DNA of 64,000 nt from Gekko japonicus (lineage: Eukaryota), in contig NW_015175364.1 in assembly GCF_001447785.1 (NCBI RefSeq), forward strand, positions 957,340-1,021,339. Reading direction: 5' to 3'. The notes beneath the pieces were generated by a model, which ran no database searches, had not been told where the DNA came from, and worked only from the letters and a program-made list of their open reading frames with translations. Shown here in pieces: positions 1-64,000 of the stretch; the stretch's first letter is position 1; each line of letters opens with the position of its first letter. Position numbers and translations under genes: made by a program.

Positions 1-3000
1 CTAATTTTTTTTTTTGTCAATGAGTATCCCATCACCAGCTACTGAAAAAAAAACCAGGGTTTTTTTTGGTGGGGGGTGGTATTAAACCCCCCCTGTAAAT
101 TGTGGTTGGCAATTTTGCAGTCTATAAACATATTCATCTGCCTCTGTTATCCTTCTTCAAGAAACATTAAAGAAGGAATCCTAAGCAGGTCTGTTCAGAG
201 TAAGGCTTACTCTCAGCAAAGTTTTCTTAGAAGATTACAGCCTATTCTATTGAAAGACCAACTAGGAAAGCTTCTTCAGACTGATATAATAAGAGAAATA
301 ATTTCGAGAAGTATTGCCTTGATAATGTTAATTTCCCCCCTTAATTTAGTGGCCATGTGGAGTTAAACAGTTCCTTGACTAACATCAAACTACTATTCTG
401 TATGAAATATTTTTAAAAAGTGGAATCTTCTTGGGTTTCATAATATCACATTAGAGGATAAAATTACTAATAAAAACCAGCCCTGGGATCACTCCACAGA
501 AGACAAGCTGACAATTTGGACAAAGTGAAGAGACGGCGGAGGGCAGAATCGGTCTGCCACACAACATCCATTTATTTCAGCAAAATCCGTATGGTATCCA
601 TGCAGAAGCGCCATATAAATAACTGAATGTTGGGCAACAATAATGCTTTGCTAGATCATGCCTGAATCTAATGCAGGAGTCTTTATTTTGGCTCCCGTGT
701 TCCATCATCACTAGAAATATGTCCATCTTTTGCACAATTCTGTTGACTCTGCATATCATGACAACATCACAAAGTACTACAATCTCACAGTTTACCCAAA
801 ATCTATAGATACGCAAGCTGAAAGTGCTTAGAGCCACAAGACAGCAGCCCCTGATAAAAGTTCAATGGTTTGTACATAATAAATAGGGAGCATTCTTGTT
901 GGGTGCCTTTGCAGTTTGGCTCAGCAATGAAGTCATAGCATTTCAGGATATTTGATGACCTGAAATTTAAGTCTGCTCCACTCCCATCAATGCAAGACTC
1001 TTGGCTCAAGCCATTTACAATGATTGAGTCTATTGCTTTTCTTCTTATCTGTACACTGACCTTTCTTCAGATGAAAGTCAAGGTAACAACAGTGGTAAAC
1101 CAGCAAATAATAAAGCATTCTATTCCCTAGATCTCTTAGTCTTTGGTTAATCCTAGGGTTCCTGGAGAGCAAGATTTGTTTCCTTTGGAGAACAACTGCA
1201 GAGATCCAAGAACACAATACATTCCATAGACTGCATTAAAAAGCATTTGGTCTGTTGATTAATCATGATATTTAACTGCAAGTCAGAATGATGTGTGCTT
1301 TCTAAGACCATCAAATGCCATTTTTAAGCAGGCCCAATGCCAGAACTGACTAGATGCCAAGCTATCTTCTGAGGTACAATAGAAGAGCTTACGGTTTCTA
1401 GCAAGAATGACAGGGTACTCTACTTGGCTCTCCTTTCCAGTAGACACACATGATCCTGAAAAATGAGATTCCCTTCACGATTCTACACCAATACTAGTAA
1501 TCATTTAACCTTGAGGCTGCCAGAAAACGTAAATAAATAATGGGTAATTTCTGAAGAATTTCAGGGGAGAAACTGGGAAACCGTATAGCTTGCTTTGAAG
1601 CCATTTGCAAACTTTACAAAATATTCTAGCGTGACTCGTACAAGAGAGCTTGTGAGAACTTTCTTCACAGTGGATTATGTGCCCCTTCTCCAACATGTTA
1701 GCCCTTTGTTGAATAGAAAGCAGCTATTGCACCATTTCATAAGGCTGTTATCTCTCTCTATTTTACTAAAATTTCTGCATAAATCTCAAAACACCAAAAA
1801 CTTTATGAATTACTAATAAAATTACTATAATATCGAATCAGCTAAGCTGAGCTTTATGTCAGTTCAGTTGGCTATCTATTGCATGGCATATCCCATAATT
1901 TCTTCTCTATTTTACATATAAACTTTGGGACATATAGAATTCTGGATCAACAACAAAGAGTATGACATCACAAAAAGCCAGATTGTCGTGCAATGCAAAT
2001 ACATAAAGACAGGGCTAAGAAATATAATCAGTCACGTTCTAGTAACTTCACCATTTAATGGATTTAAGCTCATTGTTCACTGAACAAACCTGATAAGACT
2101 CAAGGAAAGCATGAACCAGGTATAGTAGACAATTTAGGACAGTCATTTTTAATCTTCTGTCCCTCAGACAGCCTGTTCCATACTAATTTGTCTTCTGAAG
2201 AACTCCTGATCCTTGGTCAAGGAGTTAGAAATTCTGGGACAGCAGCTCAGCATGACTTTCATACAGTGCAACGTTACAATGTGTCATAAAACACCCTCCT
2301 CTGTAGCTGCGTATTTCAGGGGAAAGATCAGGAATCCAGACCAAGCTGTCTGTTAAGCAGCTTGTCCACCATCAATAACATTTCATGAAAGAACCCCTGA
2401 GTTCCTAGGAACGCAATCTGAAAACCACTGACTTGGAACACAGTACTACCCCACACCTCCTTTCTCTGTCTTTGGACAGTTACTAGTATTTTATTCCCAC
2501 ATACTTTCATCTAAAGTGAAAGATCTAGCAACATCAGCACCATCATGAGGACTGTGGCAACAATCATATAAAAGATGCAGGTCTTATGGGTTTGGAACCT
2601 CAGGTAGAAGCTTTTGTTATTATTGTTATTTATTCATTTTTTTTTTTGGCTTTTGCATCCACAATAAAAACATGTTAGGCTCCAATTGTAAATGCCTTTT
2701 AGGCTTAACAATCTGAATGACTGCTTGCATGAATTATTCTGGTTTTGATATCAAAAGCTATCTTGCTGATACTAAGCAAAAGTCTACTAAAAAGGAGAAG
2801 CACCACAACAGAATTTACACTTTTGTGCCATGTTCATATCTTCAGCACAAATGAAAGAGGCACAAGCTTTAGGCTGACATCTCTCCCCTGCCTACTCTAC
2901 TTTCCCCAGCACCATACTGGGCACCTGGGTTCTTCCCTTATTTGCTATCTCCCTTAATACTGGGGAAGACAGCTGGTTCAGCGGAATCCTGGGTGCCAAT

Positions 3001-5619
3001 AGGCCCAATATTGCCTACTTCAGAAGTCACTTTCAACCTAGGGAGACCAAAAAGTGAGGGTGCCTGTGTGCTACTCTCCTTTCATGCTGCATACAGAGAA
3101 GAACTGAGCAGACCTAAACTCTTTGTCCTTTAAAGATATTTACATTACCTATAGATACACATTTTTTAAAAATAAACTGAGCACTATTTCAATAGCAACT
3201 GTACATAGAATCTCTCTTGGTTCTCAATACATTTCCATTTCTGTGTAAAAATGTCACTTGCAACTAATTCTTAGTAATAAAGTCTTGATTTGCCTACTGA
3301 TATTCTCAGTATCAGAGAGGGGGAAAGTTTTTATAGGTATGCACAAAATATGGCTCTCTTAATTGTTTGGATTTCAAACACCAAAATTGTGGCTTATACA
3401 TTTTCTAATTGTTTATTTACTTAGCCCATACACAATTGTCATCCTGTTAAAAAGTTTTTAAGCTTGTGAAAACAACTGGAGGTAGGGATCCGATCAACTC
3501 TTTCCTATATTTCTACTCAAGCTGGAATTACCTGTTCAAAAAAGAATATGTCAGGAATTCCACTGGGTCAGTGCAAGCTGCTTGCCTGAGACTAAGCAGT
3601 TATTAGAACCCCATTCCTTTTTGATGGGAAGGGGGGAAAAGCATGCTGATGCTGGTTTAATTATACCAAAAGCAGCTTTTGTAGGGCTCTATGTTGTCCG
3701 AATGCAGCCTTGTGTGCCAAAAGTGGGCATTTATCACACATAAGAACATACTCTACTTGCTCCTGGTTTACTCAGACATACACATCACTATGACTCAAGG
3801 GTGCATTCACACAAAATAGCTAGCAAACGAAATCAGCACAGTAGAATTAATTTGTGGTGATATTAATATATCAGCAATAAGCAATCCATGAACTAGGCCC
3901 AGAAACGACACAGCCAATTGTTCTTTGTGTATGAGCTCTAGTATCCAAGTCCATGCAGTATGTTAGCAGAACTAGATAGCTGAACAGAGAGATATTCAAA
4001 GTAGCGCTGAGCTAAAATTGAGGGGGGATACATTTTATTACCATTTTAACCACCTGCAAAATGTGCTTCTTCCTTGGGGCAACATTTCAAAAGAAGGCTA
4101 CAAGATGGGCAAAAGGCATTTAGAATCATTGGGGGTTTTTCCCCACCAACCATTTATAGGGAGGGAAGCATCTTACGCTGTCTCTTGAAATACGCATGGC
4201 GACAATGTCACACAGCCATATCCAGCAGATTCCTGATGCTATCACATTCCCCATGAAATTGCCAATTGGTTGGGATCATAGTTGCAGAAACAAGGAAAGA
4301 TAGGTAAACATTTTGCTGTTTCCCCCTGCCCCCCCACCTACAATTTCACACTGAAAATATACACTGGCCAATATTCAGCACAGAACTAATTCACCGCAGA
4401 CACAATAAAATTCAGCATATATATTTTTGCAGCCCTATGGGTAAAGTTTGCTGCAGCTGCCAATTATTTAATCGAGGAGTTACCTATCATGCTGGCTTAG
4501 TTGCAGTTCTGGCTAATGATCCACTTTCTGTGGTTTTCCTGTATTTCAAAATGTGACTGAAATTTTACAGCAATTACAAACCCCATCCCCATTCCAACTG
4601 CTCCCCCATTCTAAGTCATTTTTGAAAAGGCAGTTACTATGTACAACAACACGAAGTCCAGCAGTTCATTGTTAAAATGAACTAAGAAGGTCCCTTCAAG
4701 ATTCCAAATCCAACAGAGTCACCTACAAGTCAGTTCAGACAAGACCAAGCCAAGTTTAGGGCAGACTGGACCAAACCCAGCAGCCCTTTTCCTAATTATG
4801 GCAATCAGTAGTAACCATGCCGTGAGGTTGCCTCTGCATTGCTCACAACAGAAGCATGAAAACACGAAACAACACAGTATAAAGGCTTTGCAAAAGCAGA
4901 GAAAGAGTTGGGCATAGCAGTCGATGTTGCTAATTAACTTTACAAAACATACCACATTAAGACAGGGGTGAGCAACATTTGGCATGCAGGCACTGTATCA
5001 GGAGTCCTTTGTTTTGTGTAAGTTTCTAGCCCTCTTGAATATACACCCAAATTAAAACCATACTGAAATAAATGCTAGAGAATTAAAATAAAAAGGTTAT
5101 ATGTTCAAACGGCACATTTCACTTTTCATAAGTTCAAAGTGCAAGCATCAACATCTGTCAAGGGCTGATTCTGGCTTGGAGTGTTTGAGAGCGTACCAGT
5201 TATATAAATACTGCAGAGTGGGAGCCTCATGTCCACCAGCAGTAATTTGCACATGCCAAATTCCCAGAAAAACAATGTGCAAACCGTATTAAATCAGTGA
5301 AGCCTAAGTACATCCATCAGCTGCAGCTTTCTGGTTTGCTAAATATTTCTACCCTTAGCTCAGTGGTCTGCCCACCTCTGTCCTAATCATCTTTAGATCT
5401 TATGAAAGTCATGCTAACAGTTTCTGTGGGTAATGTGAATACATTTGTTCTTTCACATGTTATACAAGTTGCAAGCTGTTCGTTCATGTCACCCACAGGA
5501 ACTTTTAGAAGGTCCCCACCCAAACTGGAGATCGGAGAAGGCAGCAGAAAATTAGGTCCACAGAGTCTAACTGGAACACTTGCTCAAAATTGAGAAGACA
5601 ACAGCCATTTCCAATGTGA

Positions 5620-6015
5620 GACCCAGTGTAGTGTAGTGGTTAGAATGCCACGCTAAAAGACGGAGGAGACCTGTGTTCAAAGTGCCACTCAGCTATGCCC
5701 TTAACCAGGCCTTCTTCTTCTTTTTTTTTGAAAAAGAGGAGCCGGAACTCTCAAGTGGGAAATGAAGTTTTCAATCTGTATACTGAATACTCATGGACCA
5801 TTAAACATTTTTAAAAAAAATTTGTCAAAGAGGTTCTAGAACCACATTCTGGCACATTCCCCCAGAAAAAAAAGCCCTGCCTTAACTATGAGCCCTTAGG
5901 CTAGCCAGTCTTTCTTGGCCTAAGCTATCTCATAGAACTGGTTTGTGAATTAAAAACAGGAGGAGATAACCATGCCTGCCACCCTGAACGTCTGGGAGGT
6001 CAGACCGGGGTATAA
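5620..6015 (+). mobile_element. tRNA-derived SINE (Squam3-like) interrupted by a MITE
   Basis: Head agtgtagtgtagtggttaga...gttcaaa (A/B boxes); the body resumes after 5886 and ends ggggtataaatg. Confidence 0.65.
5706..5879. mobile_element. hAT-type MITE
   Basis: Termini caggcctt... and ...aaaaaaagccctg; flanked by duplicated ccttaac (5699-5705 and 5880-5886). Confidence 0.7.
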
Positions 6016-8534
6016 ATGAGAGAGCGAACTGCTCTTTCAGTTAGCAGGTGTTTACAGCTTTCTATTATTCCTGCAGCAAGGAAGATCCTTTGAATGCACA
6101 AAGCAGCCTTAGGCTAGGAGTCAGATCACTAATCTATCTAGCTTATTATTGTCTGTTATTAATTTATTATTATTGCCTGTTCTCATTGGCAACAACCTAT
6201 GGTTTCACAATCTTCTCTCCTAAATGTATACCAAGGAGTCATTCCTGTACTTGTCTCCAAACAACAAACCAGAATTAGGTTCGTCCTATGGACGATCACT
6301 ATTGGGGAATATCAAACAGGACTGTATGATTGGCTGCAGTTGTACAGTAATATAAAAGAAAAACTGTGCCCTGACATGTTCAAGCTGGGCATTAAGATCT
6401 GCCACATTAGATGGACAACTAACTGCTTAGTCATATAAACACCATGCTCTGCGGACGCTTTTGCCAAGTGCGGATTACAACTAAGGAATTACAAAAAGGT
6501 TCAAGCCTCACTTTTGCCTGTACCTTGCTTGAATCTGAACTCCAGAGTTAGGCTTGATTTGAACAGATACGACATATTAAGGAAGAAAGAACTTTTCTCT
6601 GGAGTTCACATGCAGTTACGTCCCTTCACAGTCAAGTCTCCATGGAGGCATGCTCCTCACTGCCCACGTATTACCAAAGGTTATGCAATAGTGCAAGACC
6701 GGCAAGTGGATCTGCACAAATGCCTTCTTTGGAGGTATAACTGGATGAATATCTGTTGGGAACACTTAGGTCGAAGGGAACCCTGCAAATGCAATGCTGA
6801 GTTTTGACCAGGACAGTCTGGAGGGAAGTCCTAGGGCTATCTATGTGCCTTTGTTTGTTTTAAGGAGCCTGTTAAAGCTAATTCAGTAGCTTTGGACTAA
6901 AGTTTCATGTTCCCCTGGTTATAGATTCTGTGTTCCAACCAGATTTTTGTGCTTTCCCCCCCTCTTCTTAGTAATATGCAGACTAGGAAGCCTAGTAAAA
7001 GATGTGTCATATACTCCATCACAGGCTCTTAACAGTCTTCCTAAGCCAAGAAATAAATGGTGCCTGTGGTTTTTTCCCCAGCATACAGTCATTAGGACAA
7101 GGCATCCACAAAAGCTCTCTTTCTTTTCCTTCTTACCCCAGCTTGGGATACAACTCCTGTTCTACCAGGGCTTATATCAGTTCTCTACCACAAACCCCAC
7201 TGAAATGAATGTACAGTTGCGTTTCTGCACACCTTTTTTTCAATAGGACTTGTGCAGGAAATTTTTCCAACTCACTGTGCCCAAAACTCCTAGAGATTAA
7301 AATTAACCCAGGTTTGGGGTGTTGGTGTCTGTTTGTTTTTTTGCCTCACTAGAATAATCTGTGCCCTTTCATTTCAACAGTACTAAATTATATTGACACA
7401 TAAAAACCTATTCAAGTGCAGCCCACTGTGAAGAAAGTTTTACTTCTGACCTTCAGATAACTTCATCACCAGTGGACTTTACATCCAACTATCCTCTTCA
7501 CTGCAGTTGTGAAACGCTAGAAATGGAGGGCTGCTTGTCCACATAGTCTTTCCCCCCCTCCCCCTCCAGAAATAGAGTTTTGCATTTTAAAACCAAACTG
7601 TCCACATCAGGTAATATCACAGAAAACAGGGAAGGAAGCTGCTGGGTAGGATCACATCCCTGAATAAGGACTTATGAAGCTCAGGTGGCTGACGGTGCTC
7701 ATTCTTAACAACGTCCTCATCAGTGCGAGATGTACTCAGATCTTTCTGAAATTGCTTCTAGAACAAGATCCTGAACCTTGAATTAGGCTCTTCTGCGTAT
7801 TTCAGTGTAAGCTCGTTTCAGCCCAGACTCCCCCACTCACATCTTGTTGTACTCGTAGTTTAAATCTGCTGGTGATTTTTCCACACGTATCCTCCTTTAG
7901 GATAGAATCAAAAGCAGCATATAGGTTGTCGAGTTAATGTCTGAGTCAGCTCTCAAAACCCACTTTTGCAATGCTGCTTGTCTTCTCAGCAAATCTATAC
8001 TCTAATACCTCTAAAGAATAAAAGCCTTGAGACTCTGGAGTCAAGATTGCTCACATTGGAAATATTTACCACTCCTGGGAAAAGCAGCTGGAGAAAACTG
8101 TAGCTTATGCATTTGTAGATTAAGGTGTAGAAACCTTTTGTGTGCATTTTAAAAAATCGTTTCAGGAAAAGAATCATCATTTGATTCTTTATTTGTGATC
8201 CCGAAGTTTGTAATACAGATGATGCCGTGTGAAAAAGATAAGCTCCCCAGAAGCAAAATCTTCAAGACTAAAAAGATTTCTTTTTCCTTTTAAAGAAAAA
8301 TTCGTATAGCTGCTCCTGATACAAAACTTTTCAGCAGGTTGCATTGTTGTTAGTTCTCCCTATATTGCTGCATGCAGGCTTTTGAAAAGTCCTTCTTCGG
8401 TACAATGACTCTGTTCCAAGGTACAAGCCTCCTGGAAAAGCCAGCACTGAAATGGGTGGGGAAAGTCACACAGCCCAGCTGCAGCAAGGGAATCCCTGCT
8501 GTACATCATTCCACATCTTCCACATTTCCTTGCT

Positions 8535-8646
8535 TCAGTCAATGAATCTCTGGCACGCCTTCTTCCAACGGCAAGCTGTGCACCACATATCTCTGTTCTC
8601 CATCCCATATACCTTGCGGCACTTCTTGCCTTCTCCTCTTGGCTTC
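8535..8646 (-). CDS. ZNF704: ZNF704 last coding exon, C-clamp (CR3) domain and stop
   Basis: ggcag|G AAG...GAC TGA; [36 protein letters not shown], the four-cysteine C-clamp shared with TCF E-tails, ZNF395 and SLC2A4RG. Confidence 0.97.
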
Positions 8647-8877
8647 CTGCCAGTTAAAAAAAAAATTGAAAGAAGGCCTAGTTAACAGCAGGCTTATGGT
8701 ACATTTTGGTAATCAAAACACTGGAGTGGGCCAATCAGTAAGCACTGTGAGCTAGTTATCTCAGTTACTGAAGGGGAATTAAAAAGGTAGAGGGTACACC
8801 GAGGAGAGCCAAGTGAGAGAAGTGCTATAAGAGGTATAAGGACTTGGGATAAGATGTAATTTTGACCTTGCTACTTT

Positions 8878-9015
8878 ACTATTTATTGATTTATTATTTG
8901 TATTTATAGCCCCCCCCATCCCACAAGCGGGCTCAGGGCAGGTAACATCATAAAAATAGTACAATAAATACGATTAAAATTAAATGTTAGTAATTTAAAC
9001 AATAATAAACATTAA
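8878..9015 (-). mobile_element. L2 3' tail fragment
   Basis: (ATTT)n tail plus cccacaagcgggctcagggc, as in the 3' end of the L2 at 58421. Confidence 0.65.
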
Positions 9016-9229
9016 AACTCAATCACACTTCTGACAGTCACTGGTTGTACGGTTCTTTAGCATATTATTTGGGTTAACAGATAGATAGGTGGATAGGTGT
9101 CAATGGTTTGTCAATGAATCTTGCAACACAAACATTTCGAAATTGTAACGTTTTCAGTTATATTTTGTATGCCATCATGAGCCACAGGGAAAAGTGGGAT
9201 ATACATTATTTTAATAAATAAAGTACATT

Positions 9230-9900
9230 CCTATTTATTTAATTCATATGCCATCTCTCCAGAGCCCTGCCTGATGTGGCTCAAAAAGTAAGAACGGCAC
9301 AACACAAATCATAGCAACTACATAAGAATTATCAACAGAACAAGCCAGGGGAGTAATAAAACAAGCCTGGACCTAAAAGCAACATGAACCAACAATCAAG
9401 AGCCTAAAACAACACTCATAAAACAGTCCTCAGGCTAAAAGCAGACCATTAAAATATCTAGGAAAGATCGAACTGCTCACTTGAAAGCCTGGGTAAGGAG
9501 AAAATTTGGTTGGCACCCTAAAAGACAATAAGGTATGCGCTGGGCAACTCTCAAGGGGGATGGCATTCCAAAGGCCACCCCTAGAAAAGACCATCTCTGG
9601 TTGCCAACAGACTCACCTCTGCAGGTTGGGGCACTGAGAGCAGGCCTTGGGAACAGCATCTTAACCGGCAGGCTGGATGGCATGGGAGGAGGTGATCCTT
9701 CAAGCACCCTAGCCCCAGACTGTTTAGGGCCTTAAATGTAAGAACTAGTACTCTGAATTGTCCCCTGAGGCAGAGAGACAAGTCAGTGCAGCTCTTGAAG
9801 CACAGTTGTGGTTGACCCTGTAACAGCCTGGTGGTTCCATTTTGGACCAGACAATTTCCAAAAGAATTCCCATGGAAAGTATATTACAGCCATCTCAGCC
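9230..9900 (-). mobile_element. Old L2 3' fragment
   Basis: Degenerate translation FRVLVLTFKALN.LG...LKDHL resembles the C-terminus of the L2 ORF at 58750. Confidence 0.7.
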
Positions 9901-10460
9901 GGATGTGATGATCACAGCACCTTCTCTTCCTCCACCTTCAGTTGGTACAACTATTCCACTGTTACATCTTCAAAGTATGTAATCTATCCCCCTTACCAGT
10001 TTCTTATAAATGAAGTCTAGCTCCATGCTTTCCTCATCATTCCATGGAGGGAAAAAAGCTCCTCCCTTAGGAGACCCTTTTATCTATCTCCTTGCAACTC
10101 CAGATTAAACTGCCTGAACATTACACAACACAAGGAAATGAAAGTTATGTCCTATGACTTTCCTGACATTTTTAATAGTTCTCTGATTTTGACTAGTGAA
10201 CAGATCAGTATTAATAGTGACTTTTATTTTTCCAGTTTGAAAACAGTTTGAAAAGTACCGGCAATAATTTCCTAGGTACTTGTACTAATAATGAAGAAAA
10301 CAAACATCCTTCCTAATATTGTGTTGCTACCTAGTCATGTTGGAAAAAACACATGCAGGGGTGATGAAAGATGTCTTTTTTCGGATGTGCATGTGTATGA
10401 TCTCCATCTTGTCTCCTAATTAATTAATTGCTCTGTTGTCAGGGCTATCGTATCTCTTAC

Positions 10461-10558
10461 CTCAGGCCAACTGATGCTCTAGGTGGTGAGGACAGAACTG
10501 TCTGGATCTGCTGCTTTTGCTCTCCACTCCCTGCAGGACGTGTATGCGTTGGAGAAAG
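10461..10558 (-). CDS. ZNF704: ZNF704 coding exon
   Basis: gctag|CTT...CTG AG|gtaag; 98 bp; LSPTHTRPAGSGEQKQQIQTVLSSPPRASVGL(R). Confidence 0.95.
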
Positions 10559-10922
10559 CTAGCAATGCAAGAGACAAAAATACAATGCTGATTATGGGAT
10601 CTCAAAACAGGAGAGGGCACCATGGATTACACAGTCAAATTATCCATCCCAAAACAGCATTTCCTATACCCCATTTCTCCATCAGCCCATTCCCACTGGG
10701 TCTTTGACAGCCAATCCAAGTGCGCAGAAGAATATGCAATCTGTACGATGTCAGATATGTATATGTATATATAGATACACACACAGAGCGTGAAGTGCAC
10801 AACTTAGTTCTCTAGTTCAGCACTACTCCATGATGTGCTAATTGTGGACATGAGCAGAAATATGAACTGAAATATTTAAGCCTGTTACATATAAGTGAAA
10901 TATTACCATTCTATGTAACACT

Positions 10923-11260
10923 GACACAAAAGGAAATAGTAGTTCACACAGAGAGTGATTAAAATGTGGAATTCACTGCCAGAGGATGTAGTGATGGCCA
11001 GAGGAATAAACAGCTTTAAAAGGGGATTAGATGGATTCATGGAAGGTAAGTCTGTCAATGGCTACTAGTCATGGTGACTGAGGGGAACTTCCACATTCAG
11101 AGGCACTAAGCCTCTGAATCCCAGAGCCAGGAGGCAACATCAGGGGAAGGCCTCAGCCTCTATGCCCTGCTGTTGGCTGTCCAAAGGAACTGGTTGGCCA
11201 CTGTGGGAGACAGGATGCTGGACAAGATGGACCACCAGCAGGACTCTTCTTATGTTCTTA
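10923..11260 (+). mobile_element. CR1 LINE 3' end
   Basis: FTQRVIKMWNSLPEDVV...FKRGLDGFM-type ORF2 end and ttcttatgttctta octamer tail. Confidence 0.85.
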
Positions 11261-11649
11261 ACTACGTGACTTGTTAAACATCTACCCTAAGACCATGGCC
11301 TTGCCCCCCTTTCTTTTCCTGCTGCTTGAGATAGATGCTGTTTACCTCAGAGACACCTGCTGTGTTTTCTTGTGATATATTAAGAATATCCAGTATTGTA
11401 AGGCTCAGAGTTCCCACAAGTTATGTGGGTCAACAGGCAGCTGTTAAGTTCTAGCCAACTTCACAATGTAACCAGTAGCATTACACTGTTCCCAAAACAT
11501 CCCTGGGCAGATGCCTATTGGGACTTCCTTTGGCAAATATTCAAGGAAAGCCTCACATTCTGTTATTGTGCACAACTGTTGTTCACAACTATTTCTTCCC
11601 AAGGTTAAATCTGAAGCTAACTTCCTGTAATTTGGTGGGTAGCAGTGTT

Positions 11650-11985
11650 GGTTTGAAGCAGCAGAACAATGTCTGAGTGCAGTGGCACCTTTAAGACCAA
11701 CAACGTTTTATTCAAGGTATAAGTTTTTGTGTGGAAGCACACTTCTTCAGATACAGTAAAAAAGAATTTCTTCAACCATTACACATATAGGGGGGGGGTT
11801 TAGCTGGCAGGAAGGGCGAGTTATAGTCAAGATGCATAAGTAACTGGGTTATTATAGCTGAGATTGAATTAAGGCAGTTAAGATTTGTGAACGACAGTAA
11901 ATTAGCATACAAATACAAGAGTTAACAAACAGATGTGAGAAGGAAGTTTTGAGTTCAGTGGCACCCTCAAGACCAACCAAGTGCA
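11650..11985 (-). mobile_element. Penelope-like element terminal fragments (partial tandem)
   Basis: gagt(g/t)cagtggcacc...aagaccaac occurs at ~11675 and again at ~11951, with a hammerhead-like motif at 11717-11754. Confidence 0.65.
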
Positions 11986-12104
11986 ACAGAGTTCAATTCT
12001 CGGTATTCTGGTTTTTGGCAGAAAACACAGGTGTTCTCTTCAACTATTTTGTCTGTATATATAAATATGCACAAAGCTGCTTTATAATATCCATTGGCCA
12101 CCTA

Positions 12105-12272
12105 CTCAGTATCACCTACTCTGACTGGCAGTGGATCTCCAGGATCTTAGATGGGGGGGGGGAGTTTTTCTGAAACACCTGCTACCATAGATCTTTTAAC
12201 TGGTGATGCCAGGGACTGAGCATGGGATGGTCTATATGCAAAGAATGTGCTCCACCATGACACCACAGCTCC
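12105..12272 (-). mobile_element. tRNA-derived SINE, degenerate (related copies ~45845-46030 and ~52990-53140)
   Basis: Shared ctactctgactggcagtgg...ttttaactgg(t/a)gatgcc...ccactgag motifs. Confidence 0.55.
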
Positions 12273-14695
12273 TATTTTCTGGTTTGTGAACCGGACTCAG
12301 AAATCTGGCAGCAATTTTGTTCATCAGCACTGGAGGCAAACTGAAGGGGTTCTCATGTATTCAACCCCTGCAACCCATTCCTGTCCTGATTCTATCTGTA
12401 CGGCTTCCACTATTGTGGCATGAGAGATGCAATCTATACTGTAAAGACTAGTGAGGTCACTTCATGCGAGGCCGACTTACAGAGATATTCTCCTTTCTTG
12501 TTCCCAACAGAACCTCAGTGTTTACACTGGGACTGTACTGGTAGCAGTGTTGCGAGAGCTTGCTGAGACGCGAGAGCATTATTCCTGGACAAAAAGTTTT
12601 GCGTGAAATGCTCTCTCTGCATTTTATTTTTGGTTAAGAAGTAAACAAAAGCTCCAAAACTGGAGAGAAAAAAACAGCTTACATCCTTTTAGAGCACAGA
12701 GGACATATGACTGAAAACAGGGAAACATTCCAAACATGTTATTGCCAACAGTTCCTTATATGTTTCTTGATTCTCAGCATGCAGAATTTTGCATTGAATT
12801 TAGCACAGAATCTGATGCCTTCTCAAGAAATTCATTTTAAAAAAAATTCTAGCTATCATAATTGTAAAGATGTACTTGAAAACCCAACTGCGGTGGCTAC
12901 AAAGACTTCTTTTTTACAGACCATGCTGATACATATGTATGTACCGGGGGCGGGGAAAGAAGTACCTTGTTCCTTTAGAGTCAGGGACAGCAAACCTTAA
13001 GGCAACCCAGTGGCAATATAGCTTGCTTCTGCAATGGTGCAAATAGATGTAGGCTTGGATCAGATGTAAAGCCAAATCATGGTTTGGTGCTATGTGAATG
13101 AATGTGCCTTGGTTTTGCATGCTCTCCCCTCCTACCATCCTCTTGCACTACTATTCCCTCTCTCACTTCCCACTTTGAAACAAACTACAGTTTGCAATTA
13201 CATCTGAACCACTCAGCAGTGGCTTATATTTACTCTGCACCCTATGGCCAAACCAGGGTTTGCCATTATAATTGACAGGGCAAAGATATAAAAACTATTC
13301 ATGACCAAAAGCATTTTACTATGTAAACACACCGCTGAATCCAGCTGAATGCAACATCCTCCAAAATCCTGTAATTTTCATTTCATAAGTACTTTTAAGC
13401 AATCATTCACTGACTCCCTTGCGCACATTGAATGGTGCATTTTAGAATGTGATGAATACTGAGATGCGCATATAGGCTTATCAGTTCTTGAAACAAAATC
13501 AATTTATGCACACAGCAGTTCATTATAATTTTTAAATTTAAAGCAAAAAAAACCCCCACTGATTCCTTCCTAGTGTGCCAGACAATTATTTGATTTCTTT
13601 TAATTCTATGTACTTTTACAAAAGATCTCTGTTACTGCATGTGGAACACTGAATACCTACAAGCTTAATCCAGTCACCTTAGGTATCTGGTTTACAGAGT
13701 GACTAATGAGATCCTTGGATTCCTTGTGCTGCTTGTGCCAATTTTCTGCAGTGCCACAGAGAACAAACCACCTTTATAATTACTCTAGATCAACCGTATT
13801 GTCATGAAATCAAATTTCGGGAGTATTTGATGCACAGCAGGCTCTGTTAAGACACTCTCATTCAAATTGCTGCCAGCATGATGCCTTTCACCGCTAGCTG
13901 TTCCTTGATGGAATTTAATAAATATTCATTGGCAGAATGCAATGTAATTGATTCAGCTGCTTTCATTTTTTATCTGCTCTGCAGGAGACCACAGACTTCT
14001 ACAGAAAACCTCCAAGACATGCCAAAGGTTGACAGTTAGAGGCTTTTGTGATTCACTTGGGGAAGACAGAAGGAGCAGGCAATACCTTATCGGTGTCTAA
14101 TTCCCATTGTCACAAAGCAGAGTTTTTTTATAACCAGCATGCATTTGTGAGAAATGGAACATTCTAGATGCGTAGCCTCAGGTTAAAGACTTTGACAGAA
14201 AGGAGGCTTGTATTCACACATTGGTCATTTTAACACTAAAACAATAATTTCTCTAAAAAATCAGAATGCCATTCATTTGTGGGGAGTGAATGGCACTGGG
14301 CATTACTTGCAAGTGAAAAAGGTAAATAAAAGATAAAAGACAGCATTACTAAAACAAGAGTTTGCTGGCACAGGGAAACACTTTTGATGCTAGATATTAC
14401 CAGAAGCATCCAGGTTGAGATCCCAAACATAACAGTTTTTCCCCAACTACCAGCTTGTTTACTCCATCAGTCAAAACCCACCCATCTGTGGTTTTAACCC
14501 TTTGTGCAATACTCCCACTAGCCTCTTATTTACGGCAGTTATGCTTGACCAAAACCAAGCTGAACAACTGAGATCAGGTGGTGGAAGAGTGGCTCATGGG
14601 TTCACCTGGGCAAAGAGTTAGCAGCAAATGCTGCCAGGTATGGACCACACTACACAGAAAACTTTCCACTGCTTATTTCCAGGTCTTCTACTTAC

Positions 14696-14800
14696 TGGAA
14701 CACCAGTAAAGGTAACTGGGGGTGACTGCCAAGAGATGCTAAAGCTATTTCCATTGGGTGTGAACTTGGTTGACCCTGGAATGTTCACCGGAGGTGTCGC
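14696..14800 (-). CDS. ZNF704: ZNF704 coding exon
   Basis: aaacag|GCG...CCA|gtaag; 105 bp; [35 protein letters not shown]. Confidence 0.96.
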
Positions 14801-17213
14801 CTGTTTAAAAAGAAAATACACAAATTAAGAAGGAATGACTTTCTTCTACCAAAAAAAATTATTTTGTACTCAAATGTGATAAAACAGCCTCAAGATCAGA
14901 AAGAGATTGTCCTGAACTAGTGTTCTAGCTTTCACTGAGAGATACAAGGAAGAAACAATGCCAAATGAAAGCAGAGAAAGAGTTGCAGACTCTATAATTT
15001 GTGGAAATAAAGGATTTACTAAGACTCAGAGATCCAATAAAGTATATTTAATAGCTCAACAAGCAGCACTTAGGAGTAATACAATTAAGACTTGAAAAAA
15101 TAGTTATCTGTTAGTTTCTGCCAGAAACTATTATGGAACATGAAAAATACACCAAGCAAGAGCAAGCACATTGCATTTTCTGTTGCTATAATCACAGTGA
15201 AACATGTAAAAGAAGTTTCAGATCTCAAGCTGTGTTAATAACCTTAGGAATTATCCAGAAACTGCAAGGCAAAAAGTAGCGGTAAGGAAAAAAGCAACAA
15301 CAACCCACAAACAAGGAACAGAGTACAGAGCTCTTTCAGAGTATAGTTGCAATTACTGAAAAGCTGGAGCTTAATTTAAATAATTATTATCACCACAGTA
15401 GTTCTCTTATCACTCTGGTAGTCTAGACTTCCAGGCTAGCAGGTGCATATCTTTCTTGTACAAGACTAACATGGGAAGGCAACATTGGTTGATCCCCTCA
15501 CCTTTTGTGGGAGAAAAAAACAGTACAGAGATCTTTTATGAGGAGAGGTCAAATATATACTTTAAGCCTTTCAGTAAGGTTTCTGCAATGAATAAGGCCA
15601 AAAGGATCTAGTCAAGGATCTCTTGTCATAGCATCCTAGCAAACTGTGGCAATGTGAAAAATTATGTGGTCTCTAGAGGTTGATTTCTTTTTGTTTGCGG
15701 GCTCTACTGAGATGTCAATTCAACTCATTAAAAAACATTTGTTCAGGATGGGCATGAGTCTTGCTTCTTTTTGTGCTTATGTGCTCCCTCCCTCCTTCTC
15801 CTACATGTGCAAATCATGATCGATGGCTTCACAGGTTGAGAAGTCTTCAATGTAACTGTAGATTGTTTGGACTTGGAGTTCATTGTTTTTCCATAAACTT
15901 GGTTTCTAAATCAGGATTAAATGGGAGTTTAGAAACCCAGTACATGGAAATAAATTTGCTCCAATTTGTCCAGGTGCCCACATTCAGACACTGCAAAGCG
16001 CTGGAGTTAAGATGAAGATGTCTGAAACTAGTACTCTTCAAATGTATTCCTCACGGAAGGGGAGGAGGGAAGAAGCACGATGACAATGTAGGGTCATGTC
16101 CCAAACAAACCTCTGTCAGAATGCAACAGCAGCAGCTTTGTCATGCAACTCCTCCACAAAACAGAATGACTACAGAGTCTCCTCCAACATAATGGAGGAG
16201 AAATGAGCTGTGCTAACACAGAGGAAAATATTCTTCTGAAGTTTCTCCTGTTTTTGCAGGGCAGACTTTTTCTTAAGCAACTTTTCTAAATCAATGATGA
16301 AAAATCCTGCCTGCACTCTGCATATCCACAAAAATCCCCAAGAAATCTACATGAAAGCCATAAGCATATACATAAGGAGCTTTTAGATTCTGTAGAACAG
16401 GGCAAATCTGAAGGCTCCCAAGCATAGAATACATTGAATGGAAATGGAAAAGTTCATCTAGTAAAATAAAACTAGCGTATCAAAGCAGATCATGGTCACC
16501 AATAACTGAAAACCTGTATTGGTCTGCAGATCATACTGGGAAATAAAACTTGAATGAAAAGTCAACACAGCATTAGGTGTGGTTGAAAGTTACACGGATA
16601 CTTTTCTGCACTAACAAGAAATTACTAAAAGTCAGTTGAAGGGTCAGGAAATAAGTAGAAGGAGGAATGACAGGGCAAGAAGTGAATCGCAGTTAGAAAA
16701 GAAGAGGATAACCCTGATTTCCCTGGAACTGATGTCATTCCTTGTATCTTGTAATCCAATTTTTCCTTTTTATTTTCCATCTGTCAAGTCCTGCCACTGG
16801 ATTCAACAGCTTGGATCCTGAGTTTTGTTTCCATTTGCACAACAATCTTTTTCAATGTGGAGGTCAACCTGTGATGCGGAACATCCTCCTCAGGTGCTAG
16901 GTGCTTCTGTGTATGCGAAACCAATGTTTTTCAACAAGCTGAAAAGCCCTTAGCCCCAGAAGAACATAGTCCACAGTGGCAGATTGCCTCTGCAGTGGGT
17001 GAAGAGGGGCACCAGCAGAAACAAGGCTTAGGATCCAAGCTATCATCATTTACTCTCCCATCCCCAACAAACTTGATCTCAATAGATACATAATCCATTC
17101 CAAAGAATCTTCCAGAGCTTTGTGTTGAACTGAAATACTTACTGCACTGTGTTCATGCCTGTATGTGATCATATTTGCCTCTTGTGGGTCAAAGTCTCTT
17201 GCACTCATTTTAC

Positions 17214-17475
17214 CTGATAAGCATGATCTGTGTGAACGAGGTAGAGATTTGTGGGAGCTGAACGGCTCAGAGGTGTCATCCCTTTAGTGTCCGTTTTGGC
17301 ACAAGACAATTCACTTTTGCTCACATCTTGGGTTGGAAAAGAAGGAGGAGATGCTAGAGATGGGGAGACGGGAGACAGACTACTTAATCCATCAGCCACT
17401 GAGTCAGTATTTAGACGTATCTCTGTGTAGTAAAAATCTTCCTCTCCATCACTGTAGTCAGATTCTCCTACTCGC
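17214..17475 (-). CDS. ZNF704: ZNF704 coding exon
   Basis: tttag|G CGA...CAG|gtaaa; 262 bp; [38 protein letters not shown]...[19 protein letters not shown]. Confidence 0.97.
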
Positions 17476-17604
17476 CTAAATCAAGTGAAGACCAAGAAGT
17501 TACTTGTACAAGACTAAATGTGTTAGAATACGGTAGAACTGTTCCAATTTTTATGCCAGAATACAGGTACATGGTCTAGGCTAGGATCTTACTCCCATTT
17601 ACTG

Positions 17605-17812
17605 TTTTATCTATTTAGAGATTTATACCCTGCTTTAACCACCCACAGGGACCCAAAGCAGCTTACAACACTGTTCTCTCCTCCTCCATTTTATCCTCAC
17701 AACCACCACCCTATGAGGTAGTTTAGGCTGAAAGTGACTGGCCCAAGATCACACAGTGGGCTTCCAAGACAGAATTTGGGTCTCTAAGATTCCAGTCTAA
17801 CACTCTAACCAT
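17605..17812 (-). mobile_element. Squam3-like tRNA SINE
   Basis: ctccattttatcctcacaac...gactggcccaag...ctaacactctaacca core shared with several copies in the window. Confidence 0.75.
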
Positions 17813-18254
17813 GAGTTGTTACATAAGGACAGATATTTGTAAAATGCAGAAGTTGCTATTACATCTGTGCAACACAAGGCATGATAATTCCATGGACTTC
17901 AGTTGTAGAAAATTTTATGATCTACTGTGCCATGGGCATTAGGAATTATGATGCAGCTAAGAAGAATGGGTTGCCACCTCACATGACATGTCACTTTCTT
18001 GAGTCACTAGAACTGCTTGTTGAACAATTTCTGAATCTGTTTATAGGATTTATCAAAATCTCCATCCAGTCTGTGAAATAAAAATGGGAAAATCTGAAAC
18101 TGAGATACTACACCAGTAGTCTGATCCTAAGCATGCTTACTTATATGTAAATCTCAATGAAATCACTGGGATTTACTTCTAAGTAAACACAGTTGAAAAA
18201 GCATGGAAGGAATTCTCTTTATAGTGTAGTGAAAAAGAATGACAGTCTTCTTAC

Positions 18255-18355
18255 CCAAGGTGAATGGTCCGGATGTGTTTTTGAATGCCAACAGCTGTGC
18301 CTAGTACCTTTCCACAATTTTTCCAAAGACATTTGAACATCACCTTCATGGAATT
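18255..18355 (-). CDS. ZNF704: ZNF704 coding exon, C2H2 zinc finger
   Basis: ctcag|AAT...CTT GG|gtaag; 101 bp; [34 protein letters not shown] (C-x4-C-x12-H-x4-H). Not shown in frame by the ORF track. Confidence 0.97.
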
Positions 18356-19444
18356 CTGAGTAATTCAACGAAAGAGTATAAACATTAATTTGTTCACACA
18401 TGTTTTACTTCTATGGACTGCTAATTAGGTGGTATTCAGAGTAAATCCAAGTTAAGGTCCAAATCCAGGGGCATTTAAAAGTTATGTTGATATTACAGGG
18501 CTTGGATCCTAAAGAAAATTTAGAAGAGGGGAATTATCATCAATTCTACCTACCGCTGCAAACCTTAAGACTCCCTACTGATGCTGTTCCTGGGAGTTCC
18601 CCTGTTCCCATGGAGAAACATTTTAGGGATCATTTTGGGATGCAGGGAAAAGGACACAAGGAAGTCTCGTTTTGTTAATGCAAACCCTTTTCTCAGTGGA
18701 GATTTATTGCAGAATCCAAGACCTTTTTTGTAAGCCTGCTAAAATAATGGGAAAATAAAACTACTGAACTGAATGTGCATTGTTGTGACAAGCAGTATTT
18801 GATTTCCCTAGTGTTCTAGGAGAACTACATGTCTACATGGGTGAGAAAGTCTAAAATATTGGGCATTTTCCATCATTTTATCTAAGGGGAAACATTTCAC
18901 ATGTGCATTTACAACACTCACACACACACAGTGTTTGTGTACAAACCTCATGAATGTATAGACTGGTGCTGGTGGAATGTAACCATTCTACACAGTTTTA
19001 TTCTGATTCCCAGAAAACAATGGTATGTGAATATTTCATTTATTTGTTTTAAAAAGCCTGAAGGCTACTGAAATGAAACATGAAATTAAAGTATACTGAC
19101 ACGAATGACATAACTGGGCTCAAAATGCACATCTACGAAGAGGCAGCTTTTTCAAAACTATTAAAGTAATAATTTATTTTAATACATAAATAATTTAAGT
19201 TCTTGGGCTGGGAGAAAGAGAATCTCGAGCTCCTTGGGATCAAACAGGATAAAAATCCAAAGAAATGCTTGGAAACTGGTATGGGAAATACAGCATTATT
19301 CATCATTAACCTGCTAAAAAAACCAGCCATCTAAAAAGTTGTCTATATTTTTAGGAGCCATTCTATTTGTTCAGCAGTTTGAAAAACCATCTTGCCAGAC
19401 CTGGTGGCAACACCCCTTCCCACAAATGTCCTTAATAAAGTGCA

Positions 19445-19790
19445 AGATTCGAGTCCAGCAGCACCTTCAGGACCAACAAGATCTCCAGGGTGTACGCTTT
19501 TGTGAGTCAAAGCTCCCTTTGGCAGGTACATGTAAGGAATGGAGACCCCCCCCCCCCGACCCCTCCTATCCCACACCAGAACGTGGGAGGACTGTTGCAA
19601 AGAAGGGAATCAGGATGCAACACTCCCCCCACCCCTCGCCTTCTGATGGGGGCAGAAGAGTTCAGAGGTCTCCATTCCTACTTGTACCTGACAAAGGGAG
19701 CTTTGACTCTTGGGAGTTTACGCCCCGAAAACCTTGCTGGCTTTCATGGAGCGAATGGACCATACATCTTGCTCTTGTACTGCAGGCTGA
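19445..19790. mobile_element. Penelope-like element, inverted terminal pair
   Basis: gagtcaaagctccctttggcaggtaca (19504-19530) is the reverse complement of tgtacctgacaaagggagctttgactc (19683-19709). Confidence 0.6.
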
Positions 19791-19967
19791 CATGGCTCCT
19801 CACCTGAAACTATCTTAATAAAGTGGGTGCCACCTAGCAATAAGAGCGCCTGTGTCACTTTCAGAATAAAAGAAGACGGACATTTGAACAAGTCCTAAAG
19901 ATAGCGGTGTCAGTCTGCAGCCAAGACCATGAACAGTCTCGTGGTACCTGAAAGACAAACTTAATCT

Positions 19968-22900
19968 CTCACGCCCAGCTCAACTGTTTAGAACAATTCG
20001 GACTTTGACAGATTTGCCACAGGGCAAACCCAATGTTAGGGAATTGGATATTGGCTGTGAGGCTTTTGCGAGCTATTTTGCAGATAAGGTTTTGTCGCTC
20101 CGCCGCGATCTCCCTGCCACAGTTGAGACAGTAAGCGAACTCAAGGCTCCATGCACGTCTTCTAGTCCAATTCTGGATTATTTCAGTCCACTCAGCCTAG
20201 AGGAAGTCGACAGATTGCTCTTGATGTGCTCTTGATGGTATGCCCAACCATGTGCAGCCTTGATCCGTGCCCTTCATGACTAATTAAAGCTGGCCGTGAG
20301 GGGTTCCGAGATGCCCTCAGGGATATTATTAAGAAGTCCCTCTCTGAGGGACTGTTCCCGGAGGCACTCAAGGAAGCAATGGTCCGTTCTCTCTTGAAAA
20401 AGCCAACTCTGGATCCGGCCAAATTGGCAAACTATCAGCCGGTTTCCAATTTGCCCTATTTGGGCAAATGAATTGAGAGGGTGGTGGTGATACAGTTGCA
20501 GAGCTTTATGGATGACACTTCCATGCTAGACTTGTTTCAGTCCAGCTTCTGCCTGGGCCAAGGGACAGAGATGGCACTGGTCGCCCTCACAGATGATGTC
20601 CGGAGGCATCTGGATCAGGGCGGGACAGCAGTGCTGTTGTTGTTGGACCTGTCGGCTGCATTCAACACAGTCGACCATCAACTACTGATCCACCGTGTCG
20701 CCAACATGGGGGTACAGGGCTTGCCTTGCAATGGCTTGTCTCATTTCTCCATGGTTGGGGACGAAGGGTGGCACTTGGGGATCAGATGTCCCGAAGGCAC
20801 CGGCTTATTTGCGGAGTGCCCCAAGGGGCAGTGCTCTCCCCGATGTTATTCAACATCTACATGCGCCCCCTTGCCCAGATTGCCCGGAGGCATGGACTTG
20901 GGTGTCACCAATATGCGGAAGACACCCAGCTGCATCTGCTGTTGGGCGGCCAGTCCAACTCTACCCCGGAAGATCTGGACTGAGTGCTGCAGGATGTGGC
21001 TGGCTAGCTTAGACTGAGTCGACTGAAACTGAATCCGACGAAGACGGAGGTCCTTTTTTAAAAAAACAACAACACATTTTTAATCGCTTTTTCTATACTA
21101 CAAACCTTCAGGGTCAGGGGAAGGCAACAACCTAAAACTACAAGTAGCAAGGATCATTAATACATAAGTTTAAAGTAGTCGATATTTCCCTATTACCCAA
21201 ATAGTAATACATGAGAGTTGATACTGTAAAAGAATAAAAGTATAAAGCAAGCAACCACAATCATACTTGGCTCATGTGTGTGCTTCTTAGCTTTGAGATT
21301 ATTAGTTAATAATAAACAGACTGTCAAAGTTACTCTATTTTGCTTATTTCTTTCCTCTCCACTTCTTATCAAAATCCAGTCTAACTTTTAAGGGCTTAGG
21401 AGCAGCAGCCCCTAATTCTGCTTCAAAATCTGAGGATTCTGCCGAGCTGCTTGAGGTATTGACAGAGCTTTCCCCTTTTTACCTTCTTCTTTTTCTGCAT
21501 ATTTGTTATCCTCTGCTTTCTCAGATCCATCTCTCGCTTTCTGTTGTTGCTCCAGGAATATTTTCACTTTAAGAACACAGTCAATCTTTTCTTTTTCCCA
21601 TTGTAGTTGAAGATAAGGCCTTCCGGTATTATCCATCTGTATGGAGTGGTATGATTTTGCAAAAACTGCTAAGTCTCTGTACTGTCTCCTTCTTTTCCTG
21701 GAACGTCTTTTAAAACTTTGATTTGTTCTCCTTTGATTTTCAAGACAATTCCATTTGTCGCTTTCAAAATTGAGTCTTTTGTTGACCTTTTTGAGAATTT
21801 CGCATATACTTCCTCGGGTAGCTTTTTTAAAAATATAAATTCTGGATATGTACGATACACCAGATCAATATTGCTTTGTATCACTTCCGCTATTAAGCCT
21901 ATCACAGGAGCCAGCTCTTCACTTAAAATCTCTTTCAGGTTCTCTCCTTTCTGCTCCGGAATGTTTTGAAATCTCAGGACATATGCTGATTTTTCCATTT
22001 GAAGAAGTAGTAATAGTTGACTCTCAGAGATTTTTTCTTTTTCCACTACCTCCAGTCTTTGTCCATACTCTTTGAACTTAACGTCAACTTTTTTCAGCTT
22101 CTTGGCTAACGTCTCTGTTCTTGCTGAAGTTTCTTTAAGCTCCTTTTACAGTATACCAAACTTGTCATTAAGGTTGGTTGTCTGGTCCAGTAGAGGGCGC
22201 AAAGCTGCAGAAATCATTTTAGGAAAGTCTATGGTTTAGTGACCAGAGACAATGTGCTGGCAGTTCCTGTTGTAAATTTCGATTTTGCTGCCATTCTTTC
22301 TGCTCGCTGCAACATTGTTTACAGTCAGCTAAAAGTTTTAAGAAGTCTTTGAAGGTCTGTTAATTAAACGCTTTCTTGCTACTCAGTCAAAATCCGCTCC
22401 CTTCAAGTCGCCTTCTCGGTCCCCACTTTTAACTCAGTCTTTTCAGGATTAGGGATTCCCCTCCCCCTTCCACTTGTTTGGGGCTTTGGTGCAGCTTTAC
22501 TATCAGCGTTTAGGTGGTTGTTCGCTAAATCATGGGTTCACTCCCATTTTTACTTGTGTTTGTTTAGAGTGTAGAGAAGATTGTTTCTTTCGAATCACTT
22601 GTGTGCTCGGACCGGTATGTGCCTCTAGATGCCATTGCTGGCTCCATGCCACGAGGACCTATCAGGGCAAAAAGGAGCCTCAATCCCTTAGCTTCTGCCT
22701 CGGGAGAGGCACCTCACGTGCCCCTGGCTGCGCCCCCCTGCAAGGGGTTGTGGGGGTCCAAGACCAACTCAGACCACTCCCCATCGGCACGTTTGCAGGC
22801 CGCTCACATCAGAGCTGCGATGGAGCGCACCTGCCTGCAAGTCGCCAAAACCCGGAAGTCTGGAGGTCCTGTGCCTGAGTCAGAGTGGACCGGGGGTAGG

Positions 22901-23018
22901 AATCCCATTGCCAGCCTTCGATGGGGCATCACTGGTCCCAGCGCTGAGGGTCAGGAGTCTGGGAGTGCTCCTGGATACCGCCTTAATGATGGAGGCCCAG
23001 GTAGCAGCTACTGTCAAG
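19968..23018 (+). mobile_element. Decayed L2 LINE ORF2, interrupted at 21054/22862 by a half-L1
   Basis: RT motifs LLLLDLSAAFNTVDH, GVPQGAVLSPMLFNIY and YAEDTQL with frameshifts. KTEVL|CLS continues across the insertion, colinear with the L2 at 58750-60027. Confidence 0.9.
21055..22861 (-). mobile_element. ORF1-only L1-derived element (HAL1-like), apparently full length
   Basis: 9-bp TSD ggaggtcct (21046-21054 and 22862-22870); 5' end AGACTTCCGG; disrupted ORF1 ~22315-21412 with coiled coil and LRFQNIPE...IDLVYR...IKVLKDVP; ~350 bp 3' UTR, ATTAAA and short A-tail; no ORF2. Confidence 0.8.
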
Positions 23019-23785
23019 CTAGGTTCCCTTTAAGCTGCACCAAGCTGTGCTAGCGCACCGATTTCCCCTGGCCAGAGTAGCAATTTTTACTACAGCGCAG
23101 GGGCGAGAGGTTCCCTTTCCAATGGCCATGCAGCATGGATCCATTTGCTCAGGCAGCACAGAAAAACAGCAGTATGCTTTGTGTTTCCTAATCTGGGCTG
23201 GCCCCGCCTCCCCTCAGCTGCAGCTTGCTTATCCTGTGAAAGGGGGCGCTGCTGCCCTCCCTGGCAGTCCTCTGCCTTGTGCTCCTGGAGATACCCTGGC
23301 CCAGAAGGAGGACTGCTCTGTTGCCCAGCTTCTGCCCTTCCTGAGGTGAACTGCCTGGTTGTTTGTTTTGTCTTGGCGTGGGGAGCCGGGCTCAGCAGCC
23401 TGCTAGAGGCGATCTGGTGGCTTCTGGTGCTTTGCGAAGTGACTCGCTGTGCACATAAGCCTGCAAAGTTAGTTGGAAAAGGTGCAGGGGGGAGCCGGGC
23501 TCAGCAGCCTGCTAGAGATGATCTGGTGGCTTCTGGTGCTTTGTGAAGTGACTCTCTGTGCCCTTAAGTCTGAGTGGTTAAGTAATACAAATATGTTTCA
23601 TATAAATATAAATAAGTTTAATATAAATATGTGGCTCGTAATACAAATGATAATTGTTTGTATGTTTGTACACTTTAGTAATTTTTTTTAATGTCGGCCC
23701 GCTCACAGTTTTAACGCTAGGACCACTTTTGGCTCACAGGGTAAAATTTCTGCTCACGAGACTGCACACCTTAAAGGGAACATTG
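23019..23785. mobile_element. Non-autonomous hAT-like DNA transposon with an internal ~110-bp-period duplication
   Basis: TIRs ctaggttccctttaag and cttaaagggaacattg (14/16 match); direct repeat gggagccgggctcagcagcc... at 23381 and ~23490. Confidence 0.7.
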
Positions 23786-24264
23786 GTAATGGGCCTTAGA
23801 TATTTAAAATAACATTGAAAAAATAAGCTGTGCAACAGCTTATAGGCCAGTGTTTTGCCCTCATATTATTTATTAACAAGCCTATATTTTAAATATTAAT
23901 AAAAATATCTCTAGTATTTTACAAGTGCCACAACTTTTGCGGACATGCAGCAGCAGCAAAGCAATGTAGTAGCTTCAGTTTGGAAGTCTTCATGAGAAAC
24001 CATGCAGTAGCAAAAATATTAACAGCAACAGCATTTGGGCTTTTGAGATCCCAGTTTAAAAAAACAGATGACAGTCTGGGCTTCTTGAACTTCGATTCTA
24101 TTACCTTTATTATTACCAGTGCTGTCAAGAAAACATACTATTTAGGGTAATTCCAATCCGCCTTCTGACCTGCTTTTCAAATTGAAACTGCATCAAACAC
24201 CATGATGGCTTATGAACTGAGTGAATTTTTATCTCACCTTATGCCATACTCCATAGTTCAATCC

Positions 24265-24632
24265 TTCCCCCTCCTGCGGGACCTTTTACAGTTCCGCAGG
24301 GCCTGTAAAACGGAGCTCTTCCACCAAGCCTTCGACTGGGAGCCGCCACTAATAACATCAATTACATTAGTAACATCAACTAACATTAACTGAACTGGAG
24401 AATATGAACGAACTATGCTGAATGCCGACGGGGGCCATTTTTTGGGAACATCTATCATGGCCACCGGGTTGTTATTGTCACCAGCACTTTATTTTCATTT
24501 TATTCTATTTTATTGTTGAGCTATGCTTGTCATGTTTGTGTTTTAATGTGGTTTCAACCCGTATTGTAAGCCGCCCTGAGCCTGCCTGTGGCGGGGAGGG
24601 CGGGATAAAAATTGCATAAAATAAATAAACAA
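24265..24632 (+). mobile_element. L2 3' end
   Basis: LRDLLQFRRACKTELFHQAF is identical to the 58750 ORF end; gtaagccgccctgagcc...aaataaataaa tail. Confidence 0.85.
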
Positions 24633-24789
24633 ATGAACCACAGCCCACTTGCACCTGACAAAGTAGGTTCTGGCTTACAACACTTGAGTAAATTTGTTAG
24701 TCTCTAAGGCACTATAAGACTCTCTGTAAACTTGAAACAAGTTTTCTTTTCTCTGGCCAGCTATTTAGTGTGCCTCAATTAAGATCTGG

Positions 24790-25038
24790 TAATGCTGTCA
24801 GCCTCCAGGTGGGACCTGGGGATACCCTGCAATTACAGCTCATCTCCAGATGACAGAGATCAGTTCCTCTGGAGAAAATGGATGCTGTCGAGTGTGGACT
24901 CTATGGCATTGTATCCCACTCAGGTTGTTGTCCTCCCCAGACTCCACTCCCAAATCTCCAGAAGTTTCCCAACCTGGATCTGACAACTCTACCCCCACAT
25001 CCCTCACTAGTGGCCAAGAGGGACCTGGCAGCCTTACT
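24790..25038. mobile_element. Old MITE-like repeat (gttgcca...tggcaacc type)
   Basis: cagcctccaggtgggacctgg...ctggagaaaatggatgct...ggacctggcagcctta, recognised squamate repeat pattern. Confidence 0.5.
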
Positions 25039-25541
25039 AGTTGGTCATCTGTGAACTAGAAGGTAATAGGTTTATCTTGAGCAAGAGAAGTCTGACAGGG
25101 TAAACTGAGCTAGTTTGGAAATATGTAATTAAACCAAAGGGTACATAGTAATGGCTTCTGAGTACTACAATGAAGCTATAATGTTTCAGGGTCCAATGAT
25201 AAAGACTACCCAAATGAGGAATGTTTTAAAACAATTGTAATATGAACAGCAACTAAAACATCTTGTACACCAATCTCTGAGACTTGTTCTAGAATTAAGG
25301 CCATGAGACCTTAAGGGCAAGCCCACAAATCACCCATTACTTTAACACTGTAACATAAGGGAAAATCTCTACATTGTAAACTATATTACTGCAGAAGCAA
25401 TGGACTTTCAGGCAATAAAGGCACACCCAATATTTAGGAATAACACTGCATATATACAAGAGAAAATAAAGCAGTTTGGTTTTTGGTTTGGTTAAAGAGA
25501 CCCCCAAAGGTTGTCACCTATAAAACTTGATACATGCTCAC

Positions 25542-25774
25542 CTTCCTTTTTCTCGGAATGGGCTCATCAAAAAGGAGACTGCTAGTTTCAGCTTCATCAA
25601 AGCCATCATCAGTTTGAGAAGGCAATCGGAAGGGTTTGAAGCTATCGGCAGAGAGAGGTGGAGATGGGGTGGATGGATTGGACTGGTCACTGGGAGCGCT
25701 CCAACTCCAGTAGCCGCTGCTGCTGGTACTCGAAGGCACAAATCCTCCTTCTTTCCAAGAGCCATTTAAGGATT
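25542..25774 (-). CDS. ZNF704: ZNF704 coding exon (Ser/Pro-rich, ends in basic PRKRK)
   Basis: ctctag|AA TCC...AAG|gtgag; 233 bp; [39 protein letters not shown]...[12 protein letters not shown]. Confidence 0.97.
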
Positions 25775-27137
25775 CTAGAGATTAGTGAGAGTTGGAAAAT
25801 ATATAAATATACAGAATTTGAACAGTACTGGATAAAGCCAACAGATCTTAGTGGCCATGTTTATTTTAGCAAGAAAGCCTGGGCCATAAAGTTATCATAT
25901 GTAAAGTGGTCCTAGATTGACTCAGGAAGGTGGCTTTAACTGAAAGGTTGAACTCATGTAACATAGATTTTAAAATTTATCTCCTGTAAATCTTGACTTC
26001 TGGTACAAGAACGTTTTCTGGAATGTTGCTAGCAGAGTGCAGAGCTTATGAAATCTCCCTTGCATCACAAGCACAGATGGGGCCAACTTAAAAACATATA
26101 CTAACAGTGGGGGAAAATACGCTTAACTAAGAATGAAACCGAGGAGACGGCCACAGAAAATTCTTAGAAAGTTCTAAGAAATGTAAAAACTATGAAAGCA
26201 CAGATAGAAGCATAAGTGCAACCCTGAGCAGAGTAAACCATCTTGAACTGAACTGAGAGTGTCATGGCTATATATAGATCACTTTAGCAGGTAGTAAACT
26301 ACAAAAATATTTAGGTCATGTCCAAAACGAAGATATTAGAAGAAATTCTGCAATTCTTCTGTTTTGTTGTGTAGGCCTTTAATTTTTAAAACCTATTCCT
26401 ATATGCTAGTCCCATACCAAATGTATGTAGCAGGCAGGGTAACAACTTCTAAGCTGAACACAGTTTAAAAATGCTGTTTGTTCACAGGGAAACAAAAAAC
26501 ACCCCTTTATTAAAAGATAATTTTCAGACACACTTAGAGCATTTCTGTTTTCTCTGAATCTGCAGCTTCCTTTTACTTTTCCAAAAAAAAAAAAAATCAA
26601 TCAGGAACAAAATTTTGAAGCAAGAAGAAGGCTGATAGAATGAGGTTGAGTGCGAAGTAAAAAAGAGAGAAGCGCACTTGTTTTCCTACCACACCGTTTT
26701 AAAATCTCTGTCTTATTCAAATAAGGTTACCATCACAATCTTAATCATCCAGCCATGGCATGATGTGCTTCCCCCCCCCTTACATCTTTTTAGGAGCTAA
26801 TAAAATAGGTGTTTTAAAAAAAAAACAAAACAACTGTTTAGTCAGCACTTATTAAATATCCCTACCTAAAGTTGTTTTTAGGAACTGAAAAGCAGTCCAT
26901 GTTCTGTGTGTAACTGCAATGTGTATCACAATTTTATTTATTTTATTTTTATTTTTCCAATTTATACCCCGCCCTACCCCACCGAAGCAGGCTCAGCAAC
27001 AGTTGGCATGATGTTTTTTCTAGGTTGATCCTGGCACCAGAAAAGATCTTTCTCTAGGTGGGGATGTTCAGTGTGTGCAGCATAAATCATACCAGTCTTT
27101 GAGATCTGTGTGCAAGTGGTTTAAAATGCATGCTCAC

Positions 27138-27241
27138 CGTTGGGTCGGACAGGAGGGCTGCGAACCAAAGGACTGGTAGATAAACTTGTTAATACCATAG
27201 CTGCTGTCACTTTGTCCATATCCAGTTCTTCTGACGATTTT
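27138..27241 (-). CDS. ZNF704: ZNF704 coding exon
   Basis: tttcag|A AAA TCG...AAC G|gtgag; 104 bp; [34 protein letters not shown], a conserved ZNF704/ZNF395/SLC2A4RG motif. Phases match both neighbours. Confidence 0.97.
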
Positions 27242-30200
27242 CTGAAATAAAGGGGAAGGAAAGGGAAAAAATACACATTACCAGTGTTAAAAGACAAACA
27301 GGTCTGAAAAACAGTAGCATTGTTGCTATTCTAAGTTCTTACAACTCAAGCAGACTGTTTCTGTCCTTTGAAGTCCTACAGCCACCATAGTGTTTTTGTT
27401 TTTTAAACTTGTTAAGTTATTGCTACCCAATTTGCGATGGCCGACCAGGGTATTACTGCATTCTCCTACAAGCCAGATGGTACTTTGTACTTGGCAAAAG
27501 TACTAGTGGCTAGTAACGTTAGGACATGTGTCTATGGATGGGGGGGAAATACCTTGAAGTTGGCCAGGTCATTTGGAGGTCATTTGAAGGACCCTTATTC
27601 CTCCTTGACTGACCATTTTGGCTTAGTATATGCCAGCTTTTGAGACTGGGTCCCATTATAGCCATGCTTGAATAAGAATTATTCGAAACGCGGCATCAGG
27701 CATCCGGATTTGGAGGTCATGACAAATTAGCATTTGATTCCAGGCTTCACAGGAAGCTTCCATTCACACTCTGAGCATGGTGGGGAAGCAAAACACCAGC
27801 AGCACAGCAACAAACAGGTTTGTGCCCATCAGGAACAGAGGTGATCATTTCTGTGGCAGAAGTGACAATCAGTATGTAATAATTTACACTAATAAGTAAA
27901 TGCAAGTCTATTCCACCATTCAGACGAGATACACTCCTCTGGAGCAACTCTCACAGGAATTAGAAATGTTTCTGGAGTTCACAAGTTGTATTAACCATAG
28001 TGACAAGTCGAAAAAGAGAACACAAAAGCTGATCCCCCCTCCAAAAATCAATTTCATCTGTAGCAATTATCAGGTGACATCATTCAGTCCCATACAATTC
28101 AAAGCTTCAACTGACCATTCCAACATGTTAAGCCTCTGTTAAAGGGACTGGACAAAGCTCTGTATATACAGGGCTTGGGTGATTTATAAATAAATCCAAA
28201 TATAAATTTTCACCCAGCCAGTAAGCAACCCTACAAAGACAAAGCAACCCTACAACACAAAAACCATACTTTGCAAGCTGCTCCCCCCCCCCCAAAAAAC
28301 CCCACACACAGGGGAAAAGATTCTACCTCCTTCTTTGCACAAATGGTTGAAGCGGATAGAGGAAGGGGCATTTTGCGAGGCCAAAGGGAAGATGATTGAA
28401 AGCACACAGGTTTGTTGCCTCTAATCAAAAAGCTGGACAAGTGTTCATAGGTCTCCCCTGTGTTGTCCTGTTTAGGCCTCATTTAAATGGGGGGGAACGT
28501 TAGGCAGCACCGCAGCAGTCTTATTCAAAAATGTGTATTGAGGCAGTAGCTGTATCAGCTCTGCTTAACTGAAAAGTGGCAGCAATATGGAAAATTCTTA
28601 GTTCTTAAAAAATAAACCAAACTTCAATTACCAGTGAAGCTAATTAAGACAAAGCACCCTGAAGGCAGACATGGGGTACGTCAATATGAAGTCAATGGAT
28701 GAATAGTAATCAGCTCAAGAATCATATCTCTTCATGTGGAGTTACAATGTACTGAATCTTCTATCCTACTAAAGACTGGGAATTTAAAAAAGACTGAACT
28801 TGATTACTGCTTTCAATACATTCTATTTACTTAACTAAAGTAACCTAAAACGTTGTGTTGAGCCAAAAAACCCCACAAATGGAGTTGTTTTCTGGAGGGA
28901 TCTTTCCCACATTCCCTTCTGAACCCCCTGAAAAGCTCCTCCTGGTGGGGTCAGATGAACATAGTGGGGCATAGCACAGTGGGACGTCACTCAAGTGGGA
29001 AACCCATGCATATCATGGGCTCCTCCCCTGTATGTTTATGAGTGAATGCTTTCTGCTCACATAAGTGCATCTTTGGATTTGTTTCTATTCCATTTGGTAT
29101 ATGGGCAAATTTGTACTGCACTGAAAGAAATTATTTTCAGAGGATCATGAAAAAGCAGATGATAATTGATCACGAAAAGCACCTATATGGGTTGCCAAGA
29201 ACTGAAAATTCACTGGAAATGTCTAAGATTGCACTACTAACATTCTAAAATAAATTTTAAAAAGCTTCCACTTCAAGACAAGAGTTGAGGCACCTGGAAA
29301 CTCACTCCTGCTGCAACATGGAAATCATAAATCAAGGCTGCCACCTTAATTCCCCTGCCATGAAAGCAATCCAGATGTACAGTCTGACCTTTTGTGGCTG
29401 GTTATGATTTAGTCTCCATCGTTTTAAATCCAGCCTTCAAAACACAGCTGTTGCCATAGTTTAGGGGCAAAGAACAGCCTTCATACGAATTCAGTTTAAA
29501 AATGTAACCCCTTGTGTCTCCGGCTGAACGTACATCGGGTAGGAGGACTCTAAAAAAGGACCTGAATTCTGCCAACCAGGGTATTCTTTCTCAAAAGAAC
29601 CTGGGCTCCTAGAACAGCAACAGAAGGCTGCAAACATTTTTTTTGTTGGTTTTTTAAAAACAAAAAATTGTTGCTGACAAGTTGGATCAAAATAGTTATT
29701 TGTGTTCCCAGAAGATGATGTCTCTTAATCCCAACAGTTACAGACAAGGGTATAATTTCACTCCAGAACATTTGCTTGTTACTTTTTAGGAAAGAGGGAG
29801 GGGAGAAAGCTATTATAAAAAAGCTGTCATCTTGTAATTTTTTTTTAAAAAAATGCTTGTTTCTGATATTTAACAACAGCATATTTAGTTTCTATAAATT
29901 ACAACAGCAAGCTAATCTATGCCTTGACCAAAAAAATGTGCGTGTACTCAAGAATGCCTGGATTTACGGGTAGAACTATGCATTTCTGATGGAAATTCAG
30001 GATTTCCAACTGTTGTTTTTCTTGTAAGGCAACAGCAGGGAGCCATCTGAAGGGAGAATCTAGTGTCTATGTGAACACTTGAAACTCTTTACCCATCTTC
30101 CATTGTCTTCTGAAGCCACTTGTAAGCATTTTGCCATAAAATAGGAAGAACAGCTGGGAGAGGTTTTGCAGGAGAATTGGCTGGAATGTAAGAGCTCAAT

Positions 30201-30429
30201 CATCTTCCCTTTCTACCATCCAGCTCTCCCCAACAAGTGCCTTCACACTGTCTCAGCAGACTTTGTGTTTGGGAATTTGGGTTCAGGAGGGCATTTTTAT
30301 AAGGGGATTAGAATTATACTATAATGGAACAGCTCAGGAGGCTACTTTTATAAGGGAGAGAATAGTACTTTATTGTACATACTACCTTTTACTGCTGCAT
30401 TGTCTTCTACTTCTGTAACCCACGTTCTG

Positions 30430-30640
30430 CATCGTGGCACTTAGAAAGCGGTGGACTCTAATCTGGAGAGCTGGGTTCGATTCCCCACTCTTACACATGA
30501 AGCCTGCTGGGTGATCTTGGGATAGTTACAGTTCTCTAAGAACTCTCCCAGCCCCACCTGCTTCACAAGGTGGGGAGAGAAAGGAAAGGTGACTGTGAGC
30601 TGCTTTGAGACTCCTAAAAGTAGAGATATGTCGATTAAAA
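30430..30640 (+). mobile_element. Squam3-like tRNA SINE
   Basis: B box gggttcgattccccactc and body gctgggtgatcttggg. Confidence 0.7.
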
Positions 30641-30848
30641 ACTTACTGTTCTGCATCTCTGTGATCTGGAGCTCAGTTATAATTCCCAGCCATTTGGAGA
30701 ATGGCAACCCTGTTCTCATTGTTTGCAGTGTTTTCCAATTGTACAATCCTAGTCCTACTGGAGGCCCTTCCTTTAATTGTTCTTTAAATTTTGTAGTCTG
30801 CCCCTAGTCTCAGCAAGAAGGGTGGGCTATAAATAAAATAACCGGAAC

Positions 30849-31243
30849 CAGGGCTTTTTTTTGTAGAAAAAGCCCAGCAGGAACTCATTACCATAATAGG
30901 CCACACCCAACAGCAGAAACTCATTAGCATATTAGGCCACACCCCTGATAGCACAGCTCAGTTGCATTTTAGGCCATACACCCCATGTTACCAGAAGTGT
31001 GGTCATCCAGCCACACCCACCTTTGCTTCTTATTCTGTTTACTTTGTCAAAACCCAGGGCTTTTTTGTAGCAGGAACTTCTTTGCATGTTAGGCCACACA
31101 CCCCTAATGTAGCCAATCCTAATGAGTTTCTGCTGTTAGGTGTGGCCTATTATGCTAATGAGTTCCTGCTGGGCGCGGCCAACTCAGGAGCCAGCCGAAA
31201 CTCCGTTCCTGTGCATTCCAATTCCTGCCCAAAAATAGCCCTA
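30849..31243. mobile_element. Composite hAT MITE
   Basis: 8-bp TSD accggaac (30841-30848 and 31244-31251); TIRs cagggctttttt and aaaaatagcccta; a second left-end sequence inside at ~31054. Confidence 0.85.
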
Positions 31244-32543
31244 ACCGGAACAATAACATGGGCAGAGGCAGCTACTCTGGGTCACATTACATACAATATG
31301 TGTACAAATGGAAGCCCAAAACAGGCCTCCTGTTTTAAGAAGAAAAGCTGCTTTGGAACGGGAGAACTTATACCACAGAGGCAGCCTGAGTGGGTCCTGA
31401 AACCACTTCTTGCTTGGTACTTCTAAACTCCAAGTTGTTCCTGGCGCAGGGTCCATACCACACACTTGCTGTGGGGAGGGGACTGCTTTGAAGAGCAATA
31501 TTGAACACAGAATACTGGATTGGGAAAGGTTGCCCAGTCCTCTCCCCCCACCACTTTTCCATCCCTCTAAGTAGCTTTTCCCTTGGAAACACAGCCTACT
31601 GTGCTCCTACTACACGCATTTTCATGCCTGGCTCTCAATGATCAAAGATGGTGATATCCTCAAAAAGGAATTAGAAAGTCCACACTGTGGAGCCCCATAA
31701 CCTAGTCATTTCATTTAAGACTTATTTCCACACTGTGATGCAAAGCGAGTCTTGGTCTGCACAGCAGCGTTCTAACTCAGTAAGCACTAAGCAGCTAACC
31801 AAGTTTAATACAGAAAAATCAGAACCACCAACCTAGCCCTAACCCAACGGCCATGCAGGCAGCGTGAGGCTATCTCAACAATTTATGTCTGATTACCACC
31901 TTTTTGTAAATGTGGCATGATGCAGGTTAGTGTTATATTTACATTCTGCTTGCCAATTATCTTAGGGTAATGTATTCATCTGGCCTTAAGTAGCTGGAGG
32001 TTATGTTCGCTACTTGCCCCAAAGGGAATTCCTCAAGAAGCTTATTGACTATGATTCTTACTAGACTGCTAGTCCTATAAAAAAAGAAGTTGAAATGAAT
32101 AAGAGATTCAACCTCACTAAATTAAATGAAGAAACCGCTCATTCAGGACCATTAATTCATTTTAAGCTGTGTTTAGAATTAAGACTGAGAGATAGCTGTT
32201 ATGACACCCATTTCTGGCTTGAGTTGCCTAAACGCACTTCAGCGTATCAGAAACAATCCCTTTATTGTATTATATACGCAGACACATACAGACAAACGCG
32301 CACACAACCTTCTAACTGGAATGTTTGGATTGTTAAAGCACAGAAGTTGTGATCTATAAAGCTGTACTAACAAAAGGTATCTATAAGATGGCTCTAAGAT
32401 ACCAAGTCTCTAGAAATTATAATAAAAAAACAAAAGAAAAGCAGCAGTCATATTACAGAAACTGAACAGTTGTTCTTCAATACAATTTAAGTGGGAACAG
32501 TCTTAAACACACATTTAGAATCAGAATTCTTTTTCTCAACTTA

Positions 32544-32889
32544 AAGGTAAAGGTTCCCTTGCTCGAAAGCCAGTCGAGTCCGACTCTAGGGTTGCGGTGC
32601 TCATCTCCGTTTCAAAGCCGAAGAGCCAGCGCTGTCCAAAGACATTTCCGTGGTCATGTGGCCGGCATGACTAAACACCAAGGCGCACGGAACGCTGTTA
32701 CCTTCCCACCAAAGTGGTACCTATTTATCTACTTGCAATTTCTTGCTTTCAAACTGCTAGGTTGGCAGGAGCTGGAACTAGAGACGGGAGCTCACTCCGT
32801 CATGCGGCACACTCGGGTCTCGAACTGCTGAACTACTGACCTTCCACAGCCTGCAGTTCAGCGTCTTAACCACTTGAGCCACCGCAGCT
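32544..32889 (-). mobile_element. Sauria SINE
   Basis: (ACCTTT)n tail, tRNA-like head at the right end, near-identical to 48493-48841; imperfect TSD ctcaactta/cttaactta. Confidence 0.9.
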
Positions 32890-34761
32890 CTTAACTTAGC
32901 TGCTGCTCATGTACTACAGAAGAGGTAAAGTAAGACCATTTGACTGGAACGAGGCACAGACACAACAAGCATCCTCACCTGTCTTTTCCTTCCTCAAATA
33001 TATGAGACCAAATAATACATAGTGGCAAAATCGAGAATTCATCTGAGTAACTACCCCTGCTGTACCCAAGAACCTGGAGATCAACTCTGCTTCCAGTGCA
33101 AAACACTACTTGGCATATTTTGTATTGAAACACACGACCCCATGATGCTTTACAGAATACAATAAAATAGGTGCATGCCCCAAGGAGTGTACAGTCTAAA
33201 ACATGACATAAGGAAGGCAGCAAGGGAAGGGTAATGAAAATACGCTTCCATCCAATCACAAATGCTGAGGCTTAGCAGTGGGTTTAGACTCAGTTTAGAC
33301 TTAGGTTTAGACACTGTTTAAATTCAATGGGTTTAGATAGCATTGTGATTCTTCCATTTGCCACCTGGGTTTTCCCCACCTTCCCTGTGGTCTTTCCCAA
33401 AGTTCTGAAGGTCCATCCAGAAACATCAAGATGAAAACCTTTATCTGAAAGGGTGGGAGCAGGGGAAAGAAGTGTGAATCGCTAGCCTCGATGCCCTGAA
33501 AAGTATAACCCAACAAACCAGTGTTTGTGGCCAGAGTTGAACCCTGTCTGGTGGAGAGTCTGCCTTTTCTTCCTTGCAAGCAGAATCAGTTCATCTCTCT
33601 CCTGTCTAATACAAAGCAGTGAACAACCTGAAGCAAGTTCTTCTGACTGACAATTTGTTGTTTCTTTTTAAGCCATTCTCTACAGGCTTTAAATCATTCA
33701 TGGTGCAGTATCCCCCCCCCCCTCATTTAGTTCTGTGGGTGAGCGCAGAGAATGCTAATCACCACAGGGCAGAACTGGCAAGCTGTAAATGGCCAAGGCT
33801 CCTCCCCCAATGAGCTCATCCCCCAGCAGTGCAAATGAGAATGACATCATGTTTCTCTGAAGCTCGACACAGGCAAAACTCATTTCTCAAGCTGCAGCTA
33901 CTTTTCTTCAATACAGCTTTTCTCCCAAGATCATTAGGCTTTGTGTGTGTGGGGAGGAGGGAGGGAGAACAACACGCCACAAAGCAAATATAGCTCTTCA
34001 ACACCAGGAGATTTCTCTGCTTCCTACTCCTTTCACCCACACTGATCTTTAGGTCAACAATTCCAACTGCATCGGGTGTTTTCTTTTTTTAAAAAGAAAA
34101 ATCTGTAAAATAACTGCGTATTTCTCAGGGGAAAGAGAACTGAAGGGCAGTGAGACAAAAATATTATGGAAAGAAAGCTTAGGGAGAACATGCTTGCTTA
34201 GCCATTACACAGTACTTAAAATGTATCCAATTAAATTATCCTGCTTCTTTTACTTTCTACAACATTTTGCTACTATAACTTTTTAACTGCCAGAATGTTT
34301 TGCAATACACAACATTTTTGCCAGACCCTTCATAAGGAAGCATCTTAATAAGCAGGACTAGGATAATCAAAGGGGGCGACCCCCCCACCCCACTTGGTGC
34401 CACACATCTTTGACCCAGAAGCCACACACTGCTCCTGCCATCTTTGACCCAGATGTTACACACCTCTACAAATCGACCGATTCTACCATGCCAGAAACTG
34501 CCTGTGTTGCTCAGTCCAGACAAACAGCTCGCCACAGGATAAAAGGGTTCTTGTAATTTGCAAAACAATCTAAAGAGCCTCACGAAATAAGTACAGTGTC
34601 AACTGTCATTTCCCCCCCTCCTGGAAAGGTCAATTTCCAAACCCTTCACATATCCCCAGCGCTACAGACCCAATCTGTACAGCACGAGGGGCTGATTTTT
34701 ACAGGTAAAATACACATCTGGGAATCTGATCACGCATTCCCAGCCTCACACAGCAAACTGA

Positions 34762-34975
34762 GAGCCAGCATAGCGTACTGGTTAGACTAGAGTGTCAGAC
34801 TTGGATCTGGGAGCCCCAGGTTTAAATTCCACTGGGCCACAGAAGCCTGCTGGTTGACCATGGGCCAGTGACTCCCTCAACCTCATCTAACTCATAGGGT
34901 TGTTATGAGGATAAAATGGAGGAGAGAATGTTATATGCCCCTGCCAGGTAATCACTGAGGAGAAAAGCAGGGTGT
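34762..34975 (+). mobile_element. Squam3-like tRNA SINE
   Basis: tagagtgtcagacttggatctgggagccccaggttt...aggataaaatggaggagag. Confidence 0.75.
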
Positions 34976-35700
34976 GTATGCTTTATACTGCTATTGAACC
35001 TTGACAATATACAGACAGCCAAAATATGGTTTTTTCCCCAAAATAATTTTTGGAAAGACACACATATACACAAAGACACTTTCCCCCCCTTGCTTTAGTA
35101 AGCACAGATGTCTGGCACTTCAACAGAGATATTTTTGTACATCATTTCACACCAGACATAAAGCAGTTACTTTTACTGACGATACTGCCGGTCGATTAAC
35201 ACTTGCCTTTAATTTCACAGCCATTTTTTTTTTCAAGCCTTTAGGCTAGAAAGTAGAATTCATAGCATTAATGCCATGGATTGGTTTGCCTCGCCCATCT
35301 CCCCTCCCCCCCGGAGACAAGGAAGGCATGAGCCTTCATTGGGCAACTGCATTTGAAGCAGCCAATAAGGATGCTTGATTTTGCCACTTATATTGTGGCC
35401 ACACCTCCTTCATGCAGGCTTTTCTACTGGCTGCTGAGCCACCCACCCTCCCTTTAACATCGCAGGATTAGCCAATCATCTTTGGAGCCAAGCTGAAATT
35501 TGGATGGTTTCCTCTGATTGACTATTGAAGAGGCATTTTTTTCCACCAGGCTTGTGATGTGGAGGAGACTAAATAGGCCTGGTCTTCAACTGTTTAGGCC
35601 ATAACTCATTTGGCAGGGATAGGCTGGGATGAACACGATAGGAAGGGATGATCGGCAAGCACCCTGAGAGCTTACGTCTGGATGCTTGGTAGACAATATG

Positions 35701-36012
35701 CAGGGCTATTTTTGGGCAGGAACGCACAGGAACGGAGCTCCGGCTGGCTTCAGAGTTGGTCACACCCACTACACCCAAGCCAAGGGAAGGCAGTTTAAAC
35801 TGCCTCCCCTCCCTTTCAAGGGCCAGCTTGCCCGGGCTCCTCACAGCCATGGGGCGCCTGGGCAAGCCAAGGGAAGGCATGAGGTGTGGCCTAATATGCT
35901 AATGAGCTGCACTGTCAGGGTGTGGCCTAATATGCTAATGCGTTTCTGCTGTTGGGTGCGACCTATTATGTTAATGAGTTCCTGCTGGGCTTTTTCTACC
36001 AAAAAAGCCCTG
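35701..36012. mobile_element. hAT MITE, same family as 30849 in opposite orientation
   Basis: Perfect 8-bp TSD acaatatg (35693-35700 and 36013-36020); TIRs cagggctattttt and aaaaaagccctg. Confidence 0.9.
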
Positions 36013-37044
36013 ACAATATGTAATGTAACTTCATTATAAATCACAGTAGCGCTTATTCACAGTGATTGTTTAGTTTTTGTTCCTTTACACTGTGCTCCTG
36101 AGTTGTTTGTCAGTCAATGGCTCTTGATATATCTGCTCAGTCCAATGTAGTTGCTTCCCTGGTAGCGATGGGAAAACATGTAAGATCTTATAGCATGGAA
36201 AAACCACATAGGAGCAACAGCAACCCACCATTTGCTTTTCCCACAAAAACAGCCACAGCTTTGCAATAATATCTCAAAAGCAAAATGTTTGTTTATTTAA
36301 CTATTCTTATCCTCTGTTTCCTCCACACAGGAAATCCAAGCAACTTATGAACTAAAATACACAACTAGAAGCAAAAAAATTTACAACCCAACTACTCTCT
36401 CAGTCAAACTTAAAAACAAGTGATGAGCTATAAGGATATCCCAGTTTTGGTGATGAGGAACTACTCAGACAGGAATCAGGGTCACAGCCTCAAACTTTGT
36501 GCTTCTGGACAAGCTCAAGCTATAAGTTACCTGCAAATAGTCAGCCTGGGTCTTATGGCAGCTGGCTCAGATGTTTCTCGATCCCTCCCTTCCTTGCACC
36601 CCTGGCCAAGCCACAGAATTTTCAATACTGATTTCCCCCTCTGCTGTCACGTGACTCTGTACTGGAACACATTAGAATTGCCACAAGGGTGGGGTGGGGT
36701 CCTCCATCCACCCCGCCACAGCCTTTAGAGGGGCCTGGCATTAGGGTACCACTTCATATTATGACTCCCCAACTAAGTTTAAATTGTTCTTATTGTCTTA
36801 TTGTTTTTATGATGTCAATGGGTCTGTACGCTGCCCTGAGCCTGCTTCGGCAGGGAGGGAAGGGTATAAATCAAATAAATAATTAATAAATTTAAGTGCC
36901 CTCCCACCAAAAAACACCATGGGGTGCTATGAGTTCCTCGATTGGGGCCTTGATGTGTTCCCCCTCCCTCCAACTGTAATAAACAGTGGAATCATCCTTA
37001 CATTATCATGAACTATATTTGTTAGCATTTGTCAGTGCACATTT

Positions 37045-37250
37045 ATTTTTTTTATTTACACTTTCTCCCCAATGGGGACACTATTCTCCTTTCCTCCATT
37101 TTATCCTCTTGAACCCTGTGAAGTATGTTAGGCTGAGGATGCACAACTGGCCCAAGGTCACCCAGCAAGCATCCATGGCAGAGTGAGGATTCAAACCTGG
37201 GTCTCCCAGATGCTTGCCCAACACTCTAACCACTGCACCATGCTGGCTCT
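37045..37250 (-). mobile_element. Squam3-like tRNA SINE
   Basis: ctccattttatcctc...ggattcaaacctgggtctccc...actctaaccactgcacc. Confidence 0.75.
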
Positions 37251-37945
37251 GTCCTTATAATTGTCTCACAAGATAGGTTGGTTTACACAAATGTTACTGT
37301 ATCTAATGTGTGTGGAGTGGAGGGTGGGAGGTCTCACATCCACCGTAGCCTATTATTCACTGTAGATCAGAGGACCAAATCTTTTTACGTTTGATACAAA
37401 TACTGTAGCTGTACAATTGCATGAACTACACACACCCGACTCAATAACAATTTATAACAGAGCTTCAAGGGGACAACAGTGATGCTGTTAATTAGGCATG
37501 GTAAGAGCTCCATGGAAACATGCTTGGCAGAATCCAAATCGCAAAAATAAATGATCTAAAGGAAAATCCAGGGCATGTTTTATGCAATTTGCTTGTGACA
37601 GGAAGATGATAGTCTTGCTACTCATACCATGAACAACTGACTTATCAGTCCCTCTATCTCTTAAAAAATAACAATCTGCATTTCCCCCATTGTATCAGTT
37701 CCTCTATTGCAGCAATTCTCCATAGTTATGTCAATAACAGTGTCTGTTTTTTAACTTTCTTTTTCCAGAATCTAACCTCATCGTCTCATTATACTAGATC
37801 TTGGCTATTTTCCAATCTTTCCTCAGTTTTACAATATACTGTGTCACATGTACCAGGTAGGGAGTTTGAATGCTACTAAGACACTGAATTTGTATATCTG
37901 GATAAGGAAAACCTACAATTCAGAAGAAACAGCATATATATAGGG

Positions 37946-40450
37946 GTCTGCTACAAGAGTAACCAGAACCTTGGTAAAAACTCTCGGGGATGATTTGAGC
38001 CCAAATGGGAGAGCCCTGTACTGGTAATGTCGCCCCGCGTAAGCGAATCTCAGGAACTTCCGATGTTCCAAGTGAATTGGAACGTGCAGATAAGCCTCGG
38101 GTAGGTCTATAGAAGCTAGAAAATCCCCTTTCTGAATGGTTGGGAAAATGGAACATGTTTGTTCAGTCTCTTGACGTCCAGAATTGCCCTGGTGTCCCCA
38201 TTTCTCTTTGGGACCAAAAAGAATATCGAGTATACTCCCTGACCTTTTTGTATCTGTGGGACCAACTCTATTGCCCCTATATCCAACAAATGTTGGATGG
38301 CTGCTATCATTTGGAGATGTTTTACAGTGTGCCTGTGTTTCGCTATTTTTATCAATCTGACTGGAGGTGTGGAAGAAAACTCCAGCCTGTAGCCGTTGTT
38401 CACTATGTCTAGGACCCAGCGGTCCATGATTGTCCTGTTCCACTGGGTGGCAAATAGCTGTAACCTTCCCCCAATACCTGAGTGTCTCTTTTTGGGAAGA
38501 TAGTCATGCTGAAGCACCTTTTTTGGGGTTCCTGTTGCCTGACTGTTCCCCTTTTTGTGTGAGAAAAGGGTTTAGAAGAAGACTGCCTCGGTTGCCACTT
38601 GGGCTTAAAGGGTCTATTAAAAAAAGACTTCTGACCTCTTTTTTGATCCCGAAATGGCTGAAATCTCTTTCTAGCCTTAATGTCCCTCTTTTTAGGTGGT
38701 AACACCTTCTTTTTGTCTCTATCCTCCACTAAGAACCTATCCAAACCCTCCCCGAATAGGTTCCCACCCTTGAACGGGACCGATGCCACCTTGGCTTGGG
38801 AGGAAGAATCAGCATCCCAAAGCCGTAACCAAGTATTTCTGCGAGCAGTAATACTACATGCCATGGCCCTAGCCGACAACTGTAAGGCNNNNNNNNNNNN
38901 NNNNNNNNNNNNNNNNNNNNNNNNNNNNNNNNNNNNNNNNNNNNNNNNNNNNNNNNNNNNNNNNNNNNNNNNNNNNNNNNNNNNNNNNNNNNNNNNNNNN
39001 NNNNNNNNNNNNNNNNNNNNNNNNNNNNNNNNNNNNNNNNNNNNNNNNNNNNNNNNNNNNNNNNNNNNNNNNNNNNNNNNNNNNNNNNNNNNNNNNNNNN
39101 NNNNNNNNNNNNNNNNNNNTGGACTGTACAGGTGGCACAATTTCCTCCTCTTCCTCGGATAATTCTCCTTCCTCCCTTTCAGAGGAAGAATCTGAGGACT
39201 GGGACAACAACTCCTTGTGTCCCGTCTGGTTACTAAATTTAACAGAAGAAAAATGATCTTTCCTGCGTTTGTGTCTGGGAGGAGTCAGAGCAGCTGGATA
39301 AAAAATCTTCACATGTTTTTGACCTCTTAAGGGATCTGGTTTTACCTGGCCAAGTCTTAGAGGAACCTGCTCCCTGAAGGGTGTCTACCATATCCTTAAA
39401 ACCCTTCCTCATTTCAGACCTAAACCAGTCCATCAGTTCAGTCTTTTCCCTAGGATCCAAATCTGTCTGAACTGTGTCTTGACTGGCCAGTGAGACAGAC
39501 AACCTGGGGAAACTGAGTTCACTCAGAGAACTATCTCTGCCTGGAGAAGCCTGCCTTCTAGCTTGATCAGCCATCTTGTACCAATCTGTGGAGAAAAACG
39601 AAAGTGAAGCTTTCTGTGAAACTTTCTGTGGAGGAAAACGAAACTGAAACTTTTCAGGCTGAGTCAAATGGTCTCCATTTTAGCTCTCCAAAAGAGTAGT
39701 TTCATACACACTTGTGAAGAGACCAAGACTCTGAGGGCTCAGACTGATAACCATTCGTAAAGCCCTCACTGAGAAAGTCTCCTGTCCTTTTAACACCCTC
39801 AAACATGGGGTGCCCAAGGTAAGCCAGCCGCCTTCCTCCTTTTCTGCTGAGTTTCCAAATGACCAGTCTCTGGCTTGGTCTAAAAACATAGGCTCCAGGA
39901 CTGGCATGGTCAAGCCCTGCACCATGGCGGTCTTCGTTCCCCAAGGCTCCAACCCCACTGGGAAGGCTTTCAGGGGCCCCTCAAACTCACCACCTCCTTT
40001 GGAAACGGCTATTTCGGTTCTTTGCACTGGAGCGATCTGCTGCCTCAGCGTGGGTACGTCTTGCGCACCAGGCTCCTCCGCACCCCCAGAATAGAGCAGG
40101 GGGAGGCCCTCCGCCCGTAGGTCGGGTAAAGCCAGCGGACGGATGCCAAGGGCTTAAACAGAGCTCTGCCGAACAACCGGGGACAACCCGGTGCAGGATC
40201 GCTCGCCCCGACTCCTTGCCGCTGCTGCGACTCTTCTTTCTTCTCTTTTTCTTCCTGAAATCCTAGGCACTCGAAACGAGCGCTGCCGCAGCACGTCCTG
40301 CTGGTAAGCAGGGCCGGCAAGAACTGGGGAAGCTGTAGAAGATAAGCCCAGCCTCACAGGGATGAAAGATCGGCACCAACCCTGCAGGAAGGGGCAGAGC
40401 TTATCCCAATAGTACGGACTGTCCCACTATCTGAACCACTGGAGAATGAC
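37946..40450 (-). mobile_element. DIRS1-type tyrosine-recombinase retrotransposon, 5' half (gag and partial RT)
   Basis: gag-like ARRNTWLRLWDAD...PFKGGNLFGEGLD; overlapping pol IGGRLQLFATQW...YSIFFLVPKRNGDTRAILD...ASIDLPEAYLHVPI...YQYRALPFGLKSSPRVFTKVL; breaks off before the YLDD, RNase H and YR regions. Confidence 0.88.
38889..39119. other. Assembly gap (231 N)
   Basis: Run of N within the DIRS gag. Confidence 1.
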
Positions 40451-40589
40451 AGTCAGCTGGCCCTTTTTCAGGCCTAGCGTTCTAGCGCGGAGCCTGAAAA
40501 AGGAAGGGGGGCGGCTCTGCAGGCCGCTTTTCAGGCCCAGCCCTCCGGCGCGAAGCCTGAAAAAGGCGGGGAGGGCAGCTCAGCAGTCC

Positions 40590-41555
40590 CCCCCCACAGT
40601 GGTTGCAGCTGCTGCCAAAAGCGGCAGCGATGGGGGCCATAACTTTTTAAAGAGCCCCTAAGAACAGCTAGGGGAGCCAGAATGACCTCTCGCACGAGAG
40701 GTAGAATTTGCCCCTACGAGTCCAAGGCCACCACCCCGGGGCTCAAGGAGGCAGGAGAAGGTTTCGCCCCCGCGGGCACCGCAGCTACCGACGAAAACGG
40801 CGGCAGTGGCCATAACTTTTTAAGGAGCCCCGAAGGAGAGCTGGGGGAGCCAGAATGACCTCTCACGTGTGATGTCCAAGTGGCAACGCTGCTCAGACAT
40901 CACATGCAAGAGGTGGAATTTGCCCCTATGAGTCCAAGGCCACCACCCCAGGGCTCAGGGAGGCACGAGAACATTTCACCCTGCCCCCTCCACGCACGTC
41001 GCAGCTGCGGCTGAGAACAGCGGCGGTGGCCATTACTTTTTATAGAGCCCCGAAGGAGAGCCCCGAAGGAGAGCTGGGGGAGCCAGAATGACCTCTCGCG
41101 TGTGACCTCTCACAAGAGGTGGAATTTGCCCCTACGAGTCCAAGGCCACGACCCCAAGGCTCAGGGAGGCACGAGAATGTTTCGCCCCACCCCCCGTGGG
41201 CATTGCAGCTGCCGCCGAGAACAGCAGCGGCGACCATAACTTTTTAAAGAGCCCCTAACGATAGCTGGGGGAGCCAGAATGACCTCTCACGCGAGAGGTG
41301 GAATTTGCCCCTACGAGCCCAAGGCCACCACCCCAGGGCTCAGGGAGGCAGGAGAACGTTTCGCCCCACCCCCTGCGAGCGTCGCAGCTGCCGCCGAGAA
41401 CAGCGGCAGCGGCCATAACTTTTTAAAGATCCCCTAAGGAGAACTGGGGGAGCCAGAATGATCTCTCACGCGAGAGGTGGAATATGCTCCTACGAGTCCA
41501 AGGCTACCACCCCGGGGCTCAGGAAGGCGGGGAAAACGTTTTGTGCCCCCCCACC
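40590..41555. repeat. GC-rich tandem repeat, ~5 units of 173-220 bp
   Basis: Anchor ccat(a/t)acttttta at 40637, 40810, 41030, 41234 and 41413. Confidence 0.95.
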
Positions 41556-42043
41556 GTGTCCCAACTGATGGCTGATGGGAGCAGGGGGTGGGTCTTATGT
41601 GCCCGCCCCCTGGGCTCCTGTCTGGCAGAGCAGTGCTCCGGTGCGCTCCAGCAGGAACCGAGGCCTGGCAAACCGAATATTATGTAAACAGAATGTGGAA
41701 TGGAATTGGGATGAACACACACACTCACAGAAGGCTGAATCCTAATGCCATTTTCCATTAGCAGTAGGGAAGGCAATTTTAGTTACTCTCCTCTCTTGTT
41801 GCAGACCACCTTAATTTTCCCTTCATTTAGTTCCCAAGGGTCCCGTGACCCCAAGAACAGCATTTTGTGGGCTGCAACCGGGGGGGGGGCATAAAAGTTC
41901 CATTCTGCTTCGAGGCGAAAATATAATTGAATCCAACACACAGTGATTGACAACAGTCCACAATTACCTAGAAAGGAAGCAGGAATTCCCTCACTACTTG
42001 GGGATTTGCTCTGTTATTTTCAGTAGAATCAGTGTGGTATAGT

Positions 42044-43500
42044 TATAGTGACAGAATCCCTCTCGCATCCAATCAGAGAACTTTTTTTTGCATTTTGTTT
42101 TATTGAAAAAAGAATTTTATAATTTAACACCACCACCAAAATCATTATTATGAAAAACAAAACTTGACTTGCACACTTTGTCTTCATATCTTCCTCATCT
42201 TCTTTCTTCTCCCAAAATTATTATATGATAATGTTTATAAGATTCTCAAACGATCTTAGCTCATTATAATAGATTTATAATATATTATCAAATTAATCTT
42301 TGAACTAAATTATTCTGCAAATAATTAGGCTCAGGAGGCCTCAAGGGTCGGGAGGGAGGGAACCCCTCCTTCCAAGGACCAATTAAACCTTGGGGGAACA
42401 TACCCGGATGCTTGCCACAGTCCCACTGCTCTTGTAGAATCCAAAAAAATTATATTACCCAAATCCTATTTTTAAACAGAGTCCAAACTCTTTTCAAAAT
42501 CTTCGCGGTCTTCAAGAGTACAGACTCGAGTCGTTTTGCCTGGCATAAGAGGACAGCGTTCTTTCCTTTTGCCGGCTCTATTGTCTCATGATTCAGAAGG
42601 AGAAGAATTTAAGGCGGCCAGCATTAGTTCACCCAAGTCAAAGTCATAGGCAGTGTTGGAGACTGAGCCGTGTTGGACACACAACCTGTCTGTACAGAGC
42701 CAATGATATCTTATTCCTAAGTCCCGCAGTTTAGCAGTGGTGTCTTTAAGATCTCTTCTAATCTTTAAAAATTTGGAGGAAAGATCCAGAAAAACTTGAA
42801 TCTTCAAGCCCTGGAAGTCAAGACTGCCTTGCTCTCTAGCCTCTGCAAGGATCCTCTGCCATGTTCGAAAGTCCTTAAATTCTACCAGTATATCTCTAGT
42901 ATATAATGACGTAGATTCACCACATACCTTACCGACGCGATAAGCTCTCTGTAGAGGCACATCAGGTTTCAGCCATTTGTCTCACTGCTTTGAGGGATAA
43001 TCAAAAGCCCAAGTTACCCACCAAGAAATCTCACCTATTCTTCTTCTGAGACTTCCCTCCAGAGAAATCTGATGTCCTTGTCACAGGAGTGCACATTTAT
43101 AGAGAAATATCTATTCTTACCTCTAAATCTTGTCTTCCATAATCATGCAATCTTATTTAGATAACTGATTGCTTCATAACTAAATAAGAGATAAGCAATA
43201 TAAATGCTGATTAGCTAACATAATCATGTGATATGATATAGACAACTGATTGGTTCTTAACTAAATAAAAGATAAGCAGCATGTGAGCTAATCTGGTAAA
43301 GCAAGATAAGAAGGTCAACCTCACCATTTAGCCTCTATTAATAAGCAATTAATCTACCTTTTTCTGTAACTGGTTCAACTAACTGTCTAAGATGAAACTC
43401 ATTTTAAACAGAGTTCATGAACAGTTAAAAAGTGCTTGGACTATCGACTAGTTTGCCAGCTTAGCAAGAAAAAGCTCACTAGTATCATAGCTACCACTAA
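42044..43500 (-). mobile_element. Probable solo LTR, interrupted by a half-L1 and inserted in a SINE head
   Basis: Degenerate termini tatagtg...cactaa (from tgtagtg...cactaca); 5-bp near-duplication atagt/gtagt; internal ~40-bp direct repeats with GATAAG; minus-strand CTATAAA near 43096. Confidence 0.45.
42081..43059 (-). mobile_element. 5'-truncated ORF1-only L1-derived element (second HAL1-like family)
   Basis: ORF1 C-terminal half (RAYRVG...RDILVEFKDFR...IQVFLDLS...IRYHW) ends at 42586, then ~500 bp of UTR, AATAAA and an A-tail; 7-bp TSD cagagaa (42074-42080 and 43060-43066). Confidence 0.78.
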
Positions 43501-43680
43501 GTAGTGGTTAGAGAGTTGGATTAGTATCTAGGAGAACGAGGTTCAAATCCCTCTGCTATGGAAGCTTGCCTGGTGACCTTGGGTCTGGCACACGCTCAAC
43601 CTCAAAGGATTGTTGTGAGAACAAAACGGAGGAGGGGAGAATGATGTAAGTTGTTTTGGTTCCCCTTTGGGGAGAAAGTC
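43501..43680 (+). mobile_element. Squam3-like tRNA SINE (first bases displaced to ~42028-42043)
   Basis: gtagtggttagagagttgg...ggttcaaatcc...gttgtgagaacaaaacggagg. Confidence 0.7.
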
Positions 43681-43895
43681 AAGTAAAGAAATAATACTTT
43701 GCCATAGTTAGCAGATATTTGGCACTTTCTTTCCCACGATGATTCAGTAAGTTCACAATTACAGACCTACAGAATTTGTGACTAATATGGAGCCTGCAAA
43801 AATGAGCTTTTGTTGAGCCTCCACAACATTGAGGATGACCTGTATCTGGCCTGATGAGCCACAAGTTGTGTAGGCTTCGCTCTACAGCCAGTATT

Positions 43896-43896
43896 A

Positions 43897-43952
<56 letters not shown>
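43896..43952. repeat. (AAT)n microsatellite
   Basis: Direct observation; adjoins an L2-type tail. Confidence 0.98.
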
Positions 43953-43954
<2 letters not shown>

Positions 43955-44084
43955 CTTTCGATTTATTAATCACTTTCCCCACAAGTGGGCTCAAAGTGAT
44001 TTACAGTTACTCTTTAGACAGGGGACTAACAATGTTTTTCATAGGGGATAGGGAAGACAACATATAATTCATTTTTAAGTTGCA

Positions 44085-44455
44085 CACGCCGTACTGCCCG
44101 GTGGAAACGTTTCTGACTTGACTCAGTCATGTTCCAACAGCTGCATCGCCACACTGCCACCGCCTGGCTGGAGCATCCCACTGCAGGCATTTTTCTTAGC
44201 TGAGTAGATTCTTCCGCCTTCCGGGTCCAGACCAGGACGTCTCCAACCGAGAGCTAACACCTTCCCAGAAGGGAGTCGGTGTGCCCACCCTCTCTAAGGA
44301 GTGGTTCCCATTTTATCTACTCGCTGAAGCTTTTGAATCGCTGGGTGGACGATGAGCTGGGGATGACAGGCTGGCTGCTCACACCAGCGCGGGGCTCGAA
44401 CTGACACAGTTCCGATGTTAAGACAGTGGGATATACCCACTGTGCCACCGCTCCC
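44085..44455 (-). mobile_element. Divergent Sauria-SINE-like element
   Basis: caccttccc...attttatctactcgc core and a tRNA-like head (ggggctcgaact...ccactgtgccacc). Confidence 0.55.
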
Positions 44456-45318
44456 CTTTTACTGGCCTATTCCAATGTATCTCCAACAAAGACACACATA
44501 GAAAAAGAGAGGAACTAAGATCCATCTCTGGGCCCTAAGGCTTTCTGTGGAATGTAACCATTGTATGGCCTCTCGCTCATAAAAAAGCTGGGTGAAACTG
44601 GATACCACATCAGCTCTTTGTCTAACATCTACAGCACAACTCAGACGATACCGGGTTTTTCATCATGTCCTGAAGCTTCTTCCTTTTCCTGTTTAAACTC
44701 TTTTTGTAACATTCAGCCTGAAGAAGAGTTCTGGAGACCTCTATAGCTTGTACACTGTCATGTGTCATCTGGTTGATCCTAATAAAAGGTACCATGTTCT
44801 GGGTTTTTGGATTTTTTGTTTGGACCAGTGTGGCTGACAACCTCTTCCCCAAGGCTGCAGTCTACCTTACGTTTTAATTTTTTTTAAAAAAATAACGTTA
44901 AATCTGAATGTGCATCATCATGTCCTTTGTGATCATGTTATTCTTATGGACATGTATCTTATTTTACTCCCCAGTATGCCTTTCTCACTGAGGGGCCTTA
45001 GAGTATGTAAGACCACTGGTCTATTAAGGGGGTTTTCCACACAGTCTTGTGTCATTTCCCTGCTGCTGCTGTCACTGCAGATTCTCCTGTTAGGTTTAGT
45101 TTTTAATTCACAATTTAATAGCATTATATTGATACACCATTATATCAAAATATGCACCAGGTTCTCTGCATTCCCAGCTTTTTTTGTTTTTAAAGTAAGG
45201 CTCTATCCCATTTTGTTGCAGAGATCCACTCCCCCCCCCCCCCTTACATCTCTGCAAGGAAAGGAGCTAGAGACTTGCTTTTTTAAAAAAAATGAAAGCT
45301 GAAAATTCAAAGAACCAG

Positions 45319-45563
45319 CCCTGACCTGGGTAGCCCAGGCAAGCCTGATCTCGTCAGATCTCAGAAGCTAAGCAGGGCTGACCCTGGCAAGTACCTGGAT
45401 GGGAGACCTCCATGAAATACCAGGGCTGCGACGCAGAGGCAAGCAATGGCAGGCCACCTCTCTGAAATGTCCAAGCCCCAGTAGGGGTCACCAGAAGTCA
45501 ACCATGACTTCCAGACGCATACACACACAAAAACACATACAATACTCACCAAAAAAGAAAGAT
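45319..45563 (+). mobile_element. 5S rRNA-derived SINE
   Basis: gatctcgtcagatctcagaagctaagcaggg...tggatgggagac retains 5S boxes A and C; 15-bp TSD aattcaaagaaccag (45304-45318 and 45564-45578). Confidence 0.85.
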
Positions 45564-47584
45564 AATTCAAAGAACCAGATACATTTTTTTGTATGACAGT
45601 ATGTCACTATAATGCTATTAAATTGTCAATTGGAAAAAAGAAGGGAAAAAGCCTCTGCAGTAGGGGGAAGAAATGGCTGCTATGGAGGAAATGACTGCTG
45701 TATGAGCAGGACCAGGAAAATCTGAACTTCCGCCCCCACACAGAAGCCATCCAGGCTTTGCTGTGATCCTTCCCAAAACCTTGGGAGGTGTGCACATGCA
45801 CCATGATGCTGTGGGGAAGCAGGGGGGGGGGAAACCCACTTCTAACAGTATGGTACTTGGGGCAAATAGCACTGTCAGGTCAGCACTGTCTACTTTAAAT
45901 GGCAGCATCTCTATAGAGGCAGAGGTCTTTTGCATCACTTGCCACATCACCCTTTTAACTAGAGATGCAGGGAATTGAACCTGGGACAGTCTGCATGCAA
46001 AGCAGACGTTATACCACTGAGCAACAGCCCAAGCGGTAAATACCTTTATTTATTATCATTCTTGCTTCTTTCACCTTCACTCCCTTTGCTGTGTCCTCCC
46101 CTCTTTTGCTATTGAGTGGCAAGCAGAATTAAAATTGTACTTACTGTTATTCTATAAAGTGCCATGTACATTGGTGGAACCATATAAAAAGCAAACAATG
46201 CTTTAGAAAAAAATGTGGTAAATTCATATTTCTTTATTTACACATATGAAAGTGAAGAATTATATCAAATTGGCACTGAATTTGTAGTTATGAGATGTTT
46301 GTGCCCTTTGAAATAATTATAGAGACAGTTTCAATGTGAGAGGACTGCTGGTCCACTGGCCCACAAACTTTTTTTAAATTAATAGGGCATCACAACATCT
46401 TTATAAGTGCTGCTTTCTTAATCTGTTTTATTTTTTCACACTAAATACTCATTTTAGGTATCAACTGAATTGGATAACTGGCTTCAGAACCAGACTCTGG
46501 TTTTTAATGTGACTGAAGTTGATTATAGTCACTTCCCAGTATTTAAACAGGGCTGAAGTGTAGACAACCGTACAATTCTGGACTGTGTGTCATGTGAAAC
46601 ACATATTTCATAACTGTAATTTTTGCACAGGCACAAACATGGGACTTCTTTGTAGTAATTTTCCTTGTACAATACCTGGCTCATTTCTTGCATCCCTGTA
46701 TACCACATCAAATCCAAAAGGGACTTGTAGACATTAACACACAGCAAAGTATCTAATGACATTAAGTGCTGCATTGTCATGAATTAGTTTTGCTTCAGTA
46801 ATTGCAGAGATCGTCAGCACTTCGCAACATTCACATTCATTTCACTCCACACAGGTGTTCAGTCCTTATTTCCATATCAACAGTTAGTGTTTGACAATGA
46901 ATGTTACCAAACTTGTCTAAGCAAAAGAGTGAAACGTAGTCACAATACCCAAGTAAATGAGTGACTTGGATGTACAGAGAATTTGGGCCAATTACTTTAG
47001 AATTTAAAAAACTTACAAAGGGTATCGTGCATGCACACATATGCCGTAGCAAAGAGAGAGAACACCTTTCACTTTGCAACCCTAACTGCCCTTTTCTAGC
47101 AAAACCATTAGCTCCATCATCTACAGAACAGCTCCACAAAAGGGGCCACTGCCTTTCCATGGCCATTCCCTTGCAACTGTTGCCCAAATGGATATATGTG
47201 AACTGTATGGTTATGTACCATGTTAGCAATGCTCACCCCATTAAGGCATATGTGGACAGAGTGTGACACAGCCACAAAGTGAGTGGAACTCATGTAAGTT
47301 ACTGGGAGTGGAGCCAGAGAAGACTGGGAAACCATGCCTCATCAAGCAACCTACCAAGTAGGTCACACTGTTCACTATATATGCACCCTATAATAATTGT
47401 AAATAAACCACTGGTTTATTCCACATCGAATATGACAATACAGGAAAAAGTTGTTGAAGAAACCACAGGAAAGAGACTAAGGTACCTGTTCAAGTACATG
47501 GATTTTATCCTGTTACATTGGTGGTGTCAGATGTTGTGAGCCACTGGGTTTATTCCAAGAGTAGAGGTCATGTTCATCTTTTTA

Positions 47585-47900
47585 AAAATTGCTGCAAGAC
47601 TTCTGTTTATTTTTGCTGCCACAATTAAATTCTCAAATAAGTTTCATGGACAAGAGCCCACTTTGTCAGATGCAAGTAGATGCATGGGTGTTAGGTTCTT
47701 ACCAAGTAAGCATACATTTAAATGTATACAGACACACAAAAGTAAGAGGACAAATTTGTAAACATAATGGTCAAAGGGTGGCCCTCAACCATGATGTTCA
47801 CAACTTTAAGCATCTGACAAAGTGGGCCTTCATTCAGAAAAGCTTCTGTTAGAATAAACATGGGTTTGTCTTTAAGATGCCACAAGATTCCTGTTTATTT
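47585..47900. mobile_element. Penelope-like element, inverted terminal pair
   Basis: gcccactttgtcagatgc (~47656) versus gcatctgacaaagtgggc (~47810). Confidence 0.6.
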
Positions 47901-48119
47901 TTCAATCATTTCTATTTTAATTTAGCTGATACACAGATTTCTAAAAAAAACACTATGAAGTGCTGAGTTACCATAGTTATAAAGCAGAGAATTATTCGTA
48001 GTATCAAGTAGTTAAATTATCATGAATTGTACTCAGATAAATTTGCTGCGGATACTTTGATTTTAAAATATATAATCGCACTGGGGTGGTCAAGGGGCTC
48101 CCCTCCCCAATTTTTTTTT

Positions 48120-48325
48120 GCCCTGACCTGGATGGCCCAGGCTAGCCTGATCTTATCAGATTTTGGAAGCCAAGCAGGGTTGGCCCTGGTTAGTACATGG
48201 ATGGGAGATCACCAAGGAAGTCCAGGGTTGCTATGCAGAGGCAGGTAATGGCAAACAACCTCTGAATGAAAGCCCTATGAGGTCACCATAAATCAGCTGT
48301 GACTTGATGGGACTTTCCACCGCCA
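48120..48325 (+). mobile_element. 5S rRNA-derived SINE
   Basis: Same head and tail as the copy at 45319. Confidence 0.8.
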
Positions 48326-48492
48326 GTTATCAGTATGGGTTGTATTTCACAATTACATGATGACGATAACATATATTCCCCTTCAAGCTACTCCTTTCAA
48401 GGAGGAATCAGATTCCTTTGCCTGTGTGCATCTGTTCCCTCATCCTTAGAAATTAATGAGGCAGTCCTTATGCATGCATCAGAGCAACTGTA

Positions 48493-48841
48493 AAGGTAAA
48501 GGTAAAGGTTCCCTTGCTCGAAAGCCAGTCGAATCCGACTCTAGGGTTGCGGTGCTCATCTCCGTTACAAAGCCGAAGAGCCAGCGCTGTCCGAAGACGT
48601 TTCCGTGGTCATGTGGCCGGCATGACTAAACACCAAGGCGCACGGAACGCTGTTACCTTCCCACCGAAGTGGTCCCTATTTATCTACTTGCAATTTCTTG
48701 CTTTCGAACTGCTAGGTTGACAGGAGCTGGAACTAGAGACAGGAGCTCACCCTGTCTTGCGGCACCCGGGTCTTGAACCACTGAACTACTGACCTTCCAC
48801 AGCCTGCAGTTCAGCGTCTTAACCACTTGAGCCACCGCACC
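48493..48841 (-). mobile_element. Sauria SINE
   Basis: (ACCTTT)n tail; 14-bp TSD tcagagcaactgta (48479-48492 and 48842-48855). Confidence 0.92.
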
Positions 48842-50699
48842 TCAGAGCAACTGTAGGGATGTGCATTTTGGTGTGACGGATGAAGCAGATCATATTTACT
48901 GATGGCTTCTTTCTGCCAGGCACTATGTTACTGGTAAACAGATGCTTTCTAAAAGAAGTCTCATGACAAATTAAGGTCTTCCTGATTTAAACTCAATATA
49001 TAGCCATTTAAGTTAAGGGTATGAGGCATACCAGGAAAACTTCTTGAGGGTCAAAGGGAAAATCCCACCAGAACTCACTGCAGGAAAACCAGTCATGAGG
49101 CCACATGCCATCTAGAGTTTTTCATCTAATTTTTATCCCACCCTTCTTCAAAGTGTTCAGGGCTCATCTCACAGACGTTCCTCTTCCCCATGTTATCCTT
49201 ACAACAACACCATGGAGTAGGTTTAGGCTGGGACTGACCAGCCAGTTGGGGTCTCTCAAGGCCTAGCCCAGTTCTTGAACCAACTCTACCACATGGACTC
49301 CGCTGGAGAAGACTCCCCTGAGACAAACAGTCCCCACAAGGGCAAGTTCTATCTGGACTGTTTGCATAATATAAACTCCCTTTTGCTTTTACAAATATTA
49401 GCCACTGAAGGCTTCTCAAACAAGCCATCAATGTTGCTAGGCGACAATATAATAAAGCCACTAAAACGTGCTCAGACTGTGGTTTGTAATCAGGCAAGGT
49501 AAATTACTTGCTCTGGATACTCTCTCAGCATCTGTATTTTGAAGCATTTATTTGTTTTCGTGCTGAGAAGAAGACCAAAGGCTGAGAAAAGTAGTTTACT
49601 TAAAACAGTTTAATAGTGCTTTTCCACTAAGAATATCCAAAGTGGTTTACAAAAAGAGATAAAGAATAGTATATAAATAAAATCAACAAAAGTATCTGTA
49701 GCATGTAACAACCATGGAATGATACACTGAGCTACAGCTAGTACTAATACAATCACCACAGTGTTTAACCACAAGGAAGTGCATGATGCAACAGTTTAGT
49801 TATGTTTCTACCTTAAGGTTGCTACCTACAAAGAATCGTTTGCACAGTCACAAAACAAAAAGTGGACTGAGGAATAGATCAAGTAGAATTTTTTTAAAAA
49901 AAACAACTTTAAAATAAAGTTTCCTTCACAAAACTGCCTATGAAGGGCATACACGGTTTTGCCCTTGGCTTCTGCGACCTGTTGTTTCCTACAGGGGGGG
50001 GGGGAGAGAACCCATCTCCTGCTCCACACTTACAGGATAGCTCTGGAACCTTGATGCACACAACTTCCAGGGCACTAGCCTATCCTACCTTGAGCATCAG
50101 CTGGGGCAGCAGAAACAAGGGCAAGAATGCAAACAGCTTCTTCTGCCTTGTAGACCCTCTGCCATTGCCTCTTCTGGATTACGGATCTTTTACAACACCA
50201 ATAAGAGTGCAGCAAGCCACCATGATGATACCTGTTTCCAAGACAGTTATGCAAGAAGCAAGATTTCATTCCCAGGACAATTGCCATCTACAATACACTG
50301 AGGAAACAAAAGTGACTCTCTCTTACGGGGGAATTTTTATTGCTCTGAACCATGCCGTGAACCACGGCAGATATGTATTTTGACAACTAATACATTTGTT
50401 TCTCACATTTCCTGTAACTCAGGTGAGCAGGCAGTTTTAAGACTGTTTGTTCTTACACACTTCTGAGTTAAGCCAAGCCTAACTATTGTTCTGGAAGTGC
50501 TAAATTCCATGTAATTTTCATGTGACTGATGCTTGTCTGTAACTGTCAGCTGGATTGCCTTCCAGCTCAATGCAGCACTCAGCTGTATCCATCTGTGTTT
50601 TTAATAAGAGCTCTAACACTTAAGAGCTTGTAAATTCAACCCAATTAATGATATAAACAGGGCCAACTACCCTAACCCCTTCAGACTGTGAGCACTCCC

Positions 50700-50718
50700 T
50701 AGTGCCACCTAGTGGCTC
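50700..50718 (-). promoter_or_regulatory. Candidate CTCF binding site
   Basis: Minus strand GCCACTAGGTGGCACTA matches the CTCF core consensus CCASYAGRKGGCRS. Confidence 0.55.
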
Positions 50719-50754
50719 CTAAGTCAAATTGCTGTCTTCTAATTATAACATTTG

Positions 50755-50960
50755 AACAAAGTTAAGAGTCCAGTGGCACCTTTAAGACCAACAAAGTTTT
50801 ATTCAAGGTATGAGCTTTTGTGTGCACGCACACTTCCTCAGACACAATGAAATGGAAATAGAAATGACAGCCATACATATAGGGGGTGGGCAGTAAATTA
50901 GCATACAGAATAATGAAGATGTTTTTAACAGATTAAAAGATTAACAAGCTTAGTTATATG
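50755..50960 (-). mobile_element. Penelope-like element terminal fragment
   Basis: Same family as ~11675; hammerhead-like motif at 50808-50845. Confidence 0.65.
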
Positions 50961-51366
50961 GCTATCATCTGTTTGGGTTCAACTCATGGGAAAAAACACA
51001 GCAAGGAAATAAATATGTCAGAACTGGAGGTTGATGCATCCTTAATGGTGAGAGTCTGTCCTTGGGGTCCATATGGAAAAGGCAGCATACAAATTAAGTA
51101 AACAAACATGCAAAAATGCTGGTTCCAGAGATATTTAAGCAGGCTACGGGTACAACTCAGACAATGTATGGGTACTTCAATGCCACTGAAAGTAAAAGGA
51201 TTAAGCAGACAAACACTTCAATCTCTTAACATGTACATTAAAGAAACAGTTGAAAACAAAAAGAATATGCATGAGTAATATATCTGTACAGGCCATTTTC
51301 ACGGGGTTATTCTTAAATAAACTATGGCAATCTCACCTTTTTTCCTCCTTCACAACCAGGATTTCC

Positions 51367-51432
51367 CCTTCCTTCCTTCCTTCCTTCCTTCCTTCCTTCC
51401 TTCCTTCCTTCCTCCCTCCCTCCCTCCCTCCT
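51367..51432. repeat. (CCTT)n/(CCCT)n microsatellite
   Basis: Direct observation. Confidence 0.98.
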
Positions 51433-52361
51433 TCGTGGCCCCTGTCTCTATTTTCTTCTTATTAGTTGGTCTATGGCTCCACCCTGTCATGTTATTATAT
51501 ATTTTGAGGGACTTGAGGGAAGACATAAAATACCTGCTTACATTCTACTTCTGTAATGACATATGAGAGGCTTTTGAACGTTCAAAATAAATAAAATATT
51601 TTACTGAACTTGGAGGGGAAAAGGTCAAGCAGAATCAGGGATAGGCCGTACGATATGAATCAATAATAAAAACAGATGTAACTTTGTAATTACACTAAAT
51701 CCAGATAATACCTTGCCAACAAGAAAGTGATTTTGCTTTTCAACAAGGTCTTCGACACTTTGTGGAGAGAGGCTTTCTTTTCAGTGTCTGCTTAAACACT
51801 CAAGCATAGGTTGATCACTCTTCGTCTTAGAGCTATTTCCCTTTCCACTTGGCAAGAATTAATTCTCTTTACTAGCTCTGTCCTTTTCAGCTTGAATGGG
51901 GATCCACTGTGATCCATTCACTCCTTCAGCCTCTTTCCCAGTCCACAGTCAGTGCTAAACTGTCTCTTCTTCAACTGTCAGTTCCCAACTGTCATTCCAC
52001 AGAATCCCCTTTGAAGAGACTGTCACTCAAAGGTTCTCAGATTCTGTGAAGCATTACCCCTTGACAGTCCATCACAGAGACAAATTCAGCATTTCTAAAA
52101 ATTGCCAATAATGTTAAAGGCTACAGTCCTTTAATCTATATCTGTGGAGTATTGTTTTGTATGTCATACCATTTGCTGTCTCATTCTGTATTATATTTAT
52201 GGCTGTGGTTTAGAAAATAGTCTTATTTTTGTTCACTCACACAGATATTGCTGTATTTTAAAAAGCAAATTCCCAAGGAGAAAATAGTTTCTGTGGAGAA
52301 GTCCTTTTTAAAAAACAACAACTGAATGTATCATTCATTCTCTTGTAGCTTATCTATGTTG

Positions 52362-52632
52362 AGAGCCTGTGTGGTAATAGTGATTAGAGTGTCAGACTAG
52401 GATCCGGGAGACCCAGGTTTGAATCCCCACTCTATCTTGAAAGCTTGCTGGGTGACCTTCAGCCAGTCACATACTCTCAGCTAATCTACTTCTTGGCATT
52501 GTTTGAGAATAAAATGGAGGAGGGGAGATCTATGTAAGCCACTTTGGGTCCTCATTGGAGACAAGAGGGATATAAGTTGCTCTTGGGTCCCCATGTGGTG
52601 AAAAGGCAGGGTACAAAGGAAGCAAAATAAAT
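52362..52632 (+). mobile_element. Squam3-like tRNA SINE with a duplicated tail segment
   Basis: tagagtgtcagactaggatccgggagacccaggtttgaatccccactc; ttgggtcc occurs twice in the tail. Confidence 0.75.
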
Positions 52633-53804
52633 AAATCCATCTGTTTGTTGACTTTTTATACACAGAGTTACCATTAAAAGCAGTCATGCACACTGAGCCC
52701 TGATACTGAGCCCCAGAGAGTTCACCACCAAAGTTCACGACCATAGTGTTGTCCTTTTGTGGGCTGAGTGAAGATTGGTAATGGGATACCTACGTTAAGT
52801 CTTAGTGAGAAAGGCAAACAATAAATGAAGCAAAAAAGTAAATGAAATACTTTACAGTGGCTTGTACCAACGGTTCTGCCACCATTTTCTTTTACTTAAA
52901 AAAACCAGTGTTGGCTGCCAGTGAAATTTTAAAAAACACAAAAATGTAGGAAGCGTGTAACTAAAATGTCTATTTTGGGTTCCGGTACACAGGAAGCTAC
53001 CTTATACCACTAGTCTACCAAGGTCAGTCTTGTCTACTCTGACTGGCAGTGGCTCTCCAGGGTCTCAGCCTTTTAATTGGAGATGCCATATCAGGATTTG
53101 AAACCAGGTCGATGCTCTACCACTGAGGAACAGCCCCCTTCCCACTGTACAGAGTGCAAAAGTCCTGTCTACAGAGTATAAACAGAAAGGAAATCATAAG
53201 GGACGAGAGAAAACAAAATATTAAAAGCAGATCCCATTTCAGAGTTAAAGGATTGATAGTGTAATCTTATATAGAGCTGTTCCAATCTAAACCCACTGAT
53301 TTCATTTGGCTTAGCCTGGAGTAACTCTACTTCAGCTTACACTGTAAGCGTCTTAAGACCGCTAGATAGCAGTGACTTTGTGTAGTTGCTTGTTTTGCAT
53401 AATTTAAAAAAATGGACTGTCCTTTCCTTCCCAACGTTCCCTTGCATTGACAAGAGAGTGGGGACACAGACATTCATCTCGGTTACCATTAAGACCAGGC
53501 TGCTATTACAAATCTGGACAACTGAGCAACATGCAAACATTAAACTTGCAATGCTGCAAGCAAAAATATCTGTTTGCCTAACATTTATTGATATTTTAAA
53601 AATATTTAATTGCCTAACATTTGGCACATGGTCTTTCTTTTCTGAAATTCACATCAGACTCCAGCTGGCTCCCAAACCATTTTGCAGCCTCTTGATCCTG
53701 TGCTTTATTCAGCATCAGTGCCATGAGGAAGATAAAACGTGCACCAGGGAAGTAGCTATTGGTGCACCATCCTTGAACTGCTAGTGTTGCAGTTAAGGAC
53801 AAGG

Positions 53805-54020
53805 AGCGGCCTGAATAGCCCAGACTAGCCTGACCTCATCAAAGCTTGGAAGTAAAGCAGGGTTAGCCATGGTTAAGGTTACCAGATGTCCTCTGGATGG
53901 GAGATCAAAGAAGGTGCGGGGCTCCTATGCAAAGGCAGGCAAAGGCAAACCACCTGCACATGTCTCTTGCCTAGAAAATCCCATAGGGGGTTGTCATAAG
54001 TCAGTTGTGACTAGACAGCC
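53805..54020 (+). mobile_element. 5S rRNA-derived SINE, older copy
   Basis: agcccagactagcctgacctcatc...ggatgggaga...gtcataagtcagttgtgact. Confidence 0.65.
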
Positions 54021-55889
54021 CATAATTATTATTATCTGGGTATCAAATCCCAAGATTTTCCCAAGAGGTTTTCAAATAATTCACACACTTAAAAGAGCTG
54101 ACCAAGGCAGTATCCCTGCTCCAACAAACCCCACAACATTTGACAGTTTCCACTTCATGACAGTCAAAACAAAAACCATGATTGCCTCCCACTTCAAACT
54201 CTATGGAAAGTTACTATTTCCAGCTCCTGTGTACACTTTGAGAAACAGGTACCACCAAGTAATGTTGAACAGAATGATTTCTACAGCAATGCAAACACAT
54301 CTAGAGTAAATATCTTTTGAGTCTTCTGTCAATACTCCAAGGTAAGCAATGGGAGAGGAAGAGGGAGGGAAGGATGGAGGTATGAACAAAACACAGAAAA
54401 CAAAATCCAACTGATCATGCAAGTTGTGAAGCTTTATTCACATTTGAAAACATTTCTATAACGTTCTCTCTAAAACATACAACTTCAAATGTTCCAGTAT
54501 CTTGAAAACTGGCAGCACTGATTTTCTATTCACTTGGCTTTGCACCAGTCCTTTGAATTCCATCCAGCATGCTTTAGGATTGAAAGAAGTTTGAAAATAT
54601 GGCAGGCAGAAAACACAAAGAAAAACCTACAACTTAAATAAATCAAAATTCCCATTTCTTAAATAACCAGGTTGGGTTTCGACCATGCTGTGACACATGG
54701 GGGAAGTCTTAATGTAATCAGTGTTTCCTTTTTCTACAACACAGAATTATCTCTGATTTTATCAGGTTAAATTTATTTATTTATTTATTTTATTTACTTG
54801 GGATTTATATCCCGCCCTACCCAAGCGGTCCAGGGCATTGTCAGTAGAAATGCTCCAAAGAGCATGATTGTTTTAATTTATAAGATACAAAAGAATTTTA
54901 TTCTATATTAAGGGTCGAGGTATACATGATAGGCCAGATCTGTGATTAGAATATATCTTACAGTATTTTAAAGCTTATTAACTAACCCTGCTTCGCAGTT
55001 TTGAATATCAAGGACACATTGCTGGAAATGAGATTTCAACCTTTTCCTTCCACGATTTAAATTGTCTCCCATGAACCTGTGGTTAGGTCCTAGCCCCAGG
55101 GGACATGGGGGTGGTGGTGTAAGAAGTTAACAGCACATGTACCTCTCCCCACACACCATTTAAATCATGGGGAAAGCATGGCAGGAAAGGATTTCCCAGC
55201 AGCCCTAGGGCTCCTTCCCCATGCTTCAAAGCAGCCACAAGAGTCCGCTAATGAGCTTTGTAGAAACTGTCGGAGATCATGGATCACCCTACTCATAGCT
55301 AGTTTTGCTTTTAAATTACTGGTCATTTAAACCCAGCATCAACTGCTAATCACTGGTAGTGACTCTCTAAAATCTAAGCAAAGATATTTTCCAGCACAGA
55401 GATACCAAGGATTGTGTTAAAATATTACTCATACAAAATATGAGCTCCGCAGATGAGCTATTGGCTGTCCCTCTCAATTAGTCTTTGTGTTTGGAAAAGC
55501 AACAGGCAAGTCGCCTGGAAATGGAGCTTTTGAAACCCTTGATACAAAAAGGGAAAGAAAGCAAATGGAAGCAAAAAAGCAAACCCCAAAACAAAGCTAT
55601 GAAAGTTATGAAAGAGAATAAATACTAACTCTTCCCAGATTTTCAGGTGACAGGATATACGGCCTGTTACGAAACAATACAACACTTCAATACTATTACC
55701 ATGCCAAACCAAATCATTCCCAGTGTTATCTTGCCTGCACTCAGTGAATCCAGCTGACAGCAAGAGAATGATCACACCGTGAGTTAAGCAAATTCCCTGC
55801 CTTCTGGGAGGTGCCTGCTGGACTAGGAGAAAGTGAAATGCCCATGACAGTAAGTTGCCATGATTCTCACTAGTAGTCGTAATCATAAA

Positions 55890-56240
55890 ACCACTGCTGC
55901 TGGATCAGAACAGTGGGTCATTTCCCTGGGCAGCCAACAAGATGCCTCTGGAAAGTGCTGGTTATGACGGCAACAATATTTTACACACACACACACACAT
56001 ACACACACTGCTGCCACAGTTCAGCAACTAGAACTCAGTGGCATGCTGTTTATGAATCCTGGCAAATAGCCAGTTGATAGCCACCTCTCCCCCCATGAAT
56101 TTATCTATCCCTTTTAAAGCCATCTAAGCTCGTGGCCATCACCATATCCTGCGGCACCAAAGTCCAGATGTTAATTACACTTTGTACTTCTTTTTGTTTA
56201 TGCAGAGTCTACTAAAATATCAGTTTCATTGGGTGACCCT
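55890..56240 (-). mobile_element. Old CR1 3' fragment
   Basis: catgaatttatctatcccttttaaagcc...tggccatcaccatatcctg is the reverse complement of the CR1 pattern at 10980-11045. Confidence 0.6.
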
Positions 56241-57292
56241 GGGTTGCACAAAGGCAAATCAGCAATGCACTGTGGCTACCACGGGTGATATAATCTTTAT
56301 TACAGCTTAGCAAGGGACATAGTACAGCCTATAGGCCTACTCTAGCTGCCATATATACATAAAGCTACTTTGCTATATATTTCTTGCCCAGCAGTTCCTA
56401 TTCATGGTTCCCATTTTTCCTAATAATTTCTTACTATTTATTCCCATTGAGCAGATATTTATTTATTTACTCTATGGATAGAGGTATTTTCCACATGAGA
56501 ATGGGGTCTGAGTGCTTTCCCCATTGCTGCTGAGCTTAGCGATGCAGGACAATGGAAATGGATTTCCTCATGGCAGATTTCCCTGCATTTCTCCTACACT
56601 AGTCCCCCATAGCAGCCATCTGTCCCCACCACCACTGTAGGGCGTCTCATGTATTTTTTTTTAAAGTTGGCAACTGATATTACAACAATATGTCCAGTCC
56701 TCTGAATTTCTAGCTTTCATTTTAAGAAATAAGTCTCTAGTCCATCTCCTTGTGGAGATATAAGAGGAAAGGCATATCTCTACAAAGAAAGAGGCTGAAA
56801 ACTTACTCTGTATTACTCTGCTCAGGAGGTCTGAACTTTCCCATCCACATGGATGCCACCTTGGCTTTGCAGCAACCTTCCCAAAACAGTGTTGCAAAGA
56901 AAGACGGGGGAACTCCAGGAGGTGCACAGAAGCACCACAATGCTATAGGGATGCAGGGGGGAAAACCCTGCTTCTCGAGAATGTCCAAAGTAGGGAAAAC
57001 AACCCACATCTAAGTGATCAGAAGGTCTGAGGTCAAGAGCTACCACCCATGATTGTCCAGAGACCCCCTGGTTCAGCTGGGCTTCCATAACCCCACCAGC
57101 ACTATCCACTACACTGCTCCTCTCATTCCCCCCTCCCATATTCAGTTATTTAAATACTTATGTCCCATCATTCCCTTGTTGCTCAAGGTGGCTTATAGTT
57201 CCAATTTGTAGGAAACATCATATAGCTGACCTTGGACCTCTATGGAGAAAAAAACGAAACACACTGTTGAAGGCTGGAACTTTGTGCCCTAC

Positions 57293-57540
57293 CTTGCAGG
57301 AGGCACATCAATGTTTGAAGATACAACTTTGCGCTTCTGTTCAAGAAGGCAGACTGAACGCGTGCTTTCTTTCTCATGCTCGTGGACTCTGCCAGGCTTT
57401 TTGGTGTCTGCTGTTTTGGAATCCTCCTCCTTCATACCCAGCAGGAAAAAATGTTGGTCTGACAGTTTTTGATTCAGGCCACTTTTTACATCCTCCCGCT
57501 GGAATGCTGTGAAGGTCATTTCACGCTTGATGCTGGCTGC
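57293..57540 (-). CDS. ZNF704: ZNF704 coding exon (first in window; ATG at 57519, frame open back to acceptor)
   Basis: Acceptor ttttgcag|GCA and donor GCA AG|gtag. Encodes [20 protein letters not shown]...[41 protein letters not shown], matching the recalled mammalian ZNF704 N-terminus. Ends in phase 2. Confidence 0.95.
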
Positions 57541-58420
57541 CTGCAAAATTAAAAGCGATTATTAGATTTTGTACAAGTCGTGTTAAAAGAGGGGCAGACA
57601 TAGCCTGCAGGCACCCAATTCTATTTAGTAGCTGTGAGTCACCCCTTTGCTTCACAGTCATGAGAAAGCTCTTCTTCTTTTTTTTGCTCTAGAAATATTT
57701 GCTAATTGTCAAGGCTGCCCTCTTGAGAGCGTTCCCCTCACAGCAAGAGTCTGCTCAGCAGAGAGCACCCTGCCTTGCCGCAGGAACTTCCTCTCTTCAT
57801 CAGATATCTTTTTTCGCTGTTCTAACAAGTCTCTTCTGTGCAACCCTGAGGTCTGAACCTTTTTATCAATGAAACATGAGATTCCAAAGACTCCACTCAG
57901 AAGTCGGTACTTCTCTCTATACTGCGGCTTCTTGTAGTACGTACGGGTGTGGTCTGGTTTGAGGAGCCTACGGCTGCTTCCATGTGGATGATTCTCTGTG
58001 TACCTCTCATTGCTGCCCTTTTAACTCCACAACAAAAAAGGGTAGACATTATCTCTTCAGGGATAATGAACTCCTTGTCTACTGGAAGCTTTTGTGACTG
58101 TTGCTTCTTGGTGGCCAGAAGATACTGGCTGCCTTCCTCAAGCTCTTTTAAAAAATTGGGAATTGTGAGATCGCTATAGTGTTCTCATACAGCCATCTAG
58201 TTTCCAGCTTTCATTTTAAAAAGTGTCTGCCATCCAGTGTGTGTGTGTGTGTGGGGGGGGTGGCAATGTGGGTAGGACATGTAAAAATGCACACTTTCCT
58301 GTCCACAGCATGAAAAGTGACATGACTGCAGTCCTTCCAAAAAGGTTGTAACAGAGCATGTTTGGGAAAGATCAGAGCAAAACTAGGGAAAACAAAGAAG
58401 CAGAATAAACAAACTATGAC

Positions 58421-60027
58421 ATTATTTATTTATTTATTTATTTATTATATTTGTATCCCGCCCATCCCGCAAGCGGGCTCAGGGCGGCTAACACTGCGGT
58501 ACAATGTACCTAAATGACATATAAAACTTAAAATTCTATAAAATATCATAAACAATGCATTAAAACATACATTAATAATTTCTGCTAAAATGCATACAGT
58601 AGAACATATTGGATGGCGCGCTTCCAGGTCTCATACTACTTATTACGCCACTCATCATCCCTCGTATCGGTAAGACTAGCGCTATCCAGGACCAGATCTC
58701 AGATCCCAGCCGTCACTAGGACCATTGGTGGTAACAGTGGTGGCGGCTCCTATTGGAAGGCCTGGTGGAAGAGCTCCGTCTTGCAGGCCCTGCGGAACTG
58801 CAAAAGGTCCCGCAGGGCCCTGATCTCCTCCGGGAGCTCGTTCCACCAGTGGGGAGCCGCCACCGAAAAGGCTCTGGCCCTAGTGCTGGTGAGCCTTGCC
58901 TCCTTGGGGCCCGGGATGGTCAACCGGTGTTGGGCCCCAGACCGTAGTGCTCTCTGGGGTATATATGGGGAAAGGCGGTCCCTCAGGTAGGTCGGACCCT
59001 GGCCATGTAGGGCTTTAAAGGTAAGCACCAGCACCTTGAAACGAATCCGGTATGCTATAGGCAGCCAGTGCAGTGACCTAAGCACTGGCTGGATGTGCTC
59101 CCACCGCGGAGAGCCCATCAACAGCCTAGCCGCGGCGTTCTGCACTAGCTGCAGCTTCCGGATTTGAGACAAGGGCAGCCCCATGTAGAGAGCGTTGCAG
59201 TAGTCAAGTCTCGAGGTGACCGTCGCATGGATCACCGTTGCCAGGTCACGGCGGTCAAGGAAGGGCACCAACTGCCGAACCAGCCAAAGATGATAAAAGG
59301 CCGATTTGGCAGTGGCCGCTACCTGGGCCTCCATTGTCAGGGAGGCATCCAAGAGCACCCCCAAACTCCTAACCCTCGACGCTGGCACTAGAGGTGCCCC
59401 GTCAAAGGCCGGGAGCGGGGCCCCCAACCCTGCACCGCCACGACTCAGGCACAGGACCTCCGTCTTCGCCGGATTTAGCTTCAACCTGCTCAGCCGAAGC
59501 CAACCAGCCACAGCTTGCAAAGCCCGGTCCAGATCTTCCGGTCTGGAGTCCGACCGGCCACCCAACATCAGATAGAGCTGGGTGTCATCAGCGTACTGAT
59601 GACAACCCAGCCCGAACCTCCGAGCCACCTGGGCAAGGGGGCGCATAAAGATGTTAAATAACATAGAGGACAGTACTGCGCCCTGGGGTACGCCACACTC
59701 AAGAGGGCGCCTTCCGGACTGCTGCTCCCCAAGCACCACCCTTTGTTCCCGACCCTGGAGAAAAGAGACAAGCCACTGTAAAGCCAGTCCCTGTATTCCC
59801 ACGTCGGCGAGGCGGTGGGCGAGCAGCCGGTGGTCGACCATGTCGAACGCAGCCGACAGGTCTAGCAACAGCAGCACCGCCGAACCACCCCAATCCAGGT
59901 GCCTACGGAGGTCGTCAGTAAGGGCGACCAACGCCGTCTCCGTCCCATGACCCGGGCGGAAGCCGGACTGGAAGGGATCAAGAGTAGAAGCGTCATCCAG
60001 AAAACCCTGCAGTTGTACCGCCATCAC
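58421..60027 (-). mobile_element. Young 5'-truncated L2 LINE with an uninterrupted RT/C-terminal frame
   Basis: ORF 58750-60027 (LDPFQSGFRPGHGTETAL...GVPQG...YADDTQLY...KLNPAKTE) without stops; CpG-rich; (ATTT)n tail. Confidence 0.95.
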
Positions 60028-61543
60028 TGCTATCATGAAGCCAAAGTGGAACAAAACAGCCATGTTCTTTACGGCTCAAGACTAACTGCTGGTCTATATT
60101 GCCTTGCCTGATCCCATATAAATTTAAGTTTTCACTGGTAACTAAACATCCAGACTGGCCACTTCTAGCAGCAGAATACCAGTCCAGATGGGCCATGATG
60201 TCATTTCTTGATTCTTTCATTAAGAATTTTCAACGCTGCATTCCCATCTCAAACTTAAGCAATTACAAGCTAACATATTTGCCTTAATAAAAGATGCAAG
60301 GATTACATAGTAATAAAGTGATTCTAGATTGTTACCTGACTTAACACAAACAAACCAGTAGGATAATCAAGCACCAAAAGTCTTTTGACCACTGAGACTT
60401 GAATTTTAGGCCATATCTAGACAAGCTCTTTGTGCATTAGCAGGCTGTGTTGGTGGCGTCCACTAATATTCTCCATATCTGCTCAGAGAGCCGTCCTCCA
60501 CCAATGCATCCCTGAACTAGTGGAATAGCTTGTGTGCTTGCAATCCTTGAGAGTGTCAAGCAGAAGCAGCGTCATATGGGTGCCCATGCACCATCTCTCC
60601 TTCTCAACGTGCTCCTGACCACTCTCAGCAATCCTCTTCCTGACATCCTACTACTCCAAAGTCAAATGTATTGTTACAGTCAACGACCAGTGCACTCAGT
60701 AATTTTACATAAAAACATTTGAAATCCTACTACTCCACTGAAGAGGGAGGAGAAAACAAGACCTCAAAGACTACATCAGGCATTTAAATTCTTAGGATTA
60801 CCAGAAGGACTGAAAAGATTCTTGTTTGAAGCTACTGTAAATATCTACAAAGGAGTTCAAATACTTCTTATTAAGTGGGATAAGGGTGACAAGCCTGTAT
60901 TCTCAATGTCAAGAAAGGTATCTCTAATTTGATCTCAGATTCTTAGACAGCTACAGAGTTATCTCCCATTCACCTTCCCCACTGGCTATTTACACTGACC
61001 AAATGGGAATGCCTTGACACAGAAGAATACGCTGACACAAATTAGACATTAAAACCAGAAGAACTCAGAAACCAGCAGGGGAAAATTCAATAACATTGGA
61101 TATTTAAAAACAACAGACATGTAATTTCTTTTATTATGACCAACCAAATTAACAGAAAAGATTTCTGTGGGGAATTCCAGCTATTTACTGGGAATGAATA
61201 TGCACTATATAAACTGAGAATGTCTAGCTTGTCTTTAGAATATTCCTCTTGTTTTGCCAGTTCACTGCCTGTTTGAAGCTGTCTTTACCTACTCCAAATG
61301 GATAGACTTTTGATTGGAGCTTGCCTTCATAATACAACATATCTATCTCCTTAACCACTAGGCAGGCTTTCTGGCCTCAGTTTATAACGATATTCCTTCC
61401 CCTCATTTCTTGTACCAATGCATGTATATTTCTGCCAGCCAACATTAGCACTTAATGAATCCAACACAGTGGATTCTGGCTCATGAAAGCTTATACCATA
61501 ATAAATCTGTTGGTCTTTAAGGGACCACCACAAGACTCTGACA

Positions 61544-61887
61544 GTGTTCAGATGTTAGAACAAGCCTCCATTTGTCTGTGACAGGCACAAACATGACTTG
61601 TACTCCCATGTTCCTGCCACCTCCCTTCTGCATGAAGCAAAATAACAATCTTCCTGGTTTGTGAAGACTTCAGTCAAACTGTTCTGACACGTGAATGAAC
61701 TTAGCCAAGTTGAGTCCGTTTCCTCCCCACAAACCAGGATCAAAATGTGGTACAAAACTCCACTCTGTAGAGGCAGAGGCTCGACCCATCACCCACTTTT
61801 AGATATCATGGCAAACTGGAGTTTGACTGAAGGCTTCACAAACCAGAGCGGTTTCCACATGGAGAAGTGTCATGATGTCTGAACACG
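61544..61887. mobile_element. Fold-back (palindromic) MITE-like element
   Basis: Outer IR gtgttcaga/tctgaacac; inner 27-bp IR at 61654-61680 and 61820-61846 with 26/27 match. Confidence 0.6.
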
Positions 61888-62290
61888 GACTCTCTGGTAT
61901 TTGATTGCAAGAGAGTAAACACAGCTATTCCCTGTAGAAGTTGGCACTACTTACCCAGCAAAAGCAATATACAGATAAATAATCAAGTAATATTTCAATA
62001 TTTGATTCATTCACATCACATTCCTAAATGTTAGTTAAAAGCAAGATTCATTATGCTATTTAAAGGCTGCAAGCAGTAGATTTCAGGTTTTCATGAAGTA
62101 ACATGGCTCTTCTGGATCAGATTCTTTCATACGGCCCTTTGTTTCCAGCAACAACCAGTCAAAACATCATTCTACTGATTTTTCCCCCCATCATCATTCA
62201 TAATTTTAGGAGCCTCTATGAGGTTCTCCATCGGTCATCTTTCAGTCATCTCTTAGAAAGCACAAAAGCACAAAAGCTCTGAAAAAAAAA

Positions 62291-64000
62291 TTCTTAGATG
62301 CCGAAAAGGCTTTTGATAGAGTATCGTGGGACTTTATGTTACAGAAGCTAGCTAAGTGGGAATGTGGAGAAAACTTCTACACGATGATAACAGCGATATA
62401 TTCCAAACAGTTTGTTAAAGTGATAGTAAATGGAGATACGACACAACATATTCAAATACAAAAAGGCACAAGACAAGGGTGTCCATTATCATCGTTACTT
62501 TTTATTTTCATGTTGGAAACATTAACAGATCTGATAAGAGATAACGATAGAATAAAAGGACTAAAGATACAAAACGAAGTATATAAATTGCAGGCCTTTG
62601 CGGATGATTTGGTTTTCGTGGTGGAGGATCCGGTAGTCTCCATACCGGTGCTGATGGAAGAAATTGAGAATTATGGAGAAGTGGCAGGGCTGAAAATAAA
62701 TTATAACAAGACAAATATGTTAACTAAAAACTGTACAATACACCAAATTCAGCAGATAGAAAGAATATCTCAAATGAAAGCTGTTACTAAAATTAAATAT
62801 CTAGGGATAACTATATCCAAAAGAAATAACACGCTACTTGAGGACAACTATGCTAAGTTGTTAGCGGATATAACAAGGGATTTAATAAAATGGGGAAACC
62901 TTCAAATATCCTTTATGGGGAGAATATCAGTATTACAAATGAACATACTTCCGAGATTTCTGTTTTTGGCACAAAATATTCCGATTCTGAGAAATATGAA
63001 GATATTTAACGAGCTGGATAAGGTATGCAGAAAATTTGTATGGGCAAATAAGACTCCACGGATTAAGTGGAAGGTTTTACAAGACCGAAAAGAACAAGGG
63101 GGTTTGAAACTCCCAAATTGGAAGCTCTATTATTCCGCAGCCGCAATGTCTTGGATAAAGGAATGGATTACTCTAGAAAACAAGAGAATGCTGACGCTAG
63201 AAGGCTTTGACTTGGATATGGGGTGGCATGCATATATAGGCTATGATAAGGATAAAATACATAAGAAATTCAATCAACATACTGTTAGAGGTGCATTAAA
63301 CAAAATTTGGCAAGAATCTAAAAATAAATACTATCTTAAAATCCCCAGATGGCTCTCCCCTCTAGAAGCCTTTATAAAACCACCCCTAACGAAAAACACT
63401 GAGCTTCTAACTTATAAAACCTTATTAGATGAAAAAGGTAAACTAAAAACGCAAGAGGCTCTTGAGAAACAAGGTATAAAGCTATCGTGGTGGGAAAATA
63501 CGCAATTGAGGTCATCCTTTGAGAAAGATGAAAAGAAAGGAATATATTGTGAAAAAAATGAGTTAGATAAACTATGGCTGTCAACAAACGACAAATTAAT
63601 TCAAAAACTATAATCTGTTCCTAATAAACTATGAACTTGATGAAGAGGTTAAATGCACAACGATTGCTTGGATGCAGGATTTAGGTTATACCATAGTAGA
63701 CTGGTCTAAGATATGGATAGCTGCAAAACAGTTACGCGCAATTCCATATAAGGAAAACATATTTAAAATGTATCACCGGTGGCATTGGTCCCCGGATAAA
63801 ATAGCTAAATGTTACCCAAATGTATCTAAGAATTGCTGGAAATGTAAAAACAATGTGGGCATCTTCTATCACATGTGGTGGAGATGCCAAAAGTCTCTCA
63901 ACGATTCTGGCAGAAGGTACATAGGATATTAGTAGACATTTATGAAGTGGAAATGCCTTTTAGACCAGAAATATTTTTGTTAAATATATTTCCAGATGAG
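62291..64000 (+). mobile_element. 5'-truncated L1 ORF2 (RT to CCHC domain), disrupted near the 3' end and running off the window
   Basis: FLDAEKAFDRVSW, GTRQGCPLS, AFADDL, KYLGI, GGLKLPN and CWKC...HMWWRC; stop at 63613 and frameshifts after it. Confidence 0.93.

What the first reader, a model, noticed from the sequence alone, without database searches (positions are those of the whole stretch)
21046..22870. Complete ORF1-only 'half-L1' retroelement with a clean TSD
Seen: a 1.8-kb minus-strand insert bounded by a 9-bp TSD (ggaggtcct) splits an L2 RT frame at KTEVL|CLS. It starts GACTTCCGG, has a ~550-bp 5' UTR and a ~300-codon decayed ORF1 (coiled coil plus RRM/CTD), then goes straight into ~350 bp of UTR, ATTAAA and an A-tail with no ORF2. 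Known: GACTTCCGG-like starts are common in non-mammalian L1s, and ORF1-only HAL1 elements that borrow ORF2 in trans are described mainly from mammals. Inference: a non-autonomous squamate HAL1-like family, possibly uncatalogued, rather than an ordinary L1 fragment, which would be 5'-truncated and ORF2-derived.
Basis: partly seen in the sequence, partly recalled or inferred. Interest (0 to 1): 0.72.

Follow-up and report, generated by a model that had tools for sequence, protein, structure and literature searches.

The report
Gecko half-L1 retrotransposon lineage
This is a dead 1.8-kb copy of a lizard (likely gecko) jumping gene that carries only LINE-1's RNA-packaging gene and no copying enzyme; it belongs to an old, many-branched family that kept this one protein under selection and likely borrows the enzyme from complete LINE-1s, a way of life described mainly in mammals.

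Summary
Confirmed. A 1,807-bp minus-strand element with a 9-bp TSD splits an L2-type RT frame. It is one copy of a real family. Of 30 fetched copies, 21 share both ends, and 20 of those 21 have their own TSD (13 with 1-2 mismatches). The single ORF is L1 ORF1p (profile hit to human ORF1p, E 1e-10; top fold matches agree). No endonuclease follows it: 0 of 60 motif-sampled loci, and none among 50 divergent relatives. The family is one twig of a deep ORF1-only clade (ORF1 42-85% identical, SH-aLRT 99) that holds no ORF2-bearing member. ORF1 was conserved in the source elements (dN/dS 0.06-0.24; shared variants threefold depleted at 0-fold sites, p=0.0006) but decays neutrally after insertion, so ORF1p is likely needed in cis. 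L1 ORF2p acting in trans is inferred; neither a parent nor a partner L1 was found. No reptile HAL1 turned up in the held literature; Repbase, Dfam and the primary HAL1 paper were not available. The scan noted such elements before in this genome (e1-9097231, e1-9553428) and in other taxa. New member of a known kind.

The parts
22862..22870 (.). Target-site duplication, copy at the element's 5' side (9 bp)
   Evidence: paralogous L2 reads skip 21045->22862 with 9 shared letters
22316..22861 (-). 5' UTR, 546 bp, starting GACTTCCGG; likely internal promoter (first 350 bp of the family majority: 60% GC, CpG obs/exp 0.98)
   Evidence: the motif matches the lizard clade-1 L1 5' end in PMC5381506; promoter activity inferred
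21344..22315 (-). Decayed L1-type ORF1 (coiled coil, RRM, CTD, acidic tail, basic end); frameshifted and with stops in this copy
   Evidence: tblastn with the open copy P0001, 75% identity; profile vs PDB; fold search
21085..21343 (-). 3' UTR, AT-rich, with the lineage-wide terminal motifs TGATCCTTG (21156-21148), a C-rich tract (21124-21111) and TGTAG repeats; no ORF2 remnant
21055..21084 (-). Poly(A) signal ATTAAA (AATAAA in most copies), T-rich spacer and short A-tail
21046..21054 (.). Target-site duplication, copy at the element's 3' side
19933..21045 (+). Host: decayed L2-type LINE RT region left of the insertion (outer limit approximate)
   Evidence: Pfam RVT_1 E 2.7e-8; frames; clade from recalled motifs
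22871..23035 (+). Host: continuation of the same L2-type RT frame right of the insertion (outer limit approximate)

Best explanation
This is a dead genomic copy of an ORF1-only, L1-derived retrotransposon (HAL1-like) from an old, diversified lizard lineage that likely makes its own ORF1p and likely borrows ORF2p from autonomous L1s. Shown: unit structure, multi-copy family, L1 ORF1p identity, absence of ORF2, purifying selection on ORF1 in source elements, neutral decay after insertion. Inferred mechanism: a source copy is transcribed from its CpG-rich 5' UTR and polyadenylated at its own AATAAA about 270 nt after ORF1. ORF1p made from that RNA coats it in cis, which makes it a competitive template. 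An L1 ORF2p captured in trans through the poly(A) tail nicks A-rich DNA and copies it by target-primed reverse transcription, leaving 10-20 bp TSDs. Its short length lets many copies arrive full-length with the promoter and seed new subfamilies.
For: Family: 21 of 30 fetched copies are full length with identical ends, and 20 of 21 have a TSD (7 exact, 13 with 1-2 mismatches). An exact-match scan of 204 loci gave 43 TSDs of 10-20 bp, median 15, median element 1,800 bp; A fills 55% of the first four TSD positions vs 30% at positions 7-10. ORF1 identity: the open copy P0001 is 29-42% identical (E to 1e-36) to ORF1s that precede EN-RT-CCHC ORF2s in the same genome; profile A1 hits human L1 ORF1p at E 1.1e-10; the top 10 Foldseek hits are L1 ORF1p. 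No ORF2: 29 of 29 3'-UTR hits run upstream into ORF1; no endonuclease in 0 of 60 motif-sampled loci, 0 of 30 basal-subfamily loci or the 20 loci at 49-62% identity. Tree: ORF1-only rows form one side of a branch (support 88; 99); none of the ORF2-bearing ORF1s lies inside (19 rows; 22 further rows). Selection: dN/dS 0.06-0.24 in 20 of 28 subfamily pairs, with dS saturated in the other 8. Within the focal family, private changes are neutral (18.6 vs 20.1 per 1,000, p=0.62) while shared changes are depleted at 0-fold sites (27/457 vs 15/83, p=0.0006).
Against: No parent or partner L1 was found. ORF2-bearing ORF1s are only 29-42% identical, and no sampled autonomous 3' UTR matches the focal 3' UTR (best E 0.029, 17 nt), so the trans step is inferred. 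The A preference at the target is modest, and the -1/-2 pyrimidine bias is weak (56%). A related 1.5-kb family with homologous UTRs has no ORF in its majority (longest frame 103 aa) yet spread, so ORF1p in cis is not indispensable for every derivative. Copy-vs-majority pN/pS was 0.44-0.56 before variants were split into private and shared. Subfamily majorities rest on 3-10 copies. Trees are quick searches without bootstrap, and the ORF1-only rows were mostly found by similarity to each other. The fold model used an alignment that included autonomous ORF1s (mean pLDDT 68, pTM 0.35).
Confidence: 0.85

Rival explanations
1. Repeated origin: each subfamily is a separate ORF2-deletion product of its own autonomous L1. 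The parents are extinct, collapsed in the assembly or unsampled, and the purifying selection happened in those parents.
For: Mammalian HAL1s arose several times (PMC5753468, passage), and rat RNHAL1 is 98% identical to its active L1 (PMC2241872, passage). Young autonomous L1s here contain N-gaps, so the assembly can hide them. Only the best 40-150 candidates are scored per search.
Against: No ORF2-bearing ORF1 lies inside the clade, and 0 of 60 loci chosen only by an ORF1 17-mer have an endonuclease. Selection is visible inside one ORF2-less subfamily on variants shared among its copies. The subfamilies share ORF1-to-tail 3' UTR motifs.
Confidence: 0.1
2. An ORF1-only element mobilised by a non-L1 LINE (RTE, L2 or CR1) that recognises its conserved 3' terminal motifs.
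For: The last ~100 nt carry motifs conserved across subfamilies with saturated dS, which suggests a 3' recognition signal. No L1 3' UTR match was found.
Against: A poly(A) signal plus A-tail, 10-20 bp TSDs with A-rich 5' ends, an L1 5' motif and an L1 ORF1p all point to L1. That L2/CR1/RTE tails are short tandem repeats is recalled, not tested. The conserved motifs may be polyadenylation elements.
Confidence: 0.04
3. A one-off premature-polyadenylation or truncation product of an ordinary L1.
For: Lizard L1 ORFs carry many cryptic poly(A) signals (PMC5381506, passage).
Against: Dozens of copies have the same two ends and their own TSDs; there are 47 and 307 exact motif hits with zero control hits; no ORF2-bearing close relative was found.
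Confidence: 0.01

Closest known systems
HAL1 (half-L1) of mammals (Smit 1999; Bao & Jurka 2010, not held; seen through passages of PMC5753468, PMC5786205, PMC3627910, PMC5322556, PMC2241872, PMC8535693)
   Same: L1-derived; ORF1p only; keeps the 5' promoter region; poly(A) tail and TSDs; multi-copy; ORF1 coding capacity kept over long periods (guinea pig 29-44 Myr per PMC3627910); dependence on ORF2p in trans.
   Different: Squamate host and likely independent origin (nearest named database relatives are Gekko japonicus and snake proteins). Only 1.8 kb. No close autonomous parent (at most 42% ORF1 identity, vs 98% nucleotide identity for rat RNHAL1). Radiated into at least 8 subfamilies, with dS saturated between some, and appears to have produced a non-coding derivative.
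Lizard clade-1 L1 (Anolis; Boissinot & Sookdeo 2016, PMC5381506; passages and supplement excerpts seen)
   Same: 5' terminus GACTTCCGG (GACTTCCGGT-N12-ATGGCG in older subfamilies); ORF1 about 1 kb; ~300-bp AT-rich 3' UTR with C- and T-rich tracts and AATAAA.
   Different: No ORF2; 5' UTR 0.55 kb vs about 1.3 kb; total 1.8 vs 6.4 kb. The paper has no mention of HAL1 or non-autonomous families (0 occurrences).
HeT-A and Ag-Sponge (ORF1-present non-autonomous LINEs; PMC5786205, passage)
   Same: Protein-coding non-autonomous LINE with ORF1 only.
   Different: They derive from the Jockey and CR1 clades, not L1.

Membership tests
HAL1-type (ORF1-only L1 derivative) | Encodes an L1 ORF1p | tested here: met
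   Single copies give no Pfam L1 hit; in alignment A1, 11 of 31 members hit PF02994 but P0001 did not
HAL1-type (ORF1-only L1 derivative) | No ORF2 in the unit | tested here: met
   0 of 60, 0 of 30, 29 of 29 3' ends lead into ORF1; no ORF2 remnant in the family majority, best E 0.13
HAL1-type (ORF1-only L1 derivative) | Poly(A) end and TSDs | tested here: met
HAL1-type (ORF1-only L1 derivative) | Amplified as a unit (multi-copy family with shared ends) | tested here: met
   21 of 30 full length; 47 and 307 motif hits
HAL1-type (ORF1-only L1 derivative) | ORF1 coding capacity maintained in source elements | tested here: met
HAL1-type (ORF1-only L1 derivative) | Traceable to a parental L1 by loss of ORF2, with the L1 3' end retained | tested here: inconclusive
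   no parent among the ORF2-bearing ORF1s sampled; no 3' UTR match
HAL1-type (ORF1-only L1 derivative) | Mobilised by L1 ORF2p in trans; internal promoter active | not testable with these tools
   inferred from TSD, tail and 5' UTR features
Named mammalian HAL1 families (HAL1, HAL1b, RNHAL1) | Common descent with the mammalian families | not tested
   no mammalian HAL1 sequence was available; nearest named relatives are squamate
Autonomous L1 | ORF2 with EN, RT and CCHC | tested here: not met
   positive control: the same queries find an endonuclease after 22 of 30 other ORF1s
Already catalogued Repbase/Dfam family | Matches an existing consensus | not testable with these tools
   neither library is held

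The most novel reading that the evidence does not exclude
An ancient, single-origin, parent-free HAL1 clade in geckos. It lost ORF2 once, outlived its parental L1, and diversified into many co-existing subfamilies with ORF1p under purifying selection to saturated dS. It reached on the order of 10^4 copies, possibly more ORF1 copies than the autonomous L1s it parasitises, and produced a second-tier non-coding parasite. No such lineage turned up for reptiles in the literature searched.
Probability: 0.5. Interest if true: 0.62.

Novelty: new member of a known kind. Interest (0 to 1): 0.5.

Why it matters
It extends the half-L1 strategy to squamates and gives a natural experiment on what ORF1p does. 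ORF1p evolved for a long time uncoupled from any cis ORF2p and stayed under strong purifying selection, while the neutral decay of inserted copies serves as an internal control. With a non-coding derivative beside it, the question 'is cis ORF1p required or only advantageous for trans-mobilisation?' becomes testable in one genome. In practice, these elements escape Pfam and ORF2-based L1 surveys and contaminate gene models: one RefSeq ATP6V1C1 model ends in 112 residues of a copy.

Tried and rejected
Pfam on single copies: no L1 ORF1 family. PDB phmmer with P0001: nothing under E 0.1. Word-index protein searches returned only the ATP6V1C1 fusion; the full HMMER scan gave 552 hits at E<=0.001. 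The ESM Atlas gave no answer. Programmed frameshift at the T/A tract inside ORF1: rejected, because lengths scatter over all three phases and L004, L013 and L014 read through it in frame. The acidic/basic C-terminal tail as a HAL1-specific novelty: rejected, because autonomous ORF1s here have it too. Apparent ORF1+RT cases: L092 (element with its own TSD inside an L1 ORF2) and L284 (a 5'-truncated L1 nested in the ORF1 tail) are nestings; L238, L246, L257 and L272 are flanking LINEs. Five ORF1s without EN outside the clade look like broken or interrupted L1s or end at a locus edge. Search for the partner L1 by the 5' motif (40 of 107 sites fetched), by PF02994 and by P0008: autonomous L1s were found, none with matching UTRs. 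Expression: no RNA holder listed; 3 RNA runs of one study, read at 3-12%, give low depth on both strands with 3, 2 and 0 reads at 99% or more identity, so no conclusion. The GT..AG-like joint in RNA also stands in DNA contigs and is most likely uninterrupted L2 paralogues, not splicing; an empty allele cannot be told from a paralogue. A first TSD script was too strict (7 hits) and was replaced. No complex prediction was run, since a homotrimer would pass by likeness to solved ORF1p. Literature: 9 searches listed no paper describing a reptile HAL1; subscription papers, Repbase Reports and bioRxiv supplements were not visible.

Full report
Observation. The insert spans 21055-22861 on the minus strand between two copies of GGAGGTCCT (21046-21054, 22862-22870). 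Without it, the flanks form one RT frame reading ...KTEVL|CLS.... The left flank hits Pfam RVT_1; the L2 label rests on recalled motifs. Contigs and reads, most likely from other L2 copies, pass straight from 21045 to 22862 with 8-9 shared letters, as a 9-bp duplication predicts. Inside lie a 546-bp 5' UTR starting GACTTCCGG, a broken ORF at 22315-21344, about 290 bp of 3' UTR, ATTAAA at 21084-21079 and a short A-tail.

It is a family. A DNA search of the own genome gave 2,914 first-look candidates, of which 40 were scored and 30 loci fetched. Twenty-one start and end where the window copy does. Twenty of these have their own TSD: 7 exact, 8 with one mismatch, and 5 with two mismatches, a few of them weak. 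Of the 30 copies, 29 lie 3.8-8.4% from their majority at non-CpG sites, the window copy at 6.2%; L027 is an outlier at 15%. All 29 new loci retrieved with the 3' UTR run upstream into ORF1; many overlap the first set. A focal 18-mer has 47 exact hits and a lineage-wide 17-mer 307, controls 0. With overlapping 15-mers present in 26 of 29 sampled copies, the focal subfamily has about 50 copies spanning that site. Three or four further lineage fragments in roughly 370 kb of unselected flank suggest on the order of 10^4 fragments genome-wide, a very rough figure.

The protein is L1 ORF1p. One copy keeps an open 348-codon frame (P0001). Alone it has no Pfam or PDB sequence match. It is, however, 29-42% identical (E to 1e-36) to ORF1s that precede EN-RT-CCHC ORF2s in the same genome. 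A profile of 31 natural frames (20 ORF1-only, 11 autonomous) hits human ORF1p structures at E 1e-10. The model (pLDDT 68, pTM 0.35) shows a long helix, an RRM and a CTD, and its ten best fold matches are all L1 ORF1p.

ORF2 is absent across a deep clade. An ORF1 search returned 150 scored hits at 55-85% identity, plus the query itself. The 30 best and 20 picked from the divergent end are all ORF1-only. They have short 3' UTRs ending in shared motifs, a poly(A) signal and often a TSD; one of the 20 is interrupted and one sits inside an L1 ORF2. A basal subfamily at about 42% identity gave 0 of 30 with ORF2, two of them with limited downstream sequence. Sixty of the 307 motif sites, taken in list order while skipping those already seen, gave 0 endonucleases within 2.2 kb. 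The five other ORF2-like hits there are flanking or nested LINEs. As a positive control, a query from an unnamed database protein (P0008) retrieved 30 ORF1s, of which 22 have an endonuclease and are 30-37% identical to P0001. In trees, the ORF1-only rows form one side of a branch: 64 vs 19 rows, support 88; 17 vs 12, support 99; a 21-row clade, support 99, with no ORF2-bearing row inside (the long row P0014 left out). These are quick SH-aLRT trees rooted at the midpoint. They do not rule out one origin, but do not prove it either.

ORF1 was selected in the source elements. Majorities of eight subfamilies (3-10 copies each) give dN/dS 0.06-0.24 in 20 of 28 pairs, upper bootstrap limits at most 0.35, and saturated dS in the other 8. 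Copy-vs-majority ratios were also below 1 (0.44-0.56 for the focal and B groups), which at first looked non-neutral. Splitting variants in 28 focal copies resolved this (L027 dropped as an outlier, L030 as a near-twin of L024). Private changes occur equally at 0-fold and 4-fold sites (18.6 vs 20.1 per 1,000, p=0.62). Variants shared by three or more copies are depleted at 0-fold sites (27/457 vs 15/83, p=0.0006; 21/346 vs 7/40, p=0.017 with stricter CpG exclusion). This is the pattern expected if only copies with a working ORF1 became sources and inserted copies then decayed freely.

Mechanism. Shown: structure, family, protein identity, no ORF2, selection. Inferred: transcription from the CpG-rich 5' UTR, whose terminus matches the lizard clade-1 L1 consensus in PMC5381506; cis coating by ORF1p; trans use of L1 ORF2p. 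The integration signature fits L1: 43 exact TSDs of 10-20 bp in 204 scanned loci, A-rich at their start (55% vs 30%), though with only a weak pyrimidine bias before the nick. Autonomous L1s with the same GACTTCCGG start and 14-18 bp TSDs exist in the genome and are candidate donors. None of the sampled L1s shares the UTRs; the UTR matches seen in those loci appear to be nested ORF1-only copies. Against a strict cis requirement, a 1.5-kb family with homologous UTRs has no ORF in its majority; five of its eight aligned loci lie 3-6% from the majority, and three aligned poorly.

Distribution. The only named relatives among the ten best database hits are two Gekko japonicus and two snake proteins. 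The three named ones and P0007 fall outside the clade, and one unnamed Logan protein falls inside. A G. japonicus gene model ends in 112 residues identical to locus L016, so the host is likely this species. Runs under a second species label cover all 30 bins of the region at 90% or more identity, a weak hint that the family is not species-specific.

Comparison with what is known. The element meets every testable feature of HAL1 as described in passages of PMC5753468, PMC5786205, PMC3627910, PMC5322556, PMC8535693 and PMC2241872, all of which place HAL1 in mammals or name no host outside them. The primary paper was not held. PMC5381506 (passages and supplement excerpts) and PMC5203782 (find only) do not mention HAL1; PMC4494074 cites it only in the references. 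Nine searches listed no reptile HAL1 paper; Repbase, Dfam and subscription papers could not be checked. It differs from rat RNHAL1 in having no close parent, and in its depth of radiation. The scan's own notes list ORF1-only candidates elsewhere in this genome and 79 findings in at least 19 genomes. These are unchecked AI notes, not support, but they suggest the architecture is common.

Verdict. A real, HAL1-like non-autonomous L1 derivative; new member of a known kind. Interest 0.5. The most novel reading not excluded is a single-origin, parent-free, highly abundant gecko clade with a second-tier non-coding parasite (probability 0.5, interest 0.62).

Noticed in passing
L016 (G000:C1710) and protein P0002: The RefSeq/UniRef model 'V-type proton ATPase subunit C 1 [Gekko japonicus]' ends in 112 residues identical to a frame of a family copy, starting right after an AG: exonisation or gene-model artefact.
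   Followed up: partly
L160, L165, L167, L169, L177 (also L162, L166, L179): A ~1.5-kb family with TSDs and UTRs homologous to the ORF1-only clade but no ORF in its majority; ends in a CCCC/GGGG hairpin-like motif before the A-tail. Candidate non-coding second-tier derivative.
   Followed up: partly
L181:130-1520 (oriented): A 1.39-kb TSD-flanked element joining the 5' end of an autonomous L1 to the 3' part of ORF2 (CCHC): internally deleted, bipartite L1; copy number not checked.
   Followed up: no
L123, L131, L136, L138, L323, L330, L333, L336: ORF1-only copies are frequent in autonomous L1 loci: 11 clusters in 313 kb vs about 3-4 extra in ~370 kb of other flanks, in both orientations. Possible preference or TE-dense neighbourhoods.
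   Followed up: partly
window 21817-21833 and homologous sites: A T/A homopolymer tract between the RRM halves is hypermutable; most copies are frameshifted there.
   Followed up: yes
G000 proteins P0006, P0007: Two G. japonicus proteins named 'apolipoprotein A-IV-like' and a snake 'myosin-6-like' are L1 ORF1p homologues: mis-annotation.
   Followed up: partly
   Followed up: no
window 25518-25781, minus strand: An 87-codon frame with a Ser/Pro-rich and KRK-containing stretch that looks like a host exon; no Pfam hit.
   Followed up: partly
window 23380-23546: A ~109-bp tandem duplication right of the L2 fragment.
   Followed up: no
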